From NCBI GenBank assembly GCA_951406725.2, contig OX597827.1, forward strand, positions 22,444,001 through 22,508,000: DNA of 64,000 nt. Reading direction: 5' to 3'. The notes under the pieces were generated by a model that was not told the origin of the DNA, searched no databases, and was given only the letters and a program-made list of their open reading frames with translations. Below are positions 1 through 64,000 of this stretch, piece by piece; the first letter of the stretch is position 1, and each line of letters begins with the position of its first letter. The DNA is from Octopus vulgaris. Lineage: Eukaryota. Made by a program: the position numbers and the translations under genes.

Positions 1-208
1 AATAATCATGAAGGACCATCATATAACAATGCAGTAAATTGCTGACGAAGGGTGAATAAATAGATGATCAGTGCGTTCCATTTTAATGGAGGATTTGTGC
101 ATGCGGAGTGTGTTGGCGAATTTCATCCCCAAGGTGTTGGCGGAGAAGTAGAAGCTACTCTGCATGGAAATCATTATTGGACGCTCAGGAAAGAAGGAAA
201 GAAGGATG

Positions 209-243
209 GTTTAACGTTTCGAGCGGAGCTCTTCGTCAGAAAC
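209..243 (-). ncRNA. Minimal type I hammerhead ribozyme motif, Penelope pLTR type
   Basis: Minus strand reads gttt-CTGACGA-a-gagc(tcc)gctc-GAAA-cg-TT-aaac: complete core, stem I gttt/aaac, stem II gagc/gctc, palindromic ACGT stem III typical of PLE minimal hammerheads. Confidence 0.7.
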
Positions 244-402
244 ATAGGAAAAGGAAAGGTCCCAAAAAGGGAAGACGGAGGGAAAAAAATCGCCAAAGGT
301 ACACACGCGGTCACATTTTGAATGACCAGAAGGGAATGGGTGAAGAAAAAGTTCTTTCAAAGACAGGAGAGTGCAAGAGGAGGTATGTATGTGTAAGTGT
401 GG

Positions 403-458
<56 letters not shown>

Positions 459-712
459 TCAGGTGTGATCTGCGGAAGAGAAGTGACGAGATATCAGACC
501 TGCTTGCAACGTAATGTCGTGAAGATAGTCCGACATTTGGTCGTCTAAACAGTTTCTGGGGTGGCTGATATAGAAGGTGGCACAAGTGTTTGAACTTAAG
601 TGTAACATAGAGGAGGATAATGCACCAAATTATTTGGTCAGATGTTCTGCTGATTCTTGTAATAAAGAATATTTTAAGTTGTGTGTGTATGTATATATAT
701 ATATATATTTGT

Positions 713-875
713 AGGCACAGGCCTGACGGTGTTGTAAGAAGCCTGCTTCGCAACTACATGGTTCCGGGTTCAGTCCCATTGCGTGGCATCTTGGACAAGT
801 GTCTTCTGCTATAACCTCAGGTCAACCAAAGCCTTTTGAGTGAATTTGATAGTCGGAAATTAAAAGAAATCCGTC

Positions 876-916
<41 letters not shown>

Positions 917-1102
917 TGTGTCTGTGTTTGTGTGTTTGTTTGCCCCCCACCCCATCGCTTGACAACCGATGTTTAACTCACTTTAATTTAGTGTTTCGGC
1001 AAAAAGAAAACGACAGAATAAGTACTAGGATTACAAAGAACAAGTCCTGGGGTCGATTTGTTCAACTAGTCGATTAGCCGCAGTCAAATGACTGAACCAA
1101 GT
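713..1102 (+). mobile_element. tRNA-derived CORE-like SINE (family A; resembles octopus OR-type SINEs)
   Basis: A/B-box head (ggttccgggttcagtccc), CORE-like ggcatcttggacaagtgtc, internal (TG)n, tail cagtcaaatgactgaac; flanked by (TA)n. Confidence 0.85.
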
Positions 1103-1119
1103 ATATATATGTATATATA

Positions 1120-1167
<48 letters not shown>

Positions 1168-1390
1168 TTAATGTGTCTATGTATATATAATATATATATA
1201 TACGCACACACATACATTCGTGTATATCATACATATTGTATACACATTATACACATAGATGTGCACGTGTGCTTGCATAAAAAATATAAAAACTTAAAAT
1301 TAATGTACGACAAATATTATGTTTTTAATTATATTCAAAGCCTGGCTTAATTAACAATATGCACGTATGCACGCATATGTATGGGGTGTG

Positions 1391-1848
<458 letters not shown>

Positions 1849-2166
1849 TATATATTCATGCATGTATATTTACATATAATGCAATATATTGTAATATACA
1901 TGGGAATGTGTGTATATACTCATACAGTTATAGATAAAAGTACACGTATGTAGACATAAGCAAGCACTTACACATAAATGTGACAGAATGTGCATGTATG
2001 TATATGCATGTATGTACGCATTTGTGAACGTGTAAATGTTTGTGTCTATATAATATGTGTGCATACCCACTAGCTTGACACATGGATCTATGTATATGTG
2101 TGTATGTGTGTATGTGCATGTATTTACATATGTAGTATATATATATACACACACACACATATATAC

Positions 2167-2209
<43 letters not shown>

Positions 2210-2336
2210 CGTGTATGTATGTATGTATGTATGAACATAATTATATAATTTGTTTTATTTATTGTTTGATGAATATTTCAAACAATATGAAGCATAAAAA
2301 ATTGGTAGAACTCGGTATTTTATACTTTTAACTTAT

Positions 2337-2378
2337 ATTTTAATATTTCGGGTATTTGTAAATCTTCTTCAGGAAATC
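2337..2378 (-). ncRNA. Degenerate hammerhead-like motif (Penelope pLTR remnant)
   Basis: Minus strand atttc-CTGAAGA-...-GAAA-ta-TT-aaaat; stems I and II imperfect. Confidence 0.35.
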
Positions 2379-2479
2379 TTTGAAGAAATGCTGTTGCGAG
2401 CTGTCCTCTCTGTCGTGTAGTGTGAAGGAGTCCTGACCTCAAAATATTTAAAATACAAGGTGAAAGTACAAACCCTCGA

Positions 2480-2620
2480 CTGTCCAAATTCACTCACAAT
2501 GCAGTGATAGGCCCGGAATATAGTAGATGACTTTTGGCCAAGGTACCGCTCTGTGGGACAGAAACCGAAACCACATGATTGCAAAGCGAGTCTCTTAACC
2601 ACACAACCATACCTGCGCCT
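2480..2620 (-). mobile_element. Degraded SINE family A head
   Basis: Reverse complement resembles the head and CORE of the 1495-1848 copy. Confidence 0.6.
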
Positions 2621-2631
2621 ATGTATAAATA

Positions 2632-2730
<99 letters not shown>

Positions 2731-2782
2731 TATATGTATATATATATATGTATATTTATATATATGTATATATATATATGTA

Positions 2783-2846
<64 letters not shown>

Positions 2847-3086
2847 TGTATATATACATATATGTATATATACATATATGTATATATATATATGTATATA
2901 TACATATATGTATATATACATATATGTATATATATATATGTATATATATATATATGTATATATATATGTATATATAAATGGCGGTGCCCCAGCATGGCCA
3001 CAGCTCATAGGCTGGAACTGGAATCAATCAATCAATCAATCATATGTATATATATATATATGTATATATATATGTATATATATATG

Positions 3087-3117
<31 letters not shown>

Positions 3118-3118
3118 G

Positions 3119-3173
<55 letters not shown>

Positions 3174-3410
3174 GTATGTATATATATATGTATGTATGTA
3201 TATATATATATGTATGTATATATATATGTATGTATATATATATATGTATGTATATATATATATATGTATATGTATATATGTATGTTTATATATATATGTA
3301 TATGTATATATATATATGTATATATATATGTATTTATACATATATATATGTATATATATATGTATATATATATGTGTATATATATATGTGTATATATATA
3401 TGTGTATATA

Positions 3411-3479
<69 letters not shown>

Positions 3480-3490
3480 GTATGCATTGC
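2620..3490. repeat. (TA)n/(TATG)n compound microsatellite
   Basis: Direct inspection. Confidence 0.95.
2977..3042 (+). mobile_element. About 65 bp 3'-end-only copy of the APE-RT LINE inside (TA)n
   Basis: aaatggcggtgccccagcatggccacagctcataggctggaactgg(aatc)n matches the 3' terminus at 61244-61314. Confidence 0.9.
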
Positions 3491-3956
3491 ATGTATAGAA
3501 ATCTCGGTACAAATGTTTTCAGTTTTAACTGTGCCGCAGTGTATCTAAGGATATATAATATTATGTATTCGTGCCTGTGTATGCAGGTACATGTTGATAT
3601 ATATATTTAATTGCATTCATACATGTGCAGCAATGTGTCTTAGTGCATCTATGCGCATTACATGTCTGGGAGTATGAGTACACAGTATGTTTGTACATAT
3701 AGATATGTGTCTGTGTTTGTGTGTGTGTGTTTGTGTATGTATACGTGTGTCTGCGTCTGTGTGTGTATATTAGTTATAGAATCTAGGCACAACAACAGGT
3801 ATGACGCCAGAAATGGCTAGGTACCATAACACAGGTTGCACAGCGACATAAAACAACCATGAAGGTATCATGGGTTGATAGGATACTGTAGACATGGAAG
3901 TACCAAATCCAATTGAAACTGTAGATCTGACTCAGGATTGGTTCTAGGTACGGCGT

Positions 3957-3998
<42 letters not shown>

Positions 3999-4041
3999 GT
4001 GTGTGTGTGTGTGTGTATACATACTTACATACATTGTATAA

Positions 4042-4072
<31 letters not shown>

Positions 4073-4113
4073 TACATATGTGTGTGTGTGTGTATACATA
4101 CATACATACATTG

Positions 4114-4155
<42 letters not shown>

Positions 4156-4507
4156 ACACACACACATATATATATAAATCGACTGAGAGAGATATATGTG
4201 TATATACGAGTGTGTGTGTGTGTGAGGGTGTGTGAATGATAAGTTTCCATTTCCTACCCTTTGAAAGGCTAGAAAAGCCAGGCTTGTAATTGAAACTAGT
4301 TAGGGGAGATAATAAGTGAAGGAGGTGAAGTGAGAGGAGCTCCTTTCAACTGATTGTTTGTTATAATCATGTTAAGCTTTTGAATGAAACGCTGAAGGTC
4401 GAATTAAGTTGAGTCTCACGTCAAGCATTTTCACAGTCTTTTTTTTTAAATCTTTCTGCAGTATTCTTTAATTTATAAGCAAACCCACACAGGACAATCC
4501 TATAATG

Positions 4508-5132
4508 CTGCGGTTCTCAACCGGGCTCCATGTGACCCGTGCGAGTGGGTGGGGGTCATTAAGGATTTTGCCGTTAAAATCTATTTGCGATAAACAGCTT
4601 ATATTTCTACAATACACAAAATGTTTTATTAATTTTTTTTTATATACAGCCCCTAATAATATTTAATTATATATACACAATAAGGCTTTTCTTTTAAGAA
4701 TCGCTGCTATAATGCGATGCACAGCGTACTCACTGTACTTCAATACTACCAATTACTACGACGCATACACCAGTGGTTTTCAACGAGGGTCCACATATTC
4801 CTTGGATCTCCATATAAAATTTTTGGTTGGAGTCCACACAAGCAAAGCAGGAAATTGGAAATACCCAGTAGTATTTTAAGGGGTCCATGAATAAATTTTG
4901 GTTTTATGTGTTTATTACAAAAAGCAAATAGGTCCCCTCCCCTTTCTGACGTTTAACGCAGTTCAACTTCCACAAGTGAATGTGAGAAAAACAAAATGGG
5001 AATTTTGAAAGAAATATCTATAAAATAAGTTTTTAAACATGGAATGGCTATGGGGGGGGGGGGTCCAGCAGAATAAAATGGTGAGTAAAGAGGTCTTAGA
5101 TAAGAAGAAAAAAATGGTTGTGAAGCACAGCT
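4508..5132. mobile_element. Decayed non-autonomous hAT (Charlie-like) MITE
   Basis: Left end tgcggttctcaacc (second copy cagtggttttcaac at 4771) and right end ggttgtgaagcacag resemble CAGTGGTTCTCAACC TIRs; subterminal ggggtcc motifs. Confidence 0.55.
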
Positions 5133-5879
5133 TTACACACTTCCCAACCAGTACTATAACATTTACTGTGTACATTCACCGCTCAGTATTGAACTCCTAT
5201 CCCATGCAATCACTTCCCAGCATTATAACCACACACGCGTGCGCACGCCACTCAATATTTCGACCTACACCGCACACAGCGTAACACAACCACTGGTCGA
5301 TACTACAACATGAACGTGATTCGGACACCACCCGGCAAATAAATCACATATACACGAAAAACAAACTCGACAATAATACAAAAGAAGAAAGAAATCGGGT
5401 GGAGGGAGCGGGTGGGACTTGGGGTGGATGGGTGGGAAAGTGTAAAAACGTACAGGTTTCAAACGAGTGAAAACATGATGATGGTGAGAAGGAGTAGGAG
5501 AAGGAAGAGGAGGGCGGTGGTTGTGGTCATGATAATGATGGCGATGTTGGTTGACGATGGTAGGGTTAGTGGTGGTGGTGGCGGTGGTGGTGCTTCAATA
5601 GGATTTAAACCAAGAGAGGATAGAAAGGGGGTGGGGGAAGGGAGATGGAGGTAGGGTGGTGTCGTTCATGCTTTTCCAATTCAGTGTTCCCTCTGTGACA
5701 CAATCGAACGAAACCAGAATGAAACATAATTCAGCGCCGACCGGAAGTGCGGAAGAGTAAATAAATAAACAATTTGATGATGATGATGATGATGATGAGA
5801 AGGAGGAGGAGGGGGAGGGGAGGGGGAGGAGGAGGAACTTTAACCATCGTTGCTAATGTGGATACAAAGCCGGACTTTT

Positions 5880-6039
5880 TTTTGGGGGTGGGAGTCGTTG
5901 TTGATTACCTTGGAAGGATGAAAAGCAAAGTTAACCGCATTGAGATTTCTTCAACTCAGAACTTAAAAGGGCCCAACTAAATACTTTGCAGAGTAATTTG
6001 TCCAACACGCCATCAATCCTATCATCACGCCACCATTGA

Positions 6040-6111
<72 letters not shown>

Positions 6112-6545
6112 TATGGTTTCAAATTTTGGCACAAGGCCAGCAACTTCAGTAAGGAGGAAAGTCGATTATCATCGACTACAGTACTCAACTGGAACTTATT
6201 TTATCGACCCCGAAAGGATGCAAAGTAAAATCGACCTCCGTTGGAATTTGAACTCAGAACTTACAAACAAAGTGACGCGAAGCATCTTTTTTCGGCTGAC
6301 GATTCTGTCAGCTAGCATCAACAACAACAATAATAATAATCCTTTCTTCTATAGGCAGAAGGTCTGAAATTTTTGGGGAGGGGGATTATCGATAACATCG
6401 ATCCCAGTGTTCGGCTGGCACTTAATTCATCGACCCCGAAAGGGATAAAAAGCGAGGTTAACTCGGCGGGATTTGAACTCTGATCGTTAAGGGCCGAAAG
6501 AAATACTACGTGGCATTTTATTTTACGCTTCTCACAGTCCACGCT
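5880..6545 (-). mobile_element. Cluster of three SINE family B copies (tRNA head plus Meta/Nin-like core) separated by (TAA)n
   Basis: Repeated atcgaccccgaaaggatg-aaag-caaagtcgacctc-gg-atttgaactcag motif. Confidence 0.8.
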
Positions 6546-6556
6546 TCTAATAATAA

Positions 6557-6880
6557 TAGCCATATGTTGAGAGGGATTCTTTGGCGTTTGAATAATTCAC
6601 CCCTGGAAACATGGGTGATTCGTTCAGCATCCTTAAACAACCCTTATTCAGGGACCTTTTGAGCGGGATGGACTATTTGACCCGAAGAAAATTCTAACTG
6701 GGCCCCATCAGCAAGGTCATGCGCTGTTTATCGTGATATGAGATCACCAAGTCGCGCACATACGGTCGTGATGCATGTGCCTGGTGTACCCTTATCAGAC
6801 GTGTAGTCATGATGGGTATACTGGGCTTCGTATATTTGTACCCCAGTGTCACTTTGATGAATTGTACTGCTCTCTCACTC

Positions 6881-6921
<41 letters not shown>
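6557..6921 (+). mobile_element. (TAA)n-tailed retroposon family C (LINE 3' UTR or SINE)
   Basis: Homologous to 22318-22622(-), 22785-22895(-) and 63663-64000(+); ends ...ctctctcactc(aat)n. Confidence 0.8.
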
Positions 6922-6923
<2 letters not shown>

Positions 6924-7182
6924 TCTTTATTTGCCACATGAGGAAAACTTTGGTAACCACGTACTTTAACGTATAAGTTGAGAGAAGGTGGGCTGTAAAT
7001 ACTAATTAATATGTATGAGAAAGATTACAGTATAATTTATTTATCTACACACATACATAGAGGGATGTATATGCATACACATACATATACATATAGCTAT
7101 ATGTATACACATACATGACTGGTTATACAAGCATACTTGCATGTGTGCGTATGTGTATGTATGGAATATATAATATACATAT

Positions 7183-7240
<58 letters not shown>

Positions 7241-7349
7241 GTATGTACGTACGTATACGTGTGAGTGTGTTGTATATTGCAATGGAAAGAGAAAGTTCAA
7301 AATCAACTTTTTGACCTCTGTGTATTTACACGCACGCACACACACACAC

Positions 7350-7485
7350 ACACAGTTTCTGTGTATCAAATCCACTCATAAGGCATTGCTCGGCCCGGAG
7401 CTGTAAAAGAAGACATTTGCACAAGGTGCCGCACGGTGGGACAGAACCTGAAAACACGTGGTTCCGAAGAGAACTTCTCAACCAA
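7350..7485 (-). mobile_element. Partial SINE family A
   Basis: aaatccactcataagg...gaagacatttgcacaaggtgcc matches the reverse complement of family A. Confidence 0.65.
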
Positions 7486-8633
7486 ATTTTTGGTGTTGGG
7501 ACAGCAAATGACGAGTCTCAGTATTTTACTGTAATTTGATGGGTTGATTTTTTGTTTGTTTGTTTTCTGTTTTTTCTTTTTGTTCTTGTTATATTTACCC
7601 AAGATGGGATGAAAGACTTGGGTCGGGTTTGAACGCGTAATGTGAAAGTTTGCATAGAAAAGTAAACAAACTTACCTGATTTCATCCGATTCACTCCCTT
7701 CCGCGCATGGCGGGAAAATAAAGTCAGCTGTCATTTTGATGGCGTAATGATGATGGTGATGCGGTGGCGTTGATCGCTTATCTGTGTGTGTGTGTGTGTG
7801 TGTATTTGTGAATGTGTGTGTGTGTCTACATCAAACGTGTGTATGTGTCGGTAAGAAAGTAGATTTGCGGTATCGGAAAAGTGCTTGTCTGTGTGAGTGT
7901 ATGTGTGTGTCTATGTGTGTGCGTGTGGGCTGAATGTAGTTATGTATGTGTGTAAGTAAATATATGCATATACATGTGTGTGTGCATATGTGTGCGTGTG
8001 TGTGAGTGTACATGTGTGTGTGTGTGTGTGTGTGTACAGGTGACGTTTTTAATGAAGATTTTCTTTTCTTTTTTTTTCTTCTAATTTAAACAAAATGTGT
8101 AATATTTGTTGAAATACTCTCCGTTCGTCCTTGTTGTTTCAACCGCTGTTGTTGTTGTTACTGTTACTGTTCCTGCTGTTGTTGTTGTTGTTGTGCTTAT
8201 TGTTCTTGTTCTTGCTTCTGCTGTTCTTTCATATACTTTTTTTCTTTCTTATTGTTGTTGTACTTCCAGTGGTTCTGTTAATTGTTTCCAAAAATTTAAC
8301 GTCACTTGTTATTGTCGTGATGATGATTCTGGTCATAAAGATGATAATGATGAAGATGATGATGATGATGATGATGACGATGATGATGAGGAGAAAGAGG
8401 AGGAGGAGGAGGAGGAAGAATATTTGCTGTTGTTATTGTTGTTGTGGCATTTCTTGATTTTCCAAACCAGAAACTTTTTGACTTTCCATATTTCTTTTAT
8501 TTTATCTTCCTCTCTCTCTCTTTCCTTTCCTTTTCTGTCTCCCTGTGTCTGTTAGTCCCTTTTCTTTAGTTTTATTTCCACTTGATTAACTTTTCTCAGA
8601 TTGCATCCTCTCTCTCTCTCTTTCTCTCTCTCT

Positions 8634-8670
<37 letters not shown>

Positions 8671-8756
8671 TCTATATATCTAATTATATTGCTCATACAT
8701 AAATATATATATATATATATATACATGCATGTCTCTCTCTCTCTCTCTCCCTTTAA

Positions 8757-8803
<47 letters not shown>

Positions 8804-9148
8804 TGTATTTATATATGTATGTATATGTTTTTGCGTTGAGTACGTAGACAGCGAAGCCGACCGCCTGCCTGTCTGCCTGCTCGCCTGCCTGCCTGCCCGT
8901 CCAGTATGTCCTCACCTATTTCTAAAGACAAGAAGCGAGAGGTGTGTCCGCTTCGAAACTGTAAAGAGGCGGAGATAAGAAGTATTTTTCACAGCCGGTG
9001 CTGTAGTTCACTAGTCCCACTTTTACAACATCGGTCTCCCTCACTGGCTGACTCGATGTCTGGCCTGCAATCACTGGCTGATGACTGTGGTGCTTTGCCG
9101 GTGTCAGCCAGCCAAACAGGATATTTAAAGCTTTTCCCCCCTTCGTGC

Positions 9149-9660
<512 letters not shown>

Positions 9661-9825
9661 TTTGTATATGTACATTCATGCATACAGTATATAAGTATAT
9701 ATATGTGTTTTTGTGTGCGTGTGTGTTTGTATGTGTGTATAAATGTATGTGTGTGTGTGCGCGTGCATGCATAAGTGGTGAACTTAATTATATTAAGTTT
9801 TTGTATGTAAGCATGTGTGAGAGTT

Positions 9826-9872
<47 letters not shown>

Positions 9873-10085
9873 ATCTGTGAGTATGTTATGTAATGCGTAT
9901 GCACACATGCGCATACATAGTCATACATATGTGTATATATGTATGAATATATATGTGCGAAATGAACACACGTCTCTTACACGTCTATACGTGTGAATAC
10001 ATGTATGTTTGGTGCGTACGAAAGAATTTGTGTAGGGAGTGTACATGTGTGTAAGCTTTTCCATTGCATAGTGTGTAGTTATGTA

Positions 10086-10116
<31 letters not shown>

Positions 10117-10319
10117 ATTTGCGTGTATGTGTAGAAGTATACTGTGTACTTGTATGTGTGCATGTTCATGTGTAAGTGTATGTATGCGCTGCTTGTGAGT
10201 TGCGTATTTGTATGCGTGTACATTGTATGCATATGTTTATATGTACGTTAAGCGTTATGCATCTATATGTTTTTGCAAACACGCACGCGCATATGTGTGT
10301 GTATGCATATATATGCATA

Positions 10320-10834
<515 letters not shown>

Positions 10835-10872
10835 AACACACACAGATATACCACCACCAAGAACAACAATAG

Positions 10873-11333
10873 TAATGGTTTCAAATTTTGGCACAAGGCC
10901 AGCAATTTCGGGGTGAGGGTAAGCTGTTTACATCGATCGCAGTACAAAACTAATATTTATTTTATTGATCCCGAAAGCATGAAATGCAAAGTCAAGCCCG
11001 GCGGAGTTTGAACTTAGAGCGTAAAGTCGGAAGAAACGCCGCCAAAAATTTTGTCCGGCGCGATAACGATTCTGCCAGCTCACCGCCTTAATAATAATAA
11101 AAATAAGAATAATAATCGTTTCTACTATATGCACAAGGCATGAAATTTGGTGGTGGGGTAGGGTTGTCGATTACATGGACCCCCGTATTCCACGGGTACT
11201 TATTTCATCGACCCCCGAAAGGATGAAAGATAAAATCGACATCGGCGGAATTTGAACTCAGAACGTAAAGACGGGACGAAATGCCGCTAAACATTTTCCT
11301 CCGGCGTGCTAACGATTTCGCTAGCTGGACACC

Positions 11334-11386
<53 letters not shown>

Positions 11387-11490
11387 GACCCCAGTGCTGG
11401 ATTGGCGCTTATTTCATCATCTCTGAAAGCATGAAAAGCAAAATCGACCTGGTGTGATTTGAACTCACAATGTAAAGATGGTCGGAAAAT
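10873..11490 (-). mobile_element. Tandem SINE family B copies with (TAA)n spacers
   Basis: Family B core at about 10965, 11205 and 11415; both tail types present. Confidence 0.85.
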
Positions 11491-11502
11491 AATAATTTCT
11501 AT

Positions 11503-11890
11503 TCAGGAGTGGCTGTGTGGTAAGTAGCTTGCTTACCAACCACATGGTTCTGGGTTCAGTCCCACTGCGAGGCACCTTGAGCAAGTGTCTTCTACTATAG
11601 CCTCGGGCCAACCAAAGCCTTGTGAGTGGATTTGGTTGACGAAAACTGAAATTTGGTAGATGTATATATATATGTGTGTGTGCGTGTCTGTGTTTGTCCT
11701 TCCAACGTCGCTTGACAACCGGTGCTGGTGTGTTTACGTCCCAGTAACTTAGCGGTTCGGCAAGAGAGAGACCGATAGAATAAGTACTAGGCCTACAGAG
11801 AATAAGTCCTGGGGTCAATTTGCTCGACTAAAGGCGATGCTCCAGCATGGCCGCAGTCAAATGCCTGATACAAGTAAGGAGTAAAAGAGA
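11503..11890 (+). mobile_element. SINE family A, full length
   Basis: Head, CORE-like block and LINE-like tail as in 1495-1848. Confidence 0.9.
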
Positions 11891-12055
11891 TATACTCTAG
11901 ATTTTCTTTATGTGGTGTATTTGCGGCCCACTCTTTCCGCTTGTTGAATTCGTGGCGACACCGAATCCTAACACGACTACTTCTTGAGTTTTGAGTCCTC
12001 TCACACTAGCATTTCGCTTAGTTGAACTAAAACTGCACCGACTCGCCTTGCGTCT

Positions 12056-12110
<55 letters not shown>

Positions 12111-12543
12111 GCATATATAAACAGAAATGAGGTAAGAGAAATAAGGCCAGTGGTATGTATTCGAATAACATTGACAAATATCGGTTGTAAGTTATTTAAT
12201 ATCCCGTGACTATGTTGTACGTGACATACAAATACAATCAGAAACGCATAATGAAATAGTTTTCTGAATTTGATGAAGGTTCCTGCCTAAATAAATCATA
12301 TCATTCCTCTTTCTCGCGCCGAAGAAATATCTAAAGAGGCTTGTCCGTCTGACCCATGGTCCCAGCGCACAAAATTCAAAAGGTGTTGCCCCGAAGAATG
12401 GCAAAAAAGATGCGCTGTAACAGTCACTCTGACTCAGGGGCTCGCATTTGCGGGTAACCATCTCGGCCCCGATAGCAGCAATGATTATGGATGTGGTCTG
12501 GGGACTGGAAACCTGTCAGAGATCAGCCCTTATTTGTCTGTAT

Positions 12544-12592
<49 letters not shown>

Positions 12593-13114
12593 GCGCGTGT
12601 GTGTGTGTCTGTGTATGCGTGTGTAAATCCGTCATACGCAACAAATGCAATGTTAAATAAAAATAGCCTTCTATGTATCGTACTTAATGAAGATACATCG
12701 TTGAAAAGCAATTTACTGAAGTATTCGTCAAGAAATAACATCTCCAACATATATCAGAGGGAGACAAAGATCGTCCCAGCAGCGGACAACAACTATACGC
12801 CAGATGTATTTCGGCGTCATTGAGCCCTATCAATGGCGTGTACTCACGGGCGTCCACTTGCTTAGACGAGATTTGTCGTCTTTTCGGTATATAAGGAGAC
12901 GGTGAATAAAAAATATCCACCGACATTGCGAATAACCACCCAGTTGAATAAAAATCTTTTGTATACAAGATAACTGTATTAGATTAAAATAACCACCAAT
13001 GAATCGTACTTACGTTAATGGCAATATATACATCTAGATATACATATGCACACAAACACAAACACATACACACAGATATGTATGTATATATATATACATA
13101 TATATACATACATA

Positions 13115-13150
<36 letters not shown>

Positions 13151-13216
13151 GTGAGAGAAGGAGAGAGAGAGAGATGGTGGCCGTGTAGTAATAAGCATGT
13201 ATCTTTTACTATAGCC

Positions 13217-13317
13217 TATAAATGCGTATGTATATATATATATATATATAAATGCGTATGTATATATATATATATATATATAATGCGTATATATATATAT
13301 ATATATATATATATGCG

Positions 13318-13352
<35 letters not shown>

Positions 13353-13384
13353 GCGTATGTATATATATATATATATAAAATGCG

Positions 13385-13427
<43 letters not shown>

Positions 13428-13460
13428 GCGTATGTATATATATATATATATATATATGCG

Positions 13461-13535
<75 letters not shown>

Positions 13536-13538
13536 GCG

Positions 13539-13572
<34 letters not shown>
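13217..13572. repeat. Minisatellite [aaatgcgtatg(ta)n]
   Basis: About eight units visible. Confidence 0.85.
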
Positions 13573-13584
<12 letters not shown>

Positions 13585-13671
13585 AATTAAAGATAAGAAA
13601 GAAAAATTATGCATCATCAAAGCTTGTTTCTTCCAGTAGATATATGGCATATAATCACTATAAATCTCTGA

Positions 13672-13761
13672 CCGACACAGGTTTCTATTGCATAGATATC
13701 CTAGAATGTGGCACCTAAGTTGCACAACCTAGGATATCTATGCAATAGAAACACGTGTCGG
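13672..13761. repeat. 33 bp inverted repeat made of two head-to-head Penelope-like pLTR half-hammerheads
   Basis: ccgacacaggtttctattgcatagatatcctag / ctaggatatctatgcaatagaaacacgtgtcgg; each arm reads GAAAC-N4-GTC outward. Confidence 0.7.
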
Positions 13762-14217
13762 ACGAAGACTTAAAATGAGTATATTGTAAATAATACTGTA
13801 ATAAACACACTTTGAGGATGTATAAATCTCCATTCTTATTTTTAATCTCTTAAATATACTCTATATACTGTATAAAATCCAAAAACGCACACTCGGGTTT
13901 CAGATACTGTGCGATTGTTTACCTTAAACAATTTCCAGTTGTTCGATATCATTTACACTAGAGTACTTCTAAGGTACCTGCTCGGATTTAATATCTCTAT
14001 TCCTTCATGTTATACATACACACGTACACACGCAAACACATACATACATACATACATACATACATACATACATACATACATACATACATACATACATACA
14101 TACATTCTTATTTAATTTCTTTTGCAGGATTCATGATGTAAAATCGTGTGTTGAAACTGTTCTTGCCAAATAAATACACGCCACTATATATTCGTTCTTC
14201 ACTCGAACGAATATACA

Positions 14218-14302
<85 letters not shown>

Positions 14303-14303
14303 C

Positions 14304-14334
<31 letters not shown>

Positions 14335-14364
14335 TGTGTATCTATATGTATTATAGATAGATAA

Positions 14365-14416
<52 letters not shown>

Positions 14417-15044
14417 GTCTGTGCAATGAAGGTTACAAACAGACACTCGTAGACCTTAAACAATATGTTAATTTGTTTGATTGGGGTGTGACTGCAGTCA
14501 ACACAAAACAGTACAGAATGGCGGCTTTGCTAAGACATTAATTTAATAAGTCTGTCACAGAGAATATCTGTGAAATTCCAGGGATTCTGAAATTAATGTG
14601 TCAAAAACACTATAATCCAAATAATAGACTTTAGAGTGGAGATGCTTCCGAGTTGGTTTTTAATTTAACATATATTTAATCATACTCTGACACGCGCGCG
14701 TACGTACTCTCTCTCACACACACACATACCCCATACATACACACATTGACGACGTTTTAAGAATAAAGAAACTTCGAGAGAACATGAAATAATTCCGGTT
14801 TTTTTTTTTTTCCTTCTGAACAGTTTAACTCGAAGTAAATAAAGCTTTGAATAACATCGTGTAAGTATTTGGTTACAATTTTTTTTTTAATCGATAGAAA
14901 AATTCGGATTGCTTTGGTCCAATTGTAGAACGTCTTTCATGTTTACAGGAGATATAGGTTCAAATCCCACCAGCAGCCTTCGAATTTTTCTATCCTAATG
15001 GGTTTTTAATCCAATGTTTACATGCCATTATTTATAACTATACT

Positions 15045-15270
15045 GAAAACGGCGAGCTTGACAGAATGCTTAGCGGTATTTCGTCGGACAAAATGCTTAG
15101 CGGTATTTCGTTCGTTTTTACCTTCTAAGTTCAAATTCCACCGAGGTTAACTTTACCTTTAATCCATTCGAGGTCGATATAATAATTAACGGTTGAACAC
15201 TGGATTCGATTTAGATCAACTGGCTCCCTATCCCGAAATTTCAATCCTTGTGCCAATATTTGAAAGTATT
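15045..15270 (+). mobile_element. SINE family B with internal duplication
   Basis: ggcgagctt...aatgcttagcggtatttcgt twice, B-box agttcaaattcc, tail gtgccaatatttgaaa. Confidence 0.75.
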
Positions 15271-15502
15271 ATTTATAGCTTTATTTGCTTCGAGATAAAC
15301 CATTCAAATACAGAACTATATTTACGTGTGTATATGCGCGCGCGCGCGTGTGTGTGTGTGTGTGTGCGCGTGTGTGTGTGCATGTGTATGTGTGTGTATA
15401 TGTGTATGTGTATATGTGTATGTGTGTAATTTACAACACAACCTGGAACTGAAGAGAGTAAATACATTCCTTCCATTCTTTTGATATACGGGAAAAAATG
15501 AC

Positions 15503-15552
15503 GAGTCTCTAAACGGACCGTTACATGATTTGTCGATCACCCCTCAGAGAAG
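15503..15552 (-). ncRNA. Mutated hammerhead, inverted homologue of 16299-16350
   Basis: Minus strand cttct-CTGAGGG-gtgat...atcat-GTAA-cggtccg-TT-tagagact; two core substitutions. Confidence 0.5.
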
Positions 15553-15915
15553 ATGCGCTCGATTTCCTTTCCTAATCAATAGGATAGAGTCTTCGGCTTT
15601 TGTGTAAAGCAGTCGTAGGTCATTTTAACGAATTAGCCGACGAAGAATCTATGTTACTGATTAAGGAATAAAACTGCAGATAAATTGGCCGCTAGAAGAG
15701 TCTCCATCTCTTTCTACCGCACACCAAAAGCTGAGAAGAAATCTGCTGTCCTTTTTAATACTTCACTCAGAGCCAAACTTTATTATATGTTAATTTATTC
15801 TTCTGATTTACGCTCTGCTGTGCATAAATTATATATTGTTTAATAATTGACGTCAAAAACATACATAAGCAAATTGGGTTATTCACTTTTGTAGAAGCCT
15901 AATTTATCACTGCTT

Positions 15916-16250
15916 GAAGGCGCATGGCTCACTGGTTAGAGCGTCAGGTTCACAATTATGAGGTAGTGAGTTCAATTCTCGGACCTGGCTGTGTGTTCTT
16001 GCGCAAGACACTTTATTTCATATTGCTCCAGTTCACTCCGGTGTAGAAATGAGTTGCGACATCACTAGTGTCAAGCCGTATCGGCCTTTGTCTTTCCTTT
16101 GGACAAAACCGGTGGCGTGGAGAGGGGGTGCTGTTATGCATGGGTGACTGCTAGTCATCTATAAACAACCTTGACTAGACTTGTGCCTCGGAGGGGAACT
16201 TTCTAAGTACAATACTATACTCATTCATCACTGAAGGGGGTTCCTCCTAT
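15916..16250 (+). mobile_element. tRNA-derived SINE family D
   Basis: A-box tggctcactggttagagc, B-box gagttcaattctc, followed by gttcttgcgcaagacacttta core. Confidence 0.75.
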
Positions 16251-16298
16251 CTAGTGACTGAAAATATTATGTTGTTGATTGGGAAGGGATGGCTGGTA

Positions 16299-16350
16299 AG
16301 TCTTCTCTGAGGAACGACCAATAAATTGTGAAACGGTTCGTCTGGAGACT
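16299..16350 (+). ncRNA. Type I hammerhead ribozyme motif
   Basis: agtcttct-CTGAGGA-acga(ccaataaa)ttgt-GAAA-cg(gtt)cg-TC-tggagact: full core, three stems, GUC cleavage triplet; first stem I pair is U-U. Confidence 0.75.
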
Positions 16351-17934
16351 CCACTCCTTTTTTTTTCAGCATTGAAAAATGTGTTCACTTTCTTCTTATT
16401 TCGCTCACAGTCAGGTTTTTTTATATTTAAATTTATTTCAGTCCTCATAAGTGTAAGTGTGCGTATACATGTGTGTAAAATACAAAGTGTCTTAAGATGG
16501 TATCCCTTCTTTGGACAAAGAGTAAAAGCTTTTCTTCGGCCTGAGACCACGAGATTGTGAGGATTCTCACATCTGTCATAGAGTGAAGATGAAAGAAAAC
16601 TAATAACCACTACAGTTCCTGGTTTTTAATCTATATGATGTATACACATTGATCTGATACTTATTAGAGACAGAAAGTGGGGAAATGGTAGGGGACTCTG
16701 GGATAAGGCTTTTGGGAACTGTGAAATGAAATGCGACTCATACAGTTTTCTTACCATACAGTTTTCTTACCAAAAGTACATTAATACGCCAACCGTAGAT
16801 TTGAACTCATAAGTAAGGACGAAAGAGTCCTTACTTATGAGTTCGAATTTATCTGACAGTGTGTGGATGCACAAACACACTTGCACACATGCGCGTGCGT
16901 GCAGAGAGAGAGAGAGAGAGAGAGAGTGAGAGAGAGAGAGAGAGAGAGTGAGAGAGAGAGAGAGAGAGTGAGTGAGAGAGAGAGAGTGAGAGAGAGAGAC
17001 GCACGCACACACACACAGATAGAGAGACTGAGATATACTGGAGTTATGATATTACAACCCTAAGTCTTTTCATGGCACTGACTCATGAAACGTCGATCTT
17101 ATGACTGACGTACCTCAGCGACATACGTCATAGCGAATGGAATTATTTGTCAGACTTTGGTAAGAAGTCTGCAAAACAGAATCCATGTCATTCACCGTGA
17201 CGATCTAACTATATCCACTTACAACACAACATTCCTCAGCCTATACTCATTGCAATATACATACATACATACATACATACATACATTTCATATAAATTCT
17301 ATACATATGTATATACATGCATGCATACATACGTTCATACACACAAACACACAAACTGATATTCAAAATCATGTAGGGAAATCTGTTTTATATACATTTA
17401 CATATACAAACGTCTATAAAGTAAAGCGTATACATTTATGTGTGTATGTGAGAGATGTGTGTGTGCGTATAAGTGATTAATTCTTTCACGTAGACTTGCA
17501 GCTCAAACGCATATTATACACTCCACTATTGATGTGGGCATGGGTTATAAGCATTATACATATATATATATATACTGACATACCCGCACATTAATCGATC
17601 GAGGGTACTTTTGATTCAGGAAGCAATATCGTACACTGAGATTCAAAATCCGAATTATTGTAGCAGATTTGGTAAAGCTCGAAGAATTCAGAGAATGGTA
17701 TGGCAGATGAAAGGAAGAGGATGAAAGGAAGAGTTGTCGAGATAGAAGTTGGAGTCAGTAGACTTGCTATGGATGGGAGGGAAAATGTGGATATTGTTGA
17801 TGGTGGTGCAGATGTCAAGAAAACTAACGCAGGCGTCAGACAAGGCAGAGGTAAAAATCTATGACGAACTGAAAAAGTTTTATAAATAGAATGTGTCGCT
17901 TCTCTGGGAATGGACATATTGAAGCTCAGATGTC

Positions 17935-17987
17935 GGTTGTCAATCGATGTTGGGTAGACAAACACAGACACACAAATGTATACACGC

Positions 17988-18032
<45 letters not shown>

Positions 18033-18195
18033 TACGACGGGCTTCTTTCAGTTTCCGTCTACCAAATCCACTCACAAGGCTTTGGTTGGCCCGAGGCTAT
18101 AGTAGAAGACACTTGCCCAAGGTGCCACGCAGTGGACTGAACCCGGAACCATGTGGTTCGTAAGCAAGCTACTTACCACACAGCCACTCCTGCAC
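17935..18195 (-). mobile_element. SINE family A, 3'-truncated
   Basis: Near-consensus reverse complement of head and CORE. Confidence 0.85.
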
Positions 18196-20994
18196 ATGTG
18201 AACATGCTCACAAAATCAGAAAACAACACTGCACCCATGACTTTCGAAAAAGTTTTTCACGTTCAGAATTGCTGAAGCATGGAATAAACTACCCGCATCA
18301 GTTGTTAGCTGTCGAGACACTCCATCTTCAAGACTTCCATGCTTCCTGAAATCTGCCAACAGTACACTGTATACAACAATTTCTTTCCTACATCAGATGA
18401 ACCTGTTGAGCTGTTGCCTGGGGAAGTTGATAATGCCCAAATAGTAGTCTATATAATGACTGGAAAAGCTTCGTGGGATGGGTCCCGTTATAAGGAAAAG
18501 GCCCCGTTATGATGAAAAGGGTACTAATCTAGGAATTTGCGAGATGTCGTGCAGTAATTTTTTCGACTTTTTGCGTTGCAACAGCAGCACTTACGACATC
18601 ACTACTACTTATGTCTGCCATTCCGAAAGCGGTGGAGTTTCCTTGGACAACATCAGTGGCAGAGAGAGAGAGAGGAGATCTGCTTGCGGAACATCTGTTA
18701 GCCTTTCTCACAAAAAAGTACGGAGGCTACAGATAGGGATAAGGAGTTGACCGTACGTGACGGATGCCCTTGTTTGTGGGTGCGCGCGCACGTTTGTGTT
18801 GTATCCTTTATGAATATTCTCAAATTATGGTTGTTGTAGACAAATTGATCTGATCAAGTTGAAATCATTTCCTGATTCCGCTTCTTCCCTAGAACTAATT
18901 TGTTCCAGATCCCTTATAAATACTCCGCAGAAACTCACGAATTTAAAAATATATTTCGTTTCCCTTAAAAATTTTAAGGATCACGTTGCGTTAGGTGCTA
19001 CCCTTCAAATATTCGGGTTACCAAACTCAGCTCACAAAAATCCTGAAACGCGTTAACAAGGGTAGACTCGTTGATTTCTCCTGGTTCAAGTTGACATTCA
19101 ATGTCCAGTTGGTCAGCGACATTACTCATAAACACAAGAGTTTCGTTACGCATCGGGTGAGTGAGGTGGATAGAAAGGTTACTCATTTACCAGGAGGTCA
19201 GAAGTACTTGAATTAACTGAGCTGGACATTGTCCCCCAATGACCAAGTGATCATAGAGACACCAAACTGGCTCAAACAGATATGTATTGACCAAGTGGTC
19301 AGAGAAATATTGCAATTTATAAATGGACGCGCAATGGCCTTCAAAGCCAAGCGGTCAGCAGAAGATACACTTACTTAAGTAGCCACTGTCCCGGTCAGTG
19401 GGACACGAGTGGACACTCAGTTGGCAAGTGTAGCAGAATAAAGGTCACTCTTTCCAATTATTGGTTTGTAAAGGAACGGACGGCGGTCAGCAACACTTGC
19501 ACGTGTGGAGGCCTTTTTTGCATGTCAAACATTGCCACCTTGCAACCAGCATCTCCACCACCATCATCATGTGCATTGCTATAATCACAATCATCATCGC
19601 CACCACCATCATCCTCATAACCATTAACACTTCTATCCTTCCAGCCTCCACCATAAAACCCCTCCCCCATTATTATTATTACCACCGCGCCTTAGCCGCC
19701 ATCACCAATGCAACCACAAGCACCACCATCTCCACCAATAATTTTAACACCACCACAGCTAAATTACTAAAACTAAGGAACGCCACCACCCCACCCCCAC
19801 TGCCTACCCTCGCCTCCATTCTCACCACCCCCATCGCCACCCCCACTGCCTACCCTCGCCTCCATTCTCACCACCACCACCACCACCACCACTATAACTA
19901 CCGTAACCACTAGTGTCATCAACACCACCACCACCACCACCACCTCCCTCTTACCGCCACCATCAGCACCATCCACCTCATGGCCACCCACCCAAACTTC
20001 CACACTCCTCAGCCTTCAAAGAAAGCTGGTAGAATCTACAGAAGAAGTTCTTATTGCCCGTGGGGCCGCAATCACACACACACACACATACGCTAGTCTT
20101 ACACAACCAACTACAATGGCCATCACATATGCACACACACACATATGTACACCAACACACACTAGTCTTACACAGCTTACTGCGATGGCTGCCACTAAAC
20201 ACATACATACACCCTTACATATTACACACGCACACACATACACACTTATACATACGCAAACAACAATAGCCACTACACACACATAAACCAACAACAAAAG
20301 CTGCCACACACACGCACACACATAAACTCACGCCCGCACGCACATACATTCACGCACGCACACACAACAATGGCTGCCACACGCACACTCACACACACAC
20401 ACACACACAAACAATGGATGTCAAACACACACACGCACACTCACGCACACACACATACACTCACGCACATACACTCACGCACGCACACACCACAATGGCT
20501 GCCACACACACACAAGCACACTCACGCACACACACATACACACGCACACACAACCCAACAACAATGGCTGCCGCACACGTGTTCAGGCGAATGCTTCTCC
20601 TCGTTGTTCGACTTCAATATTTTTGTTTTCAAGTGAAGCAGGTCACTGCATGTTGTTGTTGTTGTTGGTATTGTCGTCGTTGTTGTTGTTCTTCTCCTTT
20701 TACTATTGTTGTTGATAGTGCTGTTATTGTAATTGTCCATATTGTTGCTTGTGTCTGTTGCCATTTTTGTTGCTGTTATTGTTGTTGTAGTGGTGGCGGT
20801 GGTGAAGGCGGCGGCGGCGGCGGTGGCAGCGGCGGTGGTGGTGGTTGTTACTGCTGTTGTTGTTGTTGTTGTTGTTGCCATTGTCGTTATGTATTTACCA
20901 ACAATGAGGAACATGAAAACAATGTTTATTTTCTCTTATAACAGTAAGACTTTTACACGTGTTTAATGCGTGTGAATTCATGTATATGTATATA

Positions 20995-21400
20995 TTTCTT
21001 TACTACCCACAAGGGGCTAAACATAGAGGGGACAAACAAGGACAGACAAGGGGATTAAATCGATTACAGCGACCCCAGTGCGAAACTGGTACTTAATTTA
21101 TCGACCCCGAAAGGATGAAAGGCAAAGTCGACTTCGGCGGAATTTGAACTCAGAACGTAACGACAGACGAAATACCTATTTCTTTACTACCCACAAGGGG
21201 CTAAACACAGAGTGGACAAACAAAGACAGACAAAGGGATTAAGTCGGTTACATCGACCCCAGTGCGTAACTGGTACTTAATTTATCGACCCCGAAAGGAT
21301 GAAAGGCAAAGTCGACCTCGGCGGAATTTGAACTCAGAACGTAACGACAGACGAAATACCGCTAAGCATTTCATCCGGCGCGCTAACGTGTCTGCTAGTA
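20995..21400 (-). mobile_element. SINE family B tandem dimer
   Basis: Two approximately 185 bp units (tttctttactacccacaagggg...gacgaaatacc). Confidence 0.9.
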
Positions 21401-21584
21401 TATATGCTTGCTGCGCGCGTGTATGTCTATATATAAATGTGCTTGCTGCGAGTTTGTGTGTGTGTCGAGGTTTCACGTGGTCTATGTAAGTGTATTTTCT
21501 TTTTCAATATCTTGTCAATCTATAATTGATTGAGTATTGATCCCTAGAAACCCGTCGATGTATCACACTAAATTCAGTTCGAGA

Positions 21585-21770
21585 CGTCGAGTTGGCTGAA
21601 AGGTCAGCAACCCAGGACAAAATACTTAACGACATTTCTACCAGTTTTACGTTCTGAGTTCAAATTCTGCTGAAGCCGACTATGCCTTTCATCATTTCGG
21701 GATCGATGAAATAAGTACCAGTTACGAACTGGCTCGACTAGCCCCCCTCCCACCCCAAAGTTTCCGGCCC
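21585..21770 (+). mobile_element. Degraded SINE family B
   Basis: gttctgagttcaaattc...gcctttcatcatttcgggatcgatgaaataagtaccag. Confidence 0.75.
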
Positions 21771-21789
21771 ATTTACGCACAACAGATTA

Positions 21790-21995
21790 GACGTTTGACA
21801 AAAAATTCCTAACATCGGGCTACAACGAGTAACCTCAGCTGTCAAGAACCTTCCTAAGTATCCTGGCTCTCCGTAATAAAACTGGTTTCTGGAGCTTCAC
21901 TATGTTAAGTTTTGTGGTTGTTTCCTGTTTTTCAAATTTTCCGAGATAGTTCCCAATGCACCAATAACTACAGGGATACATTTTACCCGCACTTA
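21790..21995 (-). mobile_element. 3' end of an R4/Dong-type (RLE) non-LTR retrotransposon
   Basis: Minus strand translates VKCIPVVIGALGTISENL...LQKPVLLRRARILRKVLDS*, the characteristic R4/Dong C-terminus. Confidence 0.75.
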
Positions 21996-22039
21996 AATTT
22001 TATCTCTGTAAATTAATGGCAATTATTATTATAGTTATA

Positions 22040-22274
22040 TTAAGGCGGCGAGCTGGCAGAAACGTTAGCATGCCGGGCGAAATGCTTAGCGGTATTTCGT
22101 CTGCGTTACGTTGTGAGTTCAAATTCCGCCGAGGTCGACTTTGCCTTTCATCCTTTCGGGGTCGATACATTAAGTACCAGTTACGCACTGGAGTCGATGT
22201 AATCGACTTAATACCTATGTCTGTCCTTGTTTGTCCCCTCTGTGTTTAGCCCCTTGTGGGTAATAAAGAAATAG

Positions 22275-22318
<44 letters not shown>
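22040..22318 (+). mobile_element. SINE family B, near consensus, (ATT)n tail
   Basis: aaggcggcgagctggcagaaacgttagc...aagaaatagg(tat)n. Confidence 0.9.
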
Positions 22319-22622
22319 GAGCGAGAGAGCAGTGCCCGCCATCAAAGTGACACTGGGGTAAAATATACGAAGCCCAGTATACCCATCATGACTAACCGTC
22401 TGATAAGGGTATATACCAGGCACATGCATCACGACCATATGTGTGTGACATGGTGAACTCATGTCAAGATAAACAACGCATGACCTTGCAGGTGGGACCC
22501 AGTTAGAATTTTCTTCGGGTTGAGTAGCCCATTCCGCTCAAAAGAGGTCTCTGAATAAGGGTTGTTTAAGGATGTTGAACGAAACACTCATGTTTCCAGA
22601 GGTGAATTATTCAAACCTCAAA
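22318..22622 (-). mobile_element. (TAA)n-tailed family C
   Basis: Reverse complement of 6585-6880. Confidence 0.85.
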
Positions 22623-22736
22623 GAGTTTATTTCAGATATTCTCATTTTAAAAATCATCTCTGGTTAATCGTTGAGAGGACGCTGCTGTTGTCTTGGTGGG
22701 GATTTGCGCTCTCTGAGTGCTCTAGTTTACTTTGTT

Positions 22737-22784
<48 letters not shown>

Positions 22785-22787
<3 letters not shown>

Positions 22788-23283
22788 GAGTGAGCGAGTA
22801 GTGCATGCCATCAAAGTGACACTGGGGTACAAGTATACGAAGTTCAATAAACCCATCATGACTACCCGTCACAATACACCCAGGCACATGCATCACAGGT
22901 GAGCTGGCAGAACCGTTAGCACGCCGGGCGAAATGCTTAGCGGTATTTCGTCTGCCTTTATGTTCTGAGTTCAAATTCCGCCGAGGTCGACTTTGCCTTT
23001 CATCCATTCGGGGTCGATTGAATAAGTACAAGTTACGCACTGGGGTCGATATAATCGACTTAATCCCTTTGTCTGTCCTTGTTTGTCCTCTCTGTGTTTA
23101 GCCCCTTGTGGGTAGTAAAGAAATAGGTATTTCGTCTGTCTTTACGTCCTGAGTTCAAATTCCGCAAAGGCCGACTTTACCTTTCATCCTTTCGGGGTCG
23201 ATAAATTAAGTACCAGTTGCGTACTAGGGCCTCCTCCCCCAAAATGTCGGACCTTCTGCCTATAGTAGAAAAGATTATTATCA
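22785..23283. mobile_element. Family C 3' end (-) fused to SINE B dimer (+)
   Basis: 22785-22895 matches the family C tail; 22897-23283 is head, body, tail 1, body, tail 2. Confidence 0.85.
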
Positions 23284-23874
23284 TTATTGGTTCCGCTCTA
23301 TTTGGTAGGGAGAAAAAGCAAGGGTCACTTGTCAGGGACGTCGATGATGATGTCGATTCGTGCCTAACAGTCACCTTTGAGATGCAATAGGGGTGGAGTA
23401 AACGAAGATGTTACACTTGGTGCCATGTTGTGTGGTGGAATCACTCTAGCCATAAAATTCATGACCCACAAGACTAGAGAACAGAGTCAAAACTGTGACC
23501 TCTGCTGAGATAAGATGCATATTTCATGGATGAGGACCAAATTGAAACGAGGTGGAACTAACTCTCAATCTGAACAAGCTAGAATTCACAGTTCTTCGCA
23601 AGAGTGACAAGTTCCAATGGAGCGATTCTACAATGTATGCAAAGAATATGCAAATTGAAAACGGATCGAGAAGGAAATGAAAAATTGGATTTAAATTGTA
23701 GACTTTATGGAGTTCTGTATTTCACTCATCCAGTACAAGTACAACATCGATTATCCGAAACCTTTCCGGATTACAGACTTTTCCGAACTAGGATATCACC
23801 ATGGTCAACACACTCTTAATTAAATATTCAATAAAATTATATAATTAAATGAAATACAGGTACCTGTATATTTA

Positions 23875-24285
23875 TCTTTTATTCTTTTACTTGTTTCAGT
23901 CATTTGATAGTGGCCATGCTGGAGCAATACATCGAAGGGTTTTTAGTCGAATGAATCGAGCCCAGAGCTGTTTTTTTTTTTGTTTTCTTTTAAAGAGTGG
24001 TACTTATTCTATCAGTCTGTTTTGCCGAATCGCTAAGTTACTGGGGCGTTAACCCACCAACACCGTTTGACAAATGGTGATAGGAGACAAACACACATGC
24101 ATATATGTGTGTGCGTATGTGTATATGACGGGTTTCTTTCAGTTTCCATCTACCAAATCCACTCACAAGGCTTTGGTCGGCCCAAGGCTATAGTAGAAGG
24201 CACTTGCCCAAGTTGCCACATAGTGGGACTGAACCCGGAACCATGTGGTTGGGAAGCAAGCGTCTTACCACACAGCCACACACGC
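23875..24285 (-). mobile_element. SINE family A
   Basis: Full head-to-tail similarity to family A. Confidence 0.85.
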
Positions 24286-24571
24286 ACCTTTGTGTAACTG
24301 ATGTGAATGTATTACTCCTGTGCTGCGCAAGATGTTTTAGTCCAGGCAAACTATCAGCAAACCAGTCTGGCGGCCACAAGAGTTTGAAGTTCCTGTTTGT
24401 GAATTGGTGCGGAAAAGGTTCGGGACGATGAATGTGTGGGACGTGGGTTGTATCTGTATATCACAAGAACTCACGGAAGAGGTTGAAATCACCAGCTATG
24501 AACATGTATTGGAAGATGGCACAGGGGCAGCGTGAATGGGGCAGGCCCTGACCAACACACGAGGAAGTTTT

Positions 24572-24960
24572 AAAGGAGTGGCTGTGTAGTAAGAAGTTTG
24601 CTTCCCAAGCACACGGTTCAGGGTTCAGTCCCACTGCGTGGCACCTTGGCACTTTGGGCTGACCACTGCATGACACGTGGCACTTTGGGCTGACCAGAGC
24701 CTTGTAAGTGGATTTAGTAGACGGAAACTGAAAGAAGCCCGTCATTTACATGCATGCATGCGTGTGTGTGTGTGTTTGTCCCCTTTCACTGCCGCTTGAT
24801 AACCAGTGCTGGTGTGTTTACGTCCCCCGTATTGTAGCGGTTCGGCAAAAGAGACCGTTTAAGTAAGTACTGGGGGTCGATATATGCGGCTATACATTCT
24901 TCAAGGCGGTGCCCCAGCATGGTCACAGTCTAATGACTGAAACAAGAAAAGGATAAAAGC
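24572..24960 (+). mobile_element. SINE family A with internal duplication
   Basis: Duplicated tggcactttgggctgacca; tail ggcggtgccccagcatggtcacagtctaatgactgaaac. Confidence 0.85.
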
Positions 24961-25719
24961 TAAAGGTCACATATTACATGATATTTTTTTAAGATATCGA
25001 GGTTCAATTATTGTTTCGTTTATAATATTTTTTTCTTATTCATTTCCGGCTAAATTTTCCGATCGTCCAATTACATATGCTATGATATCCATCACCATTC
25101 TCGTTTCACACCCGACTATAAGTGACCACTTGACCTGCTAGAAACAGCAGATGATTCACCTCAAATCACGTCCTACTGTTTTACAAAAGGACACTTTGAA
25201 CACCGTATTCCCTGGTGATCACAACTGATCTGTGTTTGGTTATGGGCTGTTCAGAAACCAGTGATGAGCTGGAATTAAATCAACAACGATATACTTTTTA
25301 TGTCCTATGTTAACAAAGCAAGAGTGTCTTTATGTGTGTGGTTCGTTATGCTAGATATAATAGCCAAGATTCCCCAAAGCATAAATTTCACATTAAATAA
25401 AGACACATTACGATATACTAAGTCTGGGGAAAAACACGGAAGGGTGCAGTTGGAAGGTTTTTCATCGTCTGCTGGTTCTCATGTGGTGTGAGGACTTAGG
25501 GCTAAATCACGGCATTAACAACAACAACAATAATAATAAGTACAGCCATAACAGCAATAAAAACAGCGACAATAAGCACAGCTCTAGCATCAATAACAAC
25601 AACAACAACAACAACAAAAACAGCGATGATGACAAGAATAACAACGTCTATCACAAGAAATGTAATGGCACTGCAGAAATAGATGGTGGTGGTGGTGGCG
25701 GTGGCGGTGGCGATGATCG

Positions 25720-25892
25720 AGAAGAAGAAGAAGAAGAAGAAGAAGAAGAAGAAGAAGAAGAAGAAGAAGAAGAAGGAAGAAGAAGACGACGAAGAAGAAG
25801 AAGAAGAAGAAGAAGAAGAAGAAGAAGAAGAAGAAGAAGAAGAAGAAGAAGAAGAAGAAGAAGAAGAAGAAGAAGAAGAAGAAGAAGAAGAG
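25720..25892. repeat. (GAA)n trinucleotide tract
   Basis: About 170 bp near-perfect GAA. Confidence 0.95.
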
Positions 25893-26243
25893 ATGAGGTG
25901 GGGCCGGGATAATGATGGGGAAAACTCAGTAAGAAAGAAAACAAGCAACAATAGAAAACACATTATCAGCGACAACTTCAACAACAACAACAACAACAAT
26001 AGTAAAGATAATAAAAAAAGTTTCTATCATTGCACTCCTCTAAAAAAAAACAGAAAAGACTCACAGCCAGTAAAACTTATCACGGCAAACTGTCATCTAC
26101 AACTTTTCTGTGGCTTCCATCTTAAGTCACATGACCTGTCGTTGTTATCATATGACAGCAGTTATAAGATGGTAGCACACACTTAGCGTTGCCTTTTAAT
26201 ATCACACACTGCCAAAGTATGTGTATGAGTGCGCCGGCGCGCA

Positions 26244-26282
<39 letters not shown>

Positions 26283-26302
26283 ATATATACATATGTGCGT
26301 GC

Positions 26303-26347
<45 letters not shown>

Positions 26348-27010
26348 TGTCAATGCATATGCACACACATAAGTGTGTATATATATATATGTATATGTAT
26401 ATGTGGGCATATGCACATATAAGTATACATGCGCACAACCACATATTTGTGCGCGCGCGTGTATGTGCGTATACGTGTTTGTATATGAGAGAAGTGTGTA
26501 ATCGTACGTGTGGGGCATGTATGGATGTTTTTTATGTTCATTTATGTGCGTTTGTGCATTTGTACAACACATCGAATGGTTGCGCTCATGAATGCATTTC
26601 TGAAAGGCATAACATGGAATACGCAAGAAAACCCGTGTGTCTTAATATGTCGACACACGTGTGTATACCATTGAGTTATAAAGTGTATGAGTCTATCTGT
26701 ATGCGTATGTCTGTGGTGTAACTGTATGTATGTATGTATGTATGTATGTATGCATGTATGTATGTATGTATGCATGTATGTATGTATGTATGCATGCATG
26801 TATGTATGTATGCATGCATGTATGTATGCATGTATGTATGTATGTATGCATGCATGTATGTATGTATGTATGTATGAATGTATGTATGTATTAAGGATTA
26901 TATGTTTGTTAGAGTATATACACTATACATATATGTCTATCCTTGCAATATATAGGTATAGATATGTGCTCGTATATGCAGGCGATAATATATATATATA
27001 TATATGAGTG

Positions 27011-27061
<51 letters not shown>

Positions 27062-27065
<4 letters not shown>

Positions 27066-27262
27066 ATAAAAACGGTAAGACAACAAAAGAAAGAAAGGGA
27101 CCTCGATATTATGTAAATAGAGGAATTTATTTGTAAATGTAATATGTGACAATTATTCGGTAGTCATGATAAAACTCCGAGTTTCGGATGCCGTGGTGGA
27201 AATCCACGCCGCCATCTCTTTAGTTATCTGGCCATCGGAAAGTCACATATTACATTTACAGA
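27062..27262 (-). mobile_element. Short Penelope-like pLTR remnant with hammerhead (27168-27230) enclosed by a 20 bp inverted repeat
   Basis: Minus strand gataa-CTAAAGA-gatggcggcgtgg...ccacggcatcc-GAAA-ctcggag-TT-ttatc (core G5 to A); tgtaaatgtaatatgtgac / gtcacatattacatttaca inverted; (TA)n on both sides. Confidence 0.65.
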
Positions 27263-27423
27263 TATATATATATATATATATATATACTAATGTACGAAAA
27301 TAAGTACAAAAGGTGTGGAACATAGTGCTCGAATACCAAAGGTAGAGTAATATACTATTTTATTAAAACTGAAAAAAGGTCAAAGTTTCACAAGACCGTT
27401 CATCAGACAGCTGTGATAATACA

Positions 27424-27552
27424 CAAATCCACTTTGGTCGGCCTCAAGCTATAGCTGAAGACACTTTCCCAAGGTGCCACGCAGTGGTTCTGAACTCGGA
27501 ACAATATGGTTGTGAAGCAGACTACATACCACACAGCCACGCCTGCACCTGT
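27424..27552 (-). mobile_element. Partial SINE family A
   Basis: Reverse complement of head and CORE. Confidence 0.7.
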
Positions 27553-28149
27553 ATGTCTACTCTGTAGGATTTTGTTTACTAAATATAACTCCCACCCAAA
27601 TAAATGCGCAACTACATCTTCATCTAAAATCATTCATTTCCACATTTCGCATTCTTCACAAAGGACAACCGAAACGTTTCTTTCCCAGTTCCAGACTTCT
27701 ATAATTCCACGTTTTCCATTATCGACTCTAAACCTAAACACTGTCGTCTTTGTACACTCATCATTTTTAACCCCCACGCCCTACAGAGTCACGTTTCCAA
27801 TTTTATCCTCTTTTCCGTATTCCCCCTGGATCACACTTGAGCACCCCTATATTCCTTGTGTCACAAACCCACAAAATCAAATTTACTCAGATTTAGATTG
27901 CTTGTTTCAAAATTTCGCCAAAGTGAAACTTCTACACTGTTGCATTTTCTCAATGCACCCATCAGATCGATGCCAAACTTGCATCCTTCCACATCACCCC
28001 CACCCCCCATTGCTACATTTCCACAACGTTATCCTTCCATACGGTCAATGTTTGCGCAATAATTCCACATCGCTTCAGTGTCGTGTTTGCATAACATTGG
28101 TTGCTAATGTAGGCGCAATGTGCATAATGTTACAATACTACATTCCTGT

Positions 28150-28380
28150 CTGGAGCCCTAGCACTTTAAGGGCCGATTTCCTTGTTTCCGTGGCGTTTAA
28201 ATGACCAAGATCAAAACATTCCTCTTGGATGGGACGACAGTCCTTACACGCATACAACTGAGTTGATTTATACAACTTGAAATGAAGCGTTTTACTAAGA
28301 ACACAATGCATCGACCAGTTCAGGAATCGAAACCGCGATGTTGCGATCGTAAATGCAACATCGTAACTACTCGACCATGA
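28150..28380 (-). mobile_element. Degraded tRNA-derived SINE
   Basis: Reverse complement has B-box ggtttcgattcc and gtgttcttagtaaaacgctt core. Confidence 0.5.
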
Positions 28381-29231
28381 AATTACATTTCCACTGTTGA
28401 ACCTGTCCCTTCTTCAAGCGTCACTGCTTTCCCCTCCAAAAACTAAACACTGGCAAACTACCACGGAGCGCAATATTTCCAAAATGTCATATCACAAAAC
28501 CCATATTCCATAGTTCCGCATTTCCCAAATTCACACTTACTTAGTAAACTACAACCCCCCACCCTCTACACATACACACACACACCACCACCACCACCAC
28601 CCGCTGATGTCAAAATCTTTGCATTTCAAACTCCATCACGTCACTTTTTTTCTTTTTCTGATTTATCTACATTCGACGCCATTTTAGCTGTTACATTTGC
28701 AACCGTTGATGATGGCGAAGGACTGGTAGTTATTACTGCCAGATTTTGTTGAGGGTCTTGTAGTTGTTCTTCTTCTTTTTCTTCTTCTTGCTATTGCTGC
28801 TGTTCTTCAACGAAACATTTAAAAAGGAACATGAACAACAAAACTGTTATATCTTTGTCTTGGCTTCCAAAATAGTTTGCCATTTTAGGTTGTCTGTGTG
28901 TCTTTTGATTATACTCACTCATACACACACACCTATATACATACATATGCATGTATGTATATATATATACACTTATGCATGTATGTGTATATAGATATAT
29001 GTATATATATACATATATCTGTATACATATATCTATATACATATTTACATGCACACGTATACATATATATATGTACACACATATATCAATATACACATAT
29101 ATACATGCATACACACACACATATATATATATATGTACACACATATATCTATATACACATATATACTTGCATACATATATATATATATATATATATACAT
29201 ACATATATGAACATACGTATATTTGTGTGTC

Positions 29232-29273
<42 letters not shown>

Positions 29274-29494
29274 TGTGTGTGTATCATCTGTTGATTACAA
29301 CAAGAGAAACCCGACACGGTTAATCTCCAAAACTCTTCATTTCACGGAATTCCTTCTCAAAAAAACTTTATTCCAACTTTTCGCAATTACGTCATTGAAA
29401 TCACATTACGTACATATACACACACATACATTCGTACACACATACAACATGTGTCAGTATGTATATATCTACGTGTGTATGTGTGTGTGTGTAT

Positions 29495-29527
<33 letters not shown>

Positions 29528-29869
29528 CACATCCACACATTCATTGATGTGTGCGTACAGATGTGCATGCGTGTATTGCACACGTATGTACATTCATATG
29601 CATACACACACACACACACACGTCCATAGGCACATACACCTGTATGTCTGTGTGTTCGATCAATCGAATTAACTTTCCTCTCATACATGAATTGGCTTCT
29701 CTACACTCCAGACATTTCTATCCTGTACATGTGTGTGTGTGTGTGTGCGTGTACGTGTGCGCGCGCGCGTGTGTGTGTGAGTGTGTGTGCGTGCGTGTGT
29801 GCGCATGTGTGTGTGTGTGTCTTTGTGTGTGTGAAGTAAACGATCTTCTTACAGAAGTGTTTATCCTTT

Positions 29870-30258
29870 ATTCTCTTATTCTTTTTACTTGTTTCAGTCA
29901 TTTGACTGCGGTCATGCTGGAGCACCACCTTAAATTTTTTTTAGTCGAAGAAACCGATCCCAGGACATATCCTTTGTAAGCCTAGTACTTATTCTATCGT
30001 TTTCTTTTGCCGAACTGCTAAGTTACGGGAACGTAAACATACCAGTATCGGTTGTCAAGCAATGGTGTTTTGGAGCACAAACACAGACATACACACATAC
30101 ATATTTTACGACAGGCTTCTTTCAGTTTCCGTCTGGCAAATCCATTCCCAACTTCGGCCGGCCCAAGGCTATAAGTAAAATACACTTTCCAAGGTACCAT
30201 GCAATGGGAGTGAACTCAGAACCGTGTGGTTGGGAAGCAAGCTTCTTGCCCCACAACA
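29870..30258 (-). mobile_element. SINE family A
   Basis: Full-length similarity including the LINE-like tail. Confidence 0.85.
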
Positions 30259-30654
30259 AATTATTTAATGTATAACTATTAATTTTTTGCGCATTTCTTA
30301 TGCGCAAATCAAACCCCGCGTTTTTTAACCCCCGTAATAGAGTGCGGCCCATTTTCCTGCAGCAAAAAAATATAGCTGATCTGTTGTTGAAGGGTCAGAA
30401 GGTTTAGGAGAGAATAGGATCAGTTGGAAATCACCGGTCCCTCGCACGGATTGGTCTTTGCTTGAAATACCGTCGGTATTGATCTTGTCTTACGGTTGTA
30501 TTGTCGTATAGCACGATCAGCGCGACCAGACTCGATCAATGAACAGAGATATTTAAAACTTTTCGTTACGATACACAGCCATCGTTTCCGTTAAGTTTGA
30601 AAATATTACAGGATTTCGTAAAATAACTTTGTTATTATCGATCTGGTGTTTAAA

Positions 30655-30820
30655 GCTGCGAGCTGGCTGAAGCGGCAGCACACTGAACAAAATACTTTCG
30701 TCCGTTCTGGGTTCAAATTCTGCCGAGGCCGACTTTGCTTTCATCCTTCCGGGTCAATAAATTAAGTACCGGTAGAGCACTAGGTCCTACAAAATTTCAG
30801 GTCTTCTGCATGTAGGAGTA
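30655..30820 (+). mobile_element. Degraded SINE family B
   Basis: gcgagctggc...gggttcaaattc...ttcatccttccgggtcaataaattaagtacc. Confidence 0.7.
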
Positions 30821-31594
30821 AGAGTTATTAACCTGATGTTTCGGACATAAATTAGCACGAAATTTTGATCGAAAATTTAAATAAGATTATTTTAAAACAA
30901 GGGTCTCGTATCAAAGAACCAGGTTCAGGTAGATTAGTTTCGAAAGGGTCTACTAGGTTAGTGATTAACAAGAATTATAACAAAAAGGAAAGCAGCAACA
31001 CCCAACCAGAACCCTTCAAAAGTCCAACCATAACATGCAGTGATCAACTGTGATTATTCATGGTGTTACGACATATTGTTAAAGACCGCTCAATGCATTG
31101 ACCAAACGTAAATATGAGGTGAGAACGAAAGAGCGATGACTATCAAGTTTGGTCGGCGTAATGGTCATCCAAATCTGACTTTAAACCATAAACATCCAGT
31201 TGTGAGCAGCCATAACTAGTTTTGACCAGCAGCTGGAACAAGCCACAAACACGTGTCAGAAGAAAACTCAACATGTCGGTCATTGTTAGGAGCGGTGAGG
31301 AACACCTTTACACCAAACTGACACCAGATGGCGTTAGTCGACTCAATGCAATTTTGACTGGATGAAGTAGTTTCTGCTCTACTTGACTAGAGTGAAGCAA
31401 CTGTAAGAGGAGGAGGAGGTGTAAATAAAGAAGGGAAGGGGAAAGGGGGAGACGTGCTGAAGTATAGATGAAAGGAGAAGGTGAGAAGGAGGAGGTAAAG
31501 AAAAGAAGGGAGGAGAAGTACTGAAGTGTCTTAGGTGTTCATACATACACACATACACACATACAACAGAACATCCGTAGATGTGTTTAGATAA

Positions 31595-31671
<77 letters not shown>

Positions 31672-31675
<4 letters not shown>

Positions 31676-31948
31676 TTTTGTTTCCGTCATTTGACTGCAG
31701 CCATTCTGGAGCACCGCCTTTGGTCGAACTAATCGACCCCAGGACTTATCTTTTGTAAGCCTAGTATTTATTATATCGACCTCTTTTGCCGAACCGCTAA
31801 GTTACGGGAACATACACACCGACATCGGTTGTCAGGCGATGGTGGGGAGACAAACACAGATAAACTAACACATACACACAAATAAAAATATATATACATA
31901 CGACGGGCTTCTTTCAGTTTCCGTCAACCAAATCCACTCAAAAGGCTT
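31672..31948 (-). mobile_element. SINE family A, 5'-truncated, tail abutting (TA)n
   Basis: Reverse complement ends ggcggtgctccagaatggctgcagtcaaatgacggaaac then (TA)n. Confidence 0.85.
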
Positions 31949-32002
<54 letters not shown>

Positions 32003-32005
<3 letters not shown>

Positions 32006-32350
32006 CCGCACTCGGTTGGTTACGATCAACGGAACAGCCTGCTCGTGAAATTAACGTGCAAGTGGCTGAGCACTCCACAGACACGTGTACCCTTAACGTA
32101 GTTCTCGGGGAGATTCAGCGTGACACAGTGTGTGACAAAGCTGGCTCCATTGAAATACAGGTACAACAGAAACAGGAAGAAAGAGTGAGAGAAAGTTGTG
32201 GTGAAAGAGTTCAGAAGGGTTCGCCACCTCATCTACCCGCCGGTGCCTCGTGGACTTTTAAGTGTTTTCGCTCAATAAACACTCACAGCGCCCGGTCTGG
32301 GAATTGAAACCGCGAGTCCGCTACCCTAACCATTGGGTCATTGCGCCTGC
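32003..32350 (-). mobile_element. tRNA-derived SINE family E within (CA)n
   Basis: Reverse complement starts gcaggcgcaatgacccaatggttagg...ggtttcaattccc; (CA)n on both sides. Confidence 0.7.
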
Positions 32351-32355
32351 ACACG

Positions 32356-32434
<79 letters not shown>

Positions 32435-33001
32435 ATAAAACCTTAAGTGTATATAAAGTGTGTGCCGTATGTATCCTGTCATTTGTGTTTCTGTGTGTGT
32501 GTGTGTGTGTGTATAAGTCTGTATGTTTATGTATCTGTATTATACATAACCTTACACACGCATATACACACACATGTCAGTGTATATGTGTGAGAATGTG
32601 TGTGTGCTTGTGTATGCAGACGAGTGTGTGCGCGTATCTATGTTTCTTAGTTTGTGTATATTCTTTATATTCCGTTGCTGTTCTTTGTCTACCTTAGATA
32701 CAGCAAGCTTATGATAGAAGACTTTCCAACCGTGACCATCGCGTTCTTTCTAAGACAGTAGACCCTGATTTAAATGTGATTTAGCCGTTACACTTAGCAG
32801 ACCAAACGACCACGAAGTGGCTCTCCAACAGGTATTTCTGTGTGTGTATATGTATGGTATGGTACTCGTATGTGATTATGTGTGTATTTGTGTGTGTAAA
32901 AGAAAAAGAGATAGAAAAGGTTAAAGGCGGAATCCATGTGCCTCGATGTTTTTAGTTCAAATCTGATCGGAGTCATATCTACCTTTCATTTTTCTAGTAC
33001 A

Positions 33002-34283
33002 CCGGGGGTCTCAAAAGTCACTATTTCAGTGGCATTCGATTGTCGCTATATTATCATAAGGATAAGAAGCATCACTTGTGCAAATCTGTGTTTTGACAAA
33101 ATGCTAATTCGTTTGTGTCGATATTTGTGGTGTTTATTTTTATTTCTTCGACCCGATTAACTGAAGATGAACGTGAAAAAAAAAAAAATCGGGTGTTGGT
33201 GTCAACACGAAATCTGAAGGAAGTAGAAATAAATTTGAGGGGAAGTTTCTTAAGAAATTTTCAACAGACAAAGCTATTCGTGAAGTTTCATAAAACCGGA
33301 TTTGTGCATGATGGCAGCCGAACTGGACGTCCAAGGAAATTTGGAAAAAGATTTGAATTGGTTCGAAAACAGGAACCGCAATTATCAACTCGTAGGGCAG
33401 CTAACATGTTGCAAAATCCATGCGCATCAATCCATAGAATTCTATGAAGGAATTTGAACAAAAAAACAAAAAAAAGCCTAATCACATTCAAGTTTTTCAC
33501 AACTTCAGAAGAGGATTATCCCCACAGATCAGCGATTTGCGCTCAGCTTATTGATCAAATTGAAAGAGCCGATTTAATCCACAAAATTCTGCTCAGTGAT
33601 GAAGCGACCTTCCATACATATGGAAAGGCTAATCGTCATAATTGTCGCTTTTGGGGAAGTGAGAAACCAACTGAATTTCTTGAATGGGAACGAGATAGAC
33701 CGAAAGAGAATGTTTGGCTTGGTGTGAATAAGTCAAAGGTGTATGGATCTTTCTTCTTCGCAAAGACTACGGTGTATCCTGATATATTTGAACAATTCCG
33801 CGAACCTCAACTCCGTACAGATGGCATTCTTGATACAGTAGAGTTTCAACACGAAGGAGCGGCGTACCATTATGCAAAGATTGTATGTAATTATCTTGAT
33901 AGACACTTCCCTCGCTGTTGGAATGGTCGTGGGGTATACAACAATGAGCAGCACTCAGATCCATTTTGGCAACGTTAGATTTTTTTCGCTTGGGGATTTC
34001 TTAAATCTATGGTGTACACCAAGAGAAGAATTAGAGATGTAGCAGAGCTCCGACATCTTATTACTGATGCAGTTCAAAACATAAGACCTCAACTGCTGGA
34101 AATGTGTTCCAGGAAGCAATTTATCGCTTTCAGCTCTATCATCCCCACATGATGACAGTGATGGTCATCGCGTGATACACTAATTCTTGGCAGCATATAC
34201 TTCGAAATAAGTATATTAGTCAAATTTAAGCCATTTTTTCATAATTATTTCTCAAAATAGATAGTGACTTTTGAGACACCCTG
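33002..34283 (+). mobile_element. Decayed IS630-Tc1-mariner transposon (DD41D/rosa-like motifs)
   Basis: TIRs ccgggggtctcaaaagtcactat / atagtgacttttgagacaccctg followed by TA; transposase fragments KFHKTGFV..RTGRP, SDEATFH..NRHNCRFWG, FQHEGA, LDFFAWGFLKSMVY with stops and frameshifts. Confidence 0.88.
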
Positions 34284-35759
34284 TATATATAAACAAACAC
34301 ACACACACACATATATATATACATATTTACATGTAAGCACATACATACATATATATACTTTTATCTTGTTTTTTTTTCTTACTTGTATCAGTTATTAAAC
34401 TGCAGCCATGCTGGGGCACCACCTTGAAGAATTTTAGTCCGACGAATCGACCCCATTACTAATTCAAATGTGTCACACTCGTTCGGCCTGACAATTGCTC
34501 TGTGGACTGTTTACCGTCGACAGCGATGAAGTACCCACCAATTTCTGTTGTGTTTTTATATTATATTTTTGAGTTATTATCCATTTCATTCATGTAATAC
34601 ACGTTTGTATGACTTCTATCTGCTTAAGAGGTAGAGTATCTTATGCATTCATCGCACTCTGTTTATGTCTGTATTTTTCTATGGCTTGGTCTGTTACTTT
34701 GTGTACCTATTGTTGATTACTGTTTATTTTGTTCGATGGATTTCTTTATTTAGTGTTTCGTTTGTCACAGAGAATCGAAACGAACTTCTAAGTAGAGATT
34801 CCATCACTGCCATTTTATATGTGTGGATACATGCTGTCTCTACAGGAATTTATTTGTGTCTTTGGTCTAGGCGTATTACGATGCATCTGTTATTTTTATC
34901 TGAATGTTTATCTTGAAATGGAGACATTATGTTGCTTGAAGCTGTATTTACACAGTTTTGGGTGTTAAATTTTAGTAGAGTTCTTTTCTAGTTCTTCTTG
35001 CAATTTATCAATGTCTTCGCACTGTATCCATTACGATTTATTTATCATCTACACTTTTCGTGTGTATCATATATTTATGCCATGGTACTATTCTGTTTTC
35101 TAGTGTTGCCATGGAGAACGCAACGAACGTGGTCTCTATGGCAGAGCCTGAGGCCATTCATCTTTTTTTCTCTTTACCTGACTTGTTTTGTGGACAGCAA
35201 AAGAGATTTGTATCATAAAGGAATTTCTACTCTAATCATTTCTCCCGTATTTTATATGCTATTAAATGTGTTTCGGATTCATTATTTAATGTGGTTTCCG
35301 CTGTTCTTACCATTGGAGCGCAGGTAAAAAGGCATTAAAATTTAAGACGGACATGGTCCAAACTTCAGATCAATCCTTCCTGCAGGTATAATTATAAATG
35401 GTTTTAGCAAGATAGCGTGACACATGAGAAAGGTGTACCTCACAGATATTTTTAGGTAGTTCACGTTGCAGATGGTATCTTAACGAACTGCCGACATTTT
35501 CTATCACAGCAAAGCGGTTTGGAGGCATCTTTATCGTTCTTATTGATCAGTATATCAAAGCGATCACCTGTCCTTCGATAGGGAAGGTCTATCTTCCTAG
35601 ATGGAATGTGATATATCTATCACAGATCCAGAAGGGGCTGCACCTCAAACATGCACATTCCCAGACACGCATGTATATATGCATTATGCATATATATATA
35701 CATATGTATACTTACATTATATATATATATAAATACATGTTCTTGTATACATGAGTACT

Positions 35760-35827
<68 letters not shown>

Positions 35828-35937
35828 TACATATATGTATGAATATATCTATATCTACCTACCTATCTATCTATCTACCTACCTACCTTTCCATCTACAT
35901 ACCTACTACTTACCTACTACTTATCTACGTACCTACT

Positions 35938-36170
35938 TATTTCTTTACTACCCACAAGAGGCTAAACACAGAGAGGACAAACAAGGACAGACAAATGGAT
36001 TAAGCCGATTATATCGACCCCAGTGCGTAACTGGTACTTATTTAATCGACCCCGAAAGGATGAAAGGCAAAGTCGACCTCGGCGGAATTTGAACTCAGAA
36101 TGTAACGGCAGACGAAATACAGCTAAGCATTTCGCCCGGCGTGTTAAAGATTCTGCCAGCTCGCCGCCCT
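35938..36170 (-). mobile_element. SINE family B
   Basis: Near-consensus reverse complement, embedded in (CTAC/CTAT)n. Confidence 0.9.
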
Positions 36171-36641
36171 ATCTACCTACCTATCTATCTATATCTCTAC
36201 CCATCTTTCCATCTATCTCTTTCTCTATCTATCTTTCCAGCTATCTATCTATTTACCTACCTACCTACCTATCTATATCTATGCAGCAGAGTTTTTCATC
36301 CAAGTTAAATTAAATAAGGCCTGGCACCAACCTGGCGCAAAACTCTTCTATCTCTCATTTATTCCTCTCTTTTCAACTTTTCCATCGAGAAGGATACTGT
36401 CCGAAAATTTGGATTTTTCACTCCTCACAGCATTTTCTATGCACAATGTAAGTTTTTCCGGTGCAGACCAGCACCAGACTTTTTGGAGTTTGTTTACTCA
36501 TATATACATTGGCATTAAACATGTAGGTTCGCTTATACAAACACACAGATACACACATATTCACATACATTACGCATGCATTCACAGATATAGATATATA
36601 CCTATATAACAAATAAAATTAAAAACAAAACACAAAGGATA

Positions 36642-36736
36642 TCGCGGTACACGTGTTTCAAGCTTTATAAACAATCCGTTCTTACATCAGTATATTATTG
36701 ATATAAAAGATGGTTTAAAGTTCTCTTCAGCCGCAA
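36642..36736 (-). ncRNA. Type I hammerhead ribozyme motif with extended stem II
   Basis: Minus strand ttgcgg-CTGAAGA-[about 65 nt hairpin gaactttaaac...tatcaata/tactgatg...taaagctt]-GAAA-c(acgt)g-TA-ccgcga. Confidence 0.72.
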
Positions 36737-37161
36737 ACATTGTTACTCCAAATAGTTACATCACACTATAAAAAATATGAAAAGTACATGTAGTATTGCC
36801 CATTATAATAGGTATATCATATCTTGCTGAGAAAGTGTATTTGTAAAATTTCCTAACTGTATAAATGTATAAAGATTCATTGGATTTCAAAAATCTGCCC
36901 ATACTGTATCACCAGTCAACATAGAGTCCTATATACCTATATAGATAGAACGATGGTGCTATGTTTGCAGTTTCTTAGAGCAGTCTCGAAAATTACGGCA
37001 GTTTTGTTCAGATCAATGTTTAGTCCAATCACATAACAATAGAGAATACACAAACATGATGCATGGACGTTTATACATTTTCGGCTGAATGTGAAACTAA
37101 GTTGCAACTAACTGCACGAGAGATGTCGTGCATAAGCGTAATTTACACATACATACACGAA

Positions 37162-37224
<63 letters not shown>

Positions 37225-37827
37225 GCATATATACATACATACGTACGTACGTACATACATACATACATACATGCATGCATAAACACACGCACGCATACAT
37301 ACATACATACATACATACATACATACATACATACACACACACACATACATTCATCCATGCATACACACACACATACGTACACACATACATACATACATAC
37401 ATACATACATGCATGCATGCATACATACATTCATCCATGCATACACACATACATGCATACATACACACATACATGCATGCATGCATACATACAGACATAC
37501 ATACATGCACACATACACACATGCATACATAGGTTCACAGATGTCTACAGAGCCTAACCGTGGTCACGTGCAACTATAAAACAAACAGTGGGATGGTAAA
37601 GCTAAAGTGTCGGGAGATTGTTTAGCGAGATATCTGACTTTTAGTGATTAACTGTGAAGGTAGGAGTGGAAAGGTATGGTAGGAGACAGACAAGAGAGAT
37701 ACGGAATTGGAGAGGGAGAGGGATGGAAATTGTGCGCGCGCGCGTGTGATCCTACGTGCGACGTGCGTGCACAATATTTGCGTGAGATGGATAAGTACAT
37801 GAAATAGACAGAATGAAGAGCGATAAG

Positions 37828-38142
<315 letters not shown>

Positions 38143-38229
38143 GGGGGGGAGGGAGAGAAATTTAATATAATATCTGTGTTACCTGGAGCTTATAACTTTG
38201 GCTGACGGCTTACTCAACCAGCTTTGAGA

Positions 38230-38498
38230 TCAACCGTGACACCTGGAAAATGAAAGTACGAGAGTTTATGAAATGTAAGAGTTGTTACCTCCTATGAACA
38301 GAACAAGGGCGCAAAGAAAAGGTGAGCTGTGCAAATTCAGGGCCAACTCCTTACTTTCAGTCCCAACTGACCTCCAGTGCTCGACCTGTGCTGCAATCTC
38401 CAAAGCACGCATCCGGTTGATTGGTCACAGCCGGACACACCCTACCCCGTCTTCTTCTCCATTCATGGTCATCGTTGACATCAACGAAGGATAACTCA
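38230..38498 (+). mobile_element. 3' end of an RTE-clade LINE
   Basis: RAQRK...LQCSTCAAISKARIRLIGHSRTH matches the RTE C-terminal C2H2 motif, followed by an atggtcatcgttgacatcaacgaagga tail. Confidence 0.7.
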
Positions 38499-38655
38499 AC
38501 CAGTACTTGGTCGCCTAGTCCTCTCCTCCGTGAACATTCCGTTGTAATTCTGAAATTTGCTTGAAAATACTAACATTTAGACAGACAGGCGGGAAATGAG
38601 AGAGAAACGAAATCGGAGAATTACAACAGAACCTTGCAGCCAGATAACATCATTA

Positions 38656-38699
<44 letters not shown>

Positions 38700-39013
38700 T
38701 GGAGAAGAAATGCCTGTTGCAAAGTGTGTTTCGTAAAAGATGGAAGTATATTGCAAGTATGTTGCAAGTGAAAGAACCTGTTTAAACGGAAATGTAAAAA
38801 AGGAGAAAGCAAAGTCTTCAGTGTGAGTATGTGGTTTGTGGGGTCGACCGCGTCCTCCGCTTCATTTCTTGTTAATCACTCATTCTCATTTAATTGTATA
38901 TATATTTAATGGCTTATTCATACGTTTCGTCTCATTCGATATCCTGACCCCAATGTCTGTTTTGTCTCTCTTCGTATCGTCCCCTCTTTTTCTCAACCTC
39001 GTGGTGAATAAAG

Positions 39014-39062
<49 letters not shown>

Positions 39063-39186
39063 GAAAGGAACAAGTCACCGAAGCGTTAGATTCTCTCTCT
39101 CCCCACCGTAGATCATTTTAATGAATTCTTTAATAAACACACCTCTCAATTGTGGCTAAACCAGACAACCTCCTCCTCCCCGCCTA

Positions 39187-39244
<58 letters not shown>

Positions 39245-39504
39245 AATGAGAGAAATGGAAAATGGAATTCATGAGATCCTTTATTAATCACAAATATTGT
39301 TTAAACCCATCCCTGCAGGGTGAGATTCTGAGCAAATGGATGTGGAGCATCCTTCGGTGCAGATGTATCTCAAGTGATTTTCAAAAGGTATTTCGCTCAT
39401 TATACTCGTTTTCACTGAGATCGATTCTAATATATTTCGTTATTTGCCTGTAACAGGTTGCATACAGAAGAGATCAGGATTCTGAATCTGTATGTACGGG
39501 GGTG

Positions 39505-40082
39505 GGGCGATCTGGCAGAAACGTTAGCACAGTGGGCGAAATGCATAGCAGTATTTCGCCTGCCGCTACGTTCTGAGTTCAAATTCCGCCGGGGTCGACT
39601 CTGCCTTTCATCCTTTCGGGGTCAATTAAATAAGTAGCACTTACGCACTGGGGTCGATATAATCGACTTAATCCGTTTGTCTGTCCTTGTTTGGCCCCTC
39701 TTTGTTTAGCCCCTTGTGGGTAGTAAAGAAATAGGTATTTCGCCTGCCGCTACGTTCTGAGTTCAAATTCCGCCGAGGTCCACATCCTTTCGGGGTCGAT
39801 AAATTAAGTACCAGTTGTGTACTGGGGTCGATCTGATCGACTGTCCCCACTCCCCACAAAATTCAGGCCTTGTGCCTATAGTGGAAAAGAATCGTTACAG
39901 CGCCGAACAGAATGTTTAGCGGCATTTCGTCCTTTAAGTTACGTGTGCGAATTCCGCCGAGGTCGATTTTGCCTTTCATCCTTTCGAGATCGATTAAATA
40001 AAAATCAATTGAACACTGAGGTCGATGTAATTGACTTACCCACCATCCCAAAACTGCTGGCCTTGTGCCAAAATTTGAAATC
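39505..40082 (+). mobile_element. SINE family B multimer (three units)
   Basis: Head, body, tail 1, body, tail 2, degraded third unit. Confidence 0.88.
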
Positions 40083-40348
40083 AATATATATGTATGTATA
40101 TACATATTTATATATATATATGTGTGTGCGTGTCTATATATATATATATATATGTATGTATACATACGTGTGTACATATGTATTCATCTGTGTGTGTGCG
40201 TGTATTAGTATCTATGCGTCTAAAATATCAACGCAAATACTTCAAGCTTATGACGAAAAATGTTTACTTATGACTCCACTGATATCCTAAACGCAAGAAA
40301 CACAAAATAAGTGGTATTTAATCTTATCTTTTAAAGAATTCTTTCCGG

Positions 40349-41236
40349 GATAATCATATGCAGTTTAATGCTGAAAAATTCCAAGCCCTGCGCTACCAGC
40401 GTCCAAAACTGAATATGAAACTTACAGGGTACACCGGACCACGGGGAATTTCAATCCCAGGGCCTAAGTCAGTGTGGGACCTGGGTATCGACATGAGTGG
40501 TGATACCTCTTTCCAAGTGCACATTACCAGGATGGCGACAAAGTGCAGACGACTGGCAGGATGGATCCTAAGAACATTCAGAACTAGAGATAAGGAAACC
40601 ATGATGGTCCTCTGGCGGACATTCGTCCTCAACCGCCTGGATTACTGCTCACAGCTATGGTCACCCACCAGTGTGAAATTAACAGCGGACCTTGAAGCAA
40701 TCCAGAGAAGATTCACAAAGAAGATCGTCTCTTTGCAACATCTCAGCTACTGGGAAAGGTTGAAACAGCTAAGATTCTACTCCCTGGAGAGAAGACGGGA
40801 GAGGTATGCAGTAATATATGTCTAGAAGATCCTGGAAGGAATTGTGCCAAATTTTGGCATTGAAAGCTATACCAATACCAGAAAGGGACGACACTGCACA
40901 ATGCCAAAGATCCCAGCAACGCCATCGCGCTTCAGGACCAGTTACTACAACAGCCTGGATTTCAGGGGCCCACGGCTTTTTAATATTCTCCCAAAGAGCC
41001 TGAGGAACCTGCACAAAGTAGATGAAGGCGTTTTAAAATCAAAGCTGGACCTCTTCCTGTCGAGATTCCCAGATGAACCTACATCACAGCAATAGGTGCA
41101 AATGAGGGTAACTACATCAAACTCCATTCTTCACCAAGTGCCATATATTGGAGGAGGCTCTCAGTAATAACAGTGTAGCAAAACGGCGGTGCATCAGCAT
41201 GGCCGCAGCTATGAGCTGAAACTACAGAAAAAAAAA
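40349..41236 (+). mobile_element. 5'-truncated APE-RT LINE (CR1/L2-like), pseudogenised
   Basis: MQFNAEKFQ...[10 protein letters not shown]...ERRRERY; in-frame stops at 40823 and 41093; 3' signal ggcggtgcatcagcatggccgcagctatgagctgaaac then TA-rich tract. Confidence 0.92.
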
Positions 41237-41523
41237 TATATATAAACATATATATATATATACACACACACATATATATATACATACATATACACATGCA
41301 TATATACACACATATACACATGCATATATACATACATGCATACATATATACATACATATACATATATATACACATATACGTATATATATATATATATATA
41401 CGTATATATACATATATATACGTATATACAGACATATATATATAGACATATATATACACATATATACATATATATATATATACATACATATATCTACACA
41501 CACACACATATATACACACACAT

Positions 41524-41608
<85 letters not shown>

Positions 41609-41619
41609 ATAATAATATT

Positions 41620-44024
41620 AGGGAATAAATTATTCCAATCTAAAATTCAGTATAATAATATTAGACCGAATTTCGTAATATATAATATATACATATAATT
41701 AATTTAGTGACGAACCACCATTCTACAATTCAGTCAATGAAAAAACCCGTCCAAAACCATGTTGTGAGACATATACCATACAAAATACTAATCTAAAATT
41801 TTAATAATATATAATATTGAACAGTAAGGTTATTACATATAATAGCAAATACTTTTAAAATCACAGCGAATACCATACAAAGAACATTCATCATAAAATA
41901 TTAATCTAAAATCAAATAAATTATAAATTGAACAATAAATTTTAATACAATAATATAATGTATAAAAGTAAGTACTTGTACATCAACTACGCGCGTTTCA
42001 TGGCTGAATTAGGACTATATAAAATCATGTAAGAAACCATATCCAAGTTCATTAGAACGAGAAAATGATTTTAGTCCCAAAAGCAAGTTAATCATCAGGT
42101 CAAATTCCTAAAAAAAAATCCCTAAAAACTAAAAATTTAACTTACCTCATAAGGAATTTAAAAAATAAGGAATAAATATATATATATATATAAAGAAACA
42201 AACCTGTAATGTAACCCCTAAGTTAAAGACGTTAATATTATTAAAAGTTACGAACTAAAATATTCAAATAGAGTATTATTGTGAACATGATTAATTCATT
42301 ATGGAGAAGGTAAATAAACGTAACTACGTGTTAGTGTATAAAGTTAATAAAAGACGTATGTTGATATCGTTTAGAATAAATTTTGAAAGACATGACTTAT
42401 CTGCCGGCGAACTACTCTAGATTAAACCGAAATAAGTGTACTTTAGCATTTATACTCAAAAGTAACGTGATAAATATGGCGTCCATTACCCAGAGATAAA
42501 TACATATTATATTTACTATAATAAAATTATCGACAAAGTATATTGTTTATTGAGTATTTAAAATACTTAAAACCTTTAGATCTACAAAAACAATAACTAT
42601 AACACAAACGAAATTTATGTGCTACGTAAATAATGCTATAAAACATTGTAAGAATGCACATATCGTTGAATTCGTTATCAGTAAAAAAGTAGTTATTTAT
42701 TCTAATTATATATAATTATGTAATGTTTGAAGTGTATTTTAAGCTAATTATATGTATTTAACGCTACTAATCATAACTATAAATTGGTAACTTTTCATGG
42801 GTTTTAAATAAATCAATACATTGTCTATACTTATATAAATAATTTAATTTATGCCACATTTAATATTACGTTCATCTTGGAAGTTAATCAATTGTTTTAA
42901 TAGCTGATAATATCTCAAAGCAAAATTTACTTCCTATTCTATACGATTTAGCCTTACAAACTATTTCCCATTTTAAATCGTATTTTATTCTTTTACATTT
43001 AAGTTCCCAAATGTATTTACTAAGGTCCGTAGAATTCATTAAATACCTGTTCTTAAAAGAATTCATATGTTGGGCCACCTGTGATTTAATTTTATTGGAA
43101 GTCGATCCTATGTAAATAGTATTTATGTTATCATTATTACTATTATTATTATTATCATTCAAAATCACTATACATTTATATAATACGTCCTCATTAAAAT
43201 TTACATTTAGTCTTATCTCTACAATTACAATCAATTGTATTCTGGTCTCCATTGGAGGTATTAATTTATTATTTTAAAACTTATTTAATTAAAATTTATT
43301 AAAGGCTGAAATGATATTGCCAACATAATTAGTGGTGGAAAAAATTTATTGCTTGAAAATATGTCCTTCTTTTTATGGTTCTCTTTAATAAATGTCTTAA
43401 TTATATTTAAAATCTCTTTGATAATGTTAGTTTTAACCTGTATCCCATAGGGAATTATTAGCCATATTTTATTCTTATTATTATTACTTTGAGGTTTATT
43501 GTTCATATTACTAACTACATCGGACTTCAGATGATTCTTAATGTTGTGTTTATTGTTATAGAAGGTGTATGCATCATTTAAATTATCTTTTAAATTATAA
43601 TTATATTCAGAATTGTTGAAAAATTTAATACTATTATTATATCCCGCCTTATGAAGCGCTTCATTATAATGTGGTACATGTTTATTGAATATGTCATAGT
43701 TGGAAGAAAGTAATGAAATTCGATTTCCTATATTATTTGCTAACGCTTTATTAATGGAAGGTGGATGGTTACTCTTAGCATTAATATATTTCAGGTTTTC
43801 GCTAATTTTATAGAAAGGTTGGGTTATAACTGTTATAAAGTTAACATTTACATCTAAGTAATTAACATTGCTATTTACGTTATAAATTGTAATCCTAATC
43901 TTACTGTTCAATACTATATATTATAAAAATTTTAGATTAGCATCTGTATAGTATATGTCTCACAGCATGGTTTTGGACGGGTTCTTCATTGACTGAGTTG
44001 TGGAATGGTAGTTTGTCTCTAAAT

Positions 44025-44025
<1 letters not shown>
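41620..44025 (-). mobile_element. Penelope-like element (Naiad-type motifs), 5'-truncated, with inverted terminal repeat
   Basis: RT thumb VNYLDV..YINAKSNHPPSI (43285-43911); linker CNCRDKTKC (CxCx5C) in a shifted frame near 43205-43230; GIY-YIG VLYKC..YIGST..H..SF..LSKYIWELK (42884-43190); 41699-41828 inverted at 43900-44025. Confidence 0.88.
41982..42106 (-). ncRNA. Hammerhead motif of the Penelope-like element, about 100 nt stem II
   Basis: Minus strand ttgac-CTGATGA-...ggactaaaatca...tgattttatatagtcc...-GAAA-c(gcgc)g-TA-gttga; base of stem II degraded. Confidence 0.62.
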
Positions 44026-44064
<39 letters not shown>

Positions 44065-44716
44065 TACATATATACATATATATTGTATATATATATATAC
44101 ATATGTATAGAGAAATATATACATATATATATATATAGATAGATGCATATATATATATATATAGATATATACATATAGACATATACATACATATAGATAC
44201 ATATACATACATATACACATATACATACACATGTATACATAGACATAGATGCATGTATATACACATATATACATACACATACATGCATATCTATACGCAT
44301 ATATACATACACATACATGCATATCTATACACATATATACATACACATACATGCATATATATACACATATATACATACACGCACATACATATATATACAC
44401 ATATACATACGCATACATACTTATACACATATACATGCATATATACATACACATACATACATACATACATATATATGTATACATACACATATATATGTAC
44501 ATATACACATACATACATATATACGTACACACATACATATATATATATATATATACATATATACATACACATACATACATATATACATACATATATACAT
44601 ATATATATACATATATACATACACATACATATATATATATATACATACACATACATATATATATACATATATACATACAGATACATATATATATACATAT
44701 ATACATACAGATACAT

Positions 44717-44750
<34 letters not shown>

Positions 44751-45296
44751 ACACATACATATATACATATATATACACATATACATACACATACATTTAT
44801 ATACATACACATACATATATACATACATATACATATATACATACATATACATATATACATACATATACATATATACATACATATACATATATACATACAC
44901 ATACATATAAACATACATATGCATATATACATACATATACATATATACAAACACATACATATACATATTTACATACACATACATACACAAAGATATATAT
45001 ACATATATACATACACATAGATATATACAAACACATACACACATATATATATACAAACACACATACATATATATGTATACATATACATACACATATATAT
45101 ACATACATATACATATATATATACATATATACATGCACATACATATACATATATACATACACATAGATATATACATACACATATATACAAACACACACAC
45201 ACATATATATATATATACATACACACACACACATATATATATATATATACATACACACACACATATATACTTACACACACACACACACATATATAT
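44025..45296. repeat. Degenerate (TA/CA)n compound microsatellite
   Basis: Direct inspection. Confidence 0.95.
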
Positions 45297-45297
45297 G

Positions 45298-45475
45298 CTA
45301 TTATTAGGCACAGCATATATATTTCGTAGAATTTCCTCAATGTAATTTGAAGTAAAAACAGGAAACAAAGCGAGGCAAATGACACTGCGTTCGATTGTGC
45401 AGTGAACTTCACCGAAACAATAAATCCTTAACTCGAGTAATAACAATAACAATAATAATAATAATAATAATAATG

Positions 45476-45535
<60 letters not shown>
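45298..45535 (+). mobile_element. 3' end of an R4/Dong-type element with (TAA)n tail
   Basis: LLLGTAYIFRRISSM* resembles the LLGTA.ILR C-terminus; short UTR then about 95 bp (TAA)n. Confidence 0.6.
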
Positions 45536-46045
45536 GAGTGGCAGCCTTTTGTTCCCCACAGCAAGAAAAGTGGCGATCTCCAGTGTAAATAGGATCTGAA
45601 GTACAACAGCCCCACCACCCGGATAATTTATTTTAAGCGGATGTTATAGCAGCGGTTTGCTTGTGAAGGTAAAAACATGCACTTTTCGTTCAAATTTTAA
45701 GCTGTTGGCGACCTGTGTGACGGACAAAACTCTTGTATTTGGCTGGAGTACAGCCAAAGACAGGAAATGTTGCAATTCATTACATAAAGAACCACACCTT
45801 GTAAGAAGCCATCTTAGTTATAAGTAGCCTAGGTCGTATGAGGGTACCGTGTTTGGGATTTTAAAACTAAAATAGTTGATTGTTTCTTTGAGAAATATAT
45901 CTTAGGTCAATTCTTAGGAGATTTCACTGAAAGTAAATTGCTGTTTTTTTTTTCGATTATTTTTATTAATTGCTTTTATATTTACGTATGTACGTGTGTA
46001 TGTGAATGTCTGTATATGCGTTCACACTCACACAGATATACGCAA

Positions 46046-46098
<53 letters not shown>

Positions 46099-46130
46099 CT
46101 GTTTATTCACACATTCACAAATACACATGG

Positions 46131-46166
<36 letters not shown>

Positions 46167-47135
46167 ATGAGTGTGTGTGTGTGCATGGATGTATATATAT
46201 ATAGTTATGCGCAATATTACATTTATAAATCATTTCTACACAAAACTCCACAGCGACAAAAGATTCATTACAATGTCCCCCATTCAGAAATAATATATAA
46301 TAATATATTATATGTATTCCATTAGAAAAACAATATATTCCAAAGCGAAATATGCGCGCCGTTAACCGCAAGGTTCTTTCTCATAGTAATACTGTACCAT
46401 ATATCAACTTAAGCCCGATATACAATTAGGTAAATATATGCTACTGTTCATAATTCGGATTTTTTTTTAATGCAGGCCCCTTATCGTTTTATTTATTTAT
46501 TGTGAACAGATATAGGCATAAATCGACTCGGCAATTTTTTCAGCAATAAGTTCGATGAGAAAATTATTGATGGGGAACAGGGAGTAGATTTATCGGCAAC
46601 AGAGAAAGATAAAGGCCGATATATGTTTGGTAACGATAAAGATAACATCTTAAATGTATTGCAGAGCGAACTACTTCATTTCTAATATTCGCGTTGTAAC
46701 TGAAACTGTAGAATGTTATCTATGAAGTAAAACATATTTGCTAAAATATACAAATATTCTTCTTAATTCTTCGATCACCATACTTATCTCTCCAGGAGGC
46801 TTTCTCGTAGCTATCATTCATGCATTAAAGTTCAATCATTTTATATTTTTCTATTACCTGTAACTAAATATGAGAATTTTTCGTACAATTAACTCCAGCA
46901 CCACGTGCTGTTCTGTCAATATAAACTTTATTAGTAATTTTTTTCATTACTCTATGTATGTGATGTATGTATGTAAGTACAAAAAAATATAACAAGAGCA
47001 ATTCCGTTATACAGTGGAATCGGAACTGGGATAGACATAACAGCCAGTGCATGCCTATTTGTGTATATATACATGTATACATAAATTTTAAATGTATATA
47101 TATATATATATGCCTCGTGAATATATATATATATC

Positions 47136-47169
<34 letters not shown>

Positions 47170-47171
47170 CC

Positions 47172-47220
<49 letters not shown>

Positions 47221-47327
47221 GAATATATATATATGTTTATATATACGCGTGTGTATGTATATATGTATATATATAGGGTATATATATATATATGTATATA
47301 TATATCTATATATATATATGGGATATG

Positions 47328-47371
<44 letters not shown>

Positions 47372-47424
47372 TATATATATATAACACCCAGTGCATGTCT
47401 ATTTGTATACATACATACATACAA

Positions 47425-47455
<31 letters not shown>

Positions 47456-47471
47456 CCATGTATATATACAA

Positions 47472-47525
<54 letters not shown>

Positions 47526-47644
47526 ATTTATCGTGGTATTTGAAACATTTTTTTATTAAGCACCATTAAAACAAATTTTCATCATACCATTTCTCTGTCT
47601 CTAAATATTCCAGTCGAAGTATCCACACCATTTATCCTCTTTCC

Positions 47645-47847
47645 ACTTTTGCCGACTGGACTACTACTCTCAGCTATGGTCTCCCCACCTTATACTACAA
47701 GGATGATAGCAGAGCTTGAAGCAGTCCAACGACATTACGCAAAGAAAATTGCATCAATGGAACGACTGAGCTACTGAGACAGATTGAAAGAGCTACGACT
47801 CTATTTCATGGAAACGAAGGCGTCGTCGAGAGGTACATCATCTGCAA

Positions 47848-47892
<45 letters not shown>

Positions 47893-47970
47893 ATATATAA
47901 GATACTTGAGGAACTGGGCCCCGTACCGGCCCAAACATGAACTTGACCTCTGGTTCAGTGAGATCCCGGA
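47645..47970 (+). mobile_element. Old degraded fragment of the same APE-RT LINE group
   Basis: [56 protein letters not shown]; interrupted by (TA)n at 47849-47888. Confidence 0.8.
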
Positions 47971-48032
47971 TATATATATATACATATATATATATATACA
48001 TATATATGACATATATATATATATATACATAC

Positions 48033-48068
<36 letters not shown>

Positions 48069-48777
48069 GGACATCCCTGGATGGGAGGTGACGGCAGCAG
48101 GGAGGGCCAAAAGGATGAGGAAAGCATCCAGAGCCAAATGGAGAAGCCTGGAACACAGGGAAACGATGACACATGTCCAGCTTCCAACACCACAACTGAA
48201 GACCAAAGAGGTGCGATGGCCGCAAGAAAGGAAAGGCACCCTGGAATTGATGGGAAGCAGGAGGTAAAGGGTGACAGAATCAAGGCTAAAGGAAGCCCTG
48301 TCCAGAGAAAGCAGAGGGACCCCAGCAAAAACTGTAAGGGCAGGGAAAGAAACACCTGCAAATTCTACCTGAGGGGGGACTGCTGGTACGGCGTTGAAGG
48401 TGCAAACTGTCGCTTTGCACATCGGAGGCCCTACCAAAACCGCACGGACGCGAGACAGAGGTCCCTTCCCTCAGGGAGAACAAAAACAAAAACAAAAAGT
48501 TAAAAGAAGGGAAAAAAGCGCACTGACCACTACTGAAAGACGGTATGCAGATGTGGTGCGCGGAAACCCAACAGGTGGCCAGCTTCACCCAGATGTGAGA
48601 AGGGCGGCAGCTGAACAGCAGTCTTTTTTGTGCATGGCACAAAAAATTGTTCAGCAGCTGACCTGGCTACAAGCACAAAGCTGGAACTACCACCACATAA
48701 GGCCACCTCCAACAGATGCAGGATGGCCACCACAGACACCAACACCAACACACACACCACAAAAATATTTCTACTGA
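48069..48777 (+). pseudogene. LINE ORF1 C-terminal part with CCCH zinc finger (one frameshift)
   Basis: [22 protein letters not shown]; continues in a second frame RRYADVV...QKYFY*, overlapping the ORF2 ATG at 48723. Confidence 0.7.
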
Positions 48778-51730
48778 ATGTAGGAGGGTTGCTGCGCGGA
48801 AACTGTAAAAAGAAAATTTCATTCCTGAGAGACCTTGTGACATGCAATCAAGCTATATGCATGGCACTCACAGAAACGCATCTTGAACCTGATATAGGTG
48901 ATGCAGAAATACACATGCCGCAATATGCAGTCATACGCACAGATAGAAAAGGGAGGAGCCATGGTGGAGTTGCAATGTACATCCGAGATGACCTCACGCC
49001 CCAGGTCCTGCTGTCATATTCAAACTCAGTATGTGAAACTCAAATTGTACACATAAGACAACTGAATATCGTCATATGCACTACATATCGCCCACCAGAC
49101 GCCCCAAAACACTCAGGCATGTTTGAAGACTGCCTAACAAAAATAGGAGAAGTCCTCACCAACCTTGAACAGCACAACAGTGTATTCTTCATGGGTGACT
49201 TTAACCTCCCCAATGTGGAATGGCCTGGGGGCAGATGCTCCCAGGGATGACACACCATCAGCAGGCACAGGTGGAGTCCCTGCTCCATCTCACAAATACC
49301 TCTTTCATGGAGCAAATAGTTCTGCAACCAACAAGGGCAGATAATATACTGGATCTCTGCTTTACAAACAATATGGATATTATCCATAATGTTAATGTGA
49401 TGCCGACAATGATCTCGGATCACAACATAATAGAGCTGTCTATGTATGGAACAAAAGCCCCCACAGACACACAGCCTATACGAAGCACCCACCATCTCTC
49501 CAACTTAAACTTTCATAAAGCCAACTGGAAGTCGATTGAGAAAGAGATCCTCAAACAGGATTGGCCTGAATGTCTCTCCACACCGGACATAAACATGAAA
49601 CACAAACACTTCATGTCCATAATACAAGCCATATGTGACAAATATGTCCCAATGTGCAGGGCCAGCACACACAAGAATAAAAACAGGATCCCTAGAGAAA
49701 GGAGGATTCTTATGAGACGACGGACAAGGATTGCAAACCGCCTGAGCAAGCACACCAAAAGTGGTGAGAAGTCTCGGCTCGAAAGAATGCTAATGGAAAC
49801 TGAGAAAAGTCTACATCAGTCCCATGAAAAGGAGAGAGCAGATAAAGAAGCTTGGGTAATAGAAAATATAAAATCAAACCCTAAAGCTTTCTTTAAGTTT
49901 GCCAAAGAGACAGCCACAGTGCACCAGAGAATAGGACCTCTTCCAAAAAGATGGCTCTCTCACAGGAAATCCCACGAGGATAAGTGAAATACTGAACGAA
50001 CAGTTCCAAAGTGTGTTCACTACACCTCTAGGACACAGGCAAGTAAACAACCCAGAAGAATTCTTTGCCACTTTACCAGCGGCCAAAGAGACAAAAATTG
50101 AGTACATCAACATCGAAGAAGATGATATCACACTAGCCATTGATGAGATTGACACAAACTCAGCTGCTGGACCTGATGGATTCCCAGCGATCCTTCTCAA
50201 ATCGTGCAAACGAGCCCTTGCAAAACCGCTACAGCTTCTTTTTCAGAGCTTTCTTGCAAGTGGTAAGCTCCCAGTCAAACTGAAAGAGGGGGTAATATGC
50301 CCTATCCATAAGGGAGGTAGCAGAGCAGATGCTAAAAATTATAGGCCTATCTCTCTGACCTCACACATCAGCAAAGTCATGGAACGAATAGTCCGTAAGA
50401 AACTAATCATGTTCCTTGAAGAAAATGACTTACTGTCTGACACCCAGCATGGATTTCGACCAGGTAGAGGCTGCCTAACACAGCTCCTGCAACACTATGA
50501 CTGGGTGTTGAAACAGCTACTAAATGGCTCAAATGTGGATGTAATATATCTTGACTTTGCAAAAGCCTTTGATAAAGTCGACCATGGTATGATCTGTCAC
50601 AAACTGCGTGGTCTCGGCATAGGCGGGAAACTTGGAGAGTGGCTGCACAACTTCCTAAAAGACAGAAAACAGGCAGTTGTGAGCAATGGAGCCACCTCCA
50701 GGGAAACGCAAATAACAAGCGGTGTCCCACAGGGCACTGTCTTGGGGCCACTGATGTTCATAGTGGCCCTTTCAGACATGCCTTCAGTTGCTACGATGAC
50801 CACCCTTGCTAGCTATGCAGATGACACAAAGGTCTCCCACGCAATACAGAACCCTGAAAATATTGCGCATCTGCAACATGAGCTGGACACAATATACAGG
50901 TGGGCTGAGGACAACAACATGCAGTTTAATGCAGGTAAGTTCCAGGCCCTGCGCTACTGGCACACAAAGGTAAATGACGTGAAGACTGGATACACTGGCC
51001 CAGGAAGAATTGCAATCCCTGAGTCAAAATCAGTGCGTGACCTGGGCATTGACATGAGCAATGATGCATCTTTCCAAATGCATATTGCTAATCTGGTGAT
51101 AAAATGCAGACGGCTAGCTGGATGGATTCTCCGAACTTTCAGAACAAGAGAGAAGGAGACACTGATGGTCCTATGGAAAACATTTGTCCTCAGCCGCTTG
51201 GACTACTGCTCCCAACTTTGGTCACCACACAATATAAAACAAACAGCAGAACTCGAAGCAACTCAGAGAAGCTACACAAAGAAAATCGTCTCAATGCAAA
51301 ATGTCAGCTACTGGGAAAGACTGAAGGTATTAAACCTCTTCTCCCTGGAGCGGAGGCGGGAGAGATATGCAGTAATATACATCTGGAAAATCCTGGAGGG
51401 TCTTGTCCCAAACTTTGGCATTCAAAGTTACTCCAACCGCAGAACGGGCGCCGCTGCGTGGTGCCAAGGATTCCAACATCACCATCAAAATACAGGTCCA
51501 GATACTGCAACAGCTTGGGTTTCAGAGGACCACAGCTTTTCAACATCCTCCCTAAATGCCTGAGAGACTTACATGGTGTGGATGTGGGTTTCTTTAAAAC
51601 TAAACTGGATCTCTTCTTGTTGGGAGTCCCAGATGAACCTACCTCACGACAGGAGACACGGATGCGGGCAGCAGCATCGAACTCCCTTGTTGATCAAGTG
51701 CCACGTATCAGAGGTGGATTCACAAACTAG
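48723..51730 (+). pseudogene. LINE ORF2: apurinic endonuclease plus reverse transcriptase, three frameshifts
   Basis: APE motifs LLNVGGL, LTETHL, HGGVAMYI, YRPP, GDFNLP, LDLCF, SDHN; RT motifs [43 protein letters not shown]; shifts near 49230, 49945 and 51450. Confidence 0.93.
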
Positions 51731-51803
51731 TGTGGCTCATTCAGCGGTGGTGCCCCAGCATGGCCGCGGCCTTCGGGCTAAAACATTTTTAAGGATTTTA
51801 AGG

Positions 51804-59336
<7,533 letters not shown>

Positions 59337-59338
<2 letters not shown>

Positions 59339-61314
59339 AATATGGGCTATAGACAACATAAAAACTAACCCCAGAGCTTTCTACAGGTATGCCAAAGAAA
59401 CGGCTACAGTGCACTGTAGGATAGGGCCACTCCTTGAAAAGGATGGCACACTCACAGGAAAACCAATGAGGGTAAGTGAAATACTGAATGAACAATTCAA
59501 GTGTGTTTTCACTCCACCCCTTGGGCATTTCCAAATCAGCAATCCAACTGACTTCTTTACCACTGCAGATATAGAATCAGAGGCGGCGACGATAAGTTAC
59601 ATCGAGATAAAGGAAGACGATGTAATAAAGGCTATAGATGAAATGAAAATAGACTCAGCTACTGGCCCCGATGGATTCCCGGCAATCCTCCTAAAAGTAT
59701 GTAAGAGAGTCTTAGCAAGACCACTGCAGTCCCTCTTTCAGAGCTTCCTTGCAGCTGGCAAACTTCCAAGGGGACTGAAGGAAGGTAAAATATGCCCTAT
59801 TCATAAAGGAGGTAGCAGAGCGGAGGCAAAGAACTACAGACCTATCTCTCTGACCTCACACATCAGCAAGGTCATGGAACGAATAGTCAGAAGGAAACTA
59901 ATCACCTTCCTTGAAGAAAATGACTTGCTGCCTGACACCCAACATGGTTTCCGACCAGGAAGAAGCTGCTTAACTCAGCTCCTGCAGCACTATGACTGGG
60001 TGCTGAAACAACTGCTCAACCACTCAAATGTGGAAGTCATATATCTCGACTTCGCAAAGGCCTTCGATAAAGTCGATCACGGAATGATATGTCACAGGCT
60101 GCGTGATCTTGGCATAGTTGGAAAACTAGGAGAATGGCTTCACGACTTTCTGAAGAATAGAAGTCAGGTGGTAGTAGCCAATGGGGCCACTTCCATTAAC
60201 ACGCAAATAATGAGTGGTGTTCCACAGGGCACTGTTTTGGGACCACTACTGTTCATAATGGCCCTCTCAGACATGCCCTCAGCCACGCAGAGATCCACGA
60301 TCACAAGTTATGCAGATGATACAAAAGTTTCACAGGCAATACAGAACCCTGAGGACACTAAACACCTGCAATGTGAGCTGGACGAAATATACAAGTGGGC
60401 TGAAAAGAATAGCATGCAGTTCAATGCTGGAAAGTTTCAAGCTTTATACTATCAGCATGCAAAACTGAATGCAATACCCAATGAATACACTGGACCCGGA
60501 GGGATTGCAATCCCAGAGGCACAATCAGTGCGTGACCTGGGTATTCACATGAGTGATGACGCGACCTTTCATGTACATGTTGCTAAACTGACAGTGAAAT
60601 GTAGACGGCTGGCTGGCTGGATTCTTAGAACCTTTAGAACAAGAGAACAAGAAACCATGATGGTCCTCTGGAAGACACTTGTCCTAAGCCACTTTGACTA
60701 TTGCTCTCAGCTATGGTCACCATCCAGTGTCAAGTTGATCACAGAACTTGAGGCGATCCAACGAAGCTACACAAAGAAGATAGCCTCTATGCAGAATGTA
60801 AGCTACTGGGAAAGACTCAAGAGATTAAAATTATACTCCCTGGAGCGTAGGCGGGAAAGATATGCCATAATATACATCTGGAAGATCCTGGAGGGAAGTG
60901 TCCTGAACTTTGGCATCGAGAGTTACACAAATGCCAGAACTGGGCGCCACTGCGTGGTGCCTAGGACTCCAAACCTGCCATCAAGATGTAGGACAAGATT
61001 CTGTGATAGCCTGGGCTTCCGAGGCCCACAGCTCTTCAATATCCTCCCGAAGAACCTGAGAGACCTGCATGGGGTGGATACAGATGTCTTTAAAATGGAG
61101 CTGGATCTCTTCCTGTCAGGTGTCCCAGATGAACCAACTTCACGGCAGGAGGGGCAGATGAGGGCAGCTGCATCGAACTCTCTCATGCACCAAATAGCAG
61201 TTGCTAGAAAGCCTCCATGAAGTGAAACCAAGTAGCAACACCAAAATGGCGGTGCCCCAGCATGGCCACAGCTCATAAGCTGAAACTAGAATCAATCAAT
61301 CAATCAATCAATCA
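59337..61314 (+). mobile_element. Young 5'-truncated APE-RT LINE with uninterrupted RT frame; (AATC)n tail
   Basis: WAIDNIK...VARKPP* open to 61220; near-identical to 53643-55610 in inverted orientation; TA/TATG arrays on both sides. Confidence 0.95.
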
Positions 61315-61315
61315 T

Positions 61316-61405
<90 letters not shown>

Positions 61406-61544
61406 ATATATATATGTATGTATGTATATATATATATATATGTATGTATGTATATATATATATGTATGTATGTATATATATATATATGTATGTATGTATA
61501 TATATATATATGTATGTATGTATATATATATATATGTATGTATG

Positions 61545-61579
<35 letters not shown>

Positions 61580-61658
61580 ATATATATATGTATGTATGTA
61601 TGTATGTATATATATATATGTATATATATATATGTATGTATGTATATATATATATATG

Positions 61659-61690
<32 letters not shown>

Positions 61691-61946
61691 TATATGTATG
61701 TATGTATATATATATATGTATGTATGTATATATATATATGTATGTATGTATGTATATATATATGTATGTATGTATATATATATGTATGTATATATATATG
61801 TATGTATGTATGTATATATATATGTATGTATGTATGTATATATATATATATGTATGTATGTATGTATATATATATATATATGTATGTATATATATATATA
61901 TGTATGTATATATATATATATATGTATGTATATATATATATATATG

Positions 61947-62015
<69 letters not shown>

Positions 62016-62055
62016 GTATGTATATATATATATATATATACATACATATATACAT
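61315..62055. repeat. (TA)n(TATG)n array
   Basis: Direct inspection. Confidence 0.95.
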
Positions 62056-62425
62056 TCAATATATATATATGTTGTATATACATGTATATATGAAGAAAGA
62101 TTTCTTAAATTTAAAGTTATTGCTTATATTAAACTCTTAAGAAGAATAGAATAACATGAACCTTTGTTTTAAGGAATTTTCCTATTTGAGGACTTTCACT
62201 GTTTGCAGCTTTTCGAACACACTTGTTCTGCGCTTACACTCAATCCGAGTTCCTCCTTCCAAAATATACGTCATTCTGTCTGTTTTTTAACATTTAAAAA
62301 ACAATATAATTAATATTTTTTCATTTAAGAACATCTCTCTTCAAATATTGTGACTGTTTAAAGAATATTTTGCAAAAACCTTTTAAATATATGAGTTTGT
62401 GAGTGTGTGAGTGTGTGTGTGTGTC

Positions 62426-62483
<58 letters not shown>

Positions 62484-62894
62484 CGTGCGTGCCATAGAGT
62501 GTGCTGGAGTGTTTGTATTTATTGCTTCAGTCAGAACAAATTTCAGGTATGGTCAATAAGGTGACCATTACATTGCTATTCGACTTGCAGTTGCAGCTAC
62601 CTTGAATCAAACATCAACATCATAAAAAGAGAAAGACACTTAAGGAAGGGCACATTATCCCCGAAAACAAACAGGTTTCACCTGAACGACGGTCATAGGT
62701 AGGCTCTTCATCAGGATATGACAGGCGGCAATAAACAACAATTACAAGTTTTCAAATTTTATTTCGCCCTCGATTATCGACTGATCAGACAAAGAGATGC
62801 ATTTCGAACCTACATTTCTGAAAATGAGTTGGTATCCATGCACATATGTATGTCCATGTGCATAAATGCACAATGTGCATAGATATAAATAGGT

Positions 62895-63110
62895 TTGTTT
62901 GTCCTCTCTGTGTTTAGCCCCTTGTGGGTAGTAAAGAAATAGTTATTTCGTCTGTCTTTACGGTCTGAGTTCAAATTCCACAGAGGTCGACTTTGCCTTT
63001 CATCCTTTCGGGGTCGACAGATTAAGTACCAATTGCGTACTGGGGTCGATCTGATCGACTGGCCTCCACCCCCTTAAAAATTTTGGGCCTTCTGCCTAGA
63101 GTAGAAAAGG
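62895..63110 (+). mobile_element. 5'-truncated SINE family B dimer
   Basis: Tail 1 ...aagaaatagttatttcgtctg joined to body and tail 2. Confidence 0.88.
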
Positions 63111-63662
63111 TTAATTTATATGCACTCTTCGCTCCGTTTCCATATATTTGATTTCACTCATAAAGCTTTGTTTAAAGCTACAATATTGAATGTGTCACGC
63201 TGTAGGACCGAACCCGTATATATCAGAAAATCACCACAATCAAATCCCTTCGCAACAAACTACAAGCCATAGAGCGTGCATCAGCCAGTCAGTGAAATAA
63301 TCGTGTTTGAATTAAGCATGAAAAGTTCCTCATTGAAATTGCTTCACAGGAGACAAAACTACGCTTTCCCGTCGTTTGAAGGAAGCGATATTTATAGCGC
63401 AGAAAACCAAAATAAATCTAGATACGTAAATGTTAGCTGATAACGCTACCATTCTATATGGAATTACACAAAAGAACTGCGAAATTAAATATAGAAGACT
63501 AACCTAATTTCAACACACGCAGTTCATGTAGAATAAACTATGAAAATATCAAGAAATTCACCGCTAAACATTTGTTATTATTAGCTAAGCGGGAAAACTG
63601 AATTAGTAATTAAATATCTTCATGAAAACATGTTATATTTCAATAATAATAATAATAATAAT

Positions 63663-64000
63663 TTGGTTTGTCTTGGTATAAAAGACGGGCTATAGCAAAT
63701 ATTCTGCTCAATACTACAGATTTGCTTGTCAGTTGTTTAACCTTAACCAGTTGAGCATGTCCCTTAGTGGCTGACAATATGTGCATCTCTGATCACAATT
63801 AGAAGTAGTGAGGGACCATCATAGCCATGTGTTGAGAGGGATTCTTTGGGGTTTAAATAATTCATCTCTAGAAACATGGGGGTTTCATTCAACATCCTTA
63901 AACAACTCTTATTCCGGGACCTTTTGAACGGGATGGGTTACTTGACCAGAAGAAAATTCTAACTGGGCCCCCACCTGCAAAGTCATGCGCTGTTTATCTT
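63663..64000 (+). mobile_element. Family C retroposon starting right after (TAA)n, runs off the window
   Basis: 63822-64000 matches 6557-6735. Confidence 0.85.

What the first reader, a model, noticed from the sequence alone, without database searches (positions are those of the whole stretch)
61244..61314. Shared two-hairpin 3' signal with covariation links the LINE to SINE family A
Seen: GG(C/T)GGTGC(C/T)CCAGCATGGCC(G/A)C, then a hairpin, then AAAC ends LINE copies (41185, 51746, 53665-53706, 61248, 2980) and SINE A copies (1790, 11833, 24905, 29890-29930, 31680-31718, 34380-34425). The terminal hairpin changes sequence but keeps pairing: cagtca-aa-tgactg, cagct-cata-agctg, cagct-cata-ggctg, cagct-atg-agctg, and ggcc-TTCG-ggct (a cUUCGg tetraloop). 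Known: stringent LINE/SINE pairs share 3' stem-loops recognised by the RT. Inference: this LINE mobilises the abundant family A SINE, several copies of which also abut (TA)n.
Basis: partly seen in the sequence, partly recalled or inferred. Interest (0 to 1): 0.7.

Follow-up and report, generated by a model that had tools for sequence, protein, structure and literature searches.

The report
SINE shares tail with sister LINE
A very abundant short repeat (a SINE) in what is likely an octopus genome ends in the same 39-base tail as a whole group of LINE retrotransposons, and it likely used that predicted two-hairpin tail to borrow their copying enzyme, more likely from a now-broken sister family than from the young LINE at these coordinates.

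Summary
A 39-nt tail (hairpin 1, hairpin 2, AAAC) ends all 5 LINE copies and all 6 SINE copies named, plus one more SINE. It is genome-wide: 163 hits in 1 Mb of random DNA (145 SINE A), none in the reversed control.

Covariation is confined to two pairs of hairpin 2. Hairpin 1 is conserved, not covarying.

The inference needs correcting. At least six LINE families carry the tail. The family at 61248 is younger than the SINE (median 0% versus 2.9% divergence) and lands next to (TA)n (lineage a 65 of 74; SINE 28 of 89).

A sister family, LINE-d, absent from this window, fits better in tail (49 of 56 positions versus 43 of 59), terminal repeat, age and 3' flanks. It is rare, and all 13 other copies seen carry stops.

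Verdict: an ordinary stringent CR1-group LINE/SINE partnership that I did not find described for octopus. The exact driver is unproven.

The scan noted other SINE–Tx1 tail pairs in this genome; look-ups with this tail and this SINE found nothing.

The parts
61248..61286 (+). 39-nt shared tail of LINE family a1: predicted hairpin 1 (61248-61267), predicted hairpin 2 (61269-61282), AAAC
   Evidence: (MFE -17.5, z -2.67)
61290..61314 (+). family-a terminal repeat (AATC)n, followed by a (TA)-type array to 62091
59343..61314 (+). 5'-truncated LINE-a copy: RT part open to the stop at 61220, no endonuclease domain, so not autonomous
53644..56681 (-). LINE-a copy (99% to a full-length copy), endonuclease and RT in two frames; tail at 53705-53667; (TA)n beyond
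48363..51806 (+). LINE family b copy; tail 51746-51784 with UUCG loop, own terminal repeat, then (TA)n 51807-53643
40358..41235 (+). 5'-truncated LINE family c copy; tail 41185-41222 with altered loop 1 and 3-nt loop 2, A-rich end
2977..3041 (+). tail-only LINE-a fragment inside a (TA)n array
1495..1850 (+). full-length SINE A (young subfamily A1): A-box-like 1505-1515 and B-box-like 1548-1558 motifs (by eye, consensus recalled), CORE-like stretch, tail 1790-1828, (TAAAAGAG)-type repeat
11504..11890 (+). SINE A1 copy, tail 11833-11871
24574..24960 (+). SINE A copy of the older A2 type, tail 24905-24943
29867..30255 (-). SINE A copy, tail 29929-29891
31678..31949 (-). SINE A copy, tail 31718-31680, directly followed by (TA)n
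34360..34455 (-). 5'-truncated SINE A2-type copy, tail 34423-34385

Best explanation
The 39-nt tail shared by at least six LINE families and SINE A is likely the RNA handle that the ORF2 protein of this likely CR1-group LINE clade binds before reverse transcription, and SINE A likely borrowed that enzyme, most likely from the sister branch D/E (family d for the young SINE wave) rather than from family a1 at 61248. Shown: the shared tail and its sharp 5' boundary, conserved pairing with free loops, family-specific terminal repeats, and the age and flank profiles. Inferred: Pol III makes the SINE RNA; ORF2 binds the hairpins in trans; its endonuclease nicks near TA; the terminal repeat pairs with the target to prime copying; the SINE slowed once its matching LINE family decayed, while families a1 and b kept amplifying without it.
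For: Tail identity to SINE A1 over positions 1-56: d 49/56, e 44/56, f 43/56, a1 43/59, c 43/59, b 38/56. Only the D/E branch (support 99/96, d nested in e) ends in an 8-nt TAAAAGAA repeat like the SINE's TAAAAGAG. Loop-1 position 9 is T in d 38/38 and A1 91/92 but in 1/74 a, 1/19 b, 1/22 c. Ages on comparable non-CpG scales: full-length A1 median 2.9% (n=50 random), d 2.9% (n=38), a1 0.0%, b 0.7%. Only 17 exact matches to a 164-nt young-SINE head, where 1,000 insertions of a1 age would give about 600; their 3' halves differ from each other. All 13 non-self d copies among 150 scored carry 1-4 stops and no open frame over 473 aa, whereas a/b-type hits include 1,039-aa frames. 3' TATATA: A1 28/89, d 18/38 (p=0.11) versus a 65/74, b 17/19, and not explained by SINE age (16/46, 13/46, 19/46 by tercile). 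Non-microsatellite on both sides: A1 22/76, d 12/33, a+b 0/42. Hairpin 2: 8 cells with double change versus 3.2+-1.1 in shuffles, 0/500, and at most 1 in slid controls. Precedent: zebrafish L2 ORF2 reads the cognate loop strictly while stems are partly exchangeable (PMC4176376, abstract and passages).
Against: LINE-d is rare: 12 of 30 loci fetched from the 32 matches, and 0 of the first 30 of the 5,411 LINE ends, against about 260,000 A1 copies (extrapolated from 92 per Mb). Loop 2 differs between d and the SINE at 3 of 4 letters. The old SINE A2 (15% diverged) already had the same stem 2 and is closest to family f (36/39), so the tail predates d. Position 9 also reads T in 6/27 e, 5/24 f and 16/39 A2 copies, so it changes easily. 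Families a2, a3 and c (1.4-2.5%) overlap the SINE in age and are more numerous. The d sample is mostly best hits and biased young, and on the short-window measure A1 is older than d (4.7% versus 2.9%, p=1e-4). Flank similarity may come from the similar terminal repeats rather than a shared enzyme. 5' flank counts were inconsistent: a 21/30 and d 10/32, A1 15/55, but a 15/31, d 10/33, A1 37/76 with another junction method. Only one young SINE haplotype was tested for recent copies. No binding or mobilisation was measured.
Confidence: 0.45

Rival explanations
1. Recognition is clade-wide: any ORF2 of this clade binds invariant hairpin 1 plus any hairpin 2, so the abundant a2/a3, b and c families drove SINE A. 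The SINE then slowed for its own reasons, such as loss or silencing of Pol III source copies.
For: Hairpin 1 is nearly invariant across all families while loop 2 varies freely. a2, a3 and c overlap the SINE in age. a and b make up 28 of the first 30 LINE ends. SINE 3' flanks are still enriched for TATATA over background (31% versus 10.5%, p=7e-8).
Against: a2/a3 flanks are 13/14 TA-rich versus 28/89 for A1 (p=2e-5). The SINE's terminal repeat and loop-1 letter match d, not a, b or c. No sign of SINE copies as young as a1 or b in the one haplotype tested.
Confidence: 0.33
2. The true partner is a LINE family I did not sample, with exactly the SINE's loop 2 and terminal repeat; d is only its nearest sampled relative.
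For: One old copy (L277, family m) ends in AGTAAAAGAG like the SINE. Loop 2 of the SINE matches no family majority. My patterns needed an intact ORF2-end motif 70-130 nt upstream.
Against: No family with the SINE's loop 2 emerged among the 30 loci or the 30 loci; single copies with SINE-like loops were isolated. Only 2 of 163 random tail hits had RT sequence upstream, both known lineages.
Confidence: 0.17
3. The tail is an inherited relic and SINE A was moved by an unrelated enzyme (Tx1, RTE or other), or the match is chance.
For: Other LINE groups are active in octopus genomes (PMC13282606, Table 1).
Against: Pairing of hairpin 2 is intact in the majority sequences of both SINE subfamilies. 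The SINE lacks poly(A), ends in a clade-type short repeat and shares the TA junction. The reversed controls give 0 hits.
Confidence: 0.05

Closest known systems
Stringent L2-clade pairs: eel UnaL2/UnaSINE and zebrafish ZfL2-1/ZfL2-2 (PMC4176376, abstract and passages; PMC1636434, search listing only; PMC3747384, passages and table rows)
   Same: SINE and LINE share a short 3' stem-loop plus short terminal repeats; stems tolerate change; sister LINEs differ in loop and repeat.
   Different: Here there are two tandem predicted hairpins, at least six sister families in one genome, and no experimental test.
Bivalve BivaCORE-SINE1 and BivaV-SINE2 with CR1-14_CGi (PMC4824008, passages and supplement parts 1 and 3)
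   Same: Mollusc tRNA-headed SINEs with a CR1-type tail, stem-loops and compensatory changes.
   Different: The bivalve SINE tails printed in the supplement do not resemble this tail by eye.
Bivalve HCD SINE-LINE partnerships with CR1, CR1-Zenon, L2, Nimb (PMC11481361, passages)
   Same: 35-61 bp tail homology; age profiles often do not match, and the authors warn that a sibling LINE may be mistaken for the partner.
   Different: No octopus or cephalopod mention in its main text (0 occurrences).
Octopus CORE-SINE OR1/OR2 (Ohshima and Okada 1994; not read; cited as OR1 in PMC4824008 and as OR2 in PMC4758252 and PMC5804259)
   Same: Octopus tRNA-derived SINE with a CORE domain; tRNA-Core is a main octopus SINE class (PMC8967140, passages).
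   Different: I could not obtain the OR1/OR2 sequences, so identity with SINE A is untested.

Membership tests
Stringent LINE/SINE pair | SINE 3' end homologous to the LINE 3' end | tested here: met
   29-35 of about 39 core positions shared with every family; homology stops at the 5' edge of hairpin 1
Stringent LINE/SINE pair | Conserved stem-loop with compensatory changes | tested here: met
   hairpin 2: 2 of 5 pairs with double changes; hairpin 1 conserved without covariation; rows are related and were chosen by me as nearest to family majorities
Stringent LINE/SINE pair | Short terminal repeats instead of poly(A) | tested here: met
   a, b, d, e and the SINE end in family-specific repeats; c and f end in A-rich runs
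Stringent LINE/SINE pair | Concurrent activity with family a1 (61248) | tested here: not met
   a1 median 0.0%, SINE A1 2.9%; 17 exact young heads
Stringent LINE/SINE pair | Concurrent activity with family d | tested here: inconclusive
   medians agree on the full-length measure (2.9% each) but the d sample is biased and the short-window measure differs
Stringent LINE/SINE pair | ORF2 binds and mobilises the tail in trans | not testable with these tools
   needs binding and retrotransposition assays
CR1-group LINE | ORF2 with apurinic endonuclease plus RT and no RNase H | tested here: met
   1,039-aa ORF: PF03372/PF14529 and PF00078 only
CR1-group LINE | RT phylogeny with named CR1, L2, Zenon, Crack, Daphne references | not testable with these tools
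   homologues were almost all unnamed; the assignment rests on recalled C-terminal motifs
CR1-Zenon | No ORF1 and a poly(A) tail (PMC13343379, passages) | tested here: not met
   family a has an ORF1 of about 300 aa with weak CCCH/Torus and Myb-like hits and an (AATC)n end
tRNA-derived CORE-SINE | tRNA-derived head with A and B boxes | tested here: inconclusive
   box-like motifs by eye; ARAGORN and Rfam found no tRNA
tRNA-derived CORE-SINE | CORE central domain | tested here: inconclusive
   an 11-nt stretch after the B box matches BivaCORE-SINE1 at 10 of 11 letters by eye; no profile comparison run

The most novel reading that the evidence does not exclude
One genome holds a natural experiment on LINE-SINE specificity. 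The SINE tracked one LINE branch step by step (two tail changes from A2 to A1, both to the state of LINE-d), outnumbered it roughly a thousandfold, and stalled when it died, while sister families with the same fold but other loops and terminal repeats escaped the parasite, moved into (TA)n and are still amplifying.
Probability: 0.2. Interest if true: 0.62.

Novelty: new member of a known kind. Interest (0 to 1): 0.4.

Why it matters
It names a likely driver clade for a SINE with about 400,000 tails (extrapolated) in a group where SINE partners were not discussed in the papers I could read. The set of sister families with one fold but different loops and repeats gives ready-made natural variants to test which part of a tail an ORF2 protein reads, and whether LINEs can shed a SINE by changing it. 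The mechanism itself is textbook.

Tried and rejected
Distant relatives: the tail profile found nothing in 80 metagenome LINE loci at 25-49% protein identity, so no deeper covariation could be had.

A pattern for a candidate tail seen once (L128) gave 0 matches. A shorter-spacer pattern (41 matches) returned mostly internally deleted copies of known families.

Target-site duplications: lengths were not clearly above mismatched-pair controls for A1 or d, and could not be measured for a, b, c. Clustering of 5' truncations at the hairpin boundary: 4 of 119 SINE tails within 13 nt, too few LINE tails; inconclusive.

Expression: no RNA holder listed; not used as evidence. Contigs of four runs under four organism labels cover both LINE-d and the SINE tail; depth was not used as a copy number.

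The idea that A1 took d's whole tail by one template switch was rejected: loop 2 and the repeat stay A2-like and intermediates exist.

Literature: nine searches ran. None listed a paper on an octopus SINE-CR1 tail pair. Not available: Gilbert and Labuda 1999, the 2015 octopus genome paper, the SINEBase supplement. Ohshima and Okada 1994 and 2005, Repbase and Dfam were not consulted. Any of these may already record the pair.

Full report
Setting. The window lies in a 2.8-Gb animal assembly. The nearest named homologue of the LINE protein is from Argonauta hians (62%), so the host is likely an octopod. Family letters (a-f, m, A1, A2) are my own labels.

Observation. The motif is present at all eleven places named and at one more. 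Four of the LINE places follow the end of an ORF2 with RT; 2977-3041 is a tail-only fragment. The SINE places follow a body of about 340 nt. Homology between SINE and LINE begins exactly at hairpin 1 and covers 39 nt. A profile built from nine window tails gave 163 hits at E<=0.01 in 100 random 10-kb stretches (145 SINE A, 2 with RT upstream, 16 unassigned) and none in the reversed sequence. That extrapolates to about 400,000 SINE A tails.

Structure. Four of five single tails fold into two hairpins with z about -2.7 to -2.8; the family-b tail has the same fold but z -0.18. On ten representative copies, 119 of 120 cells pair. Hairpin 1 has no double change (5 of 7 pairs invariant, 2 with wobble changes) while its loop varies. 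Hairpin 2 has two pairs that switch between C-G and U-A: 8 cells versus 3.2+-1.1 in shuffles (0 of 500) and at most 1 in slid controls. The rows are related and I chose them as nearest to family majorities; a first alignment with poorer representatives gave 7 cells. On the tree (backbone partly unresolved) the changes amount to roughly three to five independent events. This is inference, not an R-scape result.

The LINE clade. An exact pattern joining the ORF2 end to the tail matches 5,411 places, control 0. Of the first 30 fetched, 15 were lineage a, 13 family b and 2 the D/E branch. Requiring the SINE's stem letters left 32 matches; 12 of the 30 fetched (two near-duplicate pairs among them) formed a distinct family d at about 60% protein identity to a. 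Further searches defined c, d, e and f. Each family has its own loop 2 and terminal repeat. Full-length family a has an ORF1 of about 300 aa with weak CCCH and Myb-like hits and a 1,039-aa endonuclease-RT ORF2. CR1-group membership rests on this layout and on recalled motifs; no named references were available. For family statistics I kept copies with at least 150 nt at 78% or more to a reference; 44 of 469 tails stayed unassigned and 6 of 137 random SINE copies fitted neither subfamily.

Which family fits the SINE? Tail: d is closest to the young SINE A1 (49 of 56; a1 43 of 59), shares its loop-1 letter (38 of 38 and 91 of 92) and has the same kind of 8-nt repeat. Age: a1 0.0%, b 0.7%, a2 1.4%, a3 2.1%, c 2.5%, d 2.9%, e and f about 8%, SINE A2 15% (the LINE sets are largely best hits and biased young). 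Random full-length A1 copies have a median of 2.9%, with 5 of 50 within 1%; on the short window A1 is 4.7%. A 164-nt head of one young subfamily has 17 exact matches genome-wide, whose 3' halves differ from each other, so that subfamily had no burst as recent as a1, for which 31 of 40 hits were 100% identical and 150 of 150 protein hits identical. Integrity: all 13 non-self d copies among 150 scored carry stops. Flanks: TATATA within 46 nt follows a 65 of 74, b 17 of 19, c 13 of 22, d 18 of 38, e 16 of 27, f 16 of 24, A1 28 of 89, A2 11 of 39, background 10.5%. The SINE value does not depend on age. Counts for 5' flanks were inconsistent between two methods.

Against d. It is rare (12 loci, none in the first 30) next to about 260,000 A1 copies. 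Loop 2 does not match. The old SINE A2 is closest to f (36 of 39) and older than every family sampled, so the SINE took its tail from an ancestor of the clade. The loop-1 letter changes easily. Flanks may be set by the RNA's terminal repeat rather than by the enzyme. Families a2, a3 and c were active at the same time as A1. I therefore put d or its branch at 0.45, clade-wide recognition at 0.33 and an unsampled family at 0.17. That the tail is the clade's recognition signal used by the SINE is likely under all three (about 0.95 together).

Mechanism (inferred from PMC4176376, abstract and passages). ORF2 would bind the hairpins through the region between endonuclease and RT, nick near TA, and prime on the terminal repeat. 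After the repeat the next letters are TA in 34 of 43 parsed A1, 18 of 26 d and 60 of 66 a copies, though TA also begins the d and SINE repeat unit. The loop-1 match and loop-2 mismatch between d and A1 suggest that loop 1 or the repeat, not loop 2, would carry family specificity. This is untested.

Comparison with print. Stringent pairs are common, with CR1 and RTE predominant (PMC3747384, passages and table rows; 'octopus' 0 occurrences). Bivalve CORE and V SINEs have CR1 partners with stem-loops, but their tails differ from this one (PMC4824008, passages and supplement parts 1 and 3). PMC11481361 (passages) reports mismatched age profiles and the sibling-LINE pitfall. PMC13282606 (part 1 of 3 and passages) reports a SINE and LINE expansion in Octopus vulgaris and 13 active CR1 families, with 'partner' and 'tail' at 0 occurrences. 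PMC8967140, PMC9068888, PMC4758252, PMC5804259, PMC13343379 and PMC3531059 were seen as passages only. Nine searches listed no paper on this pair, but the original octopus SINE papers and the repeat databases were out of reach and may record it.

Verdict. Real, genome-wide and of a known kind. Interest 0.4.

Noticed in passing
L132, - strand, tail at 7054: The 3' end of a tRNA-like sequence with a run of T is fused directly to a family-a tail, followed by (AATC)n and (TA)n: a small-RNA/LINE-tail chimera.
   Followed up: no
window 53644-56681 (-) and 59343-61314 (+): Two family-a copies, 96.6% identical, point away from each other across (CA)n and (TA)n arrays at 56682-59336.
   Followed up: no
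window 51807-53643: A 1.8-kb (TA)n array lies between the 3' ends of a family-b and a family-a copy that face each other.
   Followed up: no
window 20993-21398, 22041-22275, 22898-23274, 35934-36171, 39506-40083, 62895-63113: A second abundant short repeat family with internal tandem duplications of about 184 nt and no match to this tail.
   Followed up: no
L254, - strand near 2154: A more distant LINE (38% at the C-terminus) with a different tail, (AAATG)n repeats and a (TA)n flank.
   Followed up: no
L277 (- 1116) and L259 (+ 2446): An old LINE family (m) with a shorter spacer; the L277 copy ends like the SINE's terminal repeat.
   Followed up: partly
window 2977-3041; L067, L090, L201, L035: Several LINE fragments consist of the tail alone, starting within a few bases of hairpin 1; a truncation hot spot was not established.
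   Followed up: partly
L378 1500-2500: The 5' region of full-length family a is an AT-rich array of tandem repeats.
   Followed up: no
window 43285-43920 (-) and 33448-33978 (+): Two non-repetitive open frames (211 and 176 aa) without Pfam hits; the second looks by eye like a decayed transposase fragment.
   Followed up: no
window 47651-47822: A short, old fragment similar to the LINE ORF2 (about 70% to copies at 40633, 51193 and 60696) without a tail nearby.
   Followed up: no
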